DNA of 64,000 bases, from assembly GCA_028688415.1 (NCBI GenBank), contig JAQTYF010000001.1, positions 272,627 through 336,626 on the forward strand. Reading direction: 5' to 3'. This document shows positions 1 to 64,000 of this stretch, piece by piece. The position numbers were made by a program, and so were the translations under genes. The notes under the pieces are model-generated. The model was not told the origin of the DNA. It saw nothing but the letters and a program-made list of their open reading frames with translations, and made no database searches. The number at the start of each line of letters is the position of its first letter. The stretch's first letter is position 1. The DNA is from Candidatus Moraniibacteriota bacterium (GTDB lineage Bacteria; Patescibacteriota; Minisyncoccia; Moranbacterales; UBA1568).

Positions 1-455
1 TGACTATCTGAAACCCAGAGGCCGTAGAAGTACCAAGTAACAGCATTGCCAATATGGTTGGCGAGTATTTTGTACCAGGGCATTCCTTGGGGATTCCGGA
101 GTCGTGTACCGAGGACGACGTCACAATGTTTTTTCTGTAGAGGTTCTATAAGTCTGGCAATATCATTTGGATTGTGCTGACCATCACCATCGAGCGTGAC
201 AATAATATCAGCATTGAGAAGTTTCGCTCCTTCAATGCCGGTTTTAGTCGCGGCACCCTTGCCACGATTGATGAGGTGTTTCAGTACTATGACATCAGTG
301 ATAGTCCGAGCCCTCTCGTAGGTATCGTCAGTACTCCCATCATCGACGACAATAATGTTGTTATAGCCAGCGGACTGTATTTCACGGATGACGTCGCAGA
401 TCACGGTGGCTTCATTGTAGGCCGGAATGACGATGAAGATGGAAGGGGTAGACAT
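1..455 (-). CDS. GT2 family glycosyltransferase (DPM1/GtrB-like), 5' part only; gene runs off window start
   Basis: Minus-strand translation from ATG at 455-453 reads MSTPSIFIVIPAYNEA...VVDDGSTDDT...DGDGQH, the classic GT2 signature. Not in the ORF track because no stop occurs inside the window. The + ORF 174-506 is antisense to it. Confidence 0.8.
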   Translation of the reverse strand, partial: MSTPSIFIVIPAYNEATVICDVIREIQSAGYNNIIVVDDGSTDDTYERARTITDVIVLKHLINRGKGAATKTGIEGAKLLNADIIVTLDGDGQHNPNDIARLIEPLQKKHCDVVLGTRLRNPQGMPWYKILANHIGNAVTWYFYGLWVSDS

Positions 456-535
456 AATGCACAAAGTAAGGAATTCTGGGAAAATTATATATTCAGTATA
501 ACATAAAATCGGATATGTACCGGTTTTTGTTTGAT

Positions 536-1567
536 TTATTGATTTTTCTGTGTAATTTTTTTCATATTTTTTTCCCAATTCCAGGCGTCACGGAGAGCAT
601 CTGCGAGAGAAAGTTTTGATTGCCAACCGATGTCGTCTCGGATGCTCGTCGGATCAGCATAGCAGGTCATGATATCGCCCGGACGGCGTGCTCCGATGAC
701 GTAGGGGACTTTGGTTCCATTGACCTCCTCAAATGTTGCTATGAGCTGTTTCACACTCACTCCGATGCCCGTACCGACGTTGTAGGCACGATAGGTGAGG
801 TTTTCATGTGTAGCGAGGTATTCGAGCGTTCTAATATGCGCCTGCGCCAGATCGACGACGTGGATATAGTCACGGATGCAGGTGCCGTCAGACGTCGGAT
901 AATCATCGCCGAAGATGGTGAGATGCTCTCTCTTGCCGATAGCCGTCTGGGTGACGTAGGGGACGAGGTTGTTTGGAATACCGAGAGGGAGTTCGCCGAT
1001 GAGTCCTGATGGATGCGCTCCGATGGGATTGAAATAACGGAGGGCGATGATATGTATATCGCCATGGAGAGATGTCTCTGTATCTCGCAAAATATCTTCG
1101 CAGATGCGTTTGGTGTTGCCATACGGAGAGAGAGCTGTCTTGCGTTCTGCTGTTTCTCGGATAGGGACGCTGTCTGGTTCGCCATAGACAGTAGCTGATG
1201 ATGAAAAAACGAAAAACTTCGTCCCATATTGTTTTGCACACTTGAGAATGGTAATGAGAGAATCGATATTGTTTCGATAATAACGGAGAGGATTGGCCAC
1301 TGATTCGCCGACGGATTTCAGGCCTGCGAAATGGATGATGCCGTCAATGATGTTTTCTTCGAAGATGTTTTGTACAAATTCCTCATCACAACAATCACCT
1401 TCGTAGAGGTGAGGGCGAACAGAGGTGATCTGCTCTATGCCATCGAGTGATGATCGATCAGAATTAGAAAAATTGTCGAGAATGATGGCAGCATGACCTG
1501 CCGAGATGAGCTCGACGACAGTGTGTGATCCGATATATCCAGCACCACCTGTTACGAGAATGTTCAT
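536..1567 (-). CDS. galE: UDP-glucose 4-epimerase
   Basis: Begins MNILVTGGAGYIGSH and is full-length at 343 aa. It has the NAD Rossmann motif, a YxxxK region and a GalE-like C-terminus. Confidence 0.93.
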   Translation of the reverse strand: MNILVTGGAGYIGSHTVVELISAGHAAIILDNFSNSDRSSLDGIEQITSVRPHLYEGDCCDEEFVQNIFEENIIDGIIHFAGLKSVGESVANPLRYYRNNIDSLITILKCAKQYGTKFFVFSSSATVYGEPDSVPIRETAERKTALSPYGNTKRICEDILRDTETSLHGDIHIIALRYFNPIGAHPSGLIGELPLGIPNNLVPYVTQTAIGKREHLTIFGDDYPTSDGTCIRDYIHVVDLAQAHIRTLEYLATHENLTYRAYNVGTGIGVSVKQLIATFEEVNGTKVPYVIGARRPGDIMTCYADPTSIRDDIGWQSKLSLADALRDAWNWEKNMKKITQKNQ

Positions 1568-1706
1568 AGTTTTTTTTCAAAATAAAACCCTTGACGCTAG
1601 TATATCAAGAAACGGAGAAGAGTGAAAATATGTCTTTGAGATTGCCTAAATGCTGTTTTTTCGCTATTATTGAAAAGTATTATTTAACTGTTTTACCTAC
1701 ACTGGT

Positions 1707-2684
1707 ATGCAAGAAAATCAGCCGTATTTGTCAGTAGTCGTCCCACTCTATAATGAAGAGGGGAATGTCGCAGAACTGCATCAGAAGATCGTCGAGTCGG
1801 TGCAGAAGATCGGCAAGCCCGCCCGCAACGATTCGCGTAGCGATTCGGGCAGGCCATTTGAAATCATTTTCATCGATGATGGGTCCAAGGACAAGACCGT
1901 GGAAATTGCGAGGAGTCTCTCTCCGCTCAAGCTCATTGTGTTTCGCAAGAACTTCGGTCAGACCGCCGCATTTGACGCGGGATTCAAATCTGCTACAGGA
2001 GAAGTGATCATCACCCTTGATGGCGATCTGCAGAATGACCCGGCCGATATCCCACTCCTGCTCGAAAAAATCAATGAAGGCTATGATGTTGTTTCTGGAT
2101 GGCGTTTCAAGCGTCAGGATCCGTGGAGCAAGAAAATTCCTTCTCGTATTGCCAATCTCCTTCGCAAGATTCTCATCCAAGATACAATTCATGATTCTGG
2201 TTGCAGTCTGAAAGCCTATCGTCGTGAATGTTTCCAGAATGTTGATCTTTTCGGTGAAATGCATCGGTTCATCCCGGCTATTCTCGAGATGGACGGTTTC
2301 CGTGTGGCAGAGGTGAAAGTTTCTCATCATCCTCGTCTCCATGGAGTGACCAAATACAATTGGAAGCGTGGTATGAAAGGCTTCGTCGATATGATGTCGA
2401 TCTGGTTCTGGCGGAAGTATTCGTATCGTCCACTCCATCTGTTTGGTGGTGGTGGAGTAATACTCTTTACGACGGGTGTCGGTATCTTGTTTTGGATGCT
2501 CGTTGAGAAACTCGTTTTTCATGCTTCACTCGCAGAGCGTCTCTGGCCTCTCGTAGGCATCTTTTTCGTGCTCATTGGTGTACAACTTTTCATCTCTGGA
2601 CTACTCGCTGATATGGTAGTGCGAAACTACTATCAGGGTCGCAATCGAATGAACTATACCGTACGAGAAGTGCGGGAGCAGTGA
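1707..2684 (+). CDS. GT2 polyprenol-phosphate glycosyltransferase (GtrB/ArnC-like) with C-terminal TM helices
   Basis: Carries VVPLYNEE...IFIDDGSKD...LDGDLQ and two C-terminal hydrophobic helices, the typical GtrB/ArnC/DPM1 architecture. Confidence 0.85.
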   Translation: MQENQPYLSVVVPLYNEEGNVAELHQKIVESVQKIGKPARNDSRSDSGRPFEIIFIDDGSKDKTVEIARSLSPLKLIVFRKNFGQTAAFDAGFKSATGEVIITLDGDLQNDPADIPLLLEKINEGYDVVSGWRFKRQDPWSKKIPSRIANLLRKILIQDTIHDSGCSLKAYRRECFQNVDLFGEMHRFIPAILEMDGFRVAEVKVSHHPRLHGVTKYNWKRGMKGFVDMMSIWFWRKYSYRPLHLFGGGGVILFTTGVGILFWMLVEKLVFHASLAERLWPLVGIFFVLIGVQLFISGLLADMVVRNYYQGRNRMNYTVREVREQ

Positions 2685-2799
2685 AGCTGTATACCGTATA
2701 CAGTATCGCGTATACTGTATAGAAGAAGACGAAGAATGTTAATAATTAAGCCGTGAATCTGATGTGTCATATGTCATACAGAATACGGTATACAATCCT

Positions 2800-4110
2800 A
2801 TGAAAGTTACTTTTCTCGGTACTGGATATGTCGGACTCGTCTCGGGTGCTTGTCTCGCAGAGAGTGGACACGAAGTCATCTGTGCAGATATTGATAAGAA
2901 GAAGATAGCTATCTTGAAAAAGGGTGGTATCCCTATCTATGAAATCGGTCTCGAAGAAATCGTGAAGCGTAATGTTGAAGAAGGTCGCCTCTCGTTCACT
3001 TCCGATTTGAAGAAAGCCATCCAAGAATCCGAAGTGGTTTTCATGGCTGTTGGTACTCCAGAAGACAAAGTGACGGGTCAAGCAGATCTGCAGTACGTGT
3101 TTGCTGTTGCAGAGACCTTCGGAAAACATCTTAATGGATTCAAACTTTTTGTTGACAAATCGACTGTACCAGTCGGAACGGCCGAAAAAGTAGAGGCGAT
3201 TATCAAGAAGGCTTCGAATGGAGCGCATCCATTCGAAGTGGTATCAAATCCTGAATTTCTCCGTGAAGGAGCTGCTGTGAAAGATTTCCTCAATCCTGAT
3301 CGTGTCGTCGTCGGAACGAAGTCCGAGAAAGCTCGCAAGATGATGGAGCAGATTTATCGCCCTATCGCTCGCAATGGTCGCCCAGTGCTTTTCACTGATG
3401 TACGCAGTGCAGAAATCATCAAATACGCTGCCAACGCATTTCTCGCAATGAAGATTACCTTCATCAATGAAGTAGCAAACTTCTGTGACGTCTCTGGTGG
3501 TAATGTGAAAGAAGTCGCCAAAGGACTCGGTTATGATTCTCGTATTGGAGAACGATTTCTCTATGCTGGTATCGGTTATGGTGGATCGTGTTTTCCGAAA
3601 GATGTGAAGGCATTTCTCGAAACAGGACGTGAATACAATTCACCATTTCAGATTATCGAAACCGTAAACGATGTGAATGTTTCTCAACGTATCAAGCCAT
3701 TCGTCAAACTCCAAGAAGTTTTCGGAAAGAAACTGAAAGATAAAACAATCGCTGTCTGGGGACTCGCTTTCAAACCGCGCACCGATGATATCCGTGAAGC
3801 TCCTGGTATCGAAAATATCAAACTGTTTCTCGAAGCAGGATGCAAAGTACGGACATTCGATCCTGTCGCAATGCCCAATACCAAGAAGGTACTCGCGCAC
3901 AAGAATCTCACCTATACTAAGAAAGCGCTTGATGCATTGAAGGGTGTCGATGCACTCGTGATCGCTACCGAATGGGATGAATTCCGTGTAGTGGATTACA
4001 AGAATATGAAGAAATTGATGAAGGGCAATATCATCTATGATGGACGCAATGTCCTCGAACGATCCGAAGCCGAAGCTGCCGGATTCACGTATTTTGGTAT
4101 TGGAGTTTAG
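2800..4110 (+). CDS. ugd: UDP-glucose 6-dehydrogenase
   Basis: Carries MKVTFLGTGYVGLVSGACLAESGHEV and GGSCFPKDV (catalytic Cys). The ORF opens at GTG 2764, but the canonical N-terminus starts at ATG 2800. Confidence 0.93.
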   Translation: MKVTFLGTGYVGLVSGACLAESGHEVICADIDKKKIAILKKGGIPIYEIGLEEIVKRNVEEGRLSFTSDLKKAIQESEVVFMAVGTPEDKVTGQADLQYVFAVAETFGKHLNGFKLFVDKSTVPVGTAEKVEAIIKKASNGAHPFEVVSNPEFLREGAAVKDFLNPDRVVVGTKSEKARKMMEQIYRPIARNGRPVLFTDVRSAEIIKYAANAFLAMKITFINEVANFCDVSGGNVKEVAKGLGYDSRIGERFLYAGIGYGGSCFPKDVKAFLETGREYNSPFQIIETVNDVNVSQRIKPFVKLQEVFGKKLKDKTIAVWGLAFKPRTDDIREAPGIENIKLFLEAGCKVRTFDPVAMPNTKKVLAHKNLTYTKKALDALKGVDALVIATEWDEFRVVDYKNMKKLMKGNIIYDGRNVLERSEAEAAGFTYFGIGV

Positions 4111-4202
4111 GAAGTCTTGTATAGCGTATTGTGTATACTGTATACCGTATGGAAGAGGGGAAGGGAACAAGTATCACGTATAAAAAAGAAGTCATATTGC
4201 GT

Positions 4203-4586
4203 ATGGAGACGGAGAAAATAAAATCGTTTACTGATTTGAATGCATGGAAAGAAGGGCATAAGCTAGTCCTCTCGGTTTATTCTCTAACGAAGAAATTTCC
4301 TAAAGAAGAAATTTTTGCTCTTTCGAATCAGATGCGACGGTGTGTTGTCTCAATTACTTCAAATATCGCAGAGGGTTTTAGTCGGCAGAGTGCGAAAGAA
4401 AAAGTTCAGTTTTACTGTATAGCACAAGGTTCTGTAACAGAGCTTCAGAACCAACTTCTCATTTCTCGAGATGTTGGATTTATCTCACAAGAAGAATTTT
4501 CTCGTTCGGCAAATATTTCCGTAGATGTACACAAGCTTATTTCCGGATTGATGCGAAGTGCACAGAACCGTGTTCGCAATACATGA
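4203..4586 (+). CDS. four-helix-bundle protein (23S rRNA intervening-sequence protein family, TIGR02436-like)
   Basis: The segment METEKIKSFTDLNAWKEGHKLVLSVYSL...IAEGFSR...QFYCIAQGSVTELQNQL matches the conserved FxDLxVWQ...IAEG...GS..E pattern of IVS four-helix-bundle proteins. The ORF could start at GTG 4131. Confidence 0.7.
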   Translation: METEKIKSFTDLNAWKEGHKLVLSVYSLTKKFPKEEIFALSNQMRRCVVSITSNIAEGFSRQSAKEKVQFYCIAQGSVTELQNQLLISRDVGFISQEEFSRSANISVDVHKLISGLMRSAQNRVRNT

Positions 4587-4616
4587 TACGGTATACATAA
4601 TACAAAATACAGCCCT

Positions 4617-5774
4617 ATGAAAATATTGTTTCTCAATTATGAATATCCTCCACTCGGAGGTGGAGCGGGCAATGCGACAGCGTATCTCTTCAAGGAATAT
4701 GCTGGTATTCCAGACCTCGAGGTACATCTCGTGACCTCGTCTGCAGATGAGACTCTGCATCATATCTCTGTCGGAAAAAATATCACTGTGCATGCCATAC
4801 CGATCGGTAAGAATGGCAAAAACATTCATCATCAATCAGAAAAAGATCTCCTCACATACGCGTGGAAAGGATATCGTTTCGCAGACACCCTCCTCGCAGA
4901 GGGTCATTTTGACGCTATTCATGCGTTTTTCACCGTACCATGTGGCTATATGGCGATGAAACTTTCGAAGAAGCATGGTGTTCCGTATATCGTGTCGCTT
5001 CGCGGGGCCGATGTGCCGGGATACAGTGAGCGTTTTACACTGCTCTATTCGCTTCTACGGCCACTGACGCGTACCATATGGGCTCGAGCCTCAAACGTCG
5101 TATCGAACAGCTCCGGACTCCGTACACTGGCTCTGGAAACGAATTCTTTCCAAGAAATATCTATCATCCCCAATGGTATCAATATCGCAGAGTTCAAGCC
5201 TGATACAGAAAAAGAAATTGATGGTTACGTGAGAATACTCTGTGTCTCGCGTCTCACTCCACGCAAGGGTATCAACTATCTCATCGAGGCGATGCAGATA
5301 CTTCTCACAGAGGATAATGAAAGAAAAATCGAACTCTGGATTGCAGGGGAAGGTGATGCGACCGAATTACTCAAACAACAGGCGAAAGAATTGCGCATCG
5401 AAAAGAATGTGAAGTTTTTCGGTCTTGTGAAACATGATGATTTGGCAAGATATTACAAAATGGCTGATATATTCTGCCTGCCATCGCTCAATGAAGGGAT
5501 GAGTAATACGATGCTCGAAGCCCTCGCCTCAGGGATGCCTATTGTCGCGACAGTGACAGGGGGAACAGAAGAATTGGTCGGAGACGGAGAGAATGGGTTT
5601 TATGTGGAACAAAAATCCTCGAAAGATTTGGCAGAAAAATTGGAAAAGCTCATAGGAAATGATGATATGCGAAAACGATTTGGTACGGCGAGCCGGGTGC
5701 GTGCCGAGCAGATGAGTTGGCAAAACGTCGCACAGGCATATTACGAGATGTATCAGAAAGCGAGAAAGGAATAA
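4617..5774 (+). CDS. GT4 (group 1) glycosyltransferase
   Basis: Has the MKILFLNYEYPPLGGGAGNA N-terminus and a C-terminal E-x7-E-like GT4 core (LPSLNEGMSNTMLEALASGMPIV). Confidence 0.88.
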   Translation: MKILFLNYEYPPLGGGAGNATAYLFKEYAGIPDLEVHLVTSSADETLHHISVGKNITVHAIPIGKNGKNIHHQSEKDLLTYAWKGYRFADTLLAEGHFDAIHAFFTVPCGYMAMKLSKKHGVPYIVSLRGADVPGYSERFTLLYSLLRPLTRTIWARASNVVSNSSGLRTLALETNSFQEISIIPNGINIAEFKPDTEKEIDGYVRILCVSRLTPRKGINYLIEAMQILLTEDNERKIELWIAGEGDATELLKQQAKELRIEKNVKFFGLVKHDDLARYYKMADIFCLPSLNEGMSNTMLEALASGMPIVATVTGGTEELVGDGENGFYVEQKSSKDLAEKLEKLIGNDDMRKRFGTASRVRAEQMSWQNVAQAYYEMYQKARKE

Positions 5775-5879
5775 AAAGTATTGTGTATCACGCATACTGC
5801 ATCGTGTATTTTGGAAAAACTTTGGAAAATTTAAAAGCCGGGGAACGTAGTTATCGTTCACCGGCTTTCGTTTAGGCGG

Positions 5880-6779
5880 TCAGTCTTCGTGACGATGCGC
5901 GAAGAACTCATCTAGGAGCTCGTTGTAGGAGATTTCCGGATAATGGAGCTTTACAAGATGCTCCATCATCATTGGTTGCCGGATAATCTTCTTCTGAAGT
6001 AACCGAGCCCGTTCTGTATTTGGGGCGAAATTGACGTCCCAGAGGAAAGGGTCGGCTCGTCCGACCATACCCCAGCGTGGCATCCGCTGTGTCTTCTTCG
6101 AGAAGCGGAGTGCCAGATCGAAGTCATCCATACCTGCCAGAGCCACTTGTCCTACAGCAGGCAATTCGATAGTTCTGTTATCGTTGCCATCGCAATTTTC
6201 CGGAGAGAATCCCTCCATTTTTTGCAATACTTCTATGGGATAGAGGCAGGCTGTATTCTGAGCGAGAGCCCATTGATACAGACGCCAATACCCCTGACGA
6301 TACGCCCCGACGAAATCGAGTCCGTGTCGCTCCATATGAGCGAACATCCGTGCCAGAATACCGCTGGTCATTTCCAGTTCCGGGTTCCATGACAGAATGT
6401 GTGAAACGTTATTCGTCTCTATGGCAGACCGCCAACCGGTATTGAGCGCGTGCGCACTGCCGGCATTGTTACCCCATTCCTTGTCAACCACGACACGGAG
6501 GAATCCGTTTGTCATCTCGTTGGGGAAAGCCACGAAAAGCGCACGCTTGGTTGGTGTGCAACCGAACTCATCGGTTGCTTCGCCGAGACCGAATCGCAGA
6601 TCGGCATTGGAAACAATAATGATCTGTTTCACTTCCGATCCAATGCTTCGCATGAAGCGACGTAGTGGGGCGGCGAGACGTTTCTCGAAATCTTCCTGAT
6701 TGAAAGACTTGGTGACGCCTGCGCCGATTTGGAACCAACGGCAGATGACTGCCACGTTAGGTTGATAAAAAGAAACCAT
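5880..6779 (-). CDS. hypothetical protein, possible divergent GT-A-fold glycosyltransferase; GC-richer than neighbours
   Basis: A 299-aa ORF with a GGAG RBS. The stretch GNNAGSAHALNTG weakly resembles the GT2 NxGxxxAxNxG block and there is a DDFD acidic motif. Its codon composition differs from the flanking AT-rich genes. Confidence 0.4.
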   Translation of the reverse strand: MVSFYQPNVAVICRWFQIGAGVTKSFNQEDFEKRLAAPLRRFMRSIGSEVKQIIIVSNADLRFGLGEATDEFGCTPTKRALFVAFPNEMTNGFLRVVVDKEWGNNAGSAHALNTGWRSAIETNNVSHILSWNPELEMTSGILARMFAHMERHGLDFVGAYRQGYWRLYQWALAQNTACLYPIEVLQKMEGFSPENCDGNDNRTIELPAVGQVALAGMDDFDLALRFSKKTQRMPRWGMVGRADPFLWDVNFAPNTERARLLQKKIIRQPMMMEHLVKLHYPEISYNELLDEFFAHRHED

Positions 6780-6969
6780 TTTTCTTCTCCTTTGCCATTT
6801 AATTGTTAACCTCCGTAGATATCTACGAAGTCACTTGTGTTACGTTCTGTATCGCAACAGCACATGATAGCACATTTTTTGCATTTTGTCAATGATAAAA
6901 TGGCTTAGAGAGAGGAGGAAAGGATGATTTGTGCTATAATAAAGCAGAAATATCGTAATGTGAGTATTC

Positions 6970-7896
6970 ATGAAAAAAAGACTTTTGTTTGTGCTGAAAA
7001 TAGTAGTGACGGTTGGGCTGATATTCTGGCTTATTGAGCGTGTCGACTGGACGAGCGTGCTCGTGAAACTCCGAGAAGTCTCAGTACCTCTTCTTTTGCT
7101 TTATGTCATATTTCAATTGTCAGGGAATCTCATTTCTGCAAAAAAATGGCAGGTGATCGCTCGCTTCAAGGGGCTAACGCTCTCTCTCAAAGAATCGTTC
7201 TTCACCTATATGACAGGGACGTTTATCAATAATTTTTTGCCATCGACAATTGGTGGGGATACCTATCGAGCGTTGTGGCTTGCAGAAAAATCTGGTGCGA
7301 AAGCCGCTTCTGTTTCTACGGTGATATTTGATCGATTCATCGGTCTTTGGACGATAGCGCTCCTCGCACTCCTCTCGAGTCCAGTACTCTTGCCTTTTGC
7401 TTCCGAGAGTCCGTCGCTTGTCATCACTTATATCGCTCTTGTTGTTTTCTTTGCTGTCGATATTCTCATCACGTATATTTATTGCAAAGAGTGGTTCCAC
7501 CTATTCGTGGAGCGTCTGCCATTTTTCAAAGTGCGTCGGTTTCTTCAGGAGATTATTTTCTATACCAAAAAACATATTTGGCTTCGTACGAGTCTCTGGT
7601 CGACACTCTTCATTTTTGTTGGACTCGTACTCTCAAACTTCACACTGTTTCATGCACTCGGGAGTGATGTCAACATCCTTCCTTTCGCAAGCGCGATGTT
7701 CCTCGTCGCTATCGTTGCATCCGTGCCACTCTCGATCAATAATATCGGTATCAAAGAATGGGCGTATATCACATTCTTTGGTCTCATCGGAGTGAGTATC
7801 GAAACAGCTGTGACGGTCGCTCTCCTCTCACGTTTCATCCAGATGATCCTCTCGTTTATCGCACTGCCACACTACCTCGCCAATCGTGAGAAGTAA
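6970..7896 (+). CDS. flippase-like membrane protein (UPF0104 / lysylphosphatidylglycerol-synthase TM-region family, AglD2/YbhN-like)
   Basis: Begins MKKRLLFVLKIVVTVGLIFWL and contains NNFLPSTIGGDTYRALWL, the signature of the family. About 8 TM helices, and an extended -10 (TGcTATAAT) lies about 35 nt upstream. Confidence 0.75.
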   Translation: MKKRLLFVLKIVVTVGLIFWLIERVDWTSVLVKLREVSVPLLLLYVIFQLSGNLISAKKWQVIARFKGLTLSLKESFFTYMTGTFINNFLPSTIGGDTYRALWLAEKSGAKAASVSTVIFDRFIGLWTIALLALLSSPVLLPFASESPSLVITYIALVVFFAVDILITYIYCKEWFHLFVERLPFFKVRRFLQEIIFYTKKHIWLRTSLWSTLFIFVGLVLSNFTLFHALGSDVNILPFASAMFLVAIVASVPLSINNIGIKEWAYITFFGLIGVSIETAVTVALLSRFIQMILSFIALPHYLANREK

Positions 7897-7919
7897 GAAT
7901 TTTGTTTATAAAAAAAGTA

Positions 7920-7949
7920 ATCATAATTTCACGGTCGTGAAATTATGAT
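7920..7949. repeat. perfect 14-bp inverted repeat (atcataatttcacg-gt-cgtgaaattatgat)
   Basis: Read directly from the sequence. It lies in a convergent intergenic region. Confidence 0.8.
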
Positions 7950-7987
7950 ATAATCTGAATTCGAGAAAAAAAAGGCGTAGTGAAGAT

Positions 7988-8016
7988 TTGGAAGCCGAAC
8001 TTCCAAATTTTTTTCT
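7988..8016 (+). terminator. rho-independent terminator (ttggaag-ccgaa-cttccaa + T-run)
   Basis: 7-bp stem followed by ATTTTTTTTC. Downstream of the + strand flippase-like gene. Confidence 0.6.
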
Positions 8017-8054
8017 AGATTCCCGTCTTCACGGGAATGATAAAAAATCTCTCT

Positions 8055-8108
8055 AAAAAATGAAAAGCCCGAGGAATCCTGGATAGGTTTCTTCGGGCTG
8101 ATTTTTGC
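8055..8108. terminator. bidirectional rho-independent terminator (gcccgagg…cttcgggc flanked by A-run and T-run)
   Basis: 8-bp stem with one G-U wobble, T-run on + and A-run upstream. It serves the minus gene ending at 8129. Confidence 0.65.
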
Positions 8109-8128
8109 ACCCCTCATGGAAGAGAGGC

Positions 8129-8590
8129 TTATGCGGTGTGGAGATTCACCATGTACTCATTGTTCTGATAGGCGAATACGTAGTTGTCCTCGACGATTTC
8201 CCGACGAGCACCGATATCTGCCAGTTCCTGAAAAAGAAACATGAGTATCGTGTCGTCTTCACCATCGTAAATGCGACCGACGATTTTCCCCAATGCCTTG
8301 ATAAGGCGATTGGCGAAGGAAAGTAAAAACGTCGGCTGGTGGTGGCCATAGGCCGTATCGTCCGACAGAGGAAAACTCACCAATCGACATCCGTTGCTGT
8401 TTTTGACAGCGCGGACTGTTGTCCGGATGACCAGGTGAACGGCTTCGTCCACCTCAGCACGAAAATCGTCAGGGTGACGAGCTCGCATTTCAGTTCGTGT
8501 GACTTTTCCGTTTCGGAGCTGAATCTCCGCCAACAGTTTTAGTAATTCATCGCTGGGAAATTTTCCAGCACGCGTAACTCGTTGTGTCAT
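8129..8590 (-). CDS. hypothetical protein (GC-richer, no recognisable motif)
   Basis: A 153-aa ORF followed by a bidirectional terminator. Its composition is unlike the neighbouring AT-rich GT-C gene. Confidence 0.4.
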   Translation of the reverse strand: MTQRVTRAGKFPSDELLKLLAEIQLRNGKVTRTEMRARHPDDFRAEVDEAVHLVIRTTVRAVKNSNGCRLVSFPLSDDTAYGHHQPTFLLSFANRLIKALGKIVGRIYDGEDDTILMFLFQELADIGARREIVEDNYVFAYQNNEYMVNLHTA

Positions 8591-8662
8591 TTGCCACTCC
8601 TTGGGTTTGGGTTGTTAAGGAAACGTTCTACTTACTAACAAAAAAATATATCACAAATGGTG

Positions 8663-10402
8663 CTATTCGTCAAGAAGATCTTTCCATGAATGCATGTTTC
8701 TAATAGTTTCAGCTTGCCTTGTTTTCTGTGCTTCTATTTTTGAATCAATGCTGTAGAGGATGTTAATTTTTGGTTTCAAATAGATGACATTCATAATTCC
8801 AAAAGATTTAATTTCCATAACATCAAATAAATCAATAAATTGGGACAGGTCATTCTTTTTTTTATCCGTACTCATCTGTATTGAAAAATATTCCCCGTCT
8901 CTAGATAGTTGTTTCTTATCGAACTTGTTGAGGTAGTCGTATCCTTTTCCTTGAAGGAATATCCAATATGTCGGTTCATACTCAGATTCTGATGAAATGA
9001 AAATTTTTGCATCTTTATTCGGGACTTTCTGCTCTATATAATCTGTAATTTTCTGGTGTATGAAGAATGGGGTTCTATAATAATTCGGAAAAACATCCTC
9101 AGTTTCAACTTCGATCATTATTTCTTCTGAATTATTGAGTTGTAAGAAACTATCTGAAATTTTTGTTAAGTTTATTCCTACAATCAATAGCGTAGCAATA
9201 ATAACAAGAGCACCGTTCAATATTTTCTTTTTGAAGTTTATTTGTTCAAATATCAGCCCTAAAAATATAAATGCAAGGGGGGCAAGTACGAGATAAAATC
9301 TTGGATATATGTAGAGTTTTTTTAATGTTAGAGATATAAAATAAAGACTTCCAATGAATAGCCACAGTCCAGAAATTATCAAAAAGTCTTTCTGTATAGA
9401 TCTTTTTTTAATAAAAAAATTCCACACAATAAGCAAAATCGAAATCATGTAAAAAAGTAACGCAGAGAGTCTCCAGAAGAAATCTTCTTTACATGTTTTG
9501 CAAAACAGCCCAAGCGAATATCCATTTGGTCTACTTGTATTTATTCTATCTTCACCCGTTAGGATAAGAAAAAATTCTCCCGAATTATATCGGAAATTCT
9601 GTACTATTTTTTCAGAAATATTCTTTTTTTCTTTACTTGATCCAGAAATTTTTTCAATAAATAATTTTGAATTAGACCAATCATATTTAATTTCATGTAC
9701 GATGAGAGGGGAGTAAATAAGAACTGAAAATAAAATCGCATATATTACCGTTCTTAATGGGAAATGAGGACGTTTAATCAAGAGAAAAAGGATATATGTT
9801 GGAACTATTATAAATAATCCATTGAAGTGCAGTTGACTTATTATTGAGAGAAGTACCAATGAAAGTATAAAAAAAATATTTCGATTTTTCTCTTCTACAG
9901 AAATACTCCTCAATAATAAATAAAACATTGCTAAAATAAAAAATGGCAAGACATTTGGGTTCCAAGAAAAACGAGCGTATTGGATCATGTAAAACGAAGT
10001 GGAATAGAGAGCTAATAGTGACAATGATATGAGGTGAGAAAAATATATACGTGCAAAAACGAAAAATAACGGCAAGGATGCAAGCGCAAGGATAAGGTTG
10101 GGCATCGCATGTCCTGATGGCGTATTTGCAAAAATTCTTCCACCAAGGTATTCAATGTAGTAATATGCTGGTCCTATACGCAGTTCCTCTGCCCCAGCTC
10201 TTGGTCCAAGGAGTTTTAAGTTCCCAATTCCACTTTGGACTGCTGGCGATGTAATGAGAAAATCATCGACCTGATCTGTCTCAAAATGAAGCCAATCTCC
10301 GAAATGATAGGTGCGTAAAAAAAATCCTATACCAAAAATAATAATCAGTGCGATATGAAATTTTCTTTTTTTACCAAACTCAATAATTTCTTTTGAAGTC
10401 AT
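8663..10402 (-). CDS. GT-C fold membrane glycosyltransferase (ArnT/PMT, GT39/GT83-like); AT-rich paralogue
   Basis: The N-terminal FFLRTYHFGDWLHFETDQVDD motif is shared with the 12838-14625 product. About 11 TM helices plus a C-terminal soluble domain. Very AT-rich (I/K/N/F). Confidence 0.75.
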   Translation of the reverse strand: MTSKEIIEFGKKRKFHIALIIIFGIGFFLRTYHFGDWLHFETDQVDDFLITSPAVQSGIGNLKLLGPRAGAEELRIGPAYYYIEYLGGRIFANTPSGHAMPNLILALASLPLFFVFARIYFSHLISLSLLALYSTSFYMIQYARFSWNPNVLPFFILAMFYLLLRSISVEEKNRNIFFILSLVLLSIISQLHFNGLFIIVPTYILFLLIKRPHFPLRTVIYAILFSVLIYSPLIVHEIKYDWSNSKLFIEKISGSSKEKKNISEKIVQNFRYNSGEFFLILTGEDRINTSRPNGYSLGLFCKTCKEDFFWRLSALLFYMISILLIVWNFFIKKRSIQKDFLIISGLWLFIGSLYFISLTLKKLYIYPRFYLVLAPLAFIFLGLIFEQINFKKKILNGALVIIATLLIVGINLTKISDSFLQLNNSEEIMIEVETEDVFPNYYRTPFFIHQKITDYIEQKVPNKDAKIFISSESEYEPTYWIFLQGKGYDYLNKFDKKQLSRDGEYFSIQMSTDKKKNDLSQFIDLFDVMEIKSFGIMNVIYLKPKINILYSIDSKIEAQKTRQAETIRNMHSWKDLLDE

Positions 10403-10464
10403 ATACTGTGATTTGATCGCTTTAAATATCTACTTCGAGAAATCTATCATAGCTACGCCTTCTG

Positions 10465-12735
10465 TTATTGTTCAAAACGAAATACTTTGACAAATTGCGA
10501 GGGTCGATTGTTGATATCGATTTCAAAAATTGGATTTTTCTTCGTGTAGTATTGGTCGAAACGGATGAGACCTGGTTCGTTTGTTATGATATCACCACTC
10601 ATCATCTTGGTCGTGCGACTCTGCCGACCCGAAGAAACAACAATGTAATCAAGCCCTTCTGTGTGGAGTCGGTCATAATTGAGACTGCTCATACAGCGAC
10701 CAATGAAGAATTTGCAAACACCCTCCTTGTCGGTCCAGATAAGCATATTTTCAGCTTTGGGGAGTGTATTCAAATATCTGGCGACTTCATAGCTTCCTGC
10801 ACCCATATCTTTCATATCCGTACTATACTTGTTCGGGAGGAACATTGATGCGTAACTGAGAGAGAACGGTGTTGTGAAAAGTGTCAGTCCTCCGAAGAAA
10901 AGAACAAAGGATGCGATGAAAACTGGTGTCGGCATTTCTTTCACAGAGAATCGCTTGTGGATGAGGATGAGGAAATGCTCGAGTGTGATACCCGCAATGA
11001 TCGCCACGAGAGGGAAAATAATGATCTGATAACGGACGATAGCGGCGACGTGGTTGACAGTCGTACCGAAATAATAGAGTAAGACAAAAATGATGAGATA
11101 AAAAGAGGTGCGGAGAGCGACGGATTCTGTCCACTGTTTTTTCAGAAAAAAGAGTGGGGCAATGAGTAATGAAAGAAAAACAATCGGCGTGACACCAAAA
11201 ATCATCGGGTAAAAATTCGTCAAAAAGGCACCAATAAGGTCACTTTTCCCAGAAATGGTCTTGGGTGAAGCGAGGAGATCCATAAAAGGGTAAAGCGTCA
11301 TACCAGACCAGGTGTTCCAGAGGGTAGCAATGACAGAGAGGAAAAAAATTCCGCCGATGAAAAGTGCGAGTTCGTGTCTGATTCTTTTCAAGAAATCAAG
11401 AATGATACTGGTAAAACGAGATTTATTCAGCCATTGGTCGATCAGGATGAGAGCAATAAGAACGAGAAAAATAGGTGCAACTTTTTCGAAGGCCTGACTG
11501 AAGAGGGTCGAGGTGAGGAGTTTGCTTGGCTTGACCCAGACAGCAGGGAAGAGAATGAAGAAAGTAGTCAATGCTGAGAAGGTAAGAAGAGCAAAGTGAC
11601 TGAGTGATTTCTTCAGGTACATGGCAAAGGGGATGAGAGTGTTTTTGGGATGATAGAGATAGTCGAGGAAGATGAGCCCAAGGAAAAAAACAAAGAGGAT
11701 ATTGGCGACGTATTTGGTGAGGAGTGCGAGACCGAGGAAGATGCCAGAAAAGATGAGGTAACGAAAAGACCCTCGTTTCAGGAAGACGAAATAGGAGAGG
11801 AGAGACAGTGGAGAGAAAACCCAGAGAAGCGAATCAGGATTCACTATTTTGGTCATCCCGACCAGAATAGGAGAAAGGGCGATGAAAACAAAACTAAAAA
11901 GTGCTCGTCTCCTCCCGAGGAGTCGCTCGAGAAAGAAATAAAAGAAGGGTAACATCAGTGTGACGAATAGGAGAATAGGGAAACGGAATGCGAAATAATA
12001 ACTCTCGACACCTTTTTTGAGGTTGAATACTTCGCCTTCTGAATGAATGGTTTTGTATTCATTGGTAGATTTGAAAAGTGTGCCTGGTCCTGTAACGAGA
12101 GCTACAGTGATGCCTGGTTTGTCACTGATACCAGTACCTCTCCAGTCTCGTTCACCGATATTTTTCCAGTATTTAGCGATACGACCGTCGATCCAGAGCG
12201 GTTCATCGACTGCTGCGTACTGTGTCAATCGAGACAAACCGAAAACAAAAAACATCCCTGTAGCGATGATTATGAGAAGAAGTATTGGTAATCCTTGGGC
12301 AATGAACCATTGCTTGCACGAGAGAGCCTCTGTATCTCTGTCAGTACATGAAGAGTGTTCTTTGTTGATAAAAAAGGTAGATATCAGTATACCTGAAAGG
12401 ATGCCATACGTACCGAGAGCAATATCGAATATATAATGGAAAGAACGTGACGTATTCATCCCGTAGAGAAGTGTCAGTACACCAGGAAGCCAGATAAGGA
12501 GAAAGGTAGTGAGTTGCTTCTTCCAATCGAGTTGAGAAGAAAAGTAAGCAATACCTCCAAGAGAAAGCACTGTCAAAGCTACGAAGCCGAAATAGAATGG
12601 ATCATTGTTGGTAAAAAAAGAAAACGATATATTTTTTTTGGATTGCGCGATGATGAAGAGAAACATCCAGAATGCGCAGAGCGCAGATACACTACTGTAG
12701 AAACGATTTTCTCTGCCATTGAAAAGAGTGTACAT
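10465..12735 (-). CDS. large GT-C fold membrane glycosyltransferase (PMT_2/ArnT-like) with extra C-terminal domain
   Basis: A 756-aa protein with many TM helices, a PMT_2-like core (…KYVANILFVFFLGLIFLDYLYHPK…) and a C-terminal roughly 150-aa soluble part. Confidence 0.7.
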   Translation of the reverse strand: MYTLFNGRENRFYSSVSALCAFWMFLFIIAQSKKNISFSFFTNNDPFYFGFVALTVLSLGGIAYFSSQLDWKKQLTTFLLIWLPGVLTLLYGMNTSRSFHYIFDIALGTYGILSGILISTFFINKEHSSCTDRDTEALSCKQWFIAQGLPILLLIIIATGMFFVFGLSRLTQYAAVDEPLWIDGRIAKYWKNIGERDWRGTGISDKPGITVALVTGPGTLFKSTNEYKTIHSEGEVFNLKKGVESYYFAFRFPILLFVTLMLPFFYFFLERLLGRRRALFSFVFIALSPILVGMTKIVNPDSLLWVFSPLSLLSYFVFLKRGSFRYLIFSGIFLGLALLTKYVANILFVFFLGLIFLDYLYHPKNTLIPFAMYLKKSLSHFALLTFSALTTFFILFPAVWVKPSKLLTSTLFSQAFEKVAPIFLVLIALILIDQWLNKSRFTSIILDFLKRIRHELALFIGGIFFLSVIATLWNTWSGMTLYPFMDLLASPKTISGKSDLIGAFLTNFYPMIFGVTPIVFLSLLIAPLFFLKKQWTESVALRTSFYLIIFVLLYYFGTTVNHVAAIVRYQIIIFPLVAIIAGITLEHFLILIHKRFSVKEMPTPVFIASFVLFFGGLTLFTTPFSLSYASMFLPNKYSTDMKDMGAGSYEVARYLNTLPKAENMLIWTDKEGVCKFFIGRCMSSLNYDRLHTEGLDYIVVSSGRQSRTTKMMSGDIITNEPGLIRFDQYYTKKNPIFEIDINNRPSQFVKVFRFEQ

Positions 12736-12837
12736 AAGAGTTTTTCACGTTTGCTTTGAGATTTAAAATGGTTTAAAATAGAAGAAAGAACTCTCGCATC
12801 CTAGCATAAATCAGGGAGAATAGAAAGTGCACTTGAT

Positions 12838-14625
12838 ATGTTCCATTTTTCATCAAAACAGTGGGTAGTGGTTGGGCTTGTGGTTATTATGTCACTGGGA
12901 TTTTTCTTGCGTGCGTATCATTTCTCGGACTGGTTACATTTTGAGCTTGATCAGGCTCGTGATTCCCGTGTCATCGACGATGCGCTCTCTGGCGGGCCCG
13001 GAGAACTTACTCTTCTCGGACCAAAAGCTGGCGGTACGTCACTTCGTTTGGCACCAGGATTCTATTATCTAGAGTATGTAAGTGCGCTCCTATTCGGTGG
13101 AACACCTGACGGTATGGCAGTTTTTGTGATGGTATTTTCTATTCTTTCATTACCGATCTTTTATCTCTTCATTCGGAGATTTTTTGTATGGAGAATAGCA
13201 CTCGGACTCACGCTTCTTTTTTCTGTGTCAGCATACGCCGTGATGTATGGACGTTTCGCATGGAATCCGAATCTCATCCCGTTCTTTGTCTTGCTCGGAT
13301 TCTATGCCCTCTTACGGTCAGTCGATCCTGAAGAATTACGGAGGGACAGGTGGTTTCTTGTTTCAGTGTTTTCACTCGCACTGGCAACACATTTTCATTT
13401 TCTTGCATTCCTCGCTCTTCCGATAATTCTCCTTCTTTTCCTCCTCATCAAACGACCAAAATTTACGTGGAAAATATGGCTACTAGCTTTTCTTATACCG
13501 ATTTTCCTTTATATGCCGCTTCTTCTGAATGAAAGAGAAACAGGCGGAATCAATACACAAGAATTCTTCAAAGCGGTGACTGAAAAGTCAGATAATGAGA
13601 AGTATTCATGGCTTGAGAAGGCGATTCGTGACGTATCAGAACATGCACTAGCTGGAATGGTCATCACTACTGGTTTCGAAGGAGGAATGTTTCCGGCAAT
13701 TATCATCCCCGGCGAGAATGAATGGGTGGGACACAATTGTGATAGTCGTTGTGACGAAGGAAAATGGCACGGAGTGGTAGCTGTTTCTGTCTTTCTTCTC
13801 AGTTTGCTCGCTCTCGGATGGTTCTGGTTTAAGAGTATAGAACAAAGAAAAAGTGATTTTCTCCTCTTATCGGGTATATGGTTCGGTGTGACATTCGTAT
13901 TATTCTTACCTCTAGCATATGATATTGCTCCGAGGTTTTTCCTCCTTTCTCTTCCTCTCTTCTTTATCCTTCTTGGTCTTTTCCTCTTTGCTGTGAGAAT
14001 AATTTTTAGAGAAAATAGAATTATTCGGAAAATAACCTGGTTTGTACTCCTGCTCTTTGTTTTACTGAACACATCTTTTTTGTTCGAACGTTTTGATGAA
14101 CTGAGACAAGCTGGTACTGTCGCTATCGATAGTCCTCCAGATCGTATTTTGAAAGAACGCATCAGGGTAACATTGGAGCAACAAAATGCCATTGTTACTT
14201 TTCTTGGAGAACGTTCAGAAGAAAATGGCTATCCTGTCTATATGTGGAGCGAGCCCCAGTACCGTCGCGCACTCAAGTATCTGATGGAAAAACGAGGGAT
14301 AGAGAATGCGGTTCTAGGATTTGATGGAATCTATCGAGAGGGTGTTTATTATCTCATCTTACGCGCTCAGTCCGACCTCGAGGATGCTTTGAAAAAATAC
14401 AGGGTACACTATATCATCGGTGACACAACATCTTTCGGAACACTTGTCGCTATCGAACTCACACCGAAACCAGAATCTATCGAGAAAGAACGTCAGGATT
14501 TCTCAAAAACAGAAACAGTAGAAGTTAAAGCATCGCCCCGGTATACCTGGCGAGAACTCTGGGAGAGGAACTCTTCTCAATTACAGAGTACAGAGGAAGA
14601 TAGAGAGGATACAGAAGATAATTAA
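12838..14625 (+). CDS. GT-C fold membrane glycosyltransferase (ArnT/PMT-like), paralogue of 8663-10402
   Basis: Carries FFLRAYHFSDWLHFELDQARD...LLGPKAGGTSLRLAPGFYYLEY, which aligns residue-by-residue with the N-terminus of the 8663-10402 product. Confidence 0.78.
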   Translation: MFHFSSKQWVVVGLVVIMSLGFFLRAYHFSDWLHFELDQARDSRVIDDALSGGPGELTLLGPKAGGTSLRLAPGFYYLEYVSALLFGGTPDGMAVFVMVFSILSLPIFYLFIRRFFVWRIALGLTLLFSVSAYAVMYGRFAWNPNLIPFFVLLGFYALLRSVDPEELRRDRWFLVSVFSLALATHFHFLAFLALPIILLLFLLIKRPKFTWKIWLLAFLIPIFLYMPLLLNERETGGINTQEFFKAVTEKSDNEKYSWLEKAIRDVSEHALAGMVITTGFEGGMFPAIIIPGENEWVGHNCDSRCDEGKWHGVVAVSVFLLSLLALGWFWFKSIEQRKSDFLLLSGIWFGVTFVLFLPLAYDIAPRFFLLSLPLFFILLGLFLFAVRIIFRENRIIRKITWFVLLLFVLLNTSFLFERFDELRQAGTVAIDSPPDRILKERIRVTLEQQNAIVTFLGERSEENGYPVYMWSEPQYRRALKYLMEKRGIENAVLGFDGIYREGVYYLILRAQSDLEDALKKYRVHYIIGDTTSFGTLVAIELTPKPESIEKERQDFSKTETVEVKASPRYTWRELWERNSSQLQSTEEDREDTEDN

Positions 14626-14644
14626 TATAAAGAACACATATCCT

Positions 14645-16168
14645 ATGAGCTGGAAAAGTACGCTGAAGATTCTCATACTGATTCTCGTACTGGGCACTGC
14701 CGTACGTCTCTATAATCTCGATCAGAATTCATTCGTATCGGACGAGTTTCTCGATATGAATTCTTCGTATGGCTACACACAAACAGGAGAATGGAAAGCG
14801 TGGGATTTCAATTTCGGCAAAGTATCAGAAGTGAACAAAAACGTCCCACGTGATGAACGGGCAACCATCTACAAATGGCAAGTGGCGCAAGTGTTTCATC
14901 TCCTTGCACCGACAGAGAAGAATGCAAGGCTTGTGAGTGTCCTCTGGGGAGTCATTTCAATGGGCGTTATTTTCTGGTCTGCGTACGTTTTTACCAAACG
15001 GAAAGAAATCGGCCTTATCGCATCACTTCTTTTTGCGTTTTCGATGAGCGGTATCATATTCGATCGGACACTGCGTATGTACGCGATGTTCCTCCCAATG
15101 TATCTCGCTACTTCGACGTTTGCTTTCCTCGCACTAGAGAAAGAGTATCTCGGGAAAGTTTCTTTCTTCCGTCTCCTCTGGAAAAAATATGGTATCAATG
15201 CACCGTATATTCTTCTCGCTGGAATATTTTTTGTGCTTTCTCTTCTGACACATCAATTGACAGGGACATTCGTATTCTTCATCGCTGTGTATCTCGCAGT
15301 GAGGGCATTTCAAGAATGGAGACAGAGGAATGGATTGGTGAATAAATATGCTCTTCTATTCGGTTCTTTCGTCATCGCGCTTTTCCTTGTCGCAATTTTC
15401 TTGCCAAAATTCTTTCAATCGTATGCTGCTGGTCTCTTTTTCTTCGAGAATAACTATGGATATGTGAAATATATCTTAAGAGAATATTATCATCCGTTGC
15501 TTGGTGTAATTCTTCTCGGATTTGGATCATGGTGGCTCGCCAAACGTGAAAAATTGACGAAAGAGTCACTTTGGCTCACGCTTTCTCTCCTTATACCGCT
15601 CTCTATGGCGATATGGCTGTGGCGACGGAATATGGGTGCGCAGTATATCTATTTCGCGGAATCATTCGCCGGTATTCTGACAGCCGTCGGCATTTTCGGT
15701 CTCTGGAGATTGATGAGTGAGAAATATACTCTCACGACCAAGAGATCACTTCTTTTGTTGTCCCTCGTTATTGTACTCGTACCAAATTTCGGATACTTCT
15801 TCCTCGAGAACAATACGTATCACGAAACATCATCAGGAAGCAATCCGAACTATCGAAAAGTGCTCACCTATTTTAAGAAAAATCAGCTCGCTACTGATGT
15901 CCTCGTGACGCGCAATATGCGGAATTACTATTTTGCAGGTGCCAAGGTACCAGTATATGATCTTGGCGATGAGATTTCCAAAACGAAACTTTCACAACAA
16001 GATATAGAGAAACTGATGACAGAATACAAAACTGGATGGATCATCCTCTCTGATAATGACTATGATTACGTCGCCAAAGGTATGAAAGAATATTTCGCAA
16101 AAAATCTTGTGAAAGTGAGCAATGATCAGGTGCGTGGTTCTATTGATGTTTTTACTTGGGGACGATAA
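14645..16168 (+). CDS. GT-C fold membrane glycosyltransferase (ArnT/GT83-like)
   Basis: Begins MSWKSTLKILILILVLGTAVRLYNL and contains VSDEFLD, the DE acidic loop-1 motif of ArnT/PMT. About 11 TM helices. Confidence 0.75.
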   Translation: MSWKSTLKILILILVLGTAVRLYNLDQNSFVSDEFLDMNSSYGYTQTGEWKAWDFNFGKVSEVNKNVPRDERATIYKWQVAQVFHLLAPTEKNARLVSVLWGVISMGVIFWSAYVFTKRKEIGLIASLLFAFSMSGIIFDRTLRMYAMFLPMYLATSTFAFLALEKEYLGKVSFFRLLWKKYGINAPYILLAGIFFVLSLLTHQLTGTFVFFIAVYLAVRAFQEWRQRNGLVNKYALLFGSFVIALFLVAIFLPKFFQSYAAGLFFFENNYGYVKYILREYYHPLLGVILLGFGSWWLAKREKLTKESLWLTLSLLIPLSMAIWLWRRNMGAQYIYFAESFAGILTAVGIFGLWRLMSEKYTLTTKRSLLLLSLVIVLVPNFGYFFLENNTYHETSSGSNPNYRKVLTYFKKNQLATDVLVTRNMRNYYFAGAKVPVYDLGDEISKTKLSQQDIEKLMTEYKTGWIILSDNDYDYVAKGMKEYFAKNLVKVSNDQVRGSIDVFTWGR

Positions 16169-16182
16169 GATTTCCTCGAAAG

Positions 16183-16212
16183 AAAAACCAGCAGTATTAT
16201 TGCTGGTTTTTT
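16183..16212. terminator. bidirectional terminator hairpin (ccagca-gtattatt-gctgg + T-run) between convergent genes
   Basis: AAAAACCAGCAGTATTATTGCTGGTTTTTTG; symmetric A/T runs. Confidence 0.7.
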
Positions 16213-16229
16213 GTTTGAGACAGATATCT

Positions 16230-17714
16230 TTAAGAAAGCCCTAGTATTTTTCGGAAAGGCTGTAAATCTTCATTGGTGAGTACTTTACAAAGTCTGAGAA
16301 AGAGGAAGTAAGCAAAAAAGAGAATGGTTCCAGAGAGAAGGAAACTATAAGTACCATGAGGAAGAGCGTGACTGGCAAGAGAGATAAGTATAGCCCCGAT
16401 ATGAGAGAAGAAAAGAGTATGAAAAGAGAGTTTCGTGTGAAAATGTATCTTGGTATAGACAAGAATACTGACCATCAGAAAAAGAGAAACAAGAGTGGTT
16501 GAAAGAGATGCTCCGATAAGTCCAAACGTCGGTATAAGAAGAAAATTGAGTACGATCATACCGAGGAATCCGAAGAAAGCCAGCTTCATCGGAATTTTCA
16601 CGAGACCGGCACCATTCAAAGCGAAAGAAAGAACATAGAAAACTGTGAGGAATCCGACACCAATAGTGAAAATACTCATCGGAACCACTGCTTCGAGATA
16701 CTCTCTACCATAAAAAAGAGTGAGTATCTGCGTCGCATACGCAATGAGAAGCGTAATCATCGGGAACAAGAGGAATATGAGAAGACGCATCGATTTATTG
16801 ACGAGATTCTCTGTTTCTACGGTATCACGCTCGGCGGTTGTTTTGGAAATAGCCGGGAGAAGGATGATCGTCAGTGCATAGAAGAGATAGTATGGTATAC
16901 GTCCGACGGTAATGGCGGCATTGTATATACCGGTGAGGTAATCACTTTGGAGGAGGCTTTTGACAAAATAGAGATCAAACGTGAGAATAAATTCATAAAA
17001 AAGAAGGAATAAGGTAAGGGGACCGGCGTAGGCAAGAATGGTTCTTCCGGAAAAAGCAACCACCTCATCTTTCGTTTGTTTTGTTGAAGGAAAGTAGCGA
17101 TGAGTGATGACGATATCACATACGAGAGCAATCAGGAAAATAAAAAGTGGGGCAGCGATGTAGCCCGAAACAGCACCCTCTACACCAAAACCTTTGGGCG
17201 TGAAAATAAAAGCAAAACCGATAATAAAAAGAATACGACCGAGAGCACGCATAGTTTTGAGGAATGCTTGCAAACGAAAGAAATGAAGTCCGGTGTAATA
17301 ATAGAAATAAAATGACGCTGCAGCAAAAGCAGGAATGATGAGTGAGGACAATTGGAAGAGTGGAGTGAGTGTGACATCGTGAAGTGCCCAGGCGATGAGA
17401 GGTGACACAAAGAAAAACACCGCGGTCACAGACAGCATCAGTATCGCCTGAAGCTTCATCGCTTTGTATTTGATCCCGAGAATTTTTTCTGGGGCACTCT
17501 CGAAAATCTCTGCCAGATATTTCGACATCGCCGTCGGGATACCATTGCCGATGAGTATAATAACCATCGTGGTCAAAGTGACGATGAGACTGAAGCGACC
17601 ATAGTCAGTCGGGCCCAGAATGCGTCCGACAGAAGAATGAATGATGTAGCCTGCGATATTGAAAATGATTTCTGACATCGTGAGCCAGATGAGTGCGGTA
17701 GAGAATTTTTTCAT
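16230..17714 (-). CDS. wzx: oligosaccharide/polysaccharide flippase (Wzx, MOP superfamily)
   Basis: Begins MKKFSTALIWL and has about 14 TM helices typical of the polysaccharide biosynthesis protein family. The ORF extends to 17738, but MKK at 17714 is the likely start. Confidence 0.75.
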   Translation of the reverse strand: MKKFSTALIWLTMSEIIFNIAGYIIHSSVGRILGPTDYGRFSLIVTLTTMVIILIGNGIPTAMSKYLAEIFESAPEKILGIKYKAMKLQAILMLSVTAVFFFVSPLIAWALHDVTLTPLFQLSSLIIPAFAAASFYFYYYTGLHFFRLQAFLKTMRALGRILFIIGFAFIFTPKGFGVEGAVSGYIAAPLFIFLIALVCDIVITHRYFPSTKQTKDEVVAFSGRTILAYAGPLTLFLLFYEFILTFDLYFVKSLLQSDYLTGIYNAAITVGRIPYYLFYALTIILLPAISKTTAERDTVETENLVNKSMRLLIFLLFPMITLLIAYATQILTLFYGREYLEAVVPMSIFTIGVGFLTVFYVLSFALNGAGLVKIPMKLAFFGFLGMIVLNFLLIPTFGLIGASLSTTLVSLFLMVSILVYTKIHFHTKLSFHTLFFSHIGAILISLASHALPHGTYSFLLSGTILFFAYFLFLRLCKVLTNEDLQPFRKILGLS

Positions 17715-17940
17715 AATTGTTTTATGTAAGTATAACAATAGATTTGTTTCTCAAATTTTTTATAATCCCGATTGCTGTCCGAACTTTTCACGACTCATCA
17801 GAGAGAAAATCGTTGAGCCTCCTCGAGACAAGCTCGACTCTCAACGACTTTTCTTGCTCCGATTTCATTGTGAAAGTTACCGGTGCAGCAATCAATGGCT
17901 TTTAAAAAACCTGGGGAACAAATCTCTACGGAATATCTTC

Positions 17941-18588
17941 TTATATTTTATTCAAAATTTCTTGGAAAATTGTTTGCTGGTCTCTATCGGCATCGATAAC
18001 CGTCATATTCCAGAGAGAAATTTTTTCTTTGAAAAGGTTTTGTTTTGTTCGGAGATATTCTCGTCCTTGTTCTGGTGGATTTTCACGAGACATGATGCGT
18101 TCTGGAGCAACATCAAAATAGAATGCCTTGTCTGGGTGAGGTAAGAGATATTTTACACACCATGTCATCCCCGTGTAGACAGGGATCCAGAAGAGGGTAG
18201 CAAGAAGAGATTCCCGCCTCCGTGGGAATGACACTTCCAGAAGATACTCCACATTAATAAGAGAATCATAGAAATATCGATCCGAGAGGAGATAGTCACA
18301 ATTCTCTTTTTTCAATCTTCGCATAAGAAAACGAAAACGTAAGATATCGAGAAAAAGAAATTTCTGACGCACGATAAGAGAAAACCATGATGTATTTGTC
18401 ACTGCTTTTTCTTTCCCTGCTTCAAACGTCTTCTGTCCCTTGAAAAAACGAGCTATCTTGTTTGCGAGGGAGAATTCGACAGCATGAAAATACGCTACGT
18501 TCCAATTCTCGCGTTCGAGTTTCTCTCGGAGGAGTTTCAGTTGTGTGGATTTCCCTGATCCGTCCACTCCGGACAATGTGATACACTT
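17941..18588 (-). CDS. tmk: thymidylate kinase-family P-loop kinase
   Basis: Contains MKCITLSGVDGSGKSTQ (P-loop) and LLSDRYFYDS (DRY motif). The ORF allows a start at 18627. Confidence 0.6.
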   Translation of the reverse strand, partial: KCITLSGVDGSGKSTQLKLLREKLERENWNVAYFHAVEFSLANKIARFFKGQKTFEAGKEKAVTNTSWFSLIVRQKFLFLDILRFRFLMRRLKKENCDYLLSDRYFYDSLINVEYLLEVSFPRRRESLLATLFWIPVYTGMTWCVKYLLPHPDKAFYFDVAPERIMSRENPPEQGREYLRTKQNLFKEKISLWNMTVIDADRDQQTIFQEILNKI

Positions 18589-18630
18589 CATATACCGAAG
18601 AGTAGCAAAAAGTGCTATTCTAGGCAATGT

Positions 18631-20079
18631 ATGAAGACAACAAGACTCATCACAACTTTCTTCCTCTTTTTTCTTTTTCTGATTCCATTGCAGACGATTT
18701 TTTTCTTGCGCGAGCCTTTTATTGGTGGAGAAAAATGGCAGTACGGAACGATTGGATTGTATGGTACGGATATTCTTCTTTTATTTTTAATTATTTTATC
18801 CGCCACTGCTTATTGGAAAAGGAATATTGATTTACGATTTATGATTTATAAATGGAGACCATCTTTTCAGTTTCTTATTCTTAAATCAAAAATCAAAAAT
18901 CATATATCAGAAACATTACTTGGAATGTTTCTTCTGTGGGTGGGGCTCTCGATCTTCTGGGCGGGAGATCAGATACTTGCTCTGTACTTTTTCGTGAAGT
19001 TGCTACTAGCAGTGGGACTTTTTGCTTTTGTCCGATCGAGAGAGATAGATGTAAAGAAAATAGTATGGGTGCTCATACTTCTAGGTGTACTACAGAGCGG
19101 AATCGGCATAGCGCAGTTTCTTGGTCAAAAATCGATAGAATCATCAATTCTTGGTATGAGCAGTTACGATGCCTATCAGGCAGGCTCTTCAGTGCTTAAA
19201 ATCGATTCAGGGAGGTTTTTACGTGCTTATGGCACTTTTCCTCATCCTAATATGCTTGGTGGGTTCCTTGGGGTGATTCTTGTGCTTGGTATAGCCTATT
19301 ATGTGCTTTTTATACGCTACGTAAGATCGTGGGGAATGGCACGCGATATTCTCTTTCTTTTGACCAGTATCATCGTGATTTTCCTCGGACTTCTCCTCAC
19401 TTTTTCGCGATCAGCGTGGCTCGGAGTGGGAGTGGGTATTTTCGTACTTGGCATCGTCGTGTTCCTTCAAAAAGAATGGGATGTCCGAATACGATTTTTC
19501 AAAATACTCATAGCGCTGGGACTCGCAGTCACTGTCTTTGGTTCTCTTCTCTCAGAACAAATCTTGCCGAGATTCGATACGGTAACGATAGAACGTGAGG
19601 GTTCGGTGACCGAACGAGTACAATCATTCCGTGATGCAAGCGTGGTCATCGGAGAAGGGAATGTCCTTCTTGGAACAGGAGCAGGAAATTTCACAGCACG
19701 CATGATCTCACTTCAGCCAGAGCGACCCATCTGGAGTATTCAGCCGGTTCACAATGTATTTGTACTGGTATTCACAGAACTCGGACTTGTTGGGTTTGTA
19801 CTGTTTCTTTTCTTTTTATTTTCACTCATAAAAAATTTCATTGCCGGACTTGACTTGAGACTTCAGAGAGCGTCAAAAAGCCTAGATTCCCGACTACTCG
19901 GGGATGACACAAGCGAGAACCTTATTATAAAAAAAGAAAATATACTCTTTGGTATTGCATTACTTGTTCTTATTCCGAGTCTCTTCCTTGATCACTTCTT
20001 GTGGTCATCACATTTCGGACTTCTCTTTTTCTTTCTTCTTCTCGGTTTGTCACAAATGAAAGAGGAGAAAATTCTTTAG
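18631..20079 (+). CDS. O-antigen ligase / Wzy-like polymerase family membrane protein
   Basis: About 12 TM helices and a FSRSAWLGVGVG loop resembling the Wzy_C/O-antigen-ligase signature. Confidence 0.7.
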   Translation: MKTTRLITTFFLFFLFLIPLQTIFFLREPFIGGEKWQYGTIGLYGTDILLLFLIILSATAYWKRNIDLRFMIYKWRPSFQFLILKSKIKNHISETLLGMFLLWVGLSIFWAGDQILALYFFVKLLLAVGLFAFVRSREIDVKKIVWVLILLGVLQSGIGIAQFLGQKSIESSILGMSSYDAYQAGSSVLKIDSGRFLRAYGTFPHPNMLGGFLGVILVLGIAYYVLFIRYVRSWGMARDILFLLTSIIVIFLGLLLTFSRSAWLGVGVGIFVLGIVVFLQKEWDVRIRFFKILIALGLAVTVFGSLLSEQILPRFDTVTIEREGSVTERVQSFRDASVVIGEGNVLLGTGAGNFTARMISLQPERPIWSIQPVHNVFVLVFTELGLVGFVLFLFFLFSLIKNFIAGLDLRLQRASKSLDSRLLGDDTSENLIIKKENILFGIALLVLIPSLFLDHFLWSSHFGLLFFFLLLGLSQMKEEKIL

Positions 20080-20510
20080 AAACCAGATTCGCTATAGAAG
20101 ACGCCTCGTATTGAACATTCGATAGCTTGGCGAAGATAGGGAATAATATTTTTTGGAAGATCATTTAGAGGGAACCAAGAGAGATGATCGCATTTTTCGG
20201 GTTCTTTATTTTCGAGTGTCCCTTTCCATTCGTTTGCGCTGAAATAGACATCAACATATTCTCTTTCAGGTGTTTTTCGATGCATAATATGTGAGACTTT
20301 TAAGCGATCTTCTATGAGGGTTATGCCTGTTTCTTCTTCTACTTCTCGGATCAGTGCTTGAGTGAAAGTCTCATTGGGTTCGACATGTCCCGCGGGAACT
20401 GAATATTTTCCGTCTTCAAATCCAGTTTGAAATCGGCGAGAAAGGAGCACCTGTCCATCTTTTATAAGAAGGATGTACGAAGCAGTGAAAGTATGTGGGG
20501 TTCTTGACAT
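20076..20510 (-). CDS. NUDIX hydrolase
   Basis: Nudix box AGHVEPNETFTQALIREVEEETGI (G-x5-E-x7-REUxEExGU). Confidence 0.88.
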   Translation of the reverse strand: MSRTPHTFTASYILLIKDGQVLLSRRFQTGFEDGKYSVPAGHVEPNETFTQALIREVEEETGITLIEDRLKVSHIMHRKTPEREYVDVYFSANEWKGTLENKEPEKCDHLSWFPLNDLPKNIIPYLRQAIECSIRGVFYSESGF

Positions 20511-20548
20511 AATGTTTCTCTTATTGCACCTTTTATCTTGTGTCTGTT

Positions 20549-22072
20549 CTAATACATAATCACCGATATTGGTTGCAGTTTGACAACGGGTTTCACGATA
20601 TGATTTTCTGTGACACTTGCGATGACATCTTCTGCACGTTTGTAGTGTGATGAATCTTGTTCGATGACTTTGGATGAACGACCGTTATAAAGTTTCACGC
20701 CTTTGGTCGCGAGTTTTTTCTTGAGCTCTTCCTTGGTTTCAGGTACGACAGAATCAGTTTTTTCTGCTGATTTTCCTGCGCCATGATTGCAGGAATAGAA
20801 ACTCGATTCATTGCCATCGGTACCGACACAGAGATAGGCCTCAGTACTCATCGATGTCGGGATGAATGCTGGCTCACCGGTCTCTCGGAAGAGGGGGTGG
20901 GAAGACATCTTGCTCGGGCCATAGGCACGGCTCGTACCGTTTCGATGCACCCAGAGATTCTTCCTGTAATGCTCTTCCTGTGAGACGAGGATATGTGGCA
21001 TGTCGTAGAGAAGGTCCATCTCGATATCCCGTCCGAGTACACGTCGAGCTGTCTTTGCGACGTTGTGTGTGATGACGGCACGATTCGCATGGGCAAAGTT
21101 CGAGCAGGCGTTGCGAGCATCCATATAGAGCTTGCCATCCTCCCCATCTCCATCAAAAGTGATGAGTGGCTCTTGTTTCCCAAAATCAGAAGCGCGAATC
21201 TTATCAGCGATACGATTCACAATTTTCTTATATGGAGTCATCCAAAAGAAACGACCGATATTCATGAGAATAGCCGTCGAAAAATGTTCACGTTTTTTGG
21301 CAGTGTACATGTACATCGTGTATTGACCGAGGATACCGGATCCGCAGTGAATCATAAAAAGGTACTGACCTTTGCGAAGACCGAATTTTTGTGCGGTTTC
21401 TGGATCGAGTGTATCAGTCACTTTCATCAGATCGAGGAAATGATTGCCAGCTGCTCCGAGTACGCCTGATCGAAATTGAGCAAAGAAAAGAAAGAGTTTT
21501 GGGAGGATGTGAAAGATATCTTTTCGTGATTTTTCCTTTGTGAAAAAGTTTCCACGATCGAGAGAATTGAGTGCTTCATTCTTGGTCTCTATGCCAAGAT
21601 ACTCAATAAGCGGAGCGATACCTGACCTGCAAATATCGACGATGACACGGAATGGGAGATACGTACCGACAAGTTTTTTGGTTGGGACGGTTTCTGTGAG
21701 TGCTCGGAACAGTTTCTCGATTTCTTCGGGGGTGATGTTGGTATCATCGAAATTGGTACGGACGAGACGCATACCACAAGCTGGATCACTATCATTCAAC
21801 TGTGGAAGAATATATTTTTCAGAAGTGACGGTCGTACCAGTGGCATTCTTGCGTCCCGGTTTGCTGTGGACATCAGCCATTGCAGCAATGTGATGAAATA
21901 CAGCGTCGTTACTTGCGACGCTCTCGAGCTGTGTCTGAGTCGATACTTCAGGAAGGAGTGCGTCTTGCACATGGAACACGACAGGAACCTTCATCTTGTC
22001 TGTTTTGAATTCGCTTTTGTAAGGAGATATTTTAGTGATATTTTTTTCGAACATATTTTCTTTAAAACACAA
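20549..22072 (-). CDS. rtcB: RtcB-family RNA-splicing ligase (3'-phosphate/5'-OH RNA ligase), long form
   Basis: Carries IAAMADVHSKPG (compare E. coli MPDVHLGKG), DPACGM (compare DIGCGM), MIHCGSG (compare MLHSGSRG) and SCNHGAGK (compare SCSHGAGR). At 507 aa it has insertions. A start at M7 is also possible. Confidence 0.8.
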   Translation of the reverse strand: MCFKENMFEKNITKISPYKSEFKTDKMKVPVVFHVQDALLPEVSTQTQLESVASNDAVFHHIAAMADVHSKPGRKNATGTTVTSEKYILPQLNDSDPACGMRLVRTNFDDTNITPEEIEKLFRALTETVPTKKLVGTYLPFRVIVDICRSGIAPLIEYLGIETKNEALNSLDRGNFFTKEKSRKDIFHILPKLFLFFAQFRSGVLGAAGNHFLDLMKVTDTLDPETAQKFGLRKGQYLFMIHCGSGILGQYTMYMYTAKKREHFSTAILMNIGRFFWMTPYKKIVNRIADKIRASDFGKQEPLITFDGDGEDGKLYMDARNACSNFAHANRAVITHNVAKTARRVLGRDIEMDLLYDMPHILVSQEEHYRKNLWVHRNGTSRAYGPSKMSSHPLFRETGEPAFIPTSMSTEAYLCVGTDGNESSFYSCNHGAGKSAEKTDSVVPETKEELKKKLATKGVKLYNGRSSKVIEQDSSHYKRAEDVIASVTENHIVKPVVKLQPISVIMY

Positions 22073-22081
22073 TTATCAAAT

Positions 22082-22176
22082 CACAAAGGCCAAACAAAAC
22101 ACAAGGAGCAATCTATAAATCACAAACAAATGTATATTTTGAGTTTTGTACTCTGTGTTTTGTTTGGCCTTTGTGT
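22082..22176. repeat. long hairpin: 22-bp perfect inverted repeat (cacaaaggccaaacaaaacaca … tgtgttttgtttggcctttgtg) with ~51-nt loop
   Basis: Read directly. Located between the GT4 stop (22199) and the rtcB start (22072). Confidence 0.85.
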
Positions 22177-22198
22177 TCTGAGTTTTGTGCTTCTTCGT

Positions 22199-23314
22199 CT
22201 ATAACGAAGAGTAGATTTTTTCGTACTGTGTAGCAGTGTTTCGGAGGTCAAAATGCTCCTCGACAAACTTTCTGGCATTTACTCCAAGACGTTTTCTTTC
22301 TGCCTCATTGTCTCTCAAATAAGCCAAAGATTTCATCAATTCTTTTCCTGAATCTTTGGGAATAGTAACACAAATATCGTTGTTTGCAAACTCGAGAAAC
22401 TGAGGAAGATCAGAAAGAATCACTGGTTTCGCACACGCGTATGCCTCGATAATGATGAGTGGCACATCAAATTTCCCTTGGAGATTCCCTACAGGGAAAA
22501 CAATGACATCGCTCGAATTGTAGAGGCTCGGCATATCAGAAATCGTATCAGAGAAAGCGATGTAATCGAGGAGTCCTGCTTTCGCAAATCTTTGATGGAT
22601 AGATTGCTTCTTTTCCGCATCAGATTCATTTTTCACACGACAAGCGAAAACGAATCGAATATCTGTTTCTCTGTTTTTTTCGAAGAAATCAAGAAGTGTC
22701 TCAGTCAGCATATCAGTTGCGCCAAGACGTGTGTACTCACCTGGATACATGACAACAAAATCTTTCATAGAAAGACCGAGCTCTGTCAGTATCGCTTCAT
22801 TTTTCGTCTGTGGTTGGTAGCGGTTGAGATCGATGCCCGGATAGATACGTGTCACATTGTGAAATCCGAGCGCTGTCAATTTTGCTTTGGTACGATCCGT
22901 ATAGACGACGAGCTGATCAGCAAAGAGCAGTTTCTTCAATTGACGAGGCGAATAGATGTCATCACGGAGCGTAGCAATCGTCTGAATGGTTTTCTTGGAT
23001 GGTCTGGCGAACCATCGAATAAGACGTGTGTTTTGCATCGTAGGAGTGAAGAGATAGTGCGTGATATCAAATATCTTTCGAGTTTTACGAAGATAGGAAA
23101 AAAGATTCTTTTTGGCAGAAAAATCAAAGTGACCGCTCGTAAAAATTGGTTCCGTGTGGACACTATCAGGTAAATCAATAAGAGGGGTTTTTGTCGTAAG
23201 AAGGGTGAGGGTATGATTCTTTACTTCTTTACCGAGAAAATACGCAAAATTTTTGGAAGCCTCGTCCCATGGAGGAACGAGAGGACGAGTAGCGAGTAAT
23301 ACTTCTTTGGACAT
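22199..23314 (-). CDS. GT4 (group 1) glycosyltransferase
   Basis: C-terminal GT4 core …IIEAYACAKPVILSDLP…; 371 aa. Confidence 0.8.
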   Translation of the reverse strand: MSKEVLLATRPLVPPWDEASKNFAYFLGKEVKNHTLTLLTTKTPLIDLPDSVHTEPIFTSGHFDFSAKKNLFSYLRKTRKIFDITHYLFTPTMQNTRLIRWFARPSKKTIQTIATLRDDIYSPRQLKKLLFADQLVVYTDRTKAKLTALGFHNVTRIYPGIDLNRYQPQTKNEAILTELGLSMKDFVVMYPGEYTRLGATDMLTETLLDFFEKNRETDIRFVFACRVKNESDAEKKQSIHQRFAKAGLLDYIAFSDTISDMPSLYNSSDVIVFPVGNLQGKFDVPLIIIEAYACAKPVILSDLPQFLEFANNDICVTIPKDSGKELMKSLAYLRDNEAERKRLGVNARKFVEEHFDLRNTATQYEKIYSSL

Positions 23315-23358
23315 AAAATTTATTTTTTATTAAAACACGATAATCAATTCGCCATTCT

Positions 23359-23712
23359 TTACCGATAGATTTCTTTCGTTTCTGTACCATCAGTTACCAT
23401 GATACGTACTCGCTCGGGTTGTTGTTTGATGGAGGGGATACGCACAATGGTTTTTTCTTTGAATTTTGCTGTAAAAGTATCTTTCAAAATAATTTCTTTG
23501 CCAACGCTCACTTCATACGAAAAATCTTTTTTATCACTGTGATTTTCTACAAAAAAATCAATTTTTTCATCCTGATCAAGTGATACAAAGGCCAGTACCC
23601 ACCAATTTTTTTCTTCGTCAGGATCAAGTCCGCGCTGATTCTGTCCAAAAAGAAAGAGTGTGCTCAAAAAGAAGAGGGCAAGCGAAATGGAAAGTATTTT
23701 TTTCTGTGACAT
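23359..23712 (-). CDS. small secreted/membrane-anchored hypothetical protein
   Basis: Has the signal-like N-terminus MSQKKILSISLALFFLSTLFLFG. Its start at 23712 abuts the upstream gene stop at 23717, so it is probably co-transcribed. Confidence 0.5.
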   Translation of the reverse strand: MSQKKILSISLALFFLSTLFLFGQNQRGLDPDEEKNWWVLAFVSLDQDEKIDFFVENHSDKKDFSYEVSVGKEIILKDTFTAKFKEKTIVRIPSIKQQPERVRIMVTDGTETKEIYR

Positions 23713-23716
23713 AGAG

Positions 23717-25684
23717 TTATTTACGTTCATAAATATGAATATCATCTGAAGCATATATTCGAGAGAATTCTGTTGACTTCTCAAATTGAGCAGTATCGAA
23801 ACGAGGATTGATAACAACAAAACGTACAGAAAGATCGGAATAACATTTTTTCCCAGCTACTGTGTTTGGTACAGAGATCATCAGTGATGTGCATTGTTCA
23901 CGATTGGGATTGTCTTCATAGCGTTTGAAATAACCGCGTGATAATGGATATGCATAGTCACGGACGAAAAAAAGCTTCATCCAAGAATCAGCGGTGATGT
24001 AGTTGTGATCTTTTACGACGATATCGTCAGCAGTACTATTGGTAGCGAGGAAGCGTGAAGCGTTGAATGTCTGAAGCACGCCCAATGCTTTGTCTTTCGG
24101 GAGAAGTGTTTGATTGTTATCAAAGGAGCCGTCTGCAGTCACGAAAACAAAAAATGTAGCGCTTATCAGAAGTATGAATATACTCGGAAGTCGAAAATGA
24201 GAAGTAGAACCTCGGAGCGTAGCAAAGAAAGCAACGGCAGAAAATGCTGTCAAAAGACCGAGAGGAAACGAAAGATATGTCACGATACGATTAGACGGAA
24301 TATTGATAAAGAGCCATTCCGGATGAAAAGAAAGTATCAGAAGAATGGTAAACCATCCGAGAAGAAGTGCGAAAGCGTAGCGTCTGTATGCACGAAGAAG
24401 AATAAAAAGAAGAACGCCGGAAAAAGCGATTGCGACGCGTGCCTGACCAGTGGCGTTATCGATTTGGAGCAAGGATAATCCTGTTCGAGTGGATTTGGTA
24501 GGTGTCCCGAGTGCCGTGCCGACAGCGTTTGTCTCTATATATGTCGGCATCGCAATGCCAAAAAAGAAGATGATACAGAAAAGAAGTGTCAGTATCGGAG
24601 CTGGTTTTGCAAAGAGTCTCCACCAAGAAAAGAGTACGGCTGTTATCTTTTCATAATGAGCAATGCTATAGACAAAAAGAGCAGCGAAGAGACCGAAGAA
24701 AAGAATAAGTGTGCTCAAATGATGAGTGTACGCAAGTGTAAAAATCAAGAAAAGCGCAAGAGCGAGAAATGAAGATTGTTTTTCTTTTAGTGCTCGAAAG
24801 AGTGCGAGGAAAATAAGCGGAATAAAAAAGTTGCCAATGACGTTTCCTACAACACCACCTGAAACGAATTTGGCTTCAGGTGAAGCAAGTGTATAGAGCG
24901 GACCAAATAAGAAAAGTGTCATGAGAGCAATATTCTGAGGAGTGAAGACTTGGTGAGAAAGAAATGCGTTCTTCATTCCTGCTGAAAAACGTAGTGCGAG
25001 CATCACCAGAGTCAGTAGACTCAGTATGTTGATAAAAAAGAGAAAAAGCACAGGAAACGCTGAGAAAAAATCAAGTCCGACAAACATATTGATTGCTGAG
25101 AAAGGAAGATGTTCACCGATAATAAAATCTGCTATTGGTTGTGGGTCAGTCAGCATGTATGTACCGAGGACATTGGTTTCGATACCTTGTTTCGCATAAA
25201 ACGGGAGAGATTCTGTAAGAGCGATAGACTGAGACCAATACATATGATGACCGAGATCGGTAGCTGTCGGTAATACCGCATCTGTCAAATAAATTGTTTT
25301 AATAAAAATCGTCAGTCCAAAAATAATCACGAAAAGCCATCCTTGTTGTTTGCTGAAAGAAGGAATTTTTTGTATTTTAGCTACGACATCTTGCTCACTC
25401 TTTCTGCTTCTTCGATTTATGAGACGGGATATACTCATCACAACACCAAGACAAACAAAGATACCAAGTAAAAGAGAAAATATATTGAGGTGAATATGCC
25501 AAGTACCAAGTGCAATCAAGAGGAAATCTATCATTCCTATGCTGATTCCAAAAGAAAAAAGAAGCGATTCAAGAGAAGTGTATATCGTTTTACCCCAGAT
25601 GAGACGAAGAAGTATCCATCCTGGAAGAAAGAAGAGTATTCCTAGTGCAATAAAAAAAAGTAATGTATCACCCAAAGAAGTCAT
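23717..25684 (-). CDS. large polytopic membrane protein, possibly GT-C/YfhO-like
   Basis: A 655-aa protein with at least 14 predicted TM helices and no soluble catalytic motif recognised. Its context is a glycosylation island. Confidence 0.55.
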   Translation of the reverse strand: MTSLGDTLLFFIALGILFFLPGWILLRLIWGKTIYTSLESLLFSFGISIGMIDFLLIALGTWHIHLNIFSLLLGIFVCLGVVMSISRLINRRSRKSEQDVVAKIQKIPSFSKQQGWLFVIIFGLTIFIKTIYLTDAVLPTATDLGHHMYWSQSIALTESLPFYAKQGIETNVLGTYMLTDPQPIADFIIGEHLPFSAINMFVGLDFFSAFPVLFLFFINILSLLTLVMLALRFSAGMKNAFLSHQVFTPQNIALMTLFLFGPLYTLASPEAKFVSGGVVGNVIGNFFIPLIFLALFRALKEKQSSFLALALFLIFTLAYTHHLSTLILFFGLFAALFVYSIAHYEKITAVLFSWWRLFAKPAPILTLLFCIIFFFGIAMPTYIETNAVGTALGTPTKSTRTGLSLLQIDNATGQARVAIAFSGVLLFILLRAYRRYAFALLLGWFTILLILSFHPEWLFINIPSNRIVTYLSFPLGLLTAFSAVAFFATLRGSTSHFRLPSIFILLISATFFVFVTADGSFDNNQTLLPKDKALGVLQTFNASRFLATNSTADDIVVKDHNYITADSWMKLFFVRDYAYPLSRGYFKRYEDNPNREQCTSLMISVPNTVAGKKCYSDLSVRFVVINPRFDTAQFEKSTEFSRIYASDDIHIYERK

Positions 25685-25692
25685 AATAAATC

Positions 25693-26766
25693 TTACTTAC
25701 AAATAAACTGTTCCAATGCTTTCACATAAGAACGTGCGATGATATTCCAATGATAGTGTGTTTTTGTATACTGACGTGCACGCATACCTATATCTTGTCG
25801 TTTCTCTGGATGATCAATAAGATCAATAAGAACGTTCTGAAAAGCTTCAGCGTGACCTGATTCTACCAGTATACCATTTTCATTGTGCGCGATAGCATCT
25901 TTCAGTCCCTCGATATTGGAAGCAACGACAGGACGACCACAGGCCGTAGCTTCGATCACTGCAATGCCAAATCCTTCCATATCTCCATCAATATGAATAT
26001 TGGGTTGGACAAAAATATCCACTGTATTCAAAAGAATATTGCGATCTGTATCAGAAACTCGTCCCAAAAGAAGTACGCGTCCCTCACTTTGTGTCTCTCG
26101 AATGGCACACTCAATATTTTCTCTCTCGATACCGTCACCGGAAACAACATAAAGAATAGAGGCGGGAAGTATCGGTATCACATTTCTTATGAACCATTCG
26201 ACTCCTTTACGTTTCGCCAATCGTCCCGCAGTAAGAAGAACAGTAGTTTCTGAAATATCTTTTCCAAGAAGTGTAGCGAGATCAGCACGAGTATATTCTT
26301 TACTGACAGATTCTACATCGACACCGTTTGGTATGACCACTATTTTTGTATCAGGAATATTTCTTTCGAGAGCAAGCGCATGAGTTTCTTTGCTTACCGC
26401 GATAAGTCCGTCGAGTGAAGGGAGAAAAGAAGAGACCCACCATTTTTGATAGAAAGAATTCTTATAGGTGAGATCGAGTCCATGTACGATAGAAATAACC
26501 GTTTTCCTGGGAAAAAATTTCTTGATAATAAAACCAACAAGTGCCAAAACTCCATCACCAAGAAGAATAATATCGTAGCGATGAGCAATGATGAGGGTTC
26601 GAAGAATAATATACGGAAAGAAGATTGGAAGAAATTTTTTCCCATACCGATTGGCAATTGTTTTCGTGTGAGAAAATTTCTGAAGCCATACAGAAAGCTC
26701 GTAATTCTGGTTTTCGATACCGCCCGTCACTGGTGGATAGGCTCGTGAGATGAATAAAATTCGCAT
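25693..26766 (-). CDS. GT4 (group 1) glycosyltransferase
   Basis: Begins MRILFISRAYPPVTGGIENQ and has the C-terminal stretch …FVQPNIHIDGDMEGFGIAVIEATACGRPVVAS. Confidence 0.88.
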   Translation of the reverse strand: MRILFISRAYPPVTGGIENQNYELSVWLQKFSHTKTIANRYGKKFLPIFFPYIILRTLIIAHRYDIILLGDGVLALVGFIIKKFFPRKTVISIVHGLDLTYKNSFYQKWWVSSFLPSLDGLIAVSKETHALALERNIPDTKIVVIPNGVDVESVSKEYTRADLATLLGKDISETTVLLTAGRLAKRKGVEWFIRNVIPILPASILYVVSGDGIERENIECAIRETQSEGRVLLLGRVSDTDRNILLNTVDIFVQPNIHIDGDMEGFGIAVIEATACGRPVVASNIEGLKDAIAHNENGILVESGHAEAFQNVLIDLIDHPEKRQDIGMRARQYTKTHYHWNIIARSYVKALEQFICK

Positions 26767-26776
26767 AGCGAACTCT

Positions 26777-26860
26777 TAATTTCTAATATCTAATTTCCAA
26801 TTTCTAATGAATACTGAAAAAAATGGAGGTTTATTTAGATATTAGATATTAGAACTTAGA
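26777..26860. repeat. imperfect palindromic 'tctaat/attaga' repeat element
   Basis: ttaatttctaatatctaatttccaatttctaat … ttagatattagatattagaacttagaaattt. The arms are reverse complements (ctaatatctaat versus attagatattag). Confidence 0.7.
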
Positions 26861-26863
26861 AAT

Positions 26864-27814
26864 TTATTTACGATATTTTTCGACACGCATACGATAGAGG
26901 ATTTCTTCGCTCAATATTCTCGATCCTTTGACCATATCAGCGATAAGACCAAAGATGACGAGTTGAAGTCCAATAAGAAAGAAGATAGCAGAAGCAAAAA
27001 GATAGTTTCTGTATGGAGCAATCTTCATATCTGGAAAATACAATCCAAGAAAAAGAACGAAAAGAATACATGCGAAAGTAATGAGTATTACTCCTGGAGT
27101 CGCGAAGAATTTCATTGGTCTTATATCGCGAAATGCCTTGATGATCACTCTCGTGCTGTTGTTGACATATTTCCAAATTGTTTTGACGACGCGTGATTTG
27201 CGATCTTCAAAATATGTCACTTCAACAGGTACCCAAAGCAATTTGAGATTTTTTCCTATAGCATCAATGATAGTTTCTTGAGTATAGGTAAATCCAGTAG
27301 GATCATTGAGTCGTAACAACGCTTCTCTATTGAGGGCACGAAATCCGCAGGTGAGATCTGTGACTGGTTTCCCGAGAGATTTACCAACAAGCCAAGAACC
27401 AAATCGATTCAATTTTTCTTTGATAAAAGGAATATTCTTGGCACTGATTTCTGAAAAACGATCGGCGATCACCATATCTGCCTTGTGAGCAAGGAGGGGA
27501 TCAATCATTTTTTGAATATCATTGGGATCGAATTGTCCATCAGCATCAATATTAACCAAAATATCCGCGCCATTCTCAAGGGCGCTTTCACGTGCAGTAC
27601 GAAACATTACTCCGAGACCATGATTGCCATCGTGAGAAACAATGATATCGGCATCAGCGAGACGAGCTTCTTCGACAGTACGATCAGTAGAACCATCATC
27701 GATTATTTGCACCAATACATCATCGATACCACGAAAAGTACGGGGAATTCTTTTGATAGTATTCCCTAATTTTATTTCTTCATTGAATGCCGGGAGATTA
27801 ACGATAAGTCGCAT
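26864..27814 (-). CDS. GT2 polyprenol-phosphate glycosyltransferase (GtrB/DPM1-like) with C-terminal TM helices
   Basis: Carries LPAFNEE…IIDDGSTDRT…NIDADGQ and two C-terminal TM helices. Confidence 0.85.
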   Translation of the reverse strand: MRLIVNLPAFNEEIKLGNTIKRIPRTFRGIDDVLVQIIDDGSTDRTVEEARLADADIIVSHDGNHGLGVMFRTARESALENGADILVNIDADGQFDPNDIQKMIDPLLAHKADMVIADRFSEISAKNIPFIKEKLNRFGSWLVGKSLGKPVTDLTCGFRALNREALLRLNDPTGFTYTQETIIDAIGKNLKLLWVPVEVTYFEDRKSRVVKTIWKYVNNSTRVIIKAFRDIRPMKFFATPGVILITFACILFVLFLGLYFPDMKIAPYRNYLFASAIFFLIGLQLVIFGLIADMVKGSRILSEEILYRMRVEKYRK

Positions 27815-27830
27815 AGATTCAATTTACAAT

Positions 27831-28046
27831 TTAAAGTTTTTGAATTTCTTTTAAGTCTCGATCAGGAAGATACAGTACGATAAGACCTATTATGACACCT
27901 CCAAAAGCAGTGATCATTGTATTGCCATCCAATAAGTATTTATCGACACCGTCTAAAATATGCCACACACCACGCCATATCAGTACGAGACCGATGACTA
28001 CTCCAAGGTTTTGGACGATATAGGACAATGTAAGTTTGTGTTCCAT
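27831..28046 (-). CDS. small two-TM membrane protein (hypothetical)
   Basis: 71 aa with two hydrophobic helices, tightly packed between genes. Confidence 0.4.
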   Translation of the reverse strand: MEHKLTLSYIVQNLGVVIGLVLIWRGVWHILDGVDKYLLDGNTMITAFGGVIIGLIVLYLPDRDLKEIQKL

Positions 28047-28049
28047 AAA

Positions 28050-28298
28050 TTACTTGGTTTTTTCTGATTTATTGATGAGGAGCTTAGGATCAACACACTG
28101 GAAATCACATTTTTCTTTTGCTCCCTGGATACCGCTTTGGATGAGGTCTTTCTGACATTGATTCAATTTTTCTTGGCAAGCAACTTTACGTTCAGAGAAA
28201 TAATTCTTATTCAATTCATATCCGACATAAGGCAATACAAAATACGCTATCGTAGCGACACCAGCCAACCAAATAATGAGTTTGATGAGTGAAAACAT
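28050..28298 (-). CDS. small N-terminally anchored Cys-containing protein (hypothetical)
   Basis: 82 aa with an N-terminal TM helix and 5 Cys in the C-terminal part. It starts 4 nt after the dehydrogenase stop. Confidence 0.4.
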   Translation of the reverse strand: MFSLIKLIIWLAGVATIAYFVLPYVGYELNKNYFSERKVACQEKLNQCQKDLIQSGIQGAKEKCDFQCVDPKLLINKSEKTK

Positions 28299-28301
28299 AC
28301 G

Positions 28302-29588
28302 TTATCGGCCGATACCTTTATAAATAATCCCTGCTTTCTGAAATGCATTTCGATCGAGACAATTCTTTCCATCGATGATCACTTTTATCCCGTGTTTCTT
28401 GAGAAGTGTAGGGGTGATGGTTTCGATGAATACCTGATGATTGGTCGCTACGATGATTGCCTGAGACTTCTTGAGAATGGCTTCGAGTGATTTCATGCTC
28501 GAATCTGATTTCACATACGGATCAAATGTTTCTACTTTAGAATAATGCTTCTTCAGATGTTTGATGATCTCAAATGAAGGGGATTCACGGATATCTTCAA
28601 CATTCGCTTTGTAAGAAAGACCGAGTACTCCGACAACCGTACCTTTCATCGGCATTTTGTTTTCATTCAAAGCATCTTGGAGACGTTCGACGGTATATTC
28701 CGGCATTTCGTTGTTTGTTTTGATAGCGAGCTTCAAAAATTCATGATCAAATCCTGATGCTTTGGCACGTTCGACGAGATAATGAGGATCAACAGGAATA
28801 CAGTGTCCACCGATACCGCATGAGGGGTAATGTGCCATAAAAGCGAATGGTTTTGTAGCAGCGCCATTGATGACATCCTTTACATCGATATCGAGCTTGT
28901 CGAATGAACGAGCAATCTCATTGACAAAAGCGATGTTCACGTTACGGAAGGAATTTTCGAGGATTTTTACTGCCTCTGCCTCACGGATGGTTTTCATCGG
29001 TCGGATATCAGCATCGACGATACTGCGATAGAATTGAAGAGACATTTCGAGACCCTTCTTTTCGAATGAACCAACGACACGAGGGATATTGGTTACATTC
29101 CACTTCGGGTCTCCTGGATTGATGCGCTCTGGACAGTGTGAAATAAAAATATCTTTTCCAATGACGAAACCATGTTGCTCGAAAATTGGTCGCACGACTT
29201 CTTCGGATACGTATGGATTGACGGTGGATTCGAGAACGACGAGCGCTCCCTTTTTGGCCTGCGTAGCGACAATCTCACATGCACCGATCACCGGACCGAG
29301 ATCAGGATGATGAGCGCTGTCAACCGGTGTCGGCACACAGATGATATGTATATCTGCTGGAGCAATATCAGATGGATCAGATGTTGCTCGAAAGGGGTAC
29401 TTGGGAATATTTGCTTCGAGATATGCATCCTTCCAAATATGTTTACCAGACTGAAGAGTTTTTATCTTTTCTTTATTCAAATCAAAACCAATGACAGTAT
29501 ATCCTCTTTCTTGGGAACGTACCGCAAGAGGGAGTCCGACGTAACCAAGACCAATCACCGCAACAGTCTTCAAATCATAATTTGCCAT
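28302..29588 (-). CDS. nucleotide-sugar dehydrogenase (UDP-N-acetyl-D-glucosamine/mannosamine 6-dehydrogenase, WbpA/WecC-like)
   Basis: Begins MANYDLKTVAVIGLGYVGLPLAV, carries GGHCIPVDP (catalytic Cys) and a C-terminal UDP-binding domain. Confidence 0.88.
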   Translation of the reverse strand: MANYDLKTVAVIGLGYVGLPLAVRSQERGYTVIGFDLNKEKIKTLQSGKHIWKDAYLEANIPKYPFRATSDPSDIAPADIHIICVPTPVDSAHHPDLGPVIGACEIVATQAKKGALVVLESTVNPYVSEEVVRPIFEQHGFVIGKDIFISHCPERINPGDPKWNVTNIPRVVGSFEKKGLEMSLQFYRSIVDADIRPMKTIREAEAVKILENSFRNVNIAFVNEIARSFDKLDIDVKDVINGAATKPFAFMAHYPSCGIGGHCIPVDPHYLVERAKASGFDHEFLKLAIKTNNEMPEYTVERLQDALNENKMPMKGTVVGVLGLSYKANVEDIRESPSFEIIKHLKKHYSKVETFDPYVKSDSSMKSLEAILKKSQAIIVATNHQVFIETITPTLLKKHGIKVIIDGKNCLDRNAFQKAGIIYKGIGR

Positions 29589-29807
29589 AAAATATTCACA
29601 AGAGATAAATTTGATTACCACTTCATTATACGAGGAAAACTTTCTTTGAGCAAATATTTCTCTTTACACGAGAGTATGTCCTTTCATTTGCGATAATTGA
29701 CTTTATATGAAAAATATGCTATAATAAAATGTTTACTTTTTGACAGTGTGTCGAATCGTAAGCAAAGAGCATTGTACATTTTCAATTTACAGGAAGAGAG
29801 GTGTCTC

Positions 29808-30515
29808 GTGACTATTTTTCATTTAGCCTTCTTTTTGGTGGTGTTCTTGTGGTGGTCGGGACTCTTTCAGCTGTTGATCTATTTGATACAGATGAAACGG
29901 GTGCCACGACCAGTGGTACCTCGACCGTTTTACAGCCCCAAGAAGATACTCATCTTGGGGGAATCTATAGCACTAGGGTATGGTGTGAAGCATTTCCGTA
30001 AGGGTTTTGCTGGATTGATTGAAGGAGCCTTTCCTGAATTTTCAGTAGAGGTGATCGCTCGTCCCTTCAAGGGGACAGGAGCACTTCTGTCTGTAGTTCC
30101 TCTCGAAAGGAAGTACGATATGGTCATTCTCACGACAAGTGGAAACGACCTTATGGTTTCTGATGCAGCGAAGGTTATGAACGATTTGAACAAGGTGCTT
30201 GACAAATGCGCTCATATCACTCGGAATGTCGTCATTCTCGGGAACTTCAACAATTTATACCGCGCCAAGTATTTCTCCGGTACCAAGTTTTACAAGTGCA
30301 TCCCGTATTTGCTACAAAGGTTTTTTGAGAAGCAAGGAAAGATGGTGAAAGAAGCATACGAGACTACCGTTCTGCATCGACGGAACTTACGTGTCAAATT
30401 GGTTGAGGTTAGTATTCTGATACAAGACACTGCCGAAGACGGTGTTCATCCGAACGCACGTGGGCACACTGCCTTTTCCGAACCGATCATTCGGGCAGTT
30501 CGATCGATGCTGTAA
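29808..30515 (+). CDS. SGNH/GDSL hydrolase-family protein with N-terminal TM anchor (possible glycan O-acetyl esterase/transferase)
   Basis: Has an ILILGESIALGYG block I (GDS-like) and DGVHPNARGH block V (DxxH). GTG 29808 is preceded by an AGGAAGAGAGG RBS. The ORF itself opens at TTG 29697, so the start is uncertain. Confidence 0.55.
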   Translation: MTIFHLAFFLVVFLWWSGLFQLLIYLIQMKRVPRPVVPRPFYSPKKILILGESIALGYGVKHFRKGFAGLIEGAFPEFSVEVIARPFKGTGALLSVVPLERKYDMVILTTSGNDLMVSDAAKVMNDLNKVLDKCAHITRNVVILGNFNNLYRAKYFSGTKFYKCIPYLLQRFFEKQGKMVKEAYETTVLHRRNLRVKLVEVSILIQDTAEDGVHPNARGHTAFSEPIIRAVRSML

Positions 30516-30533
30516 GAAAAGTCGCAATTGATT

Positions 30534-30570
30534 GATGGGTAAGACAAAAGTCGAACCCATCTTTTTTTTA
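30534..30570 (+). terminator. rho-independent terminator (gatgggt-…-acccatc + T8)
   Basis: 7-bp stem plus TTTTTTTT directly after the SGNH gene stop. Confidence 0.7.
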
Positions 30571-30678
30571 TGAAAATGTGCCATTCTATCCGGCTGATGC
30601 CGAGAATTATCTGATATATGATTTTTTTCTGAAAAAGGCTATACTTGTGGTATATAATTTTACGCTTTTACATTCCGT

Positions 30679-31272
30679 ATGTTTCTGACAAAAAAAATTG
30701 AACGTGCGATTGTACTTTCTACAGTGCTTCATAGCAATCAGAAGCGGAAAATAAGCGGAGTACCCTATATTATTCATCCGTATTCTGTTGCATTTCTTTT
30801 GGCTCATTATATCGATGATGAGGATGTTATTATTGCGGGACTGCTTCATGATACACTTGAAGACGTACCGACGTTTACCGAAAAGATGCTGGAGGAAGAA
30901 TTTGGGAGTCGTGTCTGTGCCATCGTCAAAGAAGTGACAGAGAACTACACCCAGGAAGAAAAAGAAAATCCAAAAATGCGTCCGGCATCGTGGCAGTATC
31001 GAAAAGAAGGATATTTGAAAGGTCTCAAAGATGATAGTACCGAAGCCCTTCTTATCGCTTCGGCTGACAAAATTCATAATATGCGTTCGTTTCTTGATGA
31101 ATATCCTCTCCACTTCGAAACTATTTGGGAGAGTTTTCATACAGATAAAGAGAAAATACTCTGGTTCTATAGTGAAGCAACACGTATTATCAAAGAAAGA
31201 CTCGATCACCCACTCGCTCTAGAGCTCCAAAAAGTATTTGAAGAATTTGAAACAACATTAAGAAAATCATAG
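30679..31272 (+). CDS. HD-domain (p)ppGpp-hydrolase-like protein (small alarmone hydrolase / RelA-SpoT N-terminal HD type)
   Basis: The stretch HSNQKRKISGVPYIIHPYSVAFLLAHY…IIAGLLHDTLEDV matches the RelA/SpoT HD hydrolase core. A TATAAT box lies about 20 nt upstream. Confidence 0.8.
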   Translation: MFLTKKIERAIVLSTVLHSNQKRKISGVPYIIHPYSVAFLLAHYIDDEDVIIAGLLHDTLEDVPTFTEKMLEEEFGSRVCAIVKEVTENYTQEEKENPKMRPASWQYRKEGYLKGLKDDSTEALLIASADKIHNMRSFLDEYPLHFETIWESFHTDKEKILWFYSEATRIIKERLDHPLALELQKVFEEFETTLRKS

Positions 31273-31283
31273 CTTCATAAAGT

Positions 31284-32474
31284 ATGCGTATCGGCATCAA
31301 TACTTCTTTTTTACGAAAACCAGGTACTGGTATCGGCCAGGTGACCACCAACTTTCTAAAAAAATTGGTGGAGTTAACAACGAACAATACACAGTTAACG
31401 GGATGCGAGTTCATACTTTATTGTGAGGAATCACCTCAGTTGGATTTTGTTTTGCCGGAAAATTTCCAGATTCGTGTTTTTTTGCCGTTCTGGAAACGTG
31501 ATGATCTTTTCCGAAGAATGCTTTGGGAGAAACAGCTTGCACGAGAAGTAAGGCGTGATGCTTGTGATGTCTTGCTCAGCCTCTCTCAGAGTGCGACGGT
31601 GCTTTCCTGTAAAACATCTCTTCCTCTCTCGTCTCCTGTGCAACACATAATGATCGTACACGATATCATACCTGAGATTTTTCCTGAGTATAGAAGCAAT
31701 ATTCGTCAGAAAATTTATTGGCAACAAGTGAGACGGGGAATACGGCATGCGGATCATATTGTTGCTGTTTCCCAACATACAAAAAAAGATTTGATTCGGG
31801 AGTATATTCTTCCAGAAAAACAGATTTCGGTCATTTATCCGTCGGTCAATCCAAGATTTGCGCAATCAATCTCTCTCGAACAAAAACAATCTACACTCAG
31901 AAAATACCATCTCGAAGCAGGGTATATCTATCATGGTGGAGGACTCGAAATACGCAAAAATACCGAATCAGTACTTCGTGCCTATGCAGAATTGATCCAA
32001 GATAACACGTTGACATCTCAGATGACGGTACCGCCTCTCGTTATTTCTGGAAAGATATTTGATACAACAAACAAGCTCGCTACCGATGTACGAGGATTGA
32101 TACGATCACTGCGAATTGAGGAACGCGTTATTCTTCTCGGATTTGTACCAGATGAAGATTTACCCGCTCTTTATTCTGGAGCACTCTTCTTTGTTTATCC
32201 ATCCTTCTACGAAGGATTTGGACTGCCTGTTCTCGAAGCGATGTCTCTTGGTATACCCGTACTGACTTCTGATACGTCATCATTACCCGAAGTCGGTGGC
32301 ACAGCAGTGCTCTATGCCCATCCAGATGATAGCGGAAATATACAACAACAAATGAAACAGCTTCTCATAGACGAAAACCTTCGTCAGACACTCAGTACAC
32401 AAAGTGCGATTCAGAGAGTACAATTCAGTTGGGTTCAGTTTACAGAATCAGTTCTTGCTTTGTTAAAAAAATAA
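31284..32474 (+). CDS. GT4 (group 1) glycosyltransferase
   Basis: Begins MRIGINTSFL and has the C-terminal stretch …FFVYPSFYEGFGLPVLEAMSLGIPVLTS. Confidence 0.88.
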   Translation: MRIGINTSFLRKPGTGIGQVTTNFLKKLVELTTNNTQLTGCEFILYCEESPQLDFVLPENFQIRVFLPFWKRDDLFRRMLWEKQLAREVRRDACDVLLSLSQSATVLSCKTSLPLSSPVQHIMIVHDIIPEIFPEYRSNIRQKIYWQQVRRGIRHADHIVAVSQHTKKDLIREYILPEKQISVIYPSVNPRFAQSISLEQKQSTLRKYHLEAGYIYHGGGLEIRKNTESVLRAYAELIQDNTLTSQMTVPPLVISGKIFDTTNKLATDVRGLIRSLRIEERVILLGFVPDEDLPALYSGALFFVYPSFYEGFGLPVLEAMSLGIPVLTSDTSSLPEVGGTAVLYAHPDDSGNIQQQMKQLLIDENLRQTLSTQSAIQRVQFSWVQFTESVLALLKK

Positions 32475-32477
32475 TCT

Positions 32478-34076
32478 ATGTTTTTTCAATTCTTCACTTC
32501 TCTCGGTTGGAGCAGCAACAAATGGTCACTTCTTTTCCTCAATACTTTCGCTGGGGCACTTTTGATTGTGCTCTCTCATAGCACAGCCTTTCCTCTTTCG
32601 GATGTCAATTTTTTCTTTTTTTCTTTTATCGGATTACTCTTTGCTCTCTATCGTCCTGCATGGGTATTCCTCTTGTTGGTAGGCATGTTGCCATACGAAA
32701 TTATCGATCTCATGCCCCTTGGATATGGCAACTTTTCTCTTCGTCCCTATCAGTGGCTCGTTGTTCTCCTCTCGTTCTCTCTTGTTATTCGATATTTCTT
32801 GAAACGTTTCCCTGTAGAGAAATTCACACCTCGTATCTGGGATTTCAGTATTCTCGTCGTTGGTATGAGCGCGTTTTTATCAGCAAGCATGAGTACACAG
32901 CCCGCTACGGCATTCAAACTGTCTCTCATCTTGCTTTCATTTATTCTTTTTTATTTCATCACACGACTTTTCATCCGATCGCTCGATGATGGAACGACTC
33001 TCCTTCCATTCATTCTTTCTTCTTTCCTTGTCGTGAGTATCTATGCTCTCGTCCAAAACATTTTTTTCTTAAATGGTATTGAAAGTAATGAGGTGATGCC
33101 CGGTCGACCCAATGCTACGTTCTCTGAAGCAGATTGGCTCGGAGGATATCTCTCGACCCTTCTTGTACTTCTCTCCGCCCTCATTCTCTTTTTTGAAAAT
33201 CGTTTATCAGATACTTCATTCCGAATTCTCAGATATATTTTTTCTTTTTTGCTTTTCATTGGTGCGATCGCACTTCTTCTCTCGGTCAGTCGTAGCGCAT
33301 GGCTCGCCACTTTTGCTGGTATTAGTACTCTCGTGATCCTTTTTCTCAAACAAAACCAATTCTTTCAAGCAGTGAAGACGTATAATCGAGATATCCTCTT
33401 ACGTTTGGCAAGAACAGGACTTTTGATTGTCCTTCCTTTTATCGTGGCACTCCTTATCATCTCTCTCCTCCGATTGAGTCCATTCGATCTCCTCGATCGT
33501 AGTAGAAGCACTGCTACTGGTGAACAGAAAATCACTGTAGCTTGTCCATCTGAGACGATACTCCCTGCAAAAATTGCCTCTACCGAAGAATTGATATCGT
33601 ATGGTTGCGCGCATATTCGTCTCGAAGAAATCGAGTCAAAGAAGAATGCAGGGAAATACGTGACAGAAATTTTCCGCAATGATCCCAACGTCCATATCCG
33701 CGCCAGTATTTATGTTCGAGTTTTTCAAATACTCAAAGAACATCCTTACTTCGGTATCGGACTTGGAAACATCTCTTCTTTCCTTGGAACAGATGAGAGG
33801 GGTACAGGACTCAATGCGAGCAATATATTTCTCGAAATATGGCTTGGTACTGGAATAGTCGGATTCGTTGCTTTTTTGTTCTTCTGGTGTGGTTTGTTAT
33901 GGCAAGGAATCCTGAGTCATTTTAGGAAAATATCGTCACTTCTTTTCTTCCTTCTGCCTCTCTGGGTTACACTAACCGTTTTTAATTTTTTCAATTCTGG
34001 ACTCATGCTTGGTTTCTTTTTCTTTTTCCTCGCTCTCTTGCCAGTTCTTGATTCACGAACAGATAAAAATATATGA
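32478..34076 (+). CDS. O-antigen ligase / Wzy-like polymerase family membrane protein (second copy)
   Basis: About 12 TM helices, an LSVSRSAWLATFAG loop and a large periplasmic-type loop before the final TM block. Confidence 0.7.
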   Translation: MFFQFFTSLGWSSNKWSLLFLNTFAGALLIVLSHSTAFPLSDVNFFFFSFIGLLFALYRPAWVFLLLVGMLPYEIIDLMPLGYGNFSLRPYQWLVVLLSFSLVIRYFLKRFPVEKFTPRIWDFSILVVGMSAFLSASMSTQPATAFKLSLILLSFILFYFITRLFIRSLDDGTTLLPFILSSFLVVSIYALVQNIFFLNGIESNEVMPGRPNATFSEADWLGGYLSTLLVLLSALILFFENRLSDTSFRILRYIFSFLLFIGAIALLLSVSRSAWLATFAGISTLVILFLKQNQFFQAVKTYNRDILLRLARTGLLIVLPFIVALLIISLLRLSPFDLLDRSRSTATGEQKITVACPSETILPAKIASTEELISYGCAHIRLEEIESKKNAGKYVTEIFRNDPNVHIRASIYVRVFQILKEHPYFGIGLGNISSFLGTDERGTGLNASNIFLEIWLGTGIVGFVAFLFFWCGLLWQGILSHFRKISSLLFFLLPLWVTLTVFNFFNSGLMLGFFFFFLALLPVLDSRTDKNI

Positions 34077-35230
34077 TCATTGCCATCGATATCCGTCTTT
34101 TAGGAAAAAAACGCACTGGTGATGAAGCGGTCTTTTTTCATCTAACAAAAGAGTTGCTCAAGAAAGATGCTTTTGATGTGACCTCCTATCGACTCCTCAC
34201 TGACGAAACAGACACCACAAAAATAGCGACTCTTTATGCTCGTCTCGAATGCATCGGACAAAAAAATGTCACTATCCTTTCATTGCCAACACCAAACCGT
34301 TTCACTTGGAATGCTTTCACACTTCCGAAATATCTCTTCCATAACAAGGTGGATGTTTTTCATACACAATATATCCTCCCGTATTTTGTTCCAAAAAGGA
34401 CAAAAATCGTCACACACATCCATGATGTTTCGTTCTGTGTCTATCCAAAACTGATTGGATTCGTTGATCGATTTTTTCTTTCAATTCTCATTCCGCGATC
34501 ACTTCGAAAGGCGACACATATCATCACGCCTTCACAGTTTACGAAAGACGAAGTCATAAAGTATTACGGCATAGAACCAGAAAAAATAACAATCATTCCG
34601 AATGGAATAGGAGCTGAATTTTTGGAAAAATCGTCTGATTCACTGCAAGAAAGAAATGAGACGTTACGAGAGAAATATCATCTTCCATCGACATTCATTC
34701 TTTCTGTCGGTACTTTGCAACCACGAAAAAATATACCCTTTCTTCTCGATGCTTTCACACACCTCAAGAAACGTCTTCCAGAAATCAAGCTGGTGATTGT
34801 GGGTAATAGAAATGCCCATCACACGGATATGCACATTGCAGAAAAAATTATTGAACATACACTAGAAGAAGACGTCATCTTCCCTGGTTTTATTGAAACA
34901 GAAGATCTTCCAGGAGTAGTACGACTCGCAACTGTTTTTGTATTTCCATCACTGTACGAAGGTTTTGGTATCCCGCTCCTCGAAGCAATGAGTCAATCAG
35001 TCCCCGTAGCATCTTCTGATATCCCGAGCCTTCGTGAAGTAGGGGGTGATGCTGCGCGCTATTTTGATCCGAAAGATGTTGCCTCATGTGAAGAAATATT
35101 GTATACTCTTTGTACTGATAACGTAGAACGACTACGGCTCAAACAAGCTGGAAACGAGAGAATAAAGCGTTTTTCTTGGGAAGAAAGCGCCTTATTGCTT
35201 ATTCGTCTCTATCAAAAAATAGGTGTTTAG
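34073..35230 (+). CDS. GT4 (group 1) glycosyltransferase
   Basis: Begins MIIAIDIRLLGKKRTG and has the C-terminal stretch …FVFPSLYEGFGIPLLEAMSQSVPVASS. Confidence 0.88.
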   Translation: MIIAIDIRLLGKKRTGDEAVFFHLTKELLKKDAFDVTSYRLLTDETDTTKIATLYARLECIGQKNVTILSLPTPNRFTWNAFTLPKYLFHNKVDVFHTQYILPYFVPKRTKIVTHIHDVSFCVYPKLIGFVDRFFLSILIPRSLRKATHIITPSQFTKDEVIKYYGIEPEKITIIPNGIGAEFLEKSSDSLQERNETLREKYHLPSTFILSVGTLQPRKNIPFLLDAFTHLKKRLPEIKLVIVGNRNAHHTDMHIAEKIIEHTLEEDVIFPGFIETEDLPGVVRLATVFVFPSLYEGFGIPLLEAMSQSVPVASSDIPSLREVGGDAARYFDPKDVASCEEILYTLCTDNVERLRLKQAGNERIKRFSWEESALLLIRLYQKIGV

Positions 35231-35320
35231 CGACAAAGAGTGTGTTTTAATATCTCGTAAACTATTGAAATTATGTCATTTTGGAATAAGAACAGAGAAA
35301 ATACGTCAAGAGAAATAAGT

Positions 35321-36502
35321 ATGAATCCAAATAAACACCGCGGATGGCGTATTTTTGGTTTTTTTCTTGTTCTTTTTCTCATTGCAGGAGGAGTCTTTGC
35401 TTGGAAAACAGGATTTGTGCTCAACAAAATTTCTCAAGGAAATGCAAATATTTTTGGAAGTATTGTAAAATCATTTCCCGGTGTCGAGAAAAAATTAGCT
35501 GGTGAGGATGCTGGACGTATCAATATTTTGCTTCTCGGAATGCGTGGTGAGGGCGTGACAGGGGGAGGACTCTTGGCTGATACGATTATGGTACTTTCCA
35601 TCCACCCAAAACAAAACGAGCAAGATACGACACGAGCCTCTCTCGTATCTATCCCACGAGATTTGTATGTCAAAGTTCCAAATCGAGAAGAACAGCAAAA
35701 AATCAACGCTGTCTATGCTCTCGGTGAAGAACGTGCTCTCCATAAGGGAGGCATCGAAGATATGAGTACCATAGTAGGGGAAGTGTCTGGTCTCGATATT
35801 CCTTATGCCATGACGATCAATTTTCAAGGATTCAAAGATCTCGTCAATGCTGTCGGAGGTATTACGATCAACCTTGAAAAACCATTTGAAGAAGGATTGC
35901 AATTCCGTGGACTGAAAAAACGTTGTGATGCCGTGAAGTATACGGTGTTCTCAGGAGAATACGAGGAAAAACGCATACAAAGAAAAAATGGCACGTACTA
36001 TGCAAACCCGAAACGTTATCCACTCTGTTTCGAAAAAATAAGTGAGCAAGCCATCGGAGAACTTGAATGTGACGGAAACTTCAAATTGCCAGCAGGACCC
36101 AATCTCCTTGATGGAGAAAAAGCTCTCTGTTATGCCCGTGCACGAGAAACATCGAGCGACTTTGCTCGCGCAGAACGTCAACAAGAAATCATCAATCTGA
36201 TCAAAGAAAAGGCACTCAGTCTCGGAACGCTGACGGATTTCTCAAAAATCAGCGCTATGATAGATAGTCTTGGCAATAATGCCAGTACGAATATGGAAGC
36301 GTGGGAAATGAAGCGTCTGTTTGATTTGTATCAAAAAGCTGGTAATACGGGCAATATTAATCACAAAGTACTCAACACTTCCGATGAAGGGCTCCTCTAT
36401 TTCCCTGACCGGAACAGATACCCAGGAGCAGGATCTATCATCTTGCCTACCGGTGATAATTACGATCGTATTCACGAACTTTTCACCAACTTACTCAACT
36501 AA
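35321..36502 (+). CDS. LytR-CpsA-Psr (LCP) family glycopolymer transferase
   Basis: N-terminal TM helix followed by INILLLGMRGEG…ADTIMVLSI…SIPRDLYV…NAVYA…NFQGFKDLVNAVGGI, the LCP core. Confidence 0.85.
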   Translation: MNPNKHRGWRIFGFFLVLFLIAGGVFAWKTGFVLNKISQGNANIFGSIVKSFPGVEKKLAGEDAGRINILLLGMRGEGVTGGGLLADTIMVLSIHPKQNEQDTTRASLVSIPRDLYVKVPNREEQQKINAVYALGEERALHKGGIEDMSTIVGEVSGLDIPYAMTINFQGFKDLVNAVGGITINLEKPFEEGLQFRGLKKRCDAVKYTVFSGEYEEKRIQRKNGTYYANPKRYPLCFEKISEQAIGELECDGNFKLPAGPNLLDGEKALCYARARETSSDFARAERQQEIINLIKEKALSLGTLTDFSKISAMIDSLGNNASTNMEAWEMKRLFDLYQKAGNTGNINHKVLNTSDEGLLYFPDRNRYPGAGSIILPTGDNYDRIHELFTNLLN

Positions 36503-36517
36503 ATAAACAGTGGGCGT

Positions 36518-37348
36518 ATGATACCTACTCGAGAACTCACCATTGCTATCAATGGCTACAAGACTCCAGAGCTTCTCAAACTTTGTCTCCGATCAATTTT
36601 CGAGAAACTCGCAAATTCTCCTCTCGATTTTGAAGTGATTGTCACTGACAGCGCTACTGAAGAAGATACAGAGATGCTTGTTCGGGAAGAATTTCCCGCA
36701 GTGCGATTCTTTCCTTTCGAAGAAAATGTGGGATTCAAAACACTCATCAATACGTCGCTCAAAGAAGCAAATGGGGCGTATATATTCCTTATCAATAGCG
36801 ATATTGTGCTTTCTGACGATACGGTACCATTGATGCTTCAGTATATGAAGACGCATCCAGACATTGGGCTTCTGGCACCGAAACAACTCAATTTCAACGG
36901 AACATTTCAGCAAAGTTGTTATCGATTCTATCGCCCACAAACCATTCTCTATAGACGAACATGGTTTTCTCGATTTGCTTTTGCCAAGAAGCATCTTCGT
37001 TGGTTTACAATGAGTGATTGCGATTTGACGAAACCACTGAGTGTTGATTGGGTTATCGGCTCTGCAATGCTCGTCTCACGTCAAGCCGTCGAAAAAGTAG
37101 GCGAGATGGATGATCGATTTTTTATGTATATGGAAGACGTCGATTGGTGTCGTCGTTTCTGGGAGCAAGGACAGAAAGTCGTCTATTATCCAGATGCATT
37201 CGTGTATCATTACCATGCCAAAGGAAGCGCTCGCGGAGGATTCTTTTCATCTCTTCTCTTCAACAAGCTTACCTGGTATCATATCAAAAGTGCTCTGTAT
37301 TATTTTTCTAAATACCGTGACAAGAAAATACCGCTCCATCATTCATAA
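36518..37348 (+). CDS. GT2 family glycosyltransferase (soluble, rhamnosyl/galactosyl-transferase-like)
   Basis: Carries LTIAINGYKTPELL…VIVTDSATEED…ENVGFKTLINTS…FLINSDIVL. Confidence 0.82.
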   Translation: MIPTRELTIAINGYKTPELLKLCLRSIFEKLANSPLDFEVIVTDSATEEDTEMLVREEFPAVRFFPFEENVGFKTLINTSLKEANGAYIFLINSDIVLSDDTVPLMLQYMKTHPDIGLLAPKQLNFNGTFQQSCYRFYRPQTILYRRTWFSRFAFAKKHLRWFTMSDCDLTKPLSVDWVIGSAMLVSRQAVEKVGEMDDRFFMYMEDVDWCRRFWEQGQKVVYYPDAFVYHYHAKGSARGGFFSSLLFNKLTWYHIKSALYYFSKYRDKKIPLHHS

Positions 37349-37359
37349 AAAATAAACGT

Positions 37360-38622
37360 ATGGAAGAAGTTTCAGAAGATATACGCTATACGAAAGGAAA
37401 ACATCTTTTTCAGAAGGGAATTCGTTTTTTCTTTATTTTGTTTATCGTTGTCATTGTTTTCTCTCTTGGATATGAACGAGGTCACGACACTCCAGACACT
37501 ATCGCACCATTGTCTCCGAATGAAGCACTTATCATCAACAAGAATAGCAAAGAAAAAACAATTGATTTCGCACTTTTCTGGAAGGTATGGGATCTCCTCA
37601 AGGAAAAATATGTAGACAGTGAAAATCTCAATGCACATACGCTTTTCTACGGTGCAATCAAGGGAATGCTCGCCGCAAGCGGTGATCCGTATACCACATT
37701 TTTTGATCCAAAAGAAAATAAAGCTTTTGAAGAGGATATTTCTGGAACATTCGATGGTATAGGTGCTGAAATGGGTATCAAGGATGATGTGCTCAGTATT
37801 ATTGCACCGCTCGAAGGTATGCCAGCAGAGAAAGCTGGTCTGATTGCCGGGGATAAAGTTGTGAAAATCGACGAACAATCAACGGCAACAATGACACTCG
37901 AAGAAGCAGTCGATAAAATCCGCGGACCACGAGGAACAGAGGTCATACTCACTGTATTCCGATCAGGAGAAGAAGAATATCGGACCATCACCGTGAAGCG
38001 TGATATGATTCTTGTGAAAAGTGTCCGTTTTGAAATGAAAGAAGGAACTATTGCTTATATCCGCATCAATCGTTTCGGAGAAGATACAGAAAGAGAGTTT
38101 CGTGATGCTGTAAAACAGACGCTTGCGAACAAGCCAGCTGGACTTATTATCGATGTTCGTAATAATCCTGGTGGATTCCTCGAGACATCTCTCGATATTG
38201 CGAGCACAATGCTTCCTAAAGGAAAAATCATTGTAATGGAAGAGAACGGAAAGAAAGAACGGAAAGAATTATTGGCACATGGTGGCGATGTACTCAGTAC
38301 TTTACCGACAATCGTACTTATCAATGAGGGGAGTGCGAGCGCATCTGAAATTCTCGCTGGAGCGCTCAAGGATAATCGCGACAATGTCACACTTGTCGGA
38401 GAAAAATCATTTGGAAAAGGATCTGTACAAGAACTCATCCCAGTAGGAAAAGATACCGCTGTCAAGATAACTGTCGCTCGTTGGCTGACCCCAAAGGGAC
38501 AGCAAATAAACAACGAAGGTATTGCTCCTGATGTCGAAATCAAACTAAGTCTTGAGGACATGAAAGAGAAACGAGATACTCAACTCGACAAAGCAATAGA
38601 AATACTCAAAAAGAAAGAGTAA
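37360..38622 (+). CDS. ctpA: C-terminal processing peptidase (S41, CtpA) with PDZ domain
   Basis: Has a PDZ domain (GMPAEKAGLIAGDKVVKIDE), VLINEGSASASEILAGAL (catalytic Ser) and GEKSFGKGSVQ (catalytic Lys). Confidence 0.88.
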   Translation: MEEVSEDIRYTKGKHLFQKGIRFFFILFIVVIVFSLGYERGHDTPDTIAPLSPNEALIINKNSKEKTIDFALFWKVWDLLKEKYVDSENLNAHTLFYGAIKGMLAASGDPYTTFFDPKENKAFEEDISGTFDGIGAEMGIKDDVLSIIAPLEGMPAEKAGLIAGDKVVKIDEQSTATMTLEEAVDKIRGPRGTEVILTVFRSGEEEYRTITVKRDMILVKSVRFEMKEGTIAYIRINRFGEDTEREFRDAVKQTLANKPAGLIIDVRNNPGGFLETSLDIASTMLPKGKIIVMEENGKKERKELLAHGGDVLSTLPTIVLINEGSASASEILAGALKDNRDNVTLVGEKSFGKGSVQELIPVGKDTAVKITVARWLTPKGQQINNEGIAPDVEIKLSLEDMKEKRDTQLDKAIEILKKKE

Positions 38623-38634
38623 CTATTCTATCAA

Positions 38635-38663
38635 TTGACGAAAAGAATGAAAGTTTCTATACT
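38635..38663 (+). promoter_or_regulatory. sigma-70-type promoter for groES (TTGACG-17 nt-TATACT)
   Basis: Consensus-like -35 and -10 boxes with 17-nt spacing about 37 nt upstream of the groES ATG. No CIRCE element is seen. Confidence 0.6.
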
Positions 38664-38699
38664 GGAAAATACTGATTAATTCATAACAAGAATGAATGT

Positions 38700-38975
38700 A
38701 TGAAAAAAAATACTATCAAACCACTTGGAGAAAACGTACTCATCAAACCACTTAAGGCTGAAACCAAGACCTCAGCCGGTATCTATCTCCCTGAATCAGC
38801 GACCAAGGAGCATTCTCAGCTCGGTACGGTTATTGCTATTGGTGAGAGCGATAAAATCAAAGTAAAAAGCAACGCAAAAGTTGTTTTCAGGCGCTATGGT
38901 GGCGAAGAAGTCAAGATAGAAGGTGAAGAATATCTTATTTCAAACTACAAGGATATTCTTGCTGTCATTGAATAA
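38700..38975 (+). CDS. groES: co-chaperonin GroES
   Basis: Reads MKKNTIKPLGENVLIKP…TKTSAGIYLP…GTVIAIG and is 91 aa. Confidence 0.92.
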   Translation: MKKNTIKPLGENVLIKPLKAETKTSAGIYLPESATKEHSQLGTVIAIGESDKIKVKSNAKVVFRRYGGEEVKIEGEEYLISNYKDILAVIE

Positions 38976-38995
38976 AGTAGAGAACCTCTTCCAAT

Positions 38996-39030
38996 AAAAA
39001 GCCGGACAAGTGTCCGGCTTTTTCTTTTTT
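38996..39030 (+). terminator. rho-independent terminator after groES (gccggaca-ag-tgtccggc + T-run)
   Basis: Perfect 8-bp stem followed by TTTTTCTTTTTT. Confidence 0.8.
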
Positions 39031-39045
39031 CTCTTGTTACTTCTC

Positions 39046-39891
39046 TTATGGTTCTAGTGTCAATCCTGATTCAGAAGAAAGATGTGTGTTCCCTATGAGT
39101 GTCTGGGCCGTGAAAACACCAAGATCAGCTAGTCGTACACCTCCTTGATACGAAATATCAGCATTTTCTCCATACACAACAATAATACGACCAAAAGGAA
39201 CTTCTTCCACACGCCGTTCCAGCTCTGAGAGAGGAATATGGAACGCACCTGCTATATGTTTCTTCTGATAATTCTCATTTGTCTGGACATCGAAAAGAAC
39301 CATTTTTGACGCATCCTCCTTCAACAATGTTTTGAGTGTTTTGAGTTCAATGTAATTCACTTTGGACTGATCAATGAGAGAATTCGGGTCGCCCATCGAA
39401 ATGACCGGGGCACCGAAGTTTTTCCAAGCCTCTATACCACCTTTAAGAAAGAAAAACGGGGATGATTTTTGCTCTAAGATATTCTTGGAGGTTTCCATTT
39501 TTTGGAAATCAGATTCAGAAAGAACAATCACTAGTATTGTTTCTTTCTCGACAGAAAGAGCGCTGAGAGCACTCAGGGAAAGCGGTACGGAATGTGCGAT
39601 ATGAGCCTCTTCAAAAGCTGTTTCTGATCGAATATCAATGATATGTATCTTGTCACCATTCTGCATCTTTTTCCACAGGACATCAGAAGTGATAGTGGGA
39701 ACATCTGTTTTTTTTGTATCAATAACGACAGACTGTATTTCCGTGATATCTTCTTTTTGAAAGATACTTCTACTGATGAAATAGGCACCGACAAATACTA
39801 TCAGCACTGATCCGACGACGAGCGCTCTTTTGTCATGAATACTGGTTCTCGAATACGTCATAGTATTAACGCAAAAAACTTCCGATAATAT
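39046..39891 (-). CDS. tandem rhodanese-domain protein with N-terminal TM anchor
   Basis: Two rhodanese-like modules (…IHIIDIRSETAFEEAHIAHSVPL… and …MVLFDVQTNENYQKKHIAGAFHIPL…). The ORF extends to 40020, but M at 39891 follows the fmt stop region. Confidence 0.65.
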   Translation of the reverse strand: MLSEVFCVNTMTYSRTSIHDKRALVVGSVLIVFVGAYFISRSIFQKEDITEIQSVVIDTKKTDVPTITSDVLWKKMQNGDKIHIIDIRSETAFEEAHIAHSVPLSLSALSALSVEKETILVIVLSESDFQKMETSKNILEQKSSPFFFLKGGIEAWKNFGAPVISMGDPNSLIDQSKVNYIELKTLKTLLKEDASKMVLFDVQTNENYQKKHIAGAFHIPLSELERRVEEVPFGRIIVVYGENADISYQGGVRLADLGVFTAQTLIGNTHLSSESGLTLEP

Positions 39892-40939
39892 CCTTGTTCC
39901 CCAATAAAAATTCTTGTATAGAGAGGCGATTTTTTCCTTCGAGCTGTACTTCTTCCAAGAAAACAACTCCTTCACTCGTCTGAACACCGATCTTTTCACC
40001 TGTTTCGAATATTTGACCAAGAGGATGATGGATTTGTGGAGATTGTTTCTGATAGGAAATACGGTGGAGTTTCAATCGTAAATAAGCGCTATCTTTCGTT
40101 AAGAAAGAAAAGATACCTGGCCATGGATACAATGCTCGATATCGATTGTAGATACTCTCCGCCGTATCTGTCCACATAATATGACCATCTTCTCGCTCAA
40201 TGAGTTGGCACAGTGTCGCCTCATCATTTTTTTGTGGAATTGATTGGATAGTACGTTGTATGAAACGAGGGAGTGTTTCAAGAAGTAAGTCTGTTCCCGC
40301 TTGTGTCAGACGAATACTGAGAGATTCTCTCGTATCATCTGGTTCAATCACTATTTTCTTCTGAGTCAGGATATCGCCCGTATCCATACCCTGGTCCATG
40401 AGCATGACGGTCACACCGGTTTCTGTAGCACCAGAAAGAATCGCATTCTGGATAGGGGAGGCACCGCGCCACTTGGGAAGAAGTGAGGCGTGTACATTGA
40501 TACAGCCAAATCCAGGAGTTTCAAGAATTGCTTTGGGCAATATTTTTCCGTAGGCAGCAACAATAATCAAATCTGGTTCTAATTTTTTTATACTTTCAAT
40601 AGTTTGTTCATCGAATCGCTCTGGCTGGAGGAGAGGAAGATTATAAGCCTGAGCTGTCTTTTTTACAGCGCTCTCTGTTTCTTCTTGTTTACGACCTACA
40701 GGCTTATCTTGTTTGGTCACGACACTGATGATGTGATATTTTTCTTCAATAAGTGCTGATAAAATATGAGAAGCAAACTCAGGTGTTCCCATGAAAAGAG
40801 TACGGATTTTTGGAGCGCCAGTCCAGATTTCCTTCTCTGGTAAAGAATGCTGAGTAGCAGTTGCGGCAGGCGATATCTCTTTTTCCGAAGTATTTTTTTG
40901 AGAAGGAGTGCGTCGTATAAGATCAAAGAAAGCAGCCAT
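39866..40939 (-). CDS. fmt: methionyl-tRNA formyltransferase
   Basis: Carries IRTLFMGTPEFA…CINVHASLLPKWRGASPIQ…VTVM. The ORF has a roughly 49-aa N-terminal extension before the canonical MGTPEF, so the start is uncertain. Confidence 0.88.
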   Translation of the reverse strand: MAAFFDLIRRTPSQKNTSEKEISPAATATQHSLPEKEIWTGAPKIRTLFMGTPEFASHILSALIEEKYHIISVVTKQDKPVGRKQEETESAVKKTAQAYNLPLLQPERFDEQTIESIKKLEPDLIIVAAYGKILPKAILETPGFGCINVHASLLPKWRGASPIQNAILSGATETGVTVMLMDQGMDTGDILTQKKIVIEPDDTRESLSIRLTQAGTDLLLETLPRFIQRTIQSIPQKNDEATLCQLIEREDGHIMWTDTAESIYNRYRALYPWPGIFSFLTKDSAYLRLKLHRISYQKQSPQIHHPLGQIFETGEKIGVQTSEGVVFLEEVQLEGKNRLSIQEFLLGNKDIIGSFLR

Positions 40940-40948
40940 ATTTTTTTC

Positions 40949-41419
40949 TTAGAGAATTATCGAAGATTTTTTCTGTTGTTTTTTGTAACGATTGATAATA
41001 AGTATGCCATCGAGATGATCTACCTCATGCTGGATGACGATAGCAAGGAATCCTGTCGCGCGCATTTTCTTTGGCAATCCTTTTTCATTCTGATAGCGGA
41101 GGGTTATCTCTTCTGATCGAATAATAGGAAAGAACTGTCCAGGAAGACTGAGGCAACCTTCTTCGAAAACGATTTTTTCTTGAGAATGGGAAGTGATTTC
41201 TGGATTAATGAGATAATAAATTTTTCCATCTACTTCAGCCACCGCAAGACGAATCGACTGATCGATCTGCGGAGCCGCCAAACCTACTCCATTCTCCTGA
41301 TGCATCGTCTCTACCATCTGAGGAAGGAGTGCTTGAATTTCAGGAGACAAAGGATCTTTGATTAATTCCGTTTTTTTTAAGAGGATTTCAGTTGTCTCAC
41401 CGGTTATAAGTGTCAGCAT
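40949..41419 (-). CDS. def: peptide deformylase
   Basis: Carries GVGLAAPQ, EGCLSLPG and HEVDHLDG, the three Def motifs. Confidence 0.93.
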   Translation of the reverse strand: MLTLITGETTEILLKKTELIKDPLSPEIQALLPQMVETMHQENGVGLAAPQIDQSIRLAVAEVDGKIYYLINPEITSHSQEKIVFEEGCLSLPGQFFPIIRSEEITLRYQNEKGLPKKMRATGFLAIVIQHEVDHLDGILIINRYKKQQKKSSIIL

Positions 41420-41422
41420 ATT

Positions 41423-43405
41423 TCAGAGGAATGAAAGTGGATCAATGTCTATAATAAAAGTCATGTCTATTTTTTCAAGAAAAACCTGGAGATCTTCTGG
41501 AAGGGATTTTTCTTTGGGTATACGTATAAGTGTTCTGCAAGTAAATATTTTCTTTCCGATATTCTTCTTTGCTTCATTTGGAATACTGAGACGATGGCGA
41601 ATATGTCTTTCAGTCAGAAGTGTTTCGATATTCTGACCTATTTTCTTTGCATTTTTCAGAGATTCTTCTTCTGTTTTCCCTTGGGAAATGATAGAAATAA
41701 GTCTCGAGAACGGTGGATAGAAGAGGTCTTCACGCTCAGCAAGTATCCGTTCTCCAAAGGCTTTTGAATCGAGAGATCCAATTCTCTGAAAAAAAGTACT
41801 CTCTGGATGAAATGTCTGGACGATCACTCGCCTTTTCGAACACATTTCTTGTGATTTTGTGTCTTGTACCACAAACCGTGTCAACGTCTGAAAAAGCTTC
41901 TCATCAGCCCGAAAATCTGGAAAAGAGAGGAGGCTATCCGTATCAATCATACCAATCAAAGACAGTTTGGGCAAGGTTTGTCCTTTGATCACCATTTGTG
42001 TACCAATGAGAATATCGACATTTCCCGAAGAAACATCCGTATGAAATTTTTGTATGTTTTTTTCTGTACGCATAGTCGCACCATCTGCTCGAAAGACACG
42101 GGCACCAGGAAAAAGTTTTTTGATCTCTCGTTCGATTCGTTCGGTACCAAATCCGACATGACGAAACGTCAGGTGTCCACACTGTGGGCAACCCGGAAAA
42201 GAATCTGTCGTATAATGACAACCGAGACACTTGAACGTCCCTTCTTTCGTACTTGAGAGCACGTGTCCAGACTTGGGACAACGAAAAATATTTTTGCAAT
42301 TTTCACAGACAGAAAAGGCATCCATTCCCTGACGATGGATATAGAGGAGGGCTTGTTCTTTGTGATTCATCGTTTCCTGTAACGCTGTGATCAGCTCTTG
42401 TGAGAGAGGGGAATAATTCTTTCGAAAACGTTCCAAGCGTAAATTCACTATCTGAAGCGACGCCAGGAGTGGAGGAGAAAGGGTCAGTGGATGAAGCAGG
42501 GAATACTCTTCTTTTTTGAGAGAAGAAAGACTCTCTATGCTCGGTATTCCTGAAGTAAAGATGAGTTTTACATGACTCTCTCTGACGAGCGCCTTCGCGA
42601 CATTTCTTGCGTCATAGCGTGGACTCATCGTCCATTGTTTGTAACTCTCATCTTGTTCTTCGAGAACAATGACAGCTCCCAAATTCTGAAACGGAGCGAA
42701 AAGTCCTTGTCTCGTCGAAAGAACAATAGAAGCTTCTCCGCTTCGAATACGTTCCCAATTTTTCGAATAGAGACCATCGGATAATTTACTTTGTACAAGA
42801 GCGATTTTTTCTTGTGGAAAATATCGAGCAAACAATGTTTCGAGTGCTGGTAAGAGAATTATTTCAGGAACAATAACAAGTGTCTGCTCTTTTTTTGTTG
42901 CCAGTTTCTTCGTGAGTTTGACGAGAAAAGCATCAAAATCACTGAGAGAAGATGTCTGGAGATAGCTGATAGATCCTGATTTCATTGCAAGAAATGTTTC
43001 CAGTATTTCATTATCAGATTTTCCTAACCGAACAATTTCTGTCGATGTCGAAAGCGATGTTTCTTTTTTCTTTGGAAGAATATATTTCGGAAGAAAATGT
43101 TTGAGTACCTTCCCGAGTGAAGTAAAATATTCTTCACTCATGAATAATGCAAGAGCGAGCTGGGATGGAGTGAGTGATTTTTCTCGAACAATTTTGGAAA
43201 TATACTTCATCCAAATTGGTGCTTTGCCAGGAAGCGGAGCAACACCAAAAACAACCCCTTCGAGAGATCGTTTCCCAAAGGAAATAGCAACAAGCGATCC
43301 AGGAGCTATCGGATCCTTCGAGAGATAGCTAAAAAGTGGAGATTTCCCGAGTGGCAGGATAAGAAGAGGGGCAACCTCGATTCGGTAGAGTTCAGATTTT
43401 TTCAT
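41423..43405 (-). CDS. priA: primosomal protein N' (PriA helicase)
   Basis: A 660-aa protein with an internal Cys-rich zinc-binding insert (CENCKN…CPKSGH…CLGCHY…CPQCGH) typical of PriA, and a helicase core. The priA-def-fmt gene order is also typical. Confidence 0.8.
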   Translation of the reverse strand: MKKSELYRIEVAPLLILPLGKSPLFSYLSKDPIAPGSLVAISFGKRSLEGVVFGVAPLPGKAPIWMKYISKIVREKSLTPSQLALALFMSEEYFTSLGKVLKHFLPKYILPKKKETSLSTSTEIVRLGKSDNEILETFLAMKSGSISYLQTSSLSDFDAFLVKLTKKLATKKEQTLVIVPEIILLPALETLFARYFPQEKIALVQSKLSDGLYSKNWERIRSGEASIVLSTRQGLFAPFQNLGAVIVLEEQDESYKQWTMSPRYDARNVAKALVRESHVKLIFTSGIPSIESLSSLKKEEYSLLHPLTLSPPLLASLQIVNLRLERFRKNYSPLSQELITALQETMNHKEQALLYIHRQGMDAFSVCENCKNIFRCPKSGHVLSSTKEGTFKCLGCHYTTDSFPGCPQCGHLTFRHVGFGTERIEREIKKLFPGARVFRADGATMRTEKNIQKFHTDVSSGNVDILIGTQMVIKGQTLPKLSLIGMIDTDSLLSFPDFRADEKLFQTLTRFVVQDTKSQEMCSKRRVIVQTFHPESTFFQRIGSLDSKAFGERILAEREDLFYPPFSRLISIISQGKTEEESLKNAKKIGQNIETLLTERHIRHRLSIPNEAKKNIGKKIFTCRTLIRIPKEKSLPEDLQVFLEKIDMTFIIDIDPLSFL

Positions 43406-43487
43406 ATATCTATTCTAACACAGAAGAAGTGCTTATCTTAGTATTCAGCACCCTAAAGCCAATTTTTCATCATCGTTCCACCTCTCA

Positions 43488-43566
43488 CAAGAGCTCTCAG
43501 TATTACGAAAAAAGCAGTCTCCAATCTACACAATCACAACTTCTTTTTTCGATCTGAGAGCTCTTG
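43488..43566. promoter_or_regulatory. pair of inverted 13-bp sites (caagagctctcag … ctgagagctcttg), each containing palindromic agagctct, in the priA/thpR divergent region
   Basis: Read directly. The spacing is 53 bp. Confidence 0.5.
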
Positions 43567-43679
43567 CTCAGTCAGTGTGGAAAGGATGATGAAAAATTCT
43601 TTTGGGTGTTGAATACATATACTTAATTCGACTGTCTCTTGATTTTTTGGCTCTTTTCCGCTACGCTCATAATACACTT

Positions 43680-44228
43680 ATGAACAAAACACGTCGATTA
43701 TTCGTCGGTATTCCGCTTTCTTCGCAACTTCGCAAGAGGCTTATGCAAGAAATGGAACTCTGGCCCAAAGAAGCTGTCCTGCGTACGACGGAAGAAAATC
43801 TTCACGTAACGCTTTTTTTCTTGGGATTTGTTCAAGAAGAAGAGGTGGGGGAAATGTGTCGAAGGGTTGGAGAAGTATGTAAAAACATTGAATCTTTCGA
43901 ACTCTCGTTCACGAGCATGACTTTAATGGAGAATGCAGAAAATCCAAAAATGATTTGGTTGACAGGGGAACCGAGCGATGAACTTCGTTCCGTTTTAGAG
44001 AAGATTGAAAAAGCTTTTTCATCATTTATCAGTGAGAAAAAAATATACCGTCCTCACGTTACTCTGGCAAAGATAAAAAAGTCCAAATGGTTGAAGCTCG
44101 AAACAAAACCTGTTCTCAAAGAATCAGTATTACTCAATGAAACAGTAGAAGACATCGCAGTTTTTGAAAGTCTCTCTCTTGATGGGAAACGTCGTTATGA
44201 CCCGATTGATACTTTTTCTCTTCTCTAG
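43680..44228 (+). CDS. thpR: RNA 2',3'-cyclic phosphodiesterase (2H phosphoesterase, ThpR/LigT)
   Basis: Two H-x-T-x motifs (LHVTLFFLG and PHVTLAKI). Begins MNKTRRLFVGIPL. Confidence 0.85.
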   Translation: MNKTRRLFVGIPLSSQLRKRLMQEMELWPKEAVLRTTEENLHVTLFFLGFVQEEEVGEMCRRVGEVCKNIESFELSFTSMTLMENAENPKMIWLTGEPSDELRSVLEKIEKAFSSFISEKKIYRPHVTLAKIKKSKWLKLETKPVLKESVLLNETVEDIAVFESLSLDGKRRYDPIDTFSLL

Positions 44229-44252
44229 TTTCTGCCTCTTATCAACGCGTCT

Positions 44253-45005
44253 ATGGAAATACTCGGGACCACTATCGACAATCTCACACGAGAAGAAATA
44301 TTGGCACAAATAAAAATATTTTTGGATGAACCAAAATTTCATCAGATTGCCACTGTCAATCCAGAATTTCTCCTTGAGGCAAAGAAAAACAAAGCTTTTC
44401 ATACGATATTGCAAAATTGTGATCTACGTATTGCAGATGGATTTGGTATCACTCTTACAATGCTTTTTCGAGGAGAGAGACTCAAATGCCGTTTCCCTGG
44501 TGCTGATCTGATGGAAGAAATATTGTCCATTGCCAATGAAAAAAAAATCAGTATATATCTTGCTATCAAAAAAGACGGGCTCAGTTCTTTCGATGAAGTA
44601 AGGCAAGCGCTTTTAGAAAGATATCCTACATTAGTGGTTGACGGAGATACTATTGATGTAAATGAGATTTACGATTTAAGATTTAAGATGTTAGAGTCCA
44701 AAATCAAAAATCTAAAATCTAAAATCATTCTTTGTAATTTCGGATCACCGACGCAAGAGATATTCCTTTCTCGTTTGCGTCAGCAGACACGATCAGTGCG
44801 TCTGGCTATGGGTGTCGGTGGCTCCTTCGACTACCTCACCAAGAAGCAAAAACGCGCACCGAGGTGGTTACAGAGCATTGGTCTCGAATGGTTATGGCGA
44901 CTCATACAACAACCACAAAGATGGTACAGAATATGGAATGCCGTCGTTCTTTTCCCTTTTTATGTATTTTTCGCTACAATACAGAAACACGATCATAACA
45001 CCTAA
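44253..45005 (+). CDS. WecB/TagA/CpsF (GT26) family glycosyltransferase
   Basis: Carries …IATVNPEFLLEA…LRIADGFGI…SPTQEIFLSR…MGVGGSFDYLTKKQKRAPRWLQSIGLEWLWRLIQQP, the GT26 C-terminal signature. It contains a low-complexity insert encoded by a DNA inverted repeat. Confidence 0.85.
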   Translation: MEILGTTIDNLTREEILAQIKIFLDEPKFHQIATVNPEFLLEAKKNKAFHTILQNCDLRIADGFGITLTMLFRGERLKCRFPGADLMEEILSIANEKKISIYLAIKKDGLSSFDEVRQALLERYPTLVVDGDTIDVNEIYDLRFKMLESKIKNLKSKIILCNFGSPTQEIFLSRLRQQTRSVRLAMGVGGSFDYLTKKQKRAPRWLQSIGLEWLWRLIQQPQRWYRIWNAVVLFPFYVFFATIQKHDHNT

Positions 45006-45016
45006 CACATACCCTT

Positions 45017-46540
45017 ATGTCTGAAACATCTCCAGTCCGCCTCCGTTTTGCTCCATCACCGACAGGTCAACTTCACGTCGGTGGTCTCCGTACTGCACTT
45101 TACAATTATTTTTTTGTAAGAAAAAATAAAGGGATTTTCATACTACGCATCGAAGATACTGATCAGAAACGCTTTGTTCCAGGAGCAGCCGAGAGTCTCG
45201 TTACCATCCTTGATACTATGGGGATGCATCAGGATGAGGGTGTTTTTATAGAAAATGGCACGCTCATACAAAAGGGTACATATGGTCCATACATCCAATC
45301 AGAACGACTCCCACTCTATCAGGAATATGTTCAGAAACTTATAGAATCTGAAAAAGCCTACTATTGTTTTTGTAGCGTCTCTCGACTATCAGCACTTCGT
45401 GAAGAACAAACTAAGGATAAACTCGCACCGAGATACGACAAACATTGCCTCGGACTTTCTACTGAAGAGATAGAAGAACGTCTCGAAGCGAAAGAACCCT
45501 ATGTCATCCGTCTCAATGTTGATACGAATCGTGGCGATATCGTGTTCGATGATCTCGTACGAGGAAGAGTGTCTATCAACGCACGGGATGTCGACGATCA
45601 TGTACTGATGAAATCAGACGGATTTCCGACCTATCATCTCGCCAACGTCGTCGACGACCATCTCATGCATATTACGCATGTTATACGTGCGGAAGAATGG
45701 ATATCTAGCACACCGAAACATATTTTGATATATGAGGCTTTAGAATTCTCGATTCCACAGTTCGCCCATTTGCCACTCCTCCTCAATCCTGACAAAAGTA
45801 AACTTTCGAAGCGTCAAGGTGATGTCGCTGTCGAAGATTATTTGAAAAAAGGCTATCTCAAAGAAACCCTCATCAATTTTATCGCACTCCTCGGATGGAA
45901 TCCTGGAGCAGGAAGTACGCAAGAAATATTTACTCTCGATGAACTCGTAGAAAAATTTGATCTCACACAAGTCCACAAAGCGGGGGCGGTGTTTGATCTG
46001 AAAAAGCTCGATTGGATGAATACAGAGTATATCAAGAAACTCAGTCTCGATGAGCTCTACGCTCGCGGACTCCCTTTTCTTTCAGAAAAAGAATTCTTCA
46101 AAGCGTGGGTAAGCCGACAAACAACATTAAGCGGAGAAGAAAAAGAATCCTTTGTAAAAAGAGTACTTCGTGTCGAACAAGACCGTCTGACGAAACTCTC
46201 CGACATCGGTGATAATAATCCTTTCTTTTTCGTAGACACATTGACGTACGAGACCTCAATGCTTCACTGGAAACAGAACACTCCTCTCCAAACGAAAGAA
46301 GCTCTCGATGGAGCTCTCGAAACACTTTCTGCACTGACTCTCGAAGAATGGGCACAGAAAGAAACCATAGAAAAAGTACTTATGGACAAGGCAGGAGAAA
46401 AAAGAGGGGACTTCCTCTGGCCGCTCCGTGTCGCTCTCACAGGAGCTGAGCGATCACCATCACCGTTTGATGTGGCATGGGTCTTGGGACAAGACGAAAG
46501 CCTCCGACGAATCGAATCTGCCCTCGCCAAACTGGCATAA
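45017..46540 (+). CDS. gltX: glutamyl-tRNA synthetase
   Basis: Carries RFAPSPTGQLHVGG (HIGH) and KLSKRQG (KMSKS). Confidence 0.93.
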   Translation: MSETSPVRLRFAPSPTGQLHVGGLRTALYNYFFVRKNKGIFILRIEDTDQKRFVPGAAESLVTILDTMGMHQDEGVFIENGTLIQKGTYGPYIQSERLPLYQEYVQKLIESEKAYYCFCSVSRLSALREEQTKDKLAPRYDKHCLGLSTEEIEERLEAKEPYVIRLNVDTNRGDIVFDDLVRGRVSINARDVDDHVLMKSDGFPTYHLANVVDDHLMHITHVIRAEEWISSTPKHILIYEALEFSIPQFAHLPLLLNPDKSKLSKRQGDVAVEDYLKKGYLKETLINFIALLGWNPGAGSTQEIFTLDELVEKFDLTQVHKAGAVFDLKKLDWMNTEYIKKLSLDELYARGLPFLSEKEFFKAWVSRQTTLSGEEKESFVKRVLRVEQDRLTKLSDIGDNNPFFFVDTLTYETSMLHWKQNTPLQTKEALDGALETLSALTLEEWAQKETIEKVLMDKAGEKRGDFLWPLRVALTGAERSPSPFDVAWVLGQDESLRRIESALAKLA

Positions 46541-46572
46541 TTTTCAGGGTGTTCTTGTGGTATAATAAAAAG

Positions 46573-47856
46573 ATGATTATACACACATCCAAAAAATATC
46601 AAAAATACTTCTTATTCTCTATACTTTGTTGCGGAAGCGTATTCTTTTCTTCCTTGGTTTTCGCTGAGAGCAATAGTATTACCGACCTCAATGCCGAACA
46701 GCAAAAAGATCTCAAAAAAAAACAAGATCAAATTGATGCGATCAATGCCAAGATAAAAGCCTACAAACAAATCGTATCACTCAAACAGCGTCAAGGATCA
46801 ACGCTCACCGATCAGATCACTTCTCTTGAAGCACAGGAGAAAAAGTTGGAACTTGAGATCGGTACGAACAAAGAAAAAATCATGGGTCTCGCAACCGATA
46901 TCGATTCTTTGTCGAAGAGAATTGTCGAACAAGAAAATCTCTTCGATCGACAGAAAAAGATGCTCTCAGAACTCATGCGCATATACCACAGTGATTATTC
47001 CAACGAAAAAGCGCTCATGCTTTTTTCTTCTGATGAGACACTCGCATTTCTCAATCAAGAAAACTGGACTTCTCAAATGGAGAGTAAAATCAGTGAATTG
47101 CTCGAATCTATAAAAATACTCAAAGAAAGTCTCTTGAGTGAACGTGTAGATATAGAAGAAAAGAAAAAAGAAGCAGATGATATTCATGCAAAACTTTCTG
47201 AACAAGATAGTTATCTCGAAAGTACCAAAAGTACCAAAGCCTCACTCCTTGCCAAGACTGTCGCTGAACAAAAAAAATATTCATCCCTCGTCAAATCACT
47301 TGAGGAGGAACAGAGTGATATCGAAGATGAAATCAATCGATTACAAGCAGGAACATCGGGCAGTTACGAAGATATGCCCGATGCCAAGAGAGGATTACTC
47401 GAATATCCTGTCAAAAAAATTATCATAACCCAAGGATATGGTATGACTGCTTATGCGAAAAAAGGTGCTTATGGCGGAGGACCTCACAACGGTGTAGACT
47501 TTGGTATTTCTTCTGGGACACCTATCTATGCTCCGATGAGTGGAAAAGTAGTCGGTGTCGGCAGTATGTACAAAAATGGTCGTTGGTACGGATATGGACG
47601 CTGGATCGCTATTGATCACGGAAACGGCATCGTCACACTCTATGGTCACCTCAGCTCTCAATCAGTAAAAAACGGACAAAAGGTATCGACGGGGGATAAA
47701 ATTGGTTCATCTGGAAATACCGGTTATTCCACTGGACCACATCTCCATTTTTCTGTTTTCTCTGCACAATCCTATAAAGTCGTTGCGTCAACTTCAGTCA
47801 AGGGTATTTCCCTGCCATACGGCGCACACGTCAATCCGATGAAATATTTGCCCTAA
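46573..47856 (+). CDS. M23 family peptidase with N-terminal coiled-coil (EnvC/murein hydrolase activator-like)
   Basis: Signal peptide, then a long coiled coil, then HNGVDFG…IDHGNG…GHLS…GNTGYSTGPHLHF (LytM/M23 HxxxD…HxH). The ORF opens at 46477 inside gltX, and ATG 46573 is preceded by a TATAAT box. Confidence 0.85.
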   Translation: MIIHTSKKYQKYFLFSILCCGSVFFSSLVFAESNSITDLNAEQQKDLKKKQDQIDAINAKIKAYKQIVSLKQRQGSTLTDQITSLEAQEKKLELEIGTNKEKIMGLATDIDSLSKRIVEQENLFDRQKKMLSELMRIYHSDYSNEKALMLFSSDETLAFLNQENWTSQMESKISELLESIKILKESLLSERVDIEEKKKEADDIHAKLSEQDSYLESTKSTKASLLAKTVAEQKKYSSLVKSLEEEQSDIEDEINRLQAGTSGSYEDMPDAKRGLLEYPVKKIIITQGYGMTAYAKKGAYGGGPHNGVDFGISSGTPIYAPMSGKVVGVGSMYKNGRWYGYGRWIAIDHGNGIVTLYGHLSSQSVKNGQKVSTGDKIGSSGNTGYSTGPHLHFSVFSAQSYKVVASTSVKGISLPYGAHVNPMKYLP

Positions 47857-47861
47857 TCTTT

Positions 47862-48635
47862 ATGCGTAAATGTCTCGACAGACCAATCCGCACATCTTTC
47901 CATAATGGGGAAATAATTGCTGATGTTTTCCTTCCTCTTCGTCAGACGGGGAGGATAGCCATATTGGCAGGGGGTTTACCCTCGTCTCCATCACAAAATG
48001 ATACACTGAGATTTCTCACAACATTCGGTTATGTAGCCATCTTTTTTCGCTATAGAGGAACGTGGGAAAGCAGGGGAAATTTTCTCGAAAAATCTCCTGC
48101 TCGAGACATCGCGGATATTCTTTCTGATTTAAAGGGGAGTCGAAAAATACACAATATTTTTCTGGAGGAAGATATCCCCATCAAAGTATCGTCCGTCACT
48201 CTCTTTGGTTCATCATTCGGGGGACCAGCAGTTCTCCTCAATTCTACGAATCCCCTCGTCAAAAAAGTTATTGCACTCTCACCTGTCCTCGACTGGCAAA
48301 CGATCGAACATGGGAGCGAACCATCATCAGACCATTTCCGATTCATCGAACAAGGATATCCCGAAGCATATCGGGTAAAGAAAAGACATGATTGGAAAAA
48401 GATTCACCGTCCTGATTTTTATAATCCACTCACCAATACATCTTTGATCGATGGTAGGAAGGTGTTCATTCTACATGCCACCGACGATACAATAGTGCCA
48501 GACACGACACTACCTCTGTTCACCGAAAAAACCGGTGCCACAGTATACCTCAAGCCACGTGGCGGACACTTCGGATTACGATACATCACCCATCAGTTTT
48601 TTTGGAAGAAAATACAAAACTTTTTGGAGCAATGA
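47862..48635 (+). CDS. alpha/beta-hydrolase (dienelactone hydrolase / peptidase S9-like)
   Basis: Carries LFGSSFGG (nucleophile elbow GxSxG), HATDDTIVP (Asp) and GGHFG (His). Confidence 0.75.
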   Translation: MRKCLDRPIRTSFHNGEIIADVFLPLRQTGRIAILAGGLPSSPSQNDTLRFLTTFGYVAIFFRYRGTWESRGNFLEKSPARDIADILSDLKGSRKIHNIFLEEDIPIKVSSVTLFGSSFGGPAVLLNSTNPLVKKVIALSPVLDWQTIEHGSEPSSDHFRFIEQGYPEAYRVKKRHDWKKIHRPDFYNPLTNTSLIDGRKVFILHATDDTIVPDTTLPLFTEKTGATVYLKPRGGHFGLRYITHQFFWKKIQNFLEQ

Positions 48636-48726
48636 TAGTCGTACAAAAGAACATTCGTTTTTTTGACTTGCGACTCCCCTCGAAAAAATGAAAAATTGTA
48701 GGGGAGAGAGGAAAAGAAAAAAAGGT

Positions 48727-49060
48727 ATCAAAACGAGTGCCTACAGGTGTACATCTATGTATCCCCAAACCGATCAAAAACGAAGAGAAACAGACATACA
48801 TCGATGACTCAAAAATTTGATCAAAAATGAGTGCTCAGAGGTATACATCTATGCCTCTCCAAATCACTCAAAATGAAAAGAAAAAAATCTATAAAGAATG
48901 AATGCCTAGGAGTATACATTGATGCCTCAGAAAACAGATGATTCCCCTCGCAAAAATGAAAAATAAAAGGGGAGAGAAAATGCTCCTGAAAACGAGCATC
49001 GGAGGGTATACATCAATGTATCTGAAATACAATACAAACCGGAGTGAAAAATGATTCTCT
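48727..49060 (+). repeat. four tandem degenerate ~30-bp direct repeats (atcaaaaNgagtgcYtaNaggtRtacatctATG) at 75-93-bp spacing, each opening a 12-16-codon mini-ORF
   Basis: The copies start near 48727, 48820, 48895 and 48988. Each has a GGAGG/AGGTG-like SD 7-9 nt before the ATG. The peptides are MYPQTDQKRRETDIHR, MPLQITQNEKKKIYKE, MPQKTDDSPRKNEK and MYLKYNTNRSEK. Confidence 0.6.
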
Positions 49061-49563
49061 CGATATACGAGAATACGCGCTAGAGAAATGAGAAGGAAAA
49101 GAGGTATATACGTATCACTTTTTATTCCAAACACCGTATACGCGATTATACGCATTCGTTTTGAATCGATTCGAGGACATACAAGTATCAATTACTCATA
49201 TTTGGCTTATATAAGCTATATAATGAATCAATACTTCTGTTCTCTTCCTATGCTATGTCGCATAAGTTACATAATGCGACGTTGTATAAGAAATAAAAAA
49301 TACTCTCTCCATTCAATACTAAACTCTTCTTTCTTACACTGATTACTACTCTTTCATTTTCTTTTTCTTCCCTCCTCTTCTCTCTACGGATCAATTTATT
49401 GGTCAAAAAAATACTTACTTTTTCTTCTTTTTATTATTCTCTTTTTTTGTTTCATTCTTGTTTACTTTACTTACACCATAACGAAAAGAAAAAGAAAATA
49501 AAAAAACCGGAAATTTTGTTGTTACAAAAAAACCGGCTTTATAAGTGATCGGGTAAAGACAGA

Positions 49564-50361
49564 TTACACGATCTTATTTTCAGAAAAGATAGACACAGCA
49601 TCCTTTCCAGATTCTTTGGAGATATAGAGTGCTCGATCGGCACTCTCGAGAGACTCTCTGTAAAGCCTATCCATTTCATCAGGCGTGGAATTTTGTTCGA
49701 TACCTGACGCAGCGATACCGATACTCACAGTCACAGGAAGACAATTTTCCAGCGAAAGTCGCGTATCGATTTTCATAATCCTTCTCAGTTCATTGGCACG
49801 TTCGATGATCTGCTCTCGCGACGCATTGGCGCACAGAACAAGGAATTCGTCTCCGCCGAAACGAGCAACAATATCGCTGTCCCGATGAAATATCTTCTGA
49901 AGCAACTCCCCAAATATCAGAAGAATGAAGTCCCCCATGGCATGACCCTTGATATCGTTCACTTGCTTGAAGTGATCGAGATCGATCGCCATCAAAAATG
50001 GAGCGAAAAACGGGAGGTCATTCGTCAGCGTATACCGCTGGATCAACCCCACTTGCCGATGCAAAGCCCTCTCGAATCCTCGTCGGTTCAAGAGTTTCGT
50101 CAAAGGATCTTGAAATGCCACTTCATGCAAATCTTTCATCAGTTCTTGCATTTCGGCGTTCTTTTTCAGAACCAACACATTGTGCTGATCGTATTCTTTC
50201 AAGATATCCAACAACTCCTGGATTGTTTGGTTTTGAATACGTGTTGAATCGGCGAGCTCTTGCCTGAGTCTTTCATTCTCTTTCTGAAGATCTTCTGTCG
50301 TTGTGTTACGAACGAGGTCGGAAGAACCGGTACCACCATCTTGATCTTGCGCATGAAACAT
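49564..50361 (-). CDS. GGDEF diguanylate cyclase with N-terminal coiled coil, no sensor domain
   Basis: Carries RFGGDEF with the RDSD I-site 5 residues upstream and LTKLLNRRGFE at the start of the domain. The ORF may start at 50397. Confidence 0.88.
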   Translation of the reverse strand: MFHAQDQDGGTGSSDLVRNTTTEDLQKENERLRQELADSTRIQNQTIQELLDILKEYDQHNVLVLKKNAEMQELMKDLHEVAFQDPLTKLLNRRGFERALHRQVGLIQRYTLTNDLPFFAPFLMAIDLDHFKQVNDIKGHAMGDFILLIFGELLQKIFHRDSDIVARFGGDEFLVLCANASREQIIERANELRRIMKIDTRLSLENCLPVTVSIGIAASGIEQNSTPDEMDRLYRESLESADRALYISKESGKDAVSIFSENKIV

Positions 50362-50497
50362 GATTATCTCCTGATTTGGTTGTAAAAGTGCTACCATATT
50401 TTAATAGCACAAAACACTCGTGTTGTCAATAGTACACGAGAGGAACTTTTCTGTTAGAATAGAGATACTATAAACAAATCTCCTTCAATATAACCCT

Positions 50498-51655
50498 ATG
50501 CGTATTTCTTATTCTACGCTCAACAATTATCAGACCTGTCCACTGAAATACAAGTTTCGTGAGATAGATAAAATCAAAGAGCCAAAGTCCAAAGAAGCAG
50601 TTTTCGGGACGCTGATTCATGCGGTGCTGAAATATATTCATACACCAGCTATCCTTTCCCCTACTCTTGATCAGGCTCTCGATTATTATTCCAAAGGTTG
50701 GAACAGCGAGGTCTATGATGATGAAATGGAAGAGAGATCGGCATTCACGCAGGGTGTCGCTATTATACAAAAATATCTCCAAAACAATAAGCCGAACGAC
50801 TATACCATCATCGATCTCGAGAGTCGATTTGCTATTGAAATCGGCAATGAACAAGATGGCATTCACACCGTATCCGGTATCATCGATCGTATCGACAAGA
50901 CTGAAGATGGATACGAAATTATCGATTATAAAACGACGCGCAAGATGCCATCCCAGGATAAAGTCGACAATGATCTCCAGCTCTCTATCTATCTCCGTGC
51001 CTTCCTCGAACGATATCCGAAAGAGAAAGAACATCTGGACAAAATAACCGTCAGTCTCTACTTCGTCAAACACGGTGTGAAACTTTCTTCCAAGCGAACT
51101 AAAGAACAACTCGAACACATTGAGGAAACATTCCTCGATGTTATAAAGTCAATCGAAGAAGAAAAATTTGATCCCATCCTCTCCCCTCTTTGTGACTGGT
51201 GTGGATACCAGAATATTTGTCCGATGTGGAAGCACAAATTCGCAGAGACTCACACGGTAAAGAATGAGGAAGCCGAAAAAGCTATCAGTGAGTATCTCGA
51301 TCTGAAAGGAAAACTCAGTGAAGAAAAACTCCGTCTCGGAAAACTTCAATCACTCATCCTGCAGTATATGGAACAAGAAGGTATCGATCGAGTCTTCGAC
51401 GACAATGGCATTATCGCCAAATCACTTCGCAAAACATACAAATACGATGCTGATCAATTGCGTGCCATTCTCGAACCACTCGACAAATGGGAATCAGTAC
51501 TCAAAGTTGATGGTGTCGCTCTCCGAAATATTCTCGCCGTCCTCCCGACACCCATCAAACAATCCGTTGAAGGTGCCAAAGTCCTCGACAAAGAAAGCGT
51601 CAGTCTCTCGGTCAAGAAGAACAAAATAGAAGTCGATGACGAACTTTCTCTCTAG
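50498..51655 (+). CDS. PD-(D/E)XK nuclease (RecB/Cas4-like domain with Cys cluster) plus C-terminal extension
   Basis: Has N-terminal QTCPLKY, GTLIHAVL, IIDYKTT (D…EK core) and C-terminal CDWCGYQNIC. That is the Cas4/AddB-type four-Cys arrangement, followed by about 130 extra residues. Confidence 0.75.
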   Translation: MRISYSTLNNYQTCPLKYKFREIDKIKEPKSKEAVFGTLIHAVLKYIHTPAILSPTLDQALDYYSKGWNSEVYDDEMEERSAFTQGVAIIQKYLQNNKPNDYTIIDLESRFAIEIGNEQDGIHTVSGIIDRIDKTEDGYEIIDYKTTRKMPSQDKVDNDLQLSIYLRAFLERYPKEKEHLDKITVSLYFVKHGVKLSSKRTKEQLEHIEETFLDVIKSIEEEKFDPILSPLCDWCGYQNICPMWKHKFAETHTVKNEEAEKAISEYLDLKGKLSEEKLRLGKLQSLILQYMEQEGIDRVFDDNGIIAKSLRKTYKYDADQLRAILEPLDKWESVLKVDGVALRNILAVLPTPIKQSVEGAKVLDKESVSLSVKKNKIEVDDELSL

Positions 51656-51701
51656 AAAAAATATCGGCACAAAAGAAAAAACGCTGTCTTACCTCTTTGA
51701 C

Positions 51702-51747
51702 TTGACAGTATTTTTTTGTTCTTGTATTATACCTATACCATAGGTAT
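51702..51747 (+). promoter_or_regulatory. sigma-70 promoter (TTGACA-17-TATTAT) with overlapping CsoR-type operator palindrome ATACCTA-TACCA-TAGGTAT
   Basis: -35 at 51702-51707 and -10 at 51725-51730. The 7-bp inverted repeat at 51729-51747 overlaps the -10 box and the transcription start. It lies immediately upstream of the CsoR-family gene. Confidence 0.65.
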
Positions 51748-51777
51748 ACGTATATAATACATGTTTATAAAAAAATT

Positions 51778-52059
51778 ATGCAAGAAGAAAAAAAGAAGAT
51801 CGTCATTGCCCTTCGCAAGGCCAAGACGAGTATCGAAAAGATAATCGTTCGCATCGAAGAGGAGGAGGCAGAATGCTTTCCTGCCATCCAACAGACACTC
51901 TCTGCTATAGGACTCTTGCGATCGGTGAATATGCTGATGCTCGAAAACCATATGAAACAAGCAATGACAAAACATACAGGGACAAATATCTCTGGGAAAC
52001 AAATGAAGGCGCTCCAGGAAGAAATCCTGAAGATTGTCAAAACGTCTCAAGATAAATAA
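51778..52059 (+). CDS. CsoR/RcnR/FrmR-family metal(or aldehyde)-sensing transcriptional repressor
   Basis: A 93-aa protein carrying IALRKAKTSIEKIIVRIEEEEAEC…AIGLLRSVNMLMLENHM, the DUF156 helix-bundle pattern with Cys/His ligand positions. Confidence 0.7.
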   Translation: MQEEKKKIVIALRKAKTSIEKIIVRIEEEEAECFPAIQQTLSAIGLLRSVNMLMLENHMKQAMTKHTGTNISGKQMKALQEEILKIVKTSQDK

Positions 52060-52079
52060 TCATCATTATCATTCTTTTT

Positions 52080-53210
52080 ATGAAGAAAAAATATCTCCTT
52101 CTTTTCGCTGTTTCCATAATAGGAATACTCATATTTTTTGGCGTACGTTCTTCGGAGTCCGTCTCTCTCACTGAGATGTTAGATGTGCAATCGGTCAAAA
52201 CGATGAGTACTGTTCTCTCACCATTCCAGGAATCAAGAGAATTTTCCGGATTCATCCGGGGTGTCAAACAGACAGATATTGCCTCGAGTATTCCGGGATC
52301 TCTCCTCAAATTGACAAAGGAGGAAGGTGATAGTGTGTATCAAGGTGAAATAATAGCCATCATCGATGGCAGAGAGTTCTCTGCCACTGAGAAAAGTGCT
52401 GCCTCCTCTCTCCAATCAATCGAAAAAACACTGAAAGAAACGAAGAAATATTACGATCAAAAAGTAGATGAAGCAAAAACAGCACTCGACAATACGACAG
52501 GAAAATCTGAAAAAGATTCCGCAGAAGAAGCTCTCAAAAGTGCCAAACGTCTCCGTGATGCACAGATAGCAACGCTTGATACACAAAAAGAAGCGGTTGC
52601 CGGATCTCTTGCGGTCTCGCAAGCCAGTGCGTCACAGACACTTATCCGAGCACCATTTTCTGGTATCATAACGAAAAAAAATACTTCTCTCGGATCCTAT
52701 ATCTCTCCTGGTATATCTTTGTATTCGATTGCTTCCGAAGATGCACTGGAAGTAGTTCTGTCGATTCCAACGTCTATCGCCACTCAGGTAAAAAAAGGAT
52801 CCTTGGTCTCTGTATCTAATAGCAACACGACACTTGATGGATTTGTCTTTTCGATTTCTTCTTTGTCAGAAGAATCCTCTCAGCGTTCTTCGGCTCGCAT
52901 TCGATTTGCTGATAGAAATCAAAGCAATGCATTTTCTTTGAGTGAATATGTACGAGTCACCATACCTCTCGGAGAAACACGCGACGCTATCCTTATACCG
53001 GAACAGGCACTCATTTCTAAATACGATGATACGTTCGTTTTCGTGATTGAAGACAACCAGACAAAGAAATATCCAGTCGTACTCGGGAGTACTGGAAATG
53101 GAACAAGAGAAATCATTACTGGAATCACGCCTGGAATGCATATTGTCATAGAAGGACAACATACACTCTCTCATAATCAAACGGTTATAGAAACATATGT
53201 CACAGAATAA
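52080..53210 (+). CDS. efflux RND periplasmic adaptor (membrane fusion protein, HlyD family)
   Basis: N-terminal TM helix, a lipoyl/β-barrel part (GEIIAIIDG…LIRAPFSGIITKK) and a central coiled coil. Confidence 0.82.
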   Translation: MKKKYLLLFAVSIIGILIFFGVRSSESVSLTEMLDVQSVKTMSTVLSPFQESREFSGFIRGVKQTDIASSIPGSLLKLTKEEGDSVYQGEIIAIIDGREFSATEKSAASSLQSIEKTLKETKKYYDQKVDEAKTALDNTTGKSEKDSAEEALKSAKRLRDAQIATLDTQKEAVAGSLAVSQASASQTLIRAPFSGIITKKNTSLGSYISPGISLYSIASEDALEVVLSIPTSIATQVKKGSLVSVSNSNTTLDGFVFSISSLSEESSQRSSARIRFADRNQSNAFSLSEYVRVTIPLGETRDAILIPEQALISKYDDTFVFVIEDNQTKKYPVVLGSTGNGTREIITGITPGMHIVIEGQHTLSHNQTVIETYVTE

Positions 53211-56200
53211 TCCTCCAGAGAAACTCGGACTGGCTGGAAAGATCACTCAGATATTTCTCAAAAATACGGAATTATCGATCTTGTCCATCATTCTTCTGGC
53301 AGTATGGGGCGCGCTCTCATTTTCTCTCATGCCCAAGCAATACAACCCAGAAATCGTCGCTCCAGCATTTACCATAACGACGGATTTTCCTGGAGCCAGT
53401 GCAAGCGAGATATACGAACTCATCACACGTCCCATCGAAGACAAGGTTTTCGAGTTATCCGATATTGATGAAGTATCATCGCAGAGTTTTCCTGGAGGAA
53501 AAAGTGTCGTCATGGTAAAATTTTTCGTCGGATCAAATCGTGAAGATGCAAAAATAACACTGAACCAGAAACTTCGTGACAACATAACCACCAAACCACA
53601 GGGTGTTTCGGACCCAATGATACAATCCATAGACCCTGATGATGTGCCGATTCTCGACATTGGTCTTTCTTCTGAGACATTCTCTCCGAGCTCACTTCGT
53701 AAACTCGCGATTGATATCTCTGATACTCTCAAGCTGACAAACGGTGTTTCAAAAGTAGAAATCAAGGGTGGCTATATCAATCATCTCGAAATTACCATAG
53801 ATGGAGCAAAACTCTCAGCCCTTGATCTCACACTCGATGAGGTCCTGGGCTCTCTCTCACAAGCAAATGATATCTACACGTTTGATACACTCGAAACAGA
53901 CGAGCGCCATTCTATTGTGAATATCATCGGTAATATACAAAATGAGGAATCACTCAATCAAATCATTGTACGAAACAACGGGCAAACAATCGTACGTATC
54001 AGTGATATAGCCGATGTCTCATACGGACCAGGTGAGATAACTCATTACGTCAGCCGGACAGAGAAAGATGCCGAGAATTCTCCCATCGTACATATCGCTC
54101 TTTCTAAACTCCGAGGAACGAACTCAACAGTCGTATCCGAAGCATCTCTCGATACACTGGACAATCTAAAAGGAAAGCTCATACCAAACGATGTTCGTGT
54201 CGATGTATTGAATGACGAAGGTGCAATAGCCAGTGGCGAAATTTCCAAACTCACCTTTGACCTCATTAAATCAATCATTATCGTCGGAATATTGCTCTTT
54301 ATTTTTCTTGGTGCAAAAAATTCTCTTATTGCTACTATATCGATCCCTCTCGTGCTCTTGGCAGTCTTTGGCACAGGATTTTTAGCAGGACAGACGATCA
54401 ATAGAATCACACTTTTCGCACTTATTCTCTCTCTGGGTCTTCTCGTCGATGATGCTATCGTGGTTGTAGAAAACATCGCTCGCTATTTCCGTCTCTATCC
54501 AAATGAAAACAAATTGAAACTCATCGTACGAGCAGTCGATGAAGTTGGTGGTGCACTCGCTCTTTCCACATTCACGATGGCAATCGCTTTCATTCCGATG
54601 GCATTTGTGACTGGTATGATGGGACCATATATGGGACCGATTCCTTTCTTTGTTCCTGTGGCACTCATCGCGTCACTCCTCTTCGCTGTCACTATCAATC
54701 CATTTTTGGCGCTCCTCTTTTCCAAAGAGAAGGATAAGAAACAGACAAACAAAACGCGTTCCTACGAGTCAGGAATATTTTTCCGTATCGTAAAAAAAAT
54801 TGAAGGTATCTATGCAGAGTTTCTTTCTCGTCTCTTGAGAGAGAGAAAGCGTCGGAATGTTTTCCTCGGCGGGGTTTTGATTCTTCTTATTATCTCTCTT
54901 ATACTTCCACTTACTCCCCTCGTGCCATTTCGGTTATTGCCCAAGGCGAATAAAGATCAATTCTCTCTCTATGTAGACCTTCCTTCTGGTACACACATCG
55001 AACACACGAGGAAAATCACCGAAAAAATTGAGAAAATTATCCTCGAAGAATCAGAAATCACTAGTGTCGAAAGTGCCATCGGCGAATCACTTGTGGTTGA
55101 TTTCAACGGGCTCTTCAAGGGAAGCTCTGGTCGCAAAGGAAGCAATCAGGCGACACTCAAAATACACTTGACACCACATAAGGATCGATCACTCGTTTCT
55201 GAAGAAATAGCCTCTAGCATCCGTGCTTCTCTTTCTCTTTTCACGAAAGGAAATCCAGATGCAGTTATTCGACTTGTCGAAGATCCACCGGGACCACCAG
55301 TTCTCGCCACATTCCTTCTCAAAATAAAGGGTGGCGATGACAGAATGCGTGAACAGATCGCTTCTGATATGACAACAGAAATACGTTCTATTTCTGGTAT
55401 CGTCGATATCGATACATCCGTACTCGAGCGTGGTGCGAATATCTCCTACCGTGTCAATCATGAAAAAGCCGGGTTGCTCGGTATAGCACCAAACGATATT
55501 GTACGAACACTTCACACGGCTCTCTCCGGATCATCTATTGGTCTTTATCATGAATCTTCACGTGAAGATGTGCGAAAAGCCGAACAAGAGTATATCACGA
55601 TTCGCTTTGATAAAAAATCTCGCGATAACGAAAATGATCTCTCGCTCATTCGATTGATGAGCAAGAACGGTGTGACTATCCCGCTTACAGAATTGATCGA
55701 GAAAACAGAAGAAACAGTCGATACCGCTATACTTTCCGACGATCGAGAACAGACGATTTATCTCTCAGGGGAAATGGAGGGGCGAAGCATTATCTACGCC
55801 GTCATCGATCTTTTTCCAAAACTGCTCTCCTATGAAATACCCGGAACATCACTTAAACGTGTTTCTTGGTCACTTCTCGGTGCAGTGTATGAGGATACGG
55901 TCACCCACAAACACTATACGATCGAAATCGGTGGTGAATGGAAACTGACACTTGAAGTCTTCCGTGATCTCGGTATCGCTATGGGACTCGCTCTTTTTCT
56001 CATCTATTTCATTCTTGCTGCAAAAACCGAATCGTTGTTTATTCCTCTTCTTATCATGGTCAGTATCCCGCTTGCTCTCATCGGAGTCTTGCCTGGATTC
56101 GCTCTGCTTCAGTCTTTCAAGGGAACCTATTTCAACGCGACATCAATGATCGGCGTCATCGCTCTTGCTGGTCTCGCCGTGAAAAATGCTGTCATCTATC

Positions 56201-56472
56201 TCGAATATCTCGAACCACTCAAAAAATCAGGAAAGAAAATCGAGGAAGCGCTCGTGGAGACTGGACGAGTTCGGCTCCTCCCTATCGCCCTTACATCACT
56301 CGCTGCTATTCTCGGATCATTCACTATCGTCAGTGATCCAGTTTGGGAAGGTCTCGGATGGTCTATTATTTTTGGTCTCACAGCATCGACGTTCCTCACT
56401 CTTATCGTCTTCCCTCTGGTATATTTCATCTTCGCACGAAAAAAGTGGTATAATGAAACAAAAGAAGAATAA
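53197..56472 (+). CDS. RND efflux transporter permease (HAE-type, AcrB/AcrD family)
   Basis: A 1091-aa protein with a 12-TM duplicated architecture. TM4 carries LSLGLLVDDAIVVVENI, which is HAE-type rather than HME-type. It overlaps the MFP gene end by 14 nt. Confidence 0.9.
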   Translation: MSQNNPPEKLGLAGKITQIFLKNTELSILSIILLAVWGALSFSLMPKQYNPEIVAPAFTITTDFPGASASEIYELITRPIEDKVFELSDIDEVSSQSFPGGKSVVMVKFFVGSNREDAKITLNQKLRDNITTKPQGVSDPMIQSIDPDDVPILDIGLSSETFSPSSLRKLAIDISDTLKLTNGVSKVEIKGGYINHLEITIDGAKLSALDLTLDEVLGSLSQANDIYTFDTLETDERHSIVNIIGNIQNEESLNQIIVRNNGQTIVRISDIADVSYGPGEITHYVSRTEKDAENSPIVHIALSKLRGTNSTVVSEASLDTLDNLKGKLIPNDVRVDVLNDEGAIASGEISKLTFDLIKSIIIVGILLFIFLGAKNSLIATISIPLVLLAVFGTGFLAGQTINRITLFALILSLGLLVDDAIVVVENIARYFRLYPNENKLKLIVRAVDEVGGALALSTFTMAIAFIPMAFVTGMMGPYMGPIPFFVPVALIASLLFAVTINPFLALLFSKEKDKKQTNKTRSYESGIFFRIVKKIEGIYAEFLSRLLRERKRRNVFLGGVLILLIISLILPLTPLVPFRLLPKANKDQFSLYVDLPSGTHIEHTRKITEKIEKIILEESEITSVESAIGESLVVDFNGLFKGSSGRKGSNQATLKIHLTPHKDRSLVSEEIASSIRASLSLFTKGNPDAVIRLVEDPPGPPVLATFLLKIKGGDDRMREQIASDMTTEIRSISGIVDIDTSVLERGANISYRVNHEKAGLLGIAPNDIVRTLHTALSGSSIGLYHESSREDVRKAEQEYITIRFDKKSRDNENDLSLIRLMSKNGVTIPLTELIEKTEETVDTAILSDDREQTIYLSGEMEGRSIIYAVIDLFPKLLSYEIPGTSLKRVSWSLLGAVYEDTVTHKHYTIEIGGEWKLTLEVFRDLGIAMGLALFLIYFILAAKTESLFIPLLIMVSIPLALIGVLPGFALLQSFKGTYFNATSMIGVIALAGLAVKNAVIYLEYLEPLKKSGKKIEEALVETGRVRLLPIALTSLAAILGSFTIVSDPVWEGLGWSIIFGLTASTFLTLIVFPLVYFIFARKKWYNETKEE

Positions 56473-56490
56473 TTCAATAAGCATGAATCT

Positions 56491-56706
56491 ATGTCACTCT
56501 ACAGAATGGATATATCCACATGGTCAGTCGAACGCACGATGTTTGCCTTCGGAGGATTACTCGTTATCATTTTTTCTCTCTTGGCACTCTCAGTAAACGA
56601 TGCTTTTGTTTACGGGGCACTATTCATCGGTATAATGTTCAGCGTTTTCGCTCTCACTGGATATTGCCCAGGAGCCATTATTGTTGCCAAGATACTGAAA
56701 AAATAA
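56491..56706 (+). CDS. DUF2892-family small membrane protein (YgaP-like)
   Basis: Carries WSVERTMFAFGGLLVI…ALTGYCPGAII, which matches the ER…G…TGWCP pattern of DUF2892. Confidence 0.6.
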   Translation: MSLYRMDISTWSVERTMFAFGGLLVIIFSLLALSVNDAFVYGALFIGIMFSVFALTGYCPGAIIVAKILKK

Positions 56707-56758
56707 TAGAAATACTTTTTCTTTTCGGGCTCCGTATTCCACTCTTTCATCAAATTGT

Positions 56759-57700
56759 ATGAAACAAATCTCTCTTGTCATTCCTGCCTATAATGAAGCG
56801 GACAATATCCGTCCCATGTATGATGCTCTACAAAAATCTCTCTCGTCTATCAAGGATCGATATGAATTTGAAATTCTTTTTATCAATGACGGAAGTAAAG
56901 ATACGACGAGGGAAGAGGTAGCGAAGTTAGAGAACGAAAATACTCAAGTGAAATGTATTGATTTCTCACGAAACTTCGGTAAAGAAATAGCAACAACAGC
57001 CGGACTCAATCACTGTACCGGTGACGCGTGCATCATGATCGATGCTGATCTCCAGCATCCAGCAGAACGTATCCCTGATTTCATCACGAAATGGGAAGAG
57101 GGTTTCGATGTCGTCGTCGGTATACGAAAAGAAAACAAGAGTGATTCTTGGATCAAAAAAACAGGGAGCTTGATATTCTATACTCTCTTGAACAAAATAT
57201 CTGATATAGAAATCATTCCCAATACAACCGACTTCCGACTCCTCGATCGAGCCGTCATAGATGCATTCAACTGTTTCACTGAAACCAAACGTCTCACCAG
57301 GGGTCTCATAGATTGGCTCGGGTTCAGACGCGCATACATCACCTTTGATGCTCACGAACGCTTGCACGGAACAGCCTCCTATAGCGTCTGGAAGCTTACC
57401 AAACTCGCTTTGCACAGTTTTATGTCTCTCAGCCTCTTTCCACTCAAAATGGCCGGGTATATCGGTATTATCATCACATTCATCTCTTTTGTTTCTGGTT
57501 CATATATCTTTCTGGGGAAATATTTTTTCGATTGGTATTGGGCGCTCACCTTTTCTGATTCTGAAGACCTCGCTATCTTCATTGTGTTCCTCGTAGGTAT
57601 TCTCCTCATGTCTATCGGACTGATTTCTCTCTACGTTGCAAACATTCACGAGGAAGTCATCAAACGACCTCTCTATATAGTACGGAAAAATCGATCATAG
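56759..57700 (+). CDS. GT2 polyprenol-phosphate glycosyltransferase (GtrB/DPM1-like) with C-terminal TM helices
   Basis: Carries VIPAYNEADNI…FINDGSKDTT…IDADLQHP and two C-terminal TM helices. Confidence 0.85.
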   Translation: MKQISLVIPAYNEADNIRPMYDALQKSLSSIKDRYEFEILFINDGSKDTTREEVAKLENENTQVKCIDFSRNFGKEIATTAGLNHCTGDACIMIDADLQHPAERIPDFITKWEEGFDVVVGIRKENKSDSWIKKTGSLIFYTLLNKISDIEIIPNTTDFRLLDRAVIDAFNCFTETKRLTRGLIDWLGFRRAYITFDAHERLHGTASYSVWKLTKLALHSFMSLSLFPLKMAGYIGIIITFISFVSGSYIFLGKYFFDWYWALTFSDSEDLAIFIVFLVGILLMSIGLISLYVANIHEEVIKRPLYIVRKNRS

Positions 57701-57745
57701 AAAAGCAAGAGATACCGATTAATTCGATATTTCTTATTTCTAGAC

Positions 57746-58363
57746 CTATTCCTTATCAGTAAATACAACCAATCGTTTTGAATAATTCTTCGAATCTTTA
57801 TCCCATACCCCCTCACAAGTAATCAGATTCAGATGTGATTGTTCGTCATCTGAACTGAATATGTCGCTTGTATCAATGCTCGGATCATATATCCGCCATT
57901 CGCGCACGATAAAAGTGTTGATTGTTCCGGTTGCGTTTTCAACAGATACCGTATCTCCGATTTCAAGTGTGCTCAGATTATCAAACACTGAACCCTCCCC
58001 GTTTTTCCAAGTGCCGTAGTGTCCATCAATAACAGCGCTCCCGACATCTCCTGGACGTGGACCCTCACGAAACCATCCAACAGTATGTGGCCCATTTGGT
58101 ACTGCCATTGTTCCGCTTTGCGTAACGCCCATCTGATCTATCATGGCATCGACACCGATCTTGGGAATTCGTAAACGCACTGGTAACGGAGACAGTGTTT
58201 CATCTTCTTGGTCAAGATCTGAAGAGATGATATTTGTTGTCTGAACAGCAACAGGGCTATTCTCTTTCTCAAAAAAAACAAGGGGAGAAAAGATACCTAT
58301 TCCACAAACGAGACCACTCCCAAGAAGAAGCCAAAAGATTTTGTGTCGCACTGTCATCTTCAT
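57746..58363 (-). CDS. sortase (class E/F-like)
   Basis: N-terminal TM anchor, IDGHYG (His), LNLITCEG (TLxTC Cys) and REWR (Arg). Confidence 0.8.
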   Translation of the reverse strand: MKMTVRHKIFWLLLGSGLVCGIGIFSPLVFFEKENSPVAVQTTNIISSDLDQEDETLSPLPVRLRIPKIGVDAMIDQMGVTQSGTMAVPNGPHTVGWFREGPRPGDVGSAVIDGHYGTWKNGEGSVFDNLSTLEIGDTVSVENATGTINTFIVREWRIYDPSIDTSDIFSSDDEQSHLNLITCEGVWDKDSKNYSKRLVVFTDKE

Positions 58364-58448
58364 AGATATCGTTTTTATAAAGAGAGAGTCAAACCAGAAT
58401 CGGAGTGGCTCTTTTTATTTCCTCTCAGACTGTCTCGCATCATTTCTC

Positions 58449-59144
58449 CTACTGACGAGCAGTCAATGATGCAGTACAAACCGGTTCAGTAATCTGGTTA
58501 TTATCCATCGTCACCTGGGTATGTGCCCAAGCTCGCCCTTGCAGGCTCGCACCATTGGCAAGTGAAATAAGTCCTGTATTGGTGAGAATGCTTCCGACAA
58601 TGGCTGAATTTGTGCCGATTGTCATAGAAGTAGGGATTTGCCAAAATACATTACACGGGGTAGCTCCATTGATTAAACGCACTTGTGCCGTACCCGATGT
58701 CGTGATGCTTGATGAACTACGAAAAATATAGACACCAGCACCATTCAGAGTCAGTGTGCCGTTGAGCGTCGTTGCTCCTATGGTATACACGCCAGGTGTC
58801 ACAGTATTCGTACCAGCCAGATCGAGTGATCCTGTCGCTGATTCTCCTGCGAGATCACCATACGCGGAAGCGATAGCGTTCACGACAGCGACATTGCCGG
58901 CTCCATCTATCGTACCGGCTACTTGTGAACTGATGAGTCCAGGGTGGAGGAAGGCATTATCACCTACATCTCCCCAAACGTGTGTACCTGAACCAGTATT
59001 GGTGATTCCTGCATTACCAAAGACCGAATAGCCAGTAGCCACCCCGAGGTTTGGAGCAGTGGCCGCTTGTGCTCTCTGCTCTGAAAAGACGAAAGCACAG
59101 AGTGTGAAAGCAGTGACTATCAAAATTTTATTGGATAATTTCAT
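58449..59144 (-). CDS. secreted DUF3494 ('ice-binding-like') β-helix protein
   Basis: Signal peptide …AQA|ATAP, then LGVATGYSVFGNAGITNTGSGTHVWGDVG and repeated T/S-x-T/N rungs characteristic of DUF3494. GC-richer codon usage. Confidence 0.65.
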   Translation of the reverse strand: MKLSNKILIVTAFTLCAFVFSEQRAQAATAPNLGVATGYSVFGNAGITNTGSGTHVWGDVGDNAFLHPGLISSQVAGTIDGAGNVAVVNAIASAYGDLAGESATGSLDLAGTNTVTPGVYTIGATTLNGTLTLNGAGVYIFRSSSSITTSGTAQVRLINGATPCNVFWQIPTSMTIGTNSAIVGSILTNTGLISLANGASLQGRAWAHTQVTMDNNQITEPVCTASLTARQ

Positions 59145-59384
59145 TATTTTTTCATTATCAATTACAGAAACAAGTACAAAAAAACAGAGGTTTTCAGTCC
59201 TGTACTTTCAGCGCTCTATTCAATTATATTTGATTGTGTAGTTAGTATGACACGGCCACACGCAGAAGATTAGAAAAAATGTAAATAAAAAAAATGTAAG
59301 AAAAAGTAATGAACCTACTATCGACATATCCTTCTTTATGTCCACAGTAGCATAGTCTGAAAGAACCTCCTAACTTTCACCGAC

Positions 59385-61295
59385 CTAGAAAGAAAGTTCC
59401 TTCAGAAGATCATTCAGATCAAGCGAGGCCATGCCGACGACCGTATCACCGCCACCATAGTAGATGACAAGTTTCTTACCCATGATGATCGATCCGCACG
59501 GGAAAACAACGTTTGGTACGATCCCCTCTTTTTCGTATGACATTTCTGGTTCGAAGAGTGGTGTACGCGATCGTCCGATCACTTTTTCTGGATGCTTCAG
59601 ATCAAGCAGTGCTGCTCCGACTCGATAGGTATGGTCGACAGAAGAAACACCGTGGTAAATGAGGAGCCAGCCTTTCTTGGTTTTGAGAGGAGTCGACGAG
59701 AGACCAACTTTCAGATCATCCCACATGTTGATACGCGGAGAGAGGATAGGTCTCTTCACGAAGAAATGCTCTCCATCGAAATCATCGAGACTTTGAATAT
59801 AATTCAGATGAATAGAAGGCTGGACACGGTGAATGAAAACATATTGACCATCGATCTTCTCTGGAAAAATAGCCGCATCTTTGTTATCAACTTCCGCACT
59901 CGAAAGAAGAATTGGTTTGGTAAATTTCTCGAATTTTCGATGGAGAAAATCTTTGACAGCAATACTCGTCATCGCCACTCTCGGTGGATTCACTGCATCG
60001 AAAGCCGTATAACACATATAGTACGTCGAACCGATTTTGGTAAATCGTGCATCTTCACAACCCGAATTGCCAGGATTTTTCTTTTGCTCAAAATCTTCAC
60101 GCGGACTATAAATAGGAATCGGTAATCGCTCATCAATATGAACACCATCTTTGCTCACAGCATATCCAAAACGTGATGTCCCATCGAATCCTTGAGCACG
60201 ATAGACAATATGCACCTTGCCATCCTCATACATCGCAGCGGGATTGTATACTGCCATCGCTTCCCATTCATGCTCTGGAATTGGAGAGAGGATCGGGTTT
60301 TCTTCCGCACGATCGAAACGAAGAGAGCTTTCCTTGGCAAGCATTTCCCGAAGCAGTCCCGAAAGCGAAACCGTCGCACGACAGACTGTCGTATCAGCTG
60401 CACCATAGTAGATATGCACTTCATCTTCTTCTATATACGCCCCGGAAGGGAAAACGATATCAGGAATCATTCCATAATGCTCGTATTCTTCCTGTGGCAC
60501 CATGAGTGGTGTCGGTGTCCGTCCGATGATCTTGCGAGGATTATGGAGATCGAGGAGAACAGCTTCGATACCAAATACCTGATCTGATTTCCCATAGTGA
60601 TAGATATGAGAATAGATAAGTAACCATCCTGCTTTTGTTTTGAGTGGCGGAGCTCCGATTTCGACGTGATCATCGAGTGTCTTATGGAGATCGAGAGCAT
60701 GTTCTGGAAGTTCTTTGTACCATTTGTTCCAATATGCTTCCGACCACATATCTGATTCTTTTTCGAAACTTGCAAGAGCGATTGTCACAGGTGGCTGGTC
60801 AGTATTGGCACTGAGAAGCGCCATCATTTTCCCATCGATCTTCTCCGGAAAAAGCGTCATCGCTTTGGAATTGAAATTCGTCACATGATGCCTACTTTTT
60901 ATTGTCTTCAAATCTTTGGTCGTGACGAGTCCTACTGTGATACCCGCTGGCGAAAAAGGATACGTCGCGAGTGCGGTATAGAAGATATAAAACGTATCAC
61001 CGAGTTTCGTCACACGAGGATCTTCACAACCATATTGTTCCCACGGTTCTTCGGGGACGACAAACTGCGTGTAATCATTGAAATGTATCCCATCATCACT
61101 CACTGCGTGTCCGACGGTCGAGAGTGAGAGCATCGCTCCATGATGGAGTTCTGGTGTCGCGAGCGCTCGATAGAAAATATGAACTTTCTTCCCCTGTTTG
61201 ATTGGTGAACCATTGAAAGCAGCGAGATTTTCCCACATATTTTGACTCATGGGGAGTACGACAGGATTTTCTGGAGAGCGAACGAGTGAGTACAT
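59385..61295 (-). CDS. tandem-domain GH130-family protein (β-mannoside phosphorylase/glycosidase-related)
   Basis: Two repeats of the GH130 pattern (SPENPVV…WE…FN…GCEDPRVTK and AEENPILSP…WEAMAVYNPAA…GCEDARFTK). 636 aa. Confidence 0.8.
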   Translation of the reverse strand: MYSLVRSPENPVVLPMSQNMWENLAAFNGSPIKQGKKVHIFYRALATPELHHGAMLSLSTVGHAVSDDGIHFNDYTQFVVPEEPWEQYGCEDPRVTKLGDTFYIFYTALATYPFSPAGITVGLVTTKDLKTIKSRHHVTNFNSKAMTLFPEKIDGKMMALLSANTDQPPVTIALASFEKESDMWSEAYWNKWYKELPEHALDLHKTLDDHVEIGAPPLKTKAGWLLIYSHIYHYGKSDQVFGIEAVLLDLHNPRKIIGRTPTPLMVPQEEYEHYGMIPDIVFPSGAYIEEDEVHIYYGAADTTVCRATVSLSGLLREMLAKESSLRFDRAEENPILSPIPEHEWEAMAVYNPAAMYEDGKVHIVYRAQGFDGTSRFGYAVSKDGVHIDERLPIPIYSPREDFEQKKNPGNSGCEDARFTKIGSTYYMCYTAFDAVNPPRVAMTSIAVKDFLHRKFEKFTKPILLSSAEVDNKDAAIFPEKIDGQYVFIHRVQPSIHLNYIQSLDDFDGEHFFVKRPILSPRINMWDDLKVGLSSTPLKTKKGWLLIYHGVSSVDHTYRVGAALLDLKHPEKVIGRSRTPLFEPEMSYEKEGIVPNVVFPCGSIIMGKKLVIYYGGGDTVVGMASLDLNDLLKELSF

Positions 61296-61314
61296 AGGCT
61301 AATACAGACAAAAA

Positions 61315-63285
61315 TTATGCATTGGTAAGTGTTTTCTTCAAAGTCGTCATCGTGACCTTTCCAGTGGTAGTGAGCTGATCCAAGAATTCTCCGAGCGGTG
61401 CGGTAGCGACAGCGACCGTCGTGTCAGCTCCACCATAATAGACAAAAAGTGTCTCATCTTTGATTACTGCTCCACAGACATACACGACACCAGATTTCAA
61501 TCCTTCATTCTCATAATGTTCGTCTGGTTCGAGTATTGGTTCGACGCAACGAGCGAGGATTTTCTCAGGATCATTCTGATCGAGGAGCATCGCGCCTACC
61601 TTGTAACGATTCGGGTCATTCTGATCCATTGCGTGATAGAGTACGAGCCAGCCCTGATCCGTCTTGAGAGGAGTCGCACCGACACCTCGGACAATGTTAT
61701 CCCACTGACTCTTGTCGGTATAGTGTTGCTTGGTATGATAGCTATCGATGAGAAGTGATTCGTCATCGAGAGAAGCGACATAGTCGATAGATATTTTGGG
61801 CGAAATACTGTGAAGTACAGCATAATGACCATTGATTTTTTCTGGGAAAATAACCCAGTTCTTCTGAATCTGCCCAGGACGAGAGATGAGTCGTGGCGCT
61901 TCCCATTCCCATACTTTGTTCACGAAATTCTCCGTAGTAATGGAAGTCAGTGCCACTCCTGGTGGATTGTATCCATTGAACGAAATGTAAATCATATAAA
62001 TCTTGTCCTCGATTTGCGTCAAACGAGGATCCTCACAGCCACCCCATCCTCCACCAGAAATACACGGGAACGGATGCTTGTTTTTTTTGAAATCTTGATT
62101 GAGAAAATAGACAGGGTCTGTAGAACGTTCATCGATATGAACACCATCACTACTCCCTGCATAACCAAAGACGGAAATATTATCAAATCCTTGTGCCCGA
62201 TAGATCAGATGCACCTTGTCATTCAAATAGAGTGCAGCAGGATTGAATGTTGCCATCGATTCCCATGCATTTTCTTTGTTTGGTTCGAGAATAGGATTCT
62301 TCGCAGACCGAGTGAGAGGCTTAGTCACACGAGGTTTCTTGGTAGTCTTCGTGAGTGGTTTTTTGACAGTTTTTCTTGGCAGTTTGTTGTCCAGATCGAC
62401 ATCATAGGCGAGTTTCTCGGAGAATACTTCACCTCGTCCGTGTTCGAAATAGGCAACAAAAGCATTTTTCGTCTGGATGATTCCAAGTACTTTAATTTTG
62501 TTGGTAATCCAATCAATAGGCTGTTCCCAGAGAGGGTGCGCAGATCGCCATACGATTCTTCCTGGAGCCTGCTTATCAAAAAGCACGACACCGAGACAGA
62601 GCTTCTTGCGTGCATTTTTGGCAGTATAGAACAGTGCGATATGTTCACCGACATTCAACACTCGAGCAACTCGGAGAGCACTGTGATCAAAACGATTCTT
62701 CCGTGGTCGCATGAGGGCATCCGGCATAATGTGCCACTGATTGAGATTGGCAGAAGTCGCAATTCTGATGGAGGTGTTTCCGAAATAAAGAATATGGTGT
62801 TTTTCGAAAAGATATTCCGGCACTACCATACCGAAAGAATTCACCCCAGTAATGAGGGACTGTTTCTGAAACTGAATACCTTTGTGAGAAGTCGCTCCGT
62901 AGAGATGTGTACGGAGATGATGATCTCGCTTGGTATAGGTCATGAAATAGCGATTCTCTGCTATTTTGGTCGTCGCCATTTCATCGATATGCAGAGAATC
63001 TTCACGATGACGGAAGAACGCAGTATCGATCTTGAGATGTTTGGGAGAGTCGACAAAAGAAGAACCATTGGAACTTTCTTTCATTCTGAAAAAATATTCT
63101 TTCTTTCCTGAAAAAGAATAAATCAAACGGAACAGTCCGTTTTTACTGTATAAATCGAGACCACGAATAGGTGGTGTTTGTTGCATATTTTTTTGTTTTT
63201 CTTCCACGTCGACAATACTGTTTTGATATTGAAATGAAATATACCCTATCTTTTGTACGGTTTCTTTCACACCCGTATCATACAA
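61315..63285 (-). CDS. GH130-family protein with divergent N-terminal β-propeller-like domain (paralogue of 59385-61295)
   Basis: The C-terminal half reads AKNPILEPNKENAWESMATFNPAAL…GGCEDPRLTQ. The N-terminal roughly 330 aa is divergent. Confidence 0.75.
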   Translation of the reverse strand: MYDTGVKETVQKIGYISFQYQNSIVDVEEKQKNMQQTPPIRGLDLYSKNGLFRLIYSFSGKKEYFFRMKESSNGSSFVDSPKHLKIDTAFFRHREDSLHIDEMATTKIAENRYFMTYTKRDHHLRTHLYGATSHKGIQFQKQSLITGVNSFGMVVPEYLFEKHHILYFGNTSIRIATSANLNQWHIMPDALMRPRKNRFDHSALRVARVLNVGEHIALFYTAKNARKKLCLGVVLFDKQAPGRIVWRSAHPLWEQPIDWITNKIKVLGIIQTKNAFVAYFEHGRGEVFSEKLAYDVDLDNKLPRKTVKKPLTKTTKKPRVTKPLTRSAKNPILEPNKENAWESMATFNPAALYLNDKVHLIYRAQGFDNISVFGYAGSSDGVHIDERSTDPVYFLNQDFKKNKHPFPCISGGGWGGCEDPRLTQIEDKIYMIYISFNGYNPPGVALTSITTENFVNKVWEWEAPRLISRPGQIQKNWVIFPEKINGHYAVLHSISPKISIDYVASLDDESLLIDSYHTKQHYTDKSQWDNIVRGVGATPLKTDQGWLVLYHAMDQNDPNRYKVGAMLLDQNDPEKILARCVEPILEPDEHYENEGLKSGVVYVCGAVIKDETLFVYYGGADTTVAVATAPLGEFLDQLTTTGKVTMTTLKKTLTNA

Positions 63286-63340
63286 TATTTTTTTCGAAAA
63301 ATCAAAGGGTTCTGTACAAAAATAGAGTCAGAAAGATCTC

Positions 63341-63742
63341 CTAAGCGACCAACTGAGTACACTGCGAGCAACGCTTGGCAGACTTGGGTATTTCACTCAG
63401 ACATTCAGGACATTTCATCGTCGCAGGATCTGCAGGCGCTCCTTTGTGAGAACGCGCAACCAGCATATTCATCGGTTTCACCACAAAGAAGAAGATAGCA
63501 GCAGAAATGAGAACGAATGAAATGAGCGCATTCAAGAAATGTCCGATAAGGAACTTGCTCCCATTCAAGGTAAATATGAGATTGGAGAAATCAGGTACCG
63601 TGACGATAGCAGCGATGAATGGTGTGAGAATATCTGCTACGAGAGCGGTCACGATAGTACCGAAGGCTGCACCAATGACGACACCGACAGCGAGATCGAC
63701 GACATTGCCTCGGAGGAGAAATTGTTTGAATTCTTTGAACAT
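63341..63742 (-). CDS. mscL: large-conductance mechanosensitive channel MscL with C-terminal zinc-ribbon tail
   Basis: Begins MFKEFKQFLLRGNVVDLAVGVVIGAAFG…, the MscL TM1 signature. The C-terminus KCPECLSEIPKSAKRCSQCTQ is a CxxC…CxxC ribbon. Confidence 0.88.
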   Translation of the reverse strand: MFKEFKQFLLRGNVVDLAVGVVIGAAFGTIVTALVADILTPFIAAIVTVPDFSNLIFTLNGSKFLIGHFLNALISFVLISAAIFFFVVKPMNMLVARSHKGAPADPATMKCPECLSEIPKSAKRCSQCTQLVA

Positions 63743-63835
63743 GCTTTTTTGTCTTATAGGTCAATTATATTCAAGTAAATAATACAACAACCGTGGAAAT
63801 ATGTACAAAATCAATGAGAGAGAATATGAGTTTGT

Positions 63836-64000
63836 CTACTTCCAGATACTGATGACAAAAACAAGGATCATGGCGATACCGAGCAAGAGTTTGATGACGG
63901 TACCAGCGAGAAACCCAAGTATTGAACCCATGCCGGCTCGGAGAGAGGCTTGCGCATCCTGTTTGGCGACAAAGAATTCTCCGACGATAGCTCCGATAAA
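63836..64000 (-). CDS. C-terminal part of a small membrane protein (gene continues beyond window end)
   Basis: The minus-strand reading …FIGAIVGEFFVAKQDAQASLRAGMGSILGFLAGTVIKLLLGIAMILVFVISIWK ends with a stop at 63838-63836. Confidence 0.4.
   Translation of the reverse strand, partial: FIGAIVGEFFVAKQDAQASLRAGMGSILGFLAGTVIKLLLGIAMILVFVISIWK

Follow-up and report, generated by a model that had tools for sequence, protein, structure and literature searches.

A four-helix-bundle (4HB) gene of the PF05635 family and the arrays of tandem heptanucleotides that bracket it constitute, with high confidence, one heritable unit, the same unit as the ORF-bearing intervening sequence (IVS) of 23S rRNA genes. 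With equal confidence, the habitat of this cassette in the window (the whole 64,000-nt stretch of DNA that was analysed, 64 kb below) is the spacer of a GT2-ugd-GT4 glycosylation operon, not an rRNA. The first-pass annotation had described 12-bp inverted repeats around the gene and a related motif in the preceding spacer; every coordinate is correct, but the observation was understated. We are highly confident that the 12-bp repeat is where two 35-nt arrays of five heptads each, placed around the 4HB gene, match best, and this heptad periodicity is the most distinctive feature of the cassette.

The cassette lies in a co-directional block on the plus strand. The block begins with a GT2 glycosyltransferase gene (1707–2684) and continues with ugd, encoding UDP-glucose 6-dehydrogenase (2800–4110, stop codon TAG at 4108–4110), the 4HB gene (4203–4586, 127 aa, stop codon TGA at 4584–4586) and a GT4 glycosyltransferase gene (4617–5774), a GT2-ugd-(4HB)-GT4 synteny also found in relatives. 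The left arm (4119–4153, plus strand) begins 8 nt past the ugd stop and consists of the heptads GTATAGC, GTATTGT, GTATACT, GTATACC and GTATGGA. The right arm (4579–4613, plus strand), built of ATACATG, ATACGGT, ATACATA, ATACAAA and ATACAGC, overlaps the final 4HB codons and their TGA and ends 3 nt ahead of the GT4 ATG at 4617. The 12-mer TGTATACCGTAT lies inside the left arm (4139–4150, plus strand), and its exact reverse complement at 4586–4597 starts on the last base of the 4HB stop codon. The inverted repeats exceed 12 bp, reaching 25 nt at 88% complementarity (4126–4150 and 4586–4610) and 33 nt at 76%. Positions 4141–4202 (plus strand), the spacer from the left arm to the 4HB start codon, probably represent a decayed 54-nt tandem duplicate of the 5' end of the 4HB gene, as 4141–4162 resembles 4195–4216 in a repeat comparison. 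An in-frame ATG at 4149, within the last left heptad, would give 18 more residues (MEEGKGTSITYKKEVILR; ORF 4131–4586), and at three other loci (L004, L024 and L056) the 4HB start codon itself lies inside the last heptad.

The 12-mer TGTATACCGTAT is present in exactly four copies in the window, forming two inverted pairs, and nowhere else in the 64 kb. With at most two mismatches it has 15 matches in the window against 2.08 expected, a count reached in 0 of 100 shuffles. Each exact copy is the best-matching part of a 28–35-nt heptad array, GTATNNN x5 on the left and ATACNNN x4–5 on the right. The pattern GTATN3GTATN3GTAT is found 12 times in the window against 0.16 expected, and all matches but one fall in the four arms. 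The sole exception is a degenerate, solitary left-type array 3 nt past the GT4 stop (5778–5812, plus strand; GTATTGT, GTATCAC, GCATACT, GCATCGT, GTATTTT) with no counterpart on the right. Direct reading of the sequence shows that this array is followed, at about 5837–5873, by a hairpin that resembles a terminator and has a T-rich tail, which a computational scan did not list. No rRNA or any other Rfam family is found in the window at the gathering threshold; the Rfam search returned a single chance miRNA match (E=0.9).

The second pair of 12-mers is, with high confidence, part of an ORF-less copy of the cassette element in the neighbouring GT2-ugd spacer (2689–2796, plus strand). This copy begins 4 nt past the GT2 stop, ends 3 nt ahead of the ugd ATG at 2800, and consists of two arms and a 45-nt loop (fold z = -2.35) whose ends look like the gene ends of the 4HB cassette. 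Its left arm (2689–2723, plus strand) follows GTATNNN x5 and its right arm (2769–2796, plus strand) follows ATAYNNN x4 (ATATGTC, ATACAGA, ATACGGT, ATACAAT), with 81% complementarity over 26 nt (2688–2713 and 2769–2794). The motif CTGTATACCGTATACAG at 2687–2703, previously read as an unoccupied target site, corresponds to the first two heptads of this left arm and thus belongs to a full two-armed element. The two inverted copies of the 12-mer around the gene are real, as had been noted; the fourth exact copy (2783–2794, minus strand), in the right arm of the ORF-less element, had been overlooked, and the heptads had gone unnoticed.

Heptad hairpins devoid of an ORF also exist elsewhere in the window, built on other core motifs. 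One of the TCTAAN/ATTAGAN type (26777–26863, minus strand; fold z = -4.3) fills the spacer between two minus-strand genes, from the stop at 26864 to the next ATG at 26766. Rickettsia palindromic elements are in-frame palindromic insertions in ORFs, and two of the window's hairpins are likewise in frame inside coding genes and translated: GATTTAN x3 ... AAATCAN x4 at 18829–18912 (plus strand; fold z = -3.5), inside the ORF 18631–20079, and GATTTAN x3 ... AAAATCN x4 at 44666–44729 (plus strand), inside a TagA/WecG-family ORF (44253–45005) and read in the same element frame. Unlike the Rickettsia elements, the TagA hairpin adds only about 9 residues relative to the closest orthologue and none relative to the TagA structure in the PDB, and a clean insertion was rejected on these lengths. 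The hairpin occupies a variable or hypervariable segment, and at the corresponding position the closest orthologue shows a small palindrome in lieu of the hairpin. It is ambiguous between insertion and in-situ expansion, and looks like the replacement or expansion of a variable segment.

The 4HB protein is a member of the PF05635/23S-IVS family, as first proposed: PF05635 matches residues 11–114 of 127 with 119.9 bits (cutoff 33.8; E=7e-35) and TIGR02436 matches with 112.2 bits (cutoff 24). In the profile search, the only families matched by the cassette gene were PF05635 and bAvd. The latter, the Avd protein of diversity-generating retroelements (DGRs), has a homologous pentameric four-helix-bundle fold, and the window protein stays below the cutoff of the Avd profiles (PF22296, 27.8 vs 40 bits; NF033474, 23.2 vs 80 bits). 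Its gene neighbours encode GT2, Ugd, GT4 and an LPG-synthase TM protein; no reverse transcriptase or template/variable repeat is found near the 4HB gene, and no integrase among the scanned neighbours. The protein is a sequence relative of XCC0516 (PDB 2GSC; E=1.4e-18), and both PDB relatives, 2GSC and 2RLD, contain five chains as deposited. XCC0516 has been described as a homopentameric toroid (PMC4990558). An exact search of a contig index with the 127-aa and 151-aa forms of the window protein gave no match. A dN/dS of about 0.03 against L001 and L004, at dS of 1.6–2.1, indicates strong purifying selection on the 4HB protein, whereas the Coxiella ORF has been reported to be decaying and is probably untranslated.

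In a survey of homologues, heptad arrays flank the 4HB gene with few exceptions and are inverted in nearly every case, whether in rRNA or in cas or metabolic operons, across at least five phyla. Among Patescibacteria homologues, period-7 arrays are found upstream in 72 of 85, downstream in 75 of 85, and on both sides in 64 of 85, where chance predicts about 0.03 per flank; arrays occur beside the gene at about 28 times the background level. The survey contains 327 period-7 arrays, 222 of which have at least four copies, compared with 11–23 and 0–1 in shuffles. Period 7 is unique in this respect, as other periods in the range 5–12 yield 0–12 arrays of at least four copies. Outside Patescibacteria, flanking heptad arrays accompany 10 of the 10 homologues examined, one of them inside a 23S rRNA gene of Azospirillum (Azospirillum lipoferum plasmid AZO_p2), and the gene with inverted heptad arrays is also present in Riemerella and in cas and other cyanobacterial operons; the cyanobacterial gene orders include cmr2-4HB-cmr3 in Picosynechococcus PCC 7003 and cas6-4HB-cas4 in Anabaena sp. 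90. The family is thus carried on a small hairpin-forming element that is not rRNA-specific, as the first-pass annotation had suggested from this locus, where the gene does form a self-contained unit in an operon spacer, enclosed by inverted repeats. The polarity of the arms is constant across phyla, with the G-containing arm upstream; in one homologue (Pseudanabaena, L173) both arrays stand in direct rather than inverted orientation.

The elements are housed tightly between co-directional genes. The upstream neighbour is co-oriented with the 4HB gene in 75 of 77 loci and the downstream neighbour in 74 of 80, with median gaps of 31 nt and 25 nt, respectively, so that the arrays fill the spacers. 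The neighbours themselves are diverse, with 54 families upstream and 57 downstream among about 80 loci. ORF-less hairpins number about 27 in the 648 kb surveyed and lie between co-directional genes in 15 of 15 clear cases, and 110 arrays in the survey are unpaired. Some long-loop array pairs enclose no 4HB gene, namely those at L005 (around rpmF), L063 (a 628-nt loop with no ORF) and L065 (a 371-nt loop). The heptad consensus, G-W-A-K-h-A-n, has 4–5 conserved and 2–3 free positions, and core types intergrade within single arrays, with GTAT/GTAG mixtures in L002, L051 and L082. Copy number peaks at 4–5 across the family, with a range of 3–6 and rare arrays of at least 10. Five heptads, one per subunit, therefore fail as a general rule, the constant five being restricted to the ugd|GT4 orthologues. 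The idea that period 7 serves to display ATG/TGA (as ATGA) or stop codons in three frames was also discarded: position 7 is T in only 33–40% of units, and ATG is consequently not a conserved part of the heptad.

The history of the cassette can be followed at the ugd|GT4 junction. Relatives found through ugd fall into six with the cassette, four without it (L091–L094) and one with a hairpin only. The comparison proposed in the first-pass annotation thus came out positive, with the entire segment either there or missing between conserved flanks, and every relative with the gene has the repeats as well. Across the six genomes, 4HB identity follows ugd identity from about 90% down to 60–66%, reaching 60% at its lowest, and the ugd|4HB|GT4 junction is patchy on the ugd tree. 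In five orthologous cassettes, each with 5+5 heptads, the core positions are identical in 200 of 200 comparisons on the left and 156 of 160 on the right, while the variable positions are 41–42% identical; the cores are kept although synonymous sites are saturated. Only the window and L001 have the ORF-less copy in the GT2-ugd spacer; it is missing from L002, L003, L004, L091, L092 and L094. These comparisons show that the cassette is ancient at ugd|GT4, having diverged in step with ugd and undergone several whole losses and one reduction to a bare hairpin, and that the ORF-less copy arose in the lineage shared by the window and L001. The parallel 4HB and ugd identities fit vertical inheritance and recurrent loss better than repeated targeting.

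How the unit behaves in the transcript is suggested by the complementarity of its arms. The minimum-free-energy fold of 4108–4620 pairs the left and right arrays; taken over the whole transcript, the fold scores just slightly better than shuffled sequences (z = -1.9). Across loci, the median best stem spans 27 nt, of which 23 match; the helices are rich in A and U, with roughly 85% of positions paired. Within a core type, an arm complements its cognate partner better than it does non-cognate arms (18.4 vs 13.6, p=1.7e-10; 17.4 vs 13.0, p=7e-7). Stem mismatches show no excess of G:U over A:C (60 vs 53, a low-power test), and in this count an RNA-specific signature is absent. We consider it somewhat the likelier case that the cassette is an IVS-type stem-loop living in an mRNA spacer, with pairing and processing as follows. 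The cassette would be transcribed together with the operon, and its arrays would pair into an imperfect helix of about 25–30 bp with the 4HB ORF in the loop, bringing the ugd stop codon beside the GT4 start codon. This helix may be a substrate for an RNase III-type double-strand RNase, as in rRNA IVSs, and/or act as a coupling hairpin, and the insert would therefore leave expression of the flanking cistrons unbroken. Pairing alone leaves an invariant 4-nt core every 7 nt unexplained, and a periodic factor with sequence specificity probably reads the arrays as well; the obvious candidate is the 4HB pentamer. The solitary arrays and the direct-orientation pair of L173 likewise imply that pairing is not the sole role of the arrays.

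The closest known counterparts of the cassette are the ORF-bearing 23S rRNA IVSs of Coxiella burnetii, Leptospira and Azospirillum, in which S23p/PF05635 likewise occupies the loop of a stem formed by terminal inverted repeats, and which share an element size of about 0.45–0.5 kb. The Coxiella IVS has 2–3 GACAGAT heptamers upstream of the S23p ORF, in a 28-bp terminal stem cut by RNase III (PMC4990558), and the Azospirillum 23S IVS has four AGAGGAC/GGATGAC units upstream and a complementary array. The terminal stem and the 5' heptamers are thus shared with the cassette, and the rRNA location is not: the host RNA is a protein-coding operon transcript here and 23S rRNA helix 25 or 45 for the IVSs. 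Excision by RNase III has been demonstrated for rRNA IVSs and would only by extension apply to the cassette. REPIN-RAYT systems, in which inverted REP sequences surround a REP-associated tyrosine transposase, and MITEs resemble the cassette in having a gene between inverted short repeats, many gene-less intergenic hairpin doublets and lineage-specific families, and the element shares their presence/absence polymorphism and dispersed gene-less copies. In contrast to REPIN-RAYT, the cassette encodes a 127-aa helical bundle without a transposase or nuclease match and has an internal 7-nt period; unlike both classes, it displays no target-site duplications and is inherited vertically at ugd|GT4. 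The integron cassette, with its single 3' attC, differs from an element with heptad arrays on both sides.

The arms also resemble heptanucleotide simple sequence repeats (SSRs), including the cyanobacterial STRR, which are tandem 7-nt intergenic units often located a few nt before start codons. The window arrays are likewise tandem, 7-nt, intergenic, abutting start codons and arranged as convergent pairs. Examples of over-represented heptanucleotides are the GGGAATC repeats of Xanthomonas, the GGGGA(T/C)T repeats of Nostoc (both Rehm et al. 2015, PMC4692102) and the TAACTGA repeats of Beggiatoaceae (PMC4679880). In Xanthomonas, 70–75 cases are convergent (inverted) pairs, most arrays are solitary, and a run of four GGGAATC units extends over the start codon of XCC0516, the solved PF05635 homologue at the accB(bccP)-XCC0516 locus (PMC4692102, supplement). 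Both papers discuss the repeats as G-quadruplexes or in terms of translation control, and neither mentions S23, four-helix or intervening sequence; within a partial coverage of the literature, the Coxiella paper (PMC4990558) provides the only published link between PF05635 proteins and heptad repeats. Published arrays differ from the cassette in being mostly not beside a 4HB gene, and the Patescibacteria heptads, AT-rich with a single G or C each, are unlike the published repeats.

Against this background, two alternative explanations can be assessed. The first-pass annotation envisaged a mobile, 4HB-carrying DNA element that inserts into palindromic intergenic sites, with 2687–2703 as an empty target, and this is an improbable account. 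The diversity of neighbour families, the presence and absence of the elements at the ugd|GT4 junction and in the GT2-ugd spacer, and the lack of the TagA-ORF heptad hairpin in the closest orthologue would all suit it. However, the supposed empty target sits in a full ORF-less element, and relatives without the element have ordinary short spacers free of palindromes. The arms go with the gene in every phylum with fixed polarity and are therefore part of the element, not of a pre-existing host hairpin that served as target site. The tracking of ugd identity by 4HB identity in six genomes speaks against a recent arrival of the cassette at ugd|GT4. No target-site duplication, recombinase or transposase is associated with the cassette, and no direct duplications flank it or the ORF-less copy, the outside sequences being agct...cct and gaagtctt...cct. 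Taken together, hairpin-targeted insertion is not supported. That the arrays are neutral slippage SSRs, or an operon promoter or operator motif unrelated to the 4HB gene, is less probable still. Work cited in PMC4679880 ranks heptanucleotide repeats first in abundance among long SSRs in many bacteria and explains them by polymerase slippage. GTATAC-like motifs, for their part, could be taken for palindromic operators. Slippage is difficult to reconcile with the roughly 28-fold association with the 4HB gene, with cores that stay invariant at dS above 1.6 and with a copy number that is narrowly peaked rather than geometric. The 12-mer is confined to two spacers in 64 kb, strictly plus on the left and minus on the right, which is not the distribution of a ubiquitous promoter motif, and a promoter scan was not enriched (14 vs 9.3 +/- 3.2 expected). 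This explanation is largely refuted by the conservation and association statistics.

A further explanation places the arrays at the centre and the hairpin second: they would be mainly RNA or DNA sites for a ring-shaped or cooperative protein, plausibly the 4HB pentamer with one heptad per subunit. We regard it as a tentative possibility, in which the 4HB gene would control its own expression by way of the arrays on either side of it, with ORF-less arrays as further, putative sites. Small oligomers are known to read short repeats of fixed period, in direct or inverted orientation, cooperatively, as do the omega repressor of pSM19035 at its heptad operator arrays and the RNA repeat readers TRAP and HutP; these are an analogy only, with folds unrelated to that of PF05635, whose reading of arrays is hypothetical. 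A binding role would account for the strict 7-nt period with its conserved and free positions, and for cores that are invariant at saturating divergence while spacer positions are randomised, a pattern that selection for pairing alone would not predict. It also agrees with the copy-number peak of 4–5 and the exact 5+5 of the five orthologues, with the five chains of 2GSC and 2RLD and the toroid of XCC0516 (PMC4990558), and with the existence of solitary arrays and a direct-orientation pair. Extra arrays within 4 kb share the core type of the local 4HB locus in 46 of 54 cases (24 expected; 46 reached in 0 of 2000 permutations). Of the 45 GAAT-type proteins, 42 have Y/F at alignment column 64, adjacent to the invariant motif AEGFSR, and GTAT/GTAG types are mixed there; this is the one column that stands out, and its signal is confounded by phylogeny. 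A protein and its nearest neighbour have the same repeat type 62 times out of 78, where 35 would be expected, which is similarly confounded by descent. On the other side, protein cores are about equally similar within and between repeat types, GTAT/GTAG mixtures within arrays misfit discrete specificities, and the window has three array core types and one 4HB gene. Discrete protein-repeat specificity classes were accordingly rejected (identity of GAAT and GTAT proteins, 0.647 within and 0.628 between types), and the link between protein and repeat is circumstantial.

If the binding role is carried to the whole family, PF05635 pentamers and heptanucleotide arrays might be two halves of one widespread system, with one 7-nt unit per subunit, although we hold this to be doubtful. 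The gene would then always lie between its own arrays, and, at the same low likelihood, gene-less arrays and hairpins in spacers, coding regions and rRNA helices would be further sites or derivatives. Such a system would account for the function of IVS proteins and their presence in rRNA IVSs, as well as for the over-representation of STRR, GGGAATC and TAACTGA in bacterial genomes. The PF05635 proteins, also called 'IVS' or 'S23', occur in great numbers (the window's 4HB query alone has 5419 relatives at E <= 1e-10), are annotated throughout as 'four helix bundle protein', and form an uncharacterised family; heptanucleotide repeats have for decades been observed as over-represented long simple repeats of bacteria, an excess left unexplained. 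The pairing of gene and arrays ties the one to the other, in a form that can be tested through binding of arrays by the protein and array-directed RNA processing. It places the rRNA intervening sequences among the habitats of a more general cassette that dwells in operons, and makes paired period-7 arrays a simple annotation signature for such cassettes and their ORF-less relatives.

The 4HB gene (4203–4586) encodes a 127-residue protein that matches PF05635 (E=7e-35) and TIGR02436 in profile searches, and scores only below threshold with Avd models. It follows a GT2 glycosyltransferase gene (1707–2684) and ugd (2800–4110) and precedes a GT4 glycosyltransferase gene (4617–5774), all three on the plus strand. 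The gene is bracketed by two plus-strand arrays of tandem 7-nt units: a left arm at 4119–4153 (GTATAGC, GTATTGT, GTATACT, GTATACC, GTATGGA) and a right arm at 4579–4613 (ATACATG, ATACGGT, ATACATA, ATACAAA, ATACAGC). The first-pass annotation had located here a 12-mer, TGTATACCGTAT, at 4139–4150 and its exact reverse complement at 4586–4597, the first base of which is the final base of the 4HB TGA stop, together with CTGTATACCGTATACAG at 2687–2703. These positions are accurate, and its view that the unit is bounded, resembles an IVS, forms a hairpin and is not confined to rRNA was right, as was its choice of tests; it missed the heptad periodicity and one further exact 12-mer (2783–2794, minus strand). 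The four copies, the only ones within 64 kb, form two inverted pairs, and arm complementarity extends far beyond 12 bp (25 nt at 88% in one pair, 26 nt at 81% in the other). All four arms are heptad arrays. Period-7 triple GTAT has 12 matches in the window versus 0.16 expected, and the sole match outside the four arms is a degenerate solitary array at 5778–5812. An apparent 54-nt tandem duplication (4141–4162 resembles 4195–4216) involves the last heptad and first 4HB codons (region 4141–4248), with an in-frame ATG left behind upstream, at 4149; in relatives, the start codon lies within the last heptad.

The supposedly unoccupied 17-bp palindrome at 2687–2703 is in fact heptads 1–2 of a left arm belonging to a complete ORF-less hairpin element (2689–2796) upstream of ugd, with plus-strand arms of five GTATNNN units (2689–2723) and four ATAYNNN units (2769–2796). 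In both elements, the left arm starts 4–8 nt past the preceding gene's stop, and 3 nt (CCT) separate the right arm from the next ATG. Among the relatives compared, this copy occurs only in the window and in comparison locus L001. The ends of its loop resemble the 5′ and 3′ ends of the 4HB gene region, and it is probably an internally deleted cassette copy seeded into the adjacent spacer. The solitary array, five GTAT/GCAT units directly after the GT4 stop, opens a region (5778–5873) that continues with a GC-rich hairpin and T-rich tail facing a convergent gene ending at 5880; this is likely the operon end.

Thousands of relatives of the 4HB protein exist in Patescibacteria. The contigs of the closest (90, 87 and 79% identity) share the gene order GT2–ugd–4HB–GT4 and carry matching arrays, differing at the three free positions of each unit; the ugd|4HB|GT4 junction recurs in two more genomes, at 66% and 60% 4HB identity (L024, L056). 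All five orthologous cassettes have exactly five units per arm. In comparisons among them, the 4-nt core matches 200/200 times in the left arm and 156/160 times in the right, and identity at the free positions is 41–42%. The gene is saturated at synonymous sites (dS 1.6–2.1), with dN/dS ~0.03; strong purifying selection therefore acts on the protein and on the array cores alike.

The junction was re-surveyed with ugd rather than the 4HB protein as query, which removes ascertainment bias. The closest ugd relative (L091, ~95% identical) has at this junction an unrelated gene of ~200 residues (2355–3003) with a signal-peptide-like N-terminus, and no heptad arrays. In L092 and L094 ugd is joined straight to GT4, and L093 has other content. 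In L095 (ugd 66% identical), an ORF-less heptad hairpin (3806–3920) takes the place of the cassette, its arms reading AAAATCY x3 and GGRDTTT x3–4, the C-containing arm first. Carriers and non-carriers are interleaved on the ugd tree, and 4HB identity runs parallel to ugd identity. The simplest history would make the cassette an old resident that was lost in full on several occasions and in one case kept only its arms. On recency and on the targeting of pre-existing hairpins, the first-pass annotation was probably wrong. A tblastn self-search also found a distant second UDP-glucose/GDP-mannose dehydrogenase-like gene (28308–29564, minus strand), 28.5% identical to ugd.

The linkage of gene and arrays is general. 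At 80 additional loci, taken from species-representative genomes of many Patescibacteria lineages, nearly every 4HB homologue is bracketed alike. The detector was strict, requiring at least 3 copies with four invariant contiguous columns, and found an upstream array at 72/85 loci, a downstream array at 75/85 and both at 64/85, with ~0.03 expected per flank. It yielded 327 arrays, 222 with at least 4 copies, versus 11–23 and 0–1 in shuffles that keep local composition; period 7 is specific (222 arrays versus 0–12 for periods 5–12), and copy number peaks at 4–5. Core types are GAAT (45 loci), GTAT (27) and GTAG (6), the unit consensus is G-W-A-K-h-A-n, and the G-containing arm always lies upstream of the ORF in these lineages. 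Outside the array-encoded C-terminus, the only strongly type-associated protein column is 64 (window residue numbering), directly after the invariant NIAEGFSRQS motif: Y/F in 42/45 GAAT-type proteins, and mixed K/A/S/F in GTAT/GTAG-type proteins. Cassettes are co-oriented with the upstream neighbour at 75/77 loci and the downstream neighbour at 74/80, at median gaps of 31 and 25 nt; the spacers thus consist essentially of the arrays. Contexts are diverse (54 upstream and 57 downstream neighbour families), and some junctions, such as ugd|GT4 and ferredoxin-type|porA-like, recur in distant genomes.

Outside Patescibacteria, heptad arrays were present at 10/10 homologues examined: GGGTGTA/TACACCC in Calothrix, GGAAAAG and GTCAGGA in Nostoc, GGGAAGA in Geminocystis, GGCAGAA in Stanieria and AAGGTTY in Riemerella. 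Three of the ten are on cyanobacterial plasmids inside cas operons, between cmr2 and cmr3 in Picosynechococcus (L174) and between cas6 and cas4 in Anabaena sp. 90 (L175) and Pseudanabaena (L173). The long AAAAGCY arrays of L173, with 14 or more units on the upstream side and ~12 on the downstream side (9 of them contiguous, the others interrupted), are the only ones of the ten in direct orientation. In Azospirillum lipoferum, the ORF lies ~1.2 kb into a 23S rRNA gene, between AGAGGAC/GGATGAC x4 and the complementary array.

Arrays also occur as hairpins lacking the gene, ~27 of them in 648 kb, with loops of 2–93 nt; where the flanks are clear, the two neighbouring genes run in the same direction (15/15), and three hairpins lie inside genes. 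Array pairs with 300–630-nt loops enclose 4HB genes in L019, L039, L081 and L083; the L083 gene, a classical but divergent member, is encoded on the opposite strand. Complementary pairs with long loops and no recognisable 4HB gene were seen at L005 501–1125, L063 2091–2781 and L065 5007–5445: the L005 pair encloses rpmF (L32), the 628-nt loop of L063 is ORF-less, and no clear ORF lies in the 371-nt loop of L065. Three further ORF-less hairpins, with different core types, lie in the window, two of them in frame within genes. The minus-strand element at 26777–26863 (TCTAAN/ATTAGAN, a third core type) fills a spacer between two minus-strand genes, its left arm beginning at the stop codon and its right arm ending 9 nt short of the next ATG (fold z = -4.3). 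The hairpin at 44666–44729 (GATTTAN x3/AAAATCN x4) encodes EIYDLRFKMLESKIKNLKSKI within a TagA/WecG-family glycosyltransferase ORF (44253–45005). The closest orthologue (P0122, locus L171) is 84% identical overall and 100% over the last 59 alignment columns at the C-terminus, but its segment at the hairpin position is unrelated and 9 residues shorter, with only a small ATCGAT...ATCGAT palindrome; relative to solved TagA (7mpk), the window protein shows no net length change. The hairpin at 18829–18912 (GATTTAN/AAATCAN), in frame in an ORF for a 482-residue multi-pass membrane protein (18631–20079), is translated in the element frame that the TagA copy also uses (..DLRF...SKIKN..). Separately, a ~600-nt noncoding stretch at 48640–49250 holds five ~50-nt repeat copies (AAAACGAGTGCC.A.AGGTRTACATCWATG...) spaced 47–94 nt apart and two copies of a CCCCTC...GAGGGG hairpin unit. 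This stretch, possibly an iteron-like or origin-like region, explains why GTATAC sites cluster locally.

Several elements of this picture are already known: IVSs with S23p ORFs, over-represented heptanucleotide repeats, and PF05635 genes in cas (PMC3936711) and other operons. In the Coxiella 23S IVS, 2–3 GACAGAT heptamers lie 5′ of the S23p ORF, within a 28-bp terminal stem cut by RNase III (PMC4990558). In a Xanthomonas survey of GGGAATC (PMC4692102), supplementary repeat #15 has four units; it lies 6 nt from bccP and has a 17-nt overlap at the start codon of XCC0516, the homologue whose pentameric structure is solved (2GSC). Neither that survey nor the Beggiatoaceae TAACTGA study (PMC4679880) mentions the PF05635 family. 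The literature searched, with incomplete coverage, held no statement that PF05635 genes generally sit between paired heptad arrays and nothing tying heptanucleotide repeat families to a PF05635 protein, and the novelty of the pairing is provisional.

The architecture of the cassette is identical to that of rRNA IVSs. In the minimum-free-energy fold of 4108–4620, the arrays are paired and the ugd UAG lies opposite the stretch just before the GT4 AUG. Complementarity is significantly higher between cognate arms than between non-cognate arms of like type (p=1.7e-10 and 7e-7) despite free positions randomised between orthologues, so the two arms undergo compensation or concerted evolution. We lean towards an IVS-type stem-loop cassette in an mRNA spacer, whose arrays would pair in the transcript and which would then be processed, or coupled, via the paired arrays. 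The main rival, in which the arrays serve to bind protein, seems to us rather unlikely. A pure stem is at odds with the invariance of the core while free positions drift, with solitary arrays, with the array pair in direct orientation and with the absence of a G:U excess in stems. Together, these four features suggest a periodic, sequence-specific reader of the arrays, for which the pentameric 4HB protein would be the natural candidate.

Follow-up and report, generated by a model that had tools for sequence, protein, structure and literature searches.

A candidate dif-type site with converging G-rich motifs and a palindromic-box module in a non-coding gap of a Candidatus Moranbacteria genome

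The non-coding gap of about 0.9 kb at positions 48636-49563 of the window (the whole 64,000-nucleotide stretch analysed here, from a Candidatus Moranbacteria metagenome-assembled genome) most probably represents the junction of two replication arms, that is, a terminus with a dif-type site, and the short open reading frames (mini-ORFs) found in it would be by-products of copies of a palindromic DNA box. The functional core of this block would be a 28-bp dif-type site at 49255-49282, and the motif AGGGGA(G), which points to this site from both sides, would direct a DNA pump of the FtsK type to dif. A preliminary description had recognised no described element here, a statement that fails for the block as a whole if it is read as a dif-type terminus site. 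The literature searched contained no account of dif sites, or of guide motifs for FtsK, from Patescibacteria (candidate phyla radiation).

The gap separates two convergent genes: its left border is the stop of an alpha/beta-hydrolase gene on the plus strand (47862-48635), and its right border is the stop of a GGDEF gene on the minus strand (49564-50397). The public annotation of the source contig includes no gene call in this interval. It had been described as an ORF-poor gap of about 920 bp; the gap was confirmed, but mechanical ORFs of 71-100 aa do exist in it, albeit without conservation. A tRNA/tmRNA scan found none, a promoter scan of the block returned zero sigma-70-type promoter-like sites, and a terminator scan gave one weak terminator-like site on the minus strand (49073-49057). 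The purine fraction is 0.58-0.64 over 48636-49135 and drops to 0.26-0.40 over 49236-49435, and the GC content of the tail region is 0.25-0.32; the AT-rich, pyrimidine-skewed tail reported earlier is evident in these values. Overall, the features listed in the preliminary description are present at about the positions it gave. The 28-bp palindrome at 49255-49282, which lies between the repeats and the pyrimidine tail, had been overlooked.

The candidate dif (Xer recombination) site, ATGTCGCATAA-GTTACA-TAATGCGACGT (49255-49282, no strand assigned), was proposed on the basis of its architecture, its conservation and a switch in motif polarity. It is an imperfect palindrome with an 11-bp arm, the 6-bp centre GTTACA and a second 11-bp arm, which corresponds to the dif layout of two inverted arms of ~11 bp around a centre of 6-8 bp. 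The arms are symmetric at 9 of 11 positions in the window and at all 11 in two relatives, the closest one (L004) and L010. Among the relatives, the arms covary symmetrically (GTCGC/GCGAC, GTCTC/GAGAC, GTCGT/ACGAC), and the inner bases CATAA/T(T/A)ATG match those of published dif sites. The site thus resembles dif of E. coli and B. subtilis in its length of 28 bp, its 11-bp imperfect inverted arms, its 6-bp centre and its inner bases of the CATAA...TTATG type. It departs from the model sites in its outer arm bases and in its central hexamer, and the overall identity is at chance level. Against three published dif sequences, the best Hamming match was 18/28, to E. coli dif (GGTGCGCATAATGTATATTATGTTAAAT; PMC3025954), and plain similarity to these three was no better than chance, since other window positions and shuffled sequences equalled it. 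Kono et al. (2011), who predicted dif in 641 strains, considered plain similarity a poor detector and required that positions 7-12 and 17-22 be palindromic, with more than four of six pairs (PMC3025954). Counted by hand, the window site has 4/6 such pairs, which is borderline, and the sites of L004, L010 and L017 have 5/6. Two further differences from model dif are that the almost perfect arm symmetry of several relatives (L004, L010) also fits a single-recombinase system, and that the palindrome often extends a few bases past the 28 bp.

The candidate site was present once in each of the 11 distinct hydrolase-syntenic loci extending to its position (11/11), in which the identity of the flanking protein falls to ~55%. 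A pattern scan identified 30 further metagenomic loci with one site each, these loci matching the site by construction. The core CATAAGTTACAT has a single occurrence in the 64-kb window and in every locus carrying it, and the site is nearly invariant among loci while both flanks diverge. Xer and FtsK would act at the candidate dif site. A tblastn search with XerD and FtsK probes gave zero matches in the window or in 49 loci.

The polarity of AGGGGA(G) changes strand exactly at the candidate dif site. In 34 other loci, counted with the element itself excluded and pooled in a way that overstates independence because several of them are close relatives, AGGGGA occurs 95 times on the plus strand and 20 times on the minus strand to the left of the site, and 1 and 70 times, respectively, to its right; for GGGGAG, the counts are 64 and 13 on the left and 1 and 53 on the right. 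The flip could be localised in the pooled loci, with 13 plus-strand and 3 minus-strand motifs in the interval -250..0, and 0 and 18 in the interval 0..+250. No other k-mer with k = 5 to 7 is as skewed as AGGGGA(G), whose core is mostly preceded by purines; toward versus away from dif, AGGGGA was counted 181 vs 23 times, and AGGGGAG 70 vs 3 times. Within the window, AGAGGGG occurs nine times on the plus strand, always before 46.4 kb, and twice on the minus strand, both after 51 kb, and the flip falls between 46.4 and 51.2 kb. To the left of the site, the plus-strand motifs lie 10 times in plus-strand genes and 9 times in minus-strand genes, with one motif on the minus strand; the polarity in the window is independent of gene orientation and transcription.

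These properties resemble those of KOPS (E. coli, GGGNAGGG) and SRS (B. subtilis, GAGAAGGG), two skewed octamers, rich in G, whose orientations converge on dif (PMC3384302). Like them, AGGGGA(G) is a G-rich purine motif skewed toward the leading strand, reverses at dif, points to it on both arms and does so regardless of gene orientation. It differs from them in having AGGGGA(G) as its core, and by analogy it is a predicted FtsK-type guide motif that would be recognised by the FtsK gamma domain. Its density over the first 250 nt right of the site is ~3x that of the flanks further out, and across loci this stretch contains TCCCCT-type motifs. In the window, this side is a pyrimidine-rich (plus strand) flank at 49283-49470, annotated on the minus strand from composition and the repeat search, which also detected an inverted G-rich tract on the minus strand (AGAGAGAAGAGGAGGGAAG, 49367-49385) pointing back to dif. 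The purine-rich left half and pyrimidine-rich right half of the gap arise because AGGGGA(G) polarity converges on the site. Cumulative G-C rises to ~31 kb, remains flat to ~45 kb and then declines; both this shift and the motif flip would place the terminus at the candidate dif locus, with the skew plateau (31-45 kb) ending ~4 kb before the site and not exactly at it. Converging guide motifs together with a skew turnover are the signature expected of a terminus. The locus also resembles chromosomal dif in having one site per locus in non-coding DNA, at a replication-arm junction near the GC-skew turn, with G-rich motifs converging on it. If so, dif and polar AGGGGA(G) would offer a practical way to locate the terminus and to orient contigs in fragmented metagenome-assembled genomes.

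We also considered that the 28-bp palindrome is not dif but an operator, the attachment site of another integrase or a bidirectional terminator that happens to lie near the terminus. This reading, which we regard as unlikely, agrees with the chance-level similarity to model dif and with the fact that no recombinase gene was found nearby. However, neither an operator nor a terminator would be expected at the exact flip of a polar motif in more than 30 loci, nor would either be expected to remain nearly invariant amid diverging flanks, and the 11+6+11 arrangement with inner CATAA/TTATG is the layout of dif. The palindrome also lacks a T-run on both of its sides.

In relatives, variable DNA starts at the candidate dif site. 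L004 and the window diverge directly after its right arm. L006 and L007 match L005 in the hydrolase protein and over the entire left flank and diverge from it directly after the central hexamer; they keep the left arm and the centre and differ in the right arm and in the DNA beyond. GGI and TLC sites similarly retain the centre and one arm and differ in the other. These two belong, with CTX, to the IMEX, a class of mobile elements that use Xer to integrate at dif (PMC5357621). As in IMEX, the right side of dif in relatives carries variable genes of unknown function; Pfam and PHROGs searches with the small ORFs flanking dif in relatives returned one phrog of unknown function and otherwise nothing. 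Unlike in IMEX, no second dif-like site, complete element or recognisable set of element genes was seen in these short contigs, and the right-arm divergence of L006 and L007 may reflect an assembly break at the palindrome. The dif locus would mark a possible insertion hotspot for variable or mobile DNA.

The left side of the gap is occupied by repeats. A repeat search identified a 50-nt direct repeat unit in five copies, which start at 48730, 48777, 48824, 48895 and 48989 and are 62-78% identical to the reference copy. The repeat core GGTRTACATCWATG has three exact occurrences in the block and just two matches, with 2 mismatches each, in the other 63 kb; 0/100 shuffles reached five matches, so the repeats are not due to chance. 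The preliminary description had reported four repeats of ~30 bp spaced 75-93 bp apart: the repeats are real, but the four strong copies start at intervals of 94, 71 and 94 nt. The motif that they share is a palindromic box, TACAT-NN-ATGTA. Box copy 1 (AAAACGAGTGCC..GGTGTACATCTATGTATCC; 48730-48779, plus strand, as are all the elements of this side) includes the full palindrome TACATCTATGTA at 48750-48761 and mini-ORF 1. It is followed by a degenerate, weak copy with 64% identity to the reference (ACATACATCGATGACTC; 48777-48826), by copy 2 with mini-ORF 2 (GGTATACATCTATGCC; 48824-48873), by copy 3 (AGTATACATTGATGCC; 48895-48944), whose mini-ORF 3 extends into the next hairpin, and by copy 4 with mini-ORF 4 (GGGTATACATCAATGTATC; 48989-49038), which contains the palindrome TACATCAATGTA at 49009-49020. 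Further to the right, a purine/G-rich tract (GAGAAATGAGAAGGAAAAGAGG) precedes a box that has diverged to GGTATATACGTATCAC (49083-49118). In the alignment of relatives (alignment A2), GGTATATACGTATCAC aligns with their single box GGATACATCTATGTACC and, judging from this alignment, it is the ancestral dif-proximal box, diverged in the window. This tract and box account for what had been taken as a fifth copy without an ATG. A conserved block, CCAAACACCGTATACGCGATTATACGCATTCGTTTTG (49127-49163), completes this side in the relatives' alignment, with two direct half-repeats of the ACGC(R)AT type ~10 nt apart; in relatives, this ACGCATT block is usually located 71-94 nt before dif.

The hairpins reported earlier were also recovered. 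The distal copy of the paired hairpin, GACTCCCC...GGGGAG, lies at 48672-48709 and has orthologues in the same alignment, and the proximal copy lies at 48940-48977; the two are 87% identical to each other. Relatives have a single terminator-like hairpin followed by a T-run, and for the alignment the proximal copy of the window was treated as its counterpart; the distal copy has lost the T-run. In the RNAalifold alignment, pair 15/36 of the conserved hairpin covaries (UA/CG). A small local hairpin, ATGCTC-CTGAAAAC-GAGCAT (48980-48999), is conserved in L004 only among the aligned sequences.

Relatives thus carry one hairpin and one box in the alignment. The conserved hairpin was found at -221 to -295 from dif across loci, and a box or half-box at -106 to -150 in 16/28 loci; within 300 nt on the other (right) side of dif, either was present in 0/28. 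L004, L013, L021, L027 and L031 have additional distal box copies. This distribution suggests that the clade keeps a non-coding module on the left side of dif only, which would consist of a terminator-like hairpin (GACTCCCC-loop-GGGGAGTC, then Ts) at about -220 to -295, a G-rich tract, the palindromic box TACAT-NN-ATGTA at about -130, and the tandem ACGCATT block at about -85. In the lineage of the window and L004, the hairpin would have been duplicated and the box amplified to five or six copies. On the evidence of the aligned sequences, the repeats are a lineage-specific amplification of a conserved palindromic box beside dif. A scan of a viral collection with a 14-base box pattern gave at least 120 matches, evidently by chance, and was uninformative.

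The palindromic box and the ACGCATT repeats would be binding sites for some DNA-binding protein. A tentative proposal, to which we give a rather low probability, is that the module is a chromosomal counterpart of the accessory sequences of cer and psi, or a platform on which a terminus-organising protein is loaded or anchored. The plasmid Xer sites cer (ColE1) and psi (pSC101) are accompanied by accessory DNA that binds PepA together with ArgR or ArcA (PMC5357621). The module resembles them in that ~250 bp are conserved on one side of the core, at a near-fixed distance, and contain palindromic and direct-repeat boxes similar in appearance to protein-binding sites. Unlike cer and psi, the site described here is chromosomal. 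The analogy to accessory sequences of the cer/psi type, which span ~180 bp beside the core, bind accessory proteins and are needed for recombination, is positional. To our knowledge, the boxes of the module have no recognisable similarity to ARG or ArcA boxes. If the proposal is true, the module would control Xer recombination or the handling of the terminus in reduced-genome bacteria, with a box copy number that is evolutionarily tunable from one to about six. The conserved boxes beside dif give the search for a DNA-binding protein associated with the terminus a concrete target.

The preliminary description had raised the possibility of a structured non-coding RNA with repeated modules, which would be transcribed from the gap. 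The region does fold better than shuffled sequences on both strands (z = -3.6 on the plus strand and -6.1 on the minus strand), its DNA is about as conserved (~82% identical to L004) as the flanking protein (76%), and the ACGCATT block includes a conserved TATAAT-like hexamer on the minus strand. However, a favourable fold energy is expected because of the internal palindromes and repeats. RNAalifold with 24 orthologous sequences, run on both strands, supported nothing beyond the terminator-like hairpin and the dif palindrome, and thus no consensus fold backed by compensatory changes. No Rfam family matched the whole window at the gathering score; when the block was searched at E<=10, the matches were weak, unrelated eukaryotic families of the snoRNA/miRNA type, plus tracrRNA at 19 bits (gathering score 70). 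There is also no match to a sigma-70-type promoter and no minus-strand terminator after the hairpin. In view of these results, we consider an RNA gene very unlikely. A minus-strand promoter at the TATAAT-like hexamer is unsupported, since both a -35 element and a terminator are lacking.

It had also been proposed that the repeats encode translated micro-peptides or leader peptides in tandem. Every unit would then provide a ribosome-binding site, a start codon and an ORF of 12-16 codons, and would serve as a regulatory leader or as the gene of a small protein. Four ATGs, each 7-9 nt past a GGAGG/AGGTG-like purine run, do open short ORFs with their own stops, and three of the four peptides reported earlier were reproduced by script, whereas that of mini-ORF 3 (MPQKTDDSPRKNEK) was read by hand. 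Nevertheless, each ATG is supplied by the right half of the palindrome TACAT-NN-ATGTA, as the mirror of CAT, and the single orthologous box of L002 and of L005 leads into CCC or ACC instead of an ATG. When the window was compared with its closest relative, L004, the 16-aa ORF of copy 1 was replaced by an unrelated one of 45 aa, the ORF of copy 2 was frameshifted, that of copy 3 was cut from 14 to 9 aa, and that of copy 4 showed two non-synonymous and zero synonymous changes. Neither the start codon nor the frame nor the peptide is therefore conserved. The block lies between convergent gene ends, with no promoter-like site in the scan, and regulation by a leader is weakened because the converging gene ends leave no downstream gene on the plus strand. 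We thus give the peptide reading hardly any probability, and the apparent novelty of a tandem micro-ORF array disappears if it is a by-product of duplicated palindromic DNA boxes.

The suggestion of a replication origin, or of a plasmid-like iteron or partition site whose repeats bind an initiator or a ParB-like protein, was closest in spirit to the terminus reading, given that it invoked protein binding for chromosome maintenance; its placement at an origin or partition site is highly improbable. Several similar direct repeats in an AT-rich non-coding gap are in line with it, and a turning point of the GC skew was indeed found, but the locus is at the maximum of the cumulative skew, as at a terminus, and not at the minimum. 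In addition, matches to the DnaA box are at chance level in the window, with none inside the block, and no product of the dnaA/dnaN or parAB type was detected in a scan of 17 proteins of the window or under the precomputed Pfam labels for its flanks. The block therefore does not show the cluster of DnaA boxes or iterons at a GC-skew minimum near dnaA/dnaN that would mark oriC. Furthermore, relatives carry one box only, and the G-rich polar motifs converge on the site in a terminus-like manner.

A decayed CRISPR array has next to no probability: the flank of the repeats is AT-rich and leader-like, and a nearby gene encodes a PD-(D/E)XK protein that matches Cas4 weakly, but the spacing of the repeats is irregular (47, 47, 71 and 94 nt) with copies 62-78% identical, Tandem Repeats Finder reported no array (just short low-complexity runs in the tail), the nuclease matches mainly PDDEXK_1/DUF2800 and is syntenic in relatives with a single box, and no other cas gene was present among the proteins scanned.

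At the right end of the gap, an A-run/CCGG repeat on the minus strand (AAAAAAACCGG ... AAAAAAACCGG; 49500-49536), not flagged by the terminator scan, is likely the terminator of the convergent GGDEF gene. At the equivalent position, L002 and L005 have a clearer hairpin, CCGGAG...CCGG.

Two convergent genes, an alpha/beta-hydrolase gene (47862–48635, plus strand) and a GGDEF protein gene (49564–50397, minus strand), end at the left and right edges, respectively, of the non-coding block 48636–49563. LigT, WecG, GltX and an M23 peptidase are encoded upstream, and a PD-(D/E)XK nuclease (PDDEXK_1/DUF2800, with a weak match to Cas4), a CsoR-like repressor and an RND efflux pair downstream. Searches of the window and of the block detected no Rfam family, tRNA or tmRNA. 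We consider it probable that the replication arms meet in this block, making it the terminus, and that the 28-bp palindrome at 49255–49282 is its dif site.

To define the conserved parts of the block, relatives were gathered through homologues of the hydrolase, which yielded syntenic loci from other MAGs and from metagenomes (76% to ~54% protein identity). In every syntenic locus a non-coding stretch lies 3' of the hydrolase gene or of one extra small gene. Alignment of the relatives revealed (a) a hairpin, GACTCCCC(Y)-loop-(R)GGGGAGTC, which has one covarying pair and, since in most relatives a T-run follows it, resembles an intrinsic terminator for the operon that precedes it; (b) a G-rich purine tract; (c) a palindromic box with the consensus GGATACAT-NN-ATGTACC; (d) the block CAGAACGC(A)TT(A)TACGCATTC(A)TTTT, with two ACGCATT-like direct half-repeats; and (e) the 28-bp palindrome, AATGTCGCATAA-GTTACA-TTATGCGACAT and variants of it. 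The extra small gene (91–125 aa) lies between the hydrolase gene and the conserved hairpin in L008 (3814–4191), L010 (3823–4113) and L019 (3796–4071); none of the three has a Pfam or PHROG match, and those of L008 and L010 show clear homology at the DNA level. One locus, CAYVHS010000001.1, is titled 'uncultured Bdellovibrionales'; this label may be wrong, because the full LigT-WecG-GltX-M23-hydrolase-dif-GGDEF-nuclease synteny and the dif site match those of the Moranbacteria loci.

The palindrome is built like a dif site, with 11-bp arms flanking a 6-bp centre and the inner bases CATAA...T(T/A)ATG. The sites reported for E. coli and F. alni are GGTGCGCATAA TGTATA TTATGTTAAAT and CACGCCGATAA TGCACA TTATGTCAAGT, respectively (PMC3025954). 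Plain similarity of the 28-mer to such published sites was not significant by itself, and the assignment therefore rests on conservation, polarity and skew. In every syntenic locus long enough to include it, the 28-mer is nearly invariant within non-coding DNA and both its flanks diverge. The core occurs once in the window, and a scan of metagenomes with a degenerate pattern gave 30 further loci with one site apiece. Five distant loci (L025, L028, L030, L044 and L048) keep the site and lack the upstream module, which indicates that the 28-bp site is the older, more general element. Within ~12 nt on each side of the site in most loci (e.g. L027, L017 and L042), the palindrome often continues past the core, as in ..GTATnnAATGTCGC...GCGACATTGTATAC..., and from this the recombinase footprint may be longer than at model dif sites. 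Systems with one and with two recombinases are both possible, since the arms are near-perfectly symmetric in some relatives. In XerS and XerH systems the recombinase gene adjoins its site, whereas tblastn with approximate XerD and FtsK queries detected neither an Xer nor an FtsK gene across the window and the fetched loci, arguing against a system of the XerS or XerH type.

An unbiased k-mer search of the window for motifs that flip strand at the 28-bp site gave AGGGGA, AGAGGG, AGAGGGG and AAGAGGGG among its highest-ranking k-mers. Plus-strand AGAGGGG was found nine times, always before 46.4 kb, and minus-strand AGAGGGG twice, both times after 51 kb. The polarity was then assessed in 34 other loci, with the conserved element itself left out: AGGGGA was found 95 times on the plus and 20 times on the minus strand to the left of the site and 1 and 70 times, respectively, to its right, and GGGGAG gave 64/13 and 1/53. 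When both sides were pooled, AGGGGAG pointed toward the site in 70 cases and away from it in 3, and no other k-mer of 5 to 7 nt was as strongly skewed. The flip occurs at the site itself, with 13(+)/3(−) in the 250-nt bin just left and 0(+)/18(−) in the one just right, where motif density is about three times that of more distant flanks. Left of the site in the window, plus-strand motifs number 10 in plus-strand genes and 9 in minus-strand genes, and only 1 motif is on the minus strand; polarity is thus independent of gene orientation. KOPS (GGGNAGGG) of E. coli and SRS (GAGAAGGG) of B. subtilis guide FtsK and SpoIIIE to dif (PMC3384302). AGGGGA(G) behaves likewise, as a G-rich skewed motif converging on the site, which supports a replication-arm junction with dif. 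Such a junction would also account for the purine-rich left part of the block, its pyrimidine-rich tail, as initially described, and the inverted G-rich tract at 49367–49385; the tail is also low in GC. The feature is probably a Patescibacteria chromosome terminus whose dif site is accompanied by KOPS-like polar motifs.

The cumulative G−C curve of the window rises to ~31 kb, remains on a plateau to ~45 kb and declines thereafter. An origin or iteron site, one of the explanations offered in the preliminary description, was rejected because the skew is at its maximum and DnaA boxes are at chance level, with none in the block; no dnaA or par product was present among the window proteins scanned.

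All the features listed in that description are present in the sequence. The direct repeats amount to five copies of a ~50-nt unit, one of them weak, and the strong four are spaced 94, 71 and 94 nt; the repeat core GGTRTACATCWATG has three exact copies in the block and is practically absent from the rest of the 64 kb. The paired hairpin occurs at 48672–48709 and 48940–48977, and the small ATGCTC/GAGCAT hairpin at 48980–48999. The good single-sequence folding energies of the block, which would suit the structured RNA that had been proposed, are of the kind that internal palindromes and repeats produce; with 24 orthologous sequences and either strand as input, RNAalifold yields no structure beyond hairpin (a) and the 28-bp palindrome. 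The array of translated mini-ORFs fared no better. A script reproduced three of the four quoted peptides, and the remaining one, the third, was obtained by reading the sequence manually. The ATG in TACAT-NN-ATGTA is, however, the mirror image of CAT, and it is missing from the single orthologous box of L002 and L005, which reads ...CATCTCCC or ...CATCTACCC. Although non-coding DNA is ~82% identical between the window and L004, its closest relative, the peptides are not kept: copy 1 encodes 16 aa in the window and an unrelated 45 aa in L004, a 1-nt deletion puts copy 2 out of frame, copy 3 goes from 14 to 9 aa, and copy 4 has two non-synonymous and no synonymous changes. The block is therefore not supported as a new micro-ORF or ncRNA element. 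A CRISPR remnant was dismissed, given the irregular spacing, the 62–78% identity of the repeats and the single copy in relatives.

Most relatives have a single hairpin and a single box, and the hairpin duplication and box amplification are common to the window and L004; the repeats thus represent a lineage-specific expansion of box (c) together with the sequence directly around it. Additional distal boxes are present in at least five other lineages. Of 28 loci, 16 have a box or half-box between −106 and −150 relative to dif, and none has one within 300 nt on the other side. Protein binding is suggested by the presence of palindromes and tandem half-repeats whose distance from a recombination core is fixed, and by analogy this one-sided module recalls the accessory sequences of the plasmid Xer sites cer and psi, a likeness and not a result (PMC5357621). 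The box module beside dif varies in copy number, and confidence in any one specific role for it is low.

The hydrolase protein is identical in L005, L006 and L007, and the whole left flank is common to the three. L006 and L007 depart from L005 directly after the central hexamer (...CGCATAA GTTACA CTTATTGCCTG...), switching to unrelated DNA (L006 1226–1482 and L007 1198–1255, versus L005 from 4103 onward); L004 departs from the window directly after the right arm. GGI- and TLC-type elements that use Xer likewise keep one arm and the centre and differ in the other arm (PMC5357621), as L006 and L007 do with their left arm and centre kept and their right arm divergent. These junctions are only suggestive of recombination at dif, because the contigs are short and L006 and L007 may stem from the same data; their switch could mark a site of integration or reflect an assembly that broke at the palindrome. 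The small genes found right of dif differ among relatives and have no family assignment (L008 4762–5214, L010 5073–5728, L011 4760–5680 and L019 5160–6600; L019 5160–5441 matches phrog_1090, of unknown function, E = 3.5e-18), which fits a hotspot of variable or mobile DNA beside dif.

Two IMG/VR viral contigs, L170 (2533–2561, plus) and L172 (~10801–10829, minus), contain ATGTCGCATAAGTTACAT, which matches the Moranbacteria dif in its left arm and centre and continues into a right arm that diverges (TACGAAACAAA). This site is intergenic and lies 3' of a TTGACA-N17-TATAAT promoter; L172 has clear phage genes, encoding Erf, a RecE-like exonuclease, NinB, a replication initiator and a virion protein. 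These contigs could be phage that use the host Xer/dif system. Matches to the 17-base pattern in the viral collection numbered three, within chance expectation by a rough estimate.

Elsewhere in the window, the segment 9001–10000 has 29% GC (~42% across the window) and falls within a minus-strand ORF (8663–10402; 579 aa, no Pfam match) that adjoins two PMT_2-type glycosyltransferase genes. At 59385–63285 (minus), two neighbouring paralogous genes encode proteins of ~640–656 aa, each with a long N-terminal part that has no Pfam match at E ≤ 1e-5 and a C-terminal GH130 (mannoside phosphorylase) domain.

What the first reader, a model, noticed from the sequence alone, without database searches (positions are those of the whole stretch)
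51700..56472. CsoR-family repressor with textbook promoter and operator, positioned to control an MFP plus HAE-type RND efflux pair
A TTGACA-17-TATTAT promoter is overlapped by the 7-5-7 palindrome ATACCTA-TACCA-TAGGTAT, which resembles the ATACC…GGTAT type of CsoR operators. It is followed by a 93-aa CsoR/RcnR/FrmR-like protein, then a membrane-fusion protein and a 1091-aa RND pump with translationally overlapping stop and start. CsoR-family regulators normally control P-type ATPases, CDF or RcnA-type exporters, or formaldehyde dehydrogenases. Pairing one with an HAE-type (AcrB-like, TM4 LLVDDAIVVVEN) RND system in an apparently monoderm organism is unusual. The regulator has Cys and His but lacks an obvious third ligand after the His (ENHMKQAM), so its effector could be a non-copper metal or a reactive electrophile.
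Basis: partly seen in the sequence, partly recalled or inferred. Interest (0 to 1): 0.55.

Follow-up and report, generated by a model that had tools for sequence, protein, structure and literature searches.

The report
CsoR-type repressor controlling an RND pump
A small repressor of the copper-sensor (CsoR) family in an uncultivated Moranbacteria genome has lost most of its metal-binding residues and, using the operator that its relatives use for metal-pumping ATPases, appears to control a drug-type RND efflux pump, a pairing I found in no paper.

Summary
A TTGACA-17-TATTAT promoter (51702-51730) abuts a conserved operator.

The source is a Candidatus Moranbacteria (CPR) genome. The cassette is kept in every related locus long enough to show it, down to 37% regulator identity, although the flanking genes differ. 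The fourth gene is missing in one of them.

Phylogenetic footprinting moves the operator to a 10-3-10 dyad, TACCTATACC-ATA-GGTATACGTA (51730-51752). It is 84% conserved against about 35% in the flanks.

The nearest relatives are canonical x-C-H-C or H-C-H-C CsoRs of other CPR lineages. They use the same operator but control HMA-domain proteins and P1B-ATPases. Sensor motif and cargo separate cleanly: 44 canonical regulators with ATPase cargo, 25 x-C-H-x regulators with RND cargo, and no exceptions.

The most likely reading is an autoregulated repressor operon in which the metal site was dismantled and the cargo swapped. The effector is unknown. I favour a thiol-reactive species acting on the single Cys33. 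Cu(I) is the main rival.

This is a new variant of a known kind, of moderate interest.

The parts
51702..51707 (+). -35 hexamer TTGACA
   Evidence: Promoter scan, 11 of 12 match. TTGAC is present upstream of the operator in all 17 aligned regions and in L026 and L027.
51725..51730 (+). -10 hexamer TATTAT, 17 nt after the -35
   Evidence: A TAnTAT-like hexamer at 16-17 nt spacing is seen in most related loci.
51730..51752 (.). Operator: 10-3-10 dyad TACCTATACC-ATA-GGTATACGTA, made of two nested TACC/GGTA repeats. It abuts the -10 and covers the expected transcription start.
   Evidence: The only match in the window, with 0 expected. 84% mean pairwise identity against 34-37% in the flanks. The dyad keeps 7-9 of 10 pairs in 17 distinct loci. 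The same sequence lies in front of canonical csoR/P1B-ATPase operons.
51778..52059 (+). CsoR-family repressor, 93 aa. Sensor residues Cys33 and His58. Z position is Ala62. No N-terminal His or Pro ligand. Single Cys.
   Evidence: PF02583 31.4 bits against gathering score 22.8. Three-helix model, pLDDT 89. Foldseek top hits FrmR, CsoR and InrS. Residue conservation.
52080..53210 (+). Membrane-fusion (adaptor) protein, 376 aa. N-terminal membrane anchor, no Cys, no conserved His or Met.
   Evidence: TIGR01730 174.5 bits against cut-off 94.9; HlyD_D23 and HlyD_3. Conservation.
53197..56472 (+). RND permease, 1091 aa, HAE-type. TM4 D418/D419, TM10 K996, TM11 R1026/T1033. Its start overlaps the end of the MFP gene by 14 nt.
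   Evidence: ACR_tran 529 bits. NF033617 429 bits against CusA/CzcA 257 bits. PDB neighbours are multidrug RND pumps (MexB, AcrB and similar). Motifs. No Cys and no invariant His.
56491..56706 (+). DUF2892/YgaP-like two-helix membrane protein, 71 aa, with an invariant TGYCP motif holding its only Cys. Fourth gene of the cassette.
   Evidence: PF11127 23.4 bits, just under the gathering score of 25.3. Found after the RND gene in nearly all related loci. Absent in L026.

Best explanation
This is a four-gene, self-repressed efflux operon of a Candidatus Moranbacteria (CPR) bacterium: csoR-like repressor, membrane-fusion protein, HAE-type RND permease, DUF2892 membrane protein.

How it most likely works:

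1. Shown by sequence and comparison. One sigma-70-type promoter drives all four genes. A 23-bp dyad directly after the -10 hexamer is the operator.
2. Inferred from the family. One or two tetramers of the CsoR-family protein sit on the dyad and block RNA polymerase. The inducer acts at the inter-subunit site formed by the protein's only cysteine (Cys33) and His58 of the partner subunit. That lowers DNA affinity and switches on the pump.
3. Shown by comparison. The regulator belongs to a Moranbacteria branch nested next to canonical CsoRs (x-C-H-C or H-C-H-C, with Tyr before the Cys). Those relatives use the same operator to control an HMA-domain membrane protein and a P1B-type ATPase. In this branch the Tyr, the second Cys and any N-terminal ligand are gone, and the cargo has been replaced by MFP, RND and DUF2892.
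4. Inferred, weakest step. Because the metal site is dismantled and the pump shows no metal-pump hallmarks, the input is probably no longer a tightly bound metal. I favour a thiol-reactive species, such as reactive sulfur or a lipophilic electrophile or oxidant, that modifies Cys33 with His58 acting as activating base. The pump would expel that compound, or compounds related to it, from the membrane.
For: Architecture:
- Promoter; ORFs and domains.
- Gaps of 20 nt, -14 nt and 18 nt between the four genes. No + strand terminator-like site.
- The regulator-to-MFP gap is -4 to 31 nt in 16 of 18 loci.

Conservation of the cassette:
- Regulator, MFP and RND are kept in all 27 loci fetched through the regulator (L001-L027), at 37-100% regulator identity, wherever the contig reaches, even where flanking genes differ.
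- The DUF2892 gene follows in all that reach that far except L026.

Operator:
-.

Family and fold:
-.

Sensor residues among 120 clade members:
- Cys33 100%, His58 93%, Glu82 93% (aligns with M. tuberculosis CsoR Glu81).
- The Z position and the N-terminus are variable. 115 of 120 members have one Cys.
- When His58 is lost, a His appears at Z in 7 of 8 cases. So one Cys and one His is the conserved unit.

Evolutionary origin:
- A profile search separates the clade from canonical Y-C...H...C CsoRs.
- The outgroup lies in csoR > HMA-DsbD_2 > P1B-ATPase operons with the same operator.
- In a metagenome scan with the operator 17-mer, 55 sites precede outgroup-type regulators, most with HMA or ATPase cargo visible, and 7 precede clade-type regulators, 6 of them with MFP/RND cargo visible.
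- Motif against cargo: 44 to 0 and 0 to 25.

Pump is not a metal type:
- NCBIfam scores and PDB neighbours.
- No Cys, no invariant His and no periplasmic Met cluster in the RND. No Cys and no invariant His or Met in the MFP.

Hints towards thiol or sulfur chemistry:
- The only two Cys-bearing products of the operon each carry one invariant Cys.
- A DUF2892 gene was about 10-fold induced during H2S oxidation in Azospira (PMC5358917).
- T. thermophilus TTHA1953 is a cysteine-modulated CsoR-like repressor. It binds a similar nested TAC/GTA operator without a G-tract (PMC10318464).
- Rhodanese genes lie beside or near the cassette in four distant loci.
Against: - Nothing has been tested experimentally. 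All sequences come from metagenome assemblies.
- The effector assignment rests on absences and on weak context hints.
- Cys plus His, with Glu82 retained, could still bind Cu(I) or another soft metal in two-coordinate fashion. Seven of 120 members have C-H-H and two have C-H-C, which are accepted Cu(I) motifs.
- The module descends from metal sensors and keeps their operator. A canonical CsoR in the same cell could therefore also repress this promoter.
- A metal sensor driving a multidrug-type RND pump has precedent: GolS with MdsABC/GesABC (PMC10333786).
- The clean split of motif and cargo reflects two clades, so it may be one evolutionary event rather than many.
- Rhodanese genes are common, so their proximity may mean nothing.
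- The 58 operator-17-mer stretches without a CsoR-like ORF were judged by reading their flanks only; their neighbouring genes were not annotated.
Confidence: 0.6

Rival explanations
1. The regulator is still a copper or silver sensor. Cys33 and His58 of the partner subunit, perhaps with the variable Z residue, bind Cu(I). The RND, MFP and DUF2892 set has taken over the role that the P1B-ATPase plays in related lineages, or removes copper-damaged or copper-complexed compounds.
For: - The closest relatives are canonical CsoRs with P1B-ATPase cargo and the same operator.
- Cys, His and the Glu equivalent to M. tuberculosis CsoR Glu81 are retained.
- Some clade members have C-H-H or C-H-C.
- The named members of the two groups come from different CPR lineages, which would fit replacement. 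Few members carry names, so this is weak.
- DUF2892 has an intramembrane Cys-Pro, reminiscent of CPx metal sites (the comparison is from my own knowledge).
- GolS-controlled MdsABC/GesABC is a precedent.
Against: - The Z ligand is variable and usually not a Cu(I) ligand: E 37%, Y, T, S, A.
- The Tyr before the Cys is absent in all RND-linked members. From the literature as I know it, that Tyr is needed for Cu-driven allostery in M. tuberculosis CsoR.
- The pump lacks the CusA-type Met triad and Met pairs. The MFP lacks CusB-type Met or ZneB-type His sites.
- NCBIfam scores favour the multidrug type.
- No HMA-domain or copper chaperone gene occurs in any cassette.
Confidence: 0.25
2. The regulator is an FrmR-type formaldehyde or aldehyde sensor.
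For: - E. coli FrmR is the best match among solved structures by sequence (profile E = 8.7e-5) and by fold (TM 0.78-0.80).
- FrmR is the only NCBIfam hit.
- The X-Y-Z pattern C-H-(E/T) matches FrmR.
Against: - The FrmR mechanism needs Pro2, whose amine is bridged to Cys35 (P-C-H-x; PMC8643695). Here the N-terminus is three residues shorter than FrmR in the alignment, is variable and never starts Met-Pro.
- The NCBIfam FrmR score is 27 bits against a cut-off of 133.
- No formaldehyde dehydrogenase gene is nearby.
- The nearest relatives in sequence databases are canonical CsoRs, not FrmR.
Confidence: 0.05
3. The regulator controls only its own gene. The MFP, RND and DUF2892 genes are transcribed from a separate promoter at the end of the regulator gene.
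For: A weak promoter-like site, TTGTCA-18-AATCAT at 52034-52063, matches 9 of 12 positions. Two distant loci have gaps of 78 and 94 nt.
Against: - Sites matching 9 of 12 occur at chance frequency: 12 found against 10.7 expected.
- Its -35 lies in codons for the conserved IVK.
- The gap is 20 nt here, -4 to 31 nt in 16 of 18 loci, with ATGA overlaps in two.
- No terminator-like site was found.
- Gene order is invariant across all loci.
Confidence: 0.05

Closest known systems
Canonical Cu(I)-sensing CsoR (M. tuberculosis, B. subtilis, S. lividans; x-C-H-C) with copZ/copA-type cargo
   Same: Same Pfam family and three-helix fold. Cys at the start of helix 2, His near its end and the second-shell Glu are all kept. 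It is self-regulated from a pseudo-palindromic operator at the promoter. The CPR representatives of this group use the very same TACCTATACC-ATA-GGTrTAGGT operator.
   Different: No Z-position Cys and no Tyr before the Cys. The cargo is MFP, HAE-type RND and DUF2892 instead of an HMA protein and a P1B-ATPase. The operator lacks the G/C tract of four or more bases described as typical of the family (PMC10318464).
E. coli and Salmonella FrmR (P-C-H-x formaldehyde sensor)
   Same: Best structural and sequence match among solved structures. C-H-x pattern with E or T at Z.
   Different: Lacks Pro2 and the conserved N-terminus. No frmA-type cargo. Far below the NCBIfam equivalog cut-off.
T. thermophilus TTHA1953 (CsoR-like repressor of the Sox genes, modulated through cysteine)
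   Same: Its operator is two nested TAC/GTA repeats without a G-tract: TACNNTACNNNNGTANNGTA, against TAC-N3-TAC-N5-GTA-N3-GTA here. It responds through thiol chemistry rather than as a metal sensor.
   Different: Each repeat spacing differs by one base. TTHA1953 acts on distant sulfur-oxidation genes. Its sensor residues were not compared here.
CstR persulfide sensors (x-C-x-C)
   Same: A CsoR-family repressor that senses through cysteine chemistry. The S. mitis cst operator ATATACCC-TTAT-GGGGTATAT is of the same ATACC...GGTAT kind, and two tetramers bind per operator.
   Different: CstR needs two Cys and lacks the Y-position His. This clade has one Cys and keeps the His. CstR cargo is sulfurtransferases, persulfide dioxygenase and SQR, not a pump.
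GolS-controlled MdsABC/GesABC of Salmonella
   Same: A multidrug-type (HAE) RND pump placed under a sensor that descends from metal sensors (PMC10333786).
   Different: GolS is a MerR-family activator. That pump works with an outer-membrane channel in a Gram-negative cell.

Membership tests
CsoR/RcnR family (PF02583) | Matches the family HMM above the curated threshold | tested here: met
   31.4 bits against a gathering score of 22.8.
CsoR/RcnR family (PF02583) | Three-helix protomer like solved family members | tested here: met
   AlphaFold2 model with pLDDT 89 and helices 2-27, 33-66 and 73-92. The top ten Foldseek hits in the PDB are all chains of five family structures (FrmR, S. lividans CsoR, InrS, M. 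tuberculosis CsoR, T. thermophilus CsoR), best TM 0.78-0.80.
CsoR/RcnR family (PF02583) | Dimer-of-dimers tetramer that binds a pseudo-palindromic operator at its own promoter | not testable with these tools
   A conserved dyad at the promoter is present. Oligomeric state and DNA binding need experiment.
Cu(I)-sensing CsoR (x-C-H-C) | Cys at X and His at Y | tested here: met
   Cys33 in 100% and His58 in 93% of 120 clade members. Aligned to M. tuberculosis CsoR C36 and H61.
Cu(I)-sensing CsoR (x-C-H-C) | Cys (or His) at Z as third Cu(I) ligand | tested here: not met
   Ala62 in the window. In the clade: E 37%, Y 15%, T 12%, H 12% by column count. Only 2 of 120 have C-H-C and 7 have C-H-H.
Cu(I)-sensing CsoR (x-C-H-C) | Second-shell Tyr before the Cys, and a Glu in helix 3 | tested here: not met
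   The Glu is kept (Glu82, 93%). The Tyr is absent in all RND-linked members and present in all ATPase-linked relatives.
Cu(I)-sensing CsoR (x-C-H-C) | Neighbouring copA or copZ-type genes | tested here: not met
   No HMA or P1B-ATPase gene in any of 25 distinct RND-linked loci. Such genes are present in 44 of 44 canonical relatives whose cargo is visible.
RcnR/InrS Ni/Co sensors (H-C-H-H or H-C-H-C) | N-terminal His3 (W position) and His or Cys at Z | tested here: not met
   The N-terminus is MQEEKKK here and variable in the clade, with no conserved His. Z is variable.
FrmR formaldehyde sensors (P-C-H-x) | Pro2 that cross-links to the X-position Cys | tested here: not met
   No Pro2. The protein starts at FrmR position 4 in the alignment. 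NCBIfam FrmR 27 bits against a cut-off of 133.
CstR persulfide sensors (x-C-x-C) | Two Cys, at X and Z, that form di- to tetrasulfide links | tested here: not met
   A single Cys in 115 of 120 members.
CstR persulfide sensors (x-C-x-C) | Neighbouring sulfurtransferase, persulfide dioxygenase or SQR genes | tested here: inconclusive
   None in the window. A rhodanese gene is adjacent in L026 and about 2 kb downstream in L023, L024 and L027.
HAE-1-type RND permease | Proton-relay residues: two Asp in TM4, Lys in TM10, Arg and Thr in TM11 (AcrB D407, D408, K940, R971, T978; numbering from my own knowledge) | tested here: met
   D418, D419, K996, R1026 and T1033 in motifs VDDAIVVVEN, VKNAV and RLLPIALTS.
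HAE-1-type RND permease | Reaches the curated NCBIfam subfamily score | tested here: not met
   NF033617 429 bits against a cut-off of 1250. It is the best-scoring model, but the protein is a divergent relative.
HAE-1-type RND permease | Works with an outer-membrane factor | tested here: not met
   No OMF gene in any cassette. The host has sortase and LCP genes and belongs to the CPR.
HME (heavy-metal) RND permease | CusA/CzcA-type signature: Met triad and Met pairs, or the DFG-DGA-VEN form of TM4 | tested here: not met
   TM4 is LLVDDAIVVVEN. There is no invariant Met in the region that would correspond to the CusA cleft, no invariant His and no Cys. TIGR00914 257 bits against a cut-off of 701.
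RND membrane-fusion protein (TIGR01730) | Reaches the curated score | tested here: met
   174.5 bits against a cut-off of 94.9.
DUF2892 / YgaP-like TM domain (PF11127) | Matches the family HMM above threshold | tested here: inconclusive
   23.4 bits against a gathering score of 25.3 in the window. Precomputed hits on the orthologs are unmarked in L005 and 'weak' in seven other loci. The TGYCP motif is invariant.

The most novel reading that the evidence does not exclude
The Moranbacteria branch is a new functional class of the CsoR family. It would be a one-Cys, one-His thiol switch that no longer reads a metal. It would instead read reactive sulfur species or lipophilic electrophiles. It would drive the first described CsoR-controlled RND system: an adaptor-plus-pump pair with no outer-membrane partner, together with an intramembrane-thiol protein (DUF2892), in a cell without an outer membrane. 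It would have arisen by swapping the cargo behind an unchanged promoter-operator module.
Probability: 0.3. Interest if true: 0.7.

Novelty: new variant of a known kind. Interest (0 to 1): 0.5.

Why it matters
It offers a clean natural experiment in how a one-component sensor circuit is rewired. The promoter, the operator and the DNA-reading residues stay the same, while the ligand site is stripped to one Cys and one His and the output changes from a metal ATPase to a drug-type RND pump.

It adds a cargo type not listed among the characterised CsoR-family classes: Cu, Ni/Co, formaldehyde and persulfide (PMC8643695).

It gives a concrete, testable handle on two poorly understood things. One is what RND-plus-adaptor pairs do in CPR bacteria, which lack an outer membrane. 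The other is what DUF2892 proteins do.

The operator and regulator are small enough to test directly in vitro.

Tried and rejected
It is not conserved where the spacer is TAT.
- Met54 and Asn51 as extra ligands. They align with Met57 and Asn54 of M. tuberculosis CsoR (residue numbering from my own knowledge), so they are family-wide structural residues.
- Palindrome statistics as proof. The window holds 11 such palindromes against 2.4 in shuffles, which is not decisive.
- Further operator copies as a regulon. None in the window even with 3 mismatches, and one per locus. Whole genomes could not be scanned.
- An internal promoter at 52034-52063. It is at chance level.
- Literature precedent for a CsoR-family regulator with an RND pump, or for RND pumps in CPR or Moranbacteria. 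Four full-text searches found none. The supplement of the CsoR network paper is not held, so its uncharacterised clusters 6-9 could not be checked.
- Rfam and tRNA scans of the window found nothing.
- Metal-related genes elsewhere in the window. None among the 38 ORFs scanned against Pfam.
- The metagenome operator scan as a search for new cargo types. Besides ATPase and RND cargo, about 45 of the 120 hits look like chance matches inside coding DNA, judged by reading their flanks.

Full report
**What is in the window**

TTGACA lies at 51702-51707, followed by 17 nt and TATTAT at 51725-51730. This matches 11 of 12 consensus positions and is the best sigma-70-like site in 51300-57000.

Four + strand ORFs follow:
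- 51778-52059, 93 aa.
- 52080-53210, 376 aa.
- 53197-56472, 1091 aa, overlapping the previous gene by 14 nt.
- 56491-56706, 71 aa.

Their family matches are:
- The 93-aa protein matches PF02583 (Trns_repr_metal) at 31.4 bits against a gathering score of 22.8.
- The 376-aa protein is an RND adaptor, TIGR01730 at 174.5 bits against 94.9.
- The 1091-aa protein is ACR_tran at 529 bits.
- The 71-aa protein is a near-threshold YgaP-like_TM/DUF2892 match, 23.4 bits against 25.3.

No + strand terminator-like site lies inside the region.

**Source and surroundings**

The regulator is identical to MDD2766434.1 and MDD3965095.1 of Candidatus Moranbacteria, on a contig of 939 kb.

The rest of the window is mostly an envelope-glycan cluster. 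It also holds LytR-CpsA-Psr, sortase, GGDEF, a PD-(D/E)XK nuclease, RtcB, PriA, GluRS and GH130 genes. No metal-homeostasis gene appeared among the 38 ORFs I scanned against Pfam.

**The cassette is conserved**

Nineteen close homologues and a profile search (389 proteins at E <= 1e-3, best 120 listed) are, wherever named, Moranbacteria or Patescibacteria.

I fetched 27 loci through the regulator, at 37-100% regulator identity. Regulator, adaptor and RND are adjacent and co-oriented in every one that is long enough, although the flanking genes differ. The DUF2892 gene follows the pump in all of these that reach that far except L026. Its TGYCP motif, holding its only Cys, is invariant.

The regulator-to-adaptor gap is -4 to 31 nt in 16 of 18 distinct loci. 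The adaptor and RND genes overlap by 14 nt in the window and in L001 and L005. Co-transcription is therefore the economical reading.

**The operator**

I aligned 17 distinct upstream regions on the inner repeat. This shows a block of about 27 nt, TATACCTATACC-wwt-GGTATAgGTAT. Its mean pairwise identity is 84%, against 34-37% in the promoter spacer and both flanks.

The conserved symmetry is a 10-3-10 dyad, TACCTATACC/GGTATAGGTA. It keeps 7-9 of 10 pairs everywhere.

In the window the operator is 51730-51752. It starts on the last base of the -10 hexamer, so a bound repressor would occlude the start site. TTGAC lies upstream of the operator in all 17 aligned regions, at a position that varies by a few bases, and a TAnTAT-like hexamer follows it at 16-17 nt in most; L026 and L027 have the same layout.

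The window has no second site even with three mismatches. The 14 loci that carry the exact inner palindrome hold exactly one copy each. Palindromes of this size are not rare in the window, 11 against 2.4 in shuffles, so the case rests on conservation and position.

**The regulator**

An AlphaFold2 model (pLDDT 89) has three helices, 2-27, 33-66 and 73-92. Its ten best PDB matches by Foldseek are all chains of CsoR-family structures: E. coli FrmR (TM 0.78-0.80), S. lividans CsoR, InrS, M. tuberculosis CsoR and T. thermophilus CsoR.

Alignments to solved members place Cys33 on M. tuberculosis CsoR Cys36, His58 on His61, Ala62 on Cys65 and Glu82 on Glu81.

Among 120 clade members:
- Cys33 and Phe34 are invariant. 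His58 is 93% and Glu82 is 93%.
- The Z position and the N-terminus are variable.
- 115 members have a single Cys.
- In 7 of the 8 members without His58, a His sits at Z.

So one Cys and one His is the conserved unit. In the W-X-Y-Z scheme (PMC8643695) the clade is x-C-H-x. That matches none of the characterised classes:
- Cu: x-C-H-C or x-C-H-H.
- Ni/Co: H-C-H-H or H-C-H-C.
- Formaldehyde: P-C-H-x.
- Persulfide: x-C-x-C.

**Where the regulator came from**

A profile of 61 clade members was run against 1.84 billion representative proteins. It finds only 296 at E <= 1e-3. The dozen or so best are the clade. The next ones switch to Tyr-Cys...His-x3-Cys with two or more Cys.

These nearest relatives are 46% identical to the window protein over the first 63 residues. 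Where named, they come from Patescibacteria, Peregrinibacteria and Gracilibacteria. They lie in csoR > HMA-DsbD_2 membrane protein > HMA-P1B-ATPase operons.

Their promoters carry the same operator:
- L028: ATACCTATACCATAGGTGTAGGT.
- L029: TATACCTATACCATAGGTAGTGGTAT.

- 62 have a CsoR-like ORF beside the site. Of these, 55 are of the outgroup type, 43 of them with HMA or P1B cargo visible on the contig, and 7 are of the clade type, 6 of them with MFP or RND cargo visible.
- About a dozen show the full operator with no CsoR-like ORF detected beside it. In eight stretches an HMA or P1B-ATPase gene follows the site directly, and four stretches with ATPase hits nearby have 56-60% G+C.
- The remainder look like chance matches in coding DNA, judged by reading their flanks.

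Taking all distinct regulators in all loci:
- (x/H)-C-H-C with Tyr before the Cys: 44 with HMA or P1B cargo, 0 with RND.
- x-C-H-(E, T, H, Y, A, N) or C-Y-H, without the Tyr: 25 with MFP or RND cargo, 0 with ATPase.

The split follows two clades, so it may record a single event. It shows that stripping the metal site and swapping the cargo went together while the promoter-operator module was kept.

**The pump**

NCBIfam ranks multidrug RND models (429 and 395 bits) above CusA/CzcA (257 bits). All are below their curated cut-offs, so the protein is a divergent relative. The closest solved chains are multidrug RND pumps such as MexB, AcrB, MdtF, MdtB and unnamed efflux transporters.

The proton-relay residues are present: TM4 VDDAIVVVEN (D418, D419), TM10 VKNAV (K996) and TM11 RLLPIALTS (R1026, T1033). 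The AcrB numbering used for comparison is from my own knowledge.

Across 18 orthologues the pump has no Cys, no invariant His and no invariant Met in the region that would correspond to the CusA cleft. The adaptor has no Cys and no invariant His or Met. These proteins show none of the hallmarks of metal-exporting RND systems.

**Mechanism and effector**

Firmly supported: a single promoter, an operator at the start site, a CsoR-family repressor encoded as the first gene, and three co-transcribed efflux genes.

Inferred from the family: tetramer binding (two tetramers per operator in CstR and CsoR; PMC8643695) and release when the Cys/His site is occupied or modified.

The effector is the weak point.

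Against a classical metal input:
- The Z ligand, the Tyr and any N-terminal ligand are lost.
- The pump is not of the metal type.
- No HMA or chaperone gene is present.

Hints towards thiol chemistry:
- One invariant Cys in the regulator and one in DUF2892 are the only cysteines in the operon's products.
- A DUF2892 gene was about 10-fold induced under H2S oxidation in Azospira (PMC5358917).
- T. thermophilus TTHA1953 is a cysteine-modulated CsoR-like repressor of Sox genes. It binds a similarly built operator without a G-tract, TACNNTACNNNNGTANNGTA (PMC10318464).
- Rhodanese genes lie near the cassette in four distant loci.

For copper as rival:
- The regulator descends from canonical sensors and keeps Cys, His and Glu.
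- A few members have C-H-H or C-H-C.
- A metal sensor, GolS, drives the multidrug-type pump MdsABC/GesABC in Salmonella (PMC10333786).

My estimates:
- About 0.85 for the operon and repressor architecture.
- About 0.6 for 'no longer a classical three-coordinate metal sensor'.
- About 0.4 for a thiol-reactive organic or sulfur effector.
- About 0.25 for Cu(I) or Ag(I).
- 0.05 or less each for formaldehyde and for an independent pump promoter, and less for Ni/Co.

**Novelty**

Four full-text searches found no paper that pairs a CsoR-family regulator with an RND pump, or that discusses RND pumps in CPR or Moranbacteria. The CsoR network paper lists no such cargo in its main text, and its supplement is not held. 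Public annotation calls the protein only a 'metal-sensing transcriptional repressor'.

I file it as a new variant of a known kind: a member of the CsoR family by sequence and fold, but not a member of any characterised functional class.

Noticed in passing
L021, L023, L024 (RND orthologues), compared with window 53197-56472: In the most distant cassette orthologues the second TM4 Asp and the TM10 Lys change together: VDDAIVV with VKNAV becomes VDNATVV with VNNAI. A charged pair of the proton relay is replaced by Asn and Asn.
   Followed up: partly
L092, L094, L111, L128 (metagenome contigs, 56-60% G+C) and L090, L106, L125, L133, L137: The full TACCTATACC-ATA-GGTATAGGTA-type operator, or a close variant of it, lies close to P1B-ATPase or HMA genes with no adjacent CsoR-like gene detected. 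Four of these contigs have high G+C, unlike the low G+C of most other loci. The operator type therefore seems to be used well beyond Moranbacteria.
   Followed up: partly
L026 5838-6662; L023 13746-14063; L024 from 14205; L027 10214-10615: A rhodanese gene lies directly upstream of the cassette in L026, which lacks the DUF2892 gene. Rhodanese genes lie about 2 kb downstream in three other distant loci.
   Followed up: no
window 536-36502: A long envelope-polysaccharide cluster: several GT4 and GT2 glycosyltransferases, two Wzy-like polymerases, a Wzx/MurJ-like flippase, two UDP-glucose dehydrogenases, PMT-like transferases, an LPG-synthase-TM protein and a LytR-CpsA-Psr ligase.
   Followed up: no
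window 59385-61295 and 61315-63285 (- strand): Two tandem genes of about 640-655 aa for GH130 (mannoside phosphorylase-like) proteins. The orthologue of the first gene in L012 and L013 shows two GH130 hits, so it may be a doubled domain.
   Followed up: no
window 57746-59144 (- strand): A sortase gene (57746-58363) lies next to a secreted ice-binding-like (PF11999) protein (58449-59144).
   Followed up: no
window 49564-51655: A GGDEF diguanylate cyclase (- strand) and a Cas4-like PD-(D/E)XK nuclease with a DUF7376 tail (+ strand) lie just upstream of the cassette. This pairing recurs in many but not all related loci.
   Followed up: no
window 51753-51758: A perfect TATAAT lies immediately after the right arm of the operator. 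Similar TATAAT-like hexamers follow the operator in several loci, for example GGTATAAT in L023-L025. There is no matching -35. It may be a second -10 element or simply AT-rich leader.
   Followed up: partly
window 1-64000: No tRNA gene and no Rfam family at gathering score in 64 kb.
   Followed up: yes
window 2698-2720 and 16186-16208: Two other strong 10-3-10 palindromes lie in intergenic positions: ATACAGTATCGCGTATACTGTAT between a GT2 gene and a UDP-glucose dehydrogenase gene, and AACCAGCAGTATTATTGCTGGTT between convergent genes. They may be an operator and a terminator.
   Followed up: no
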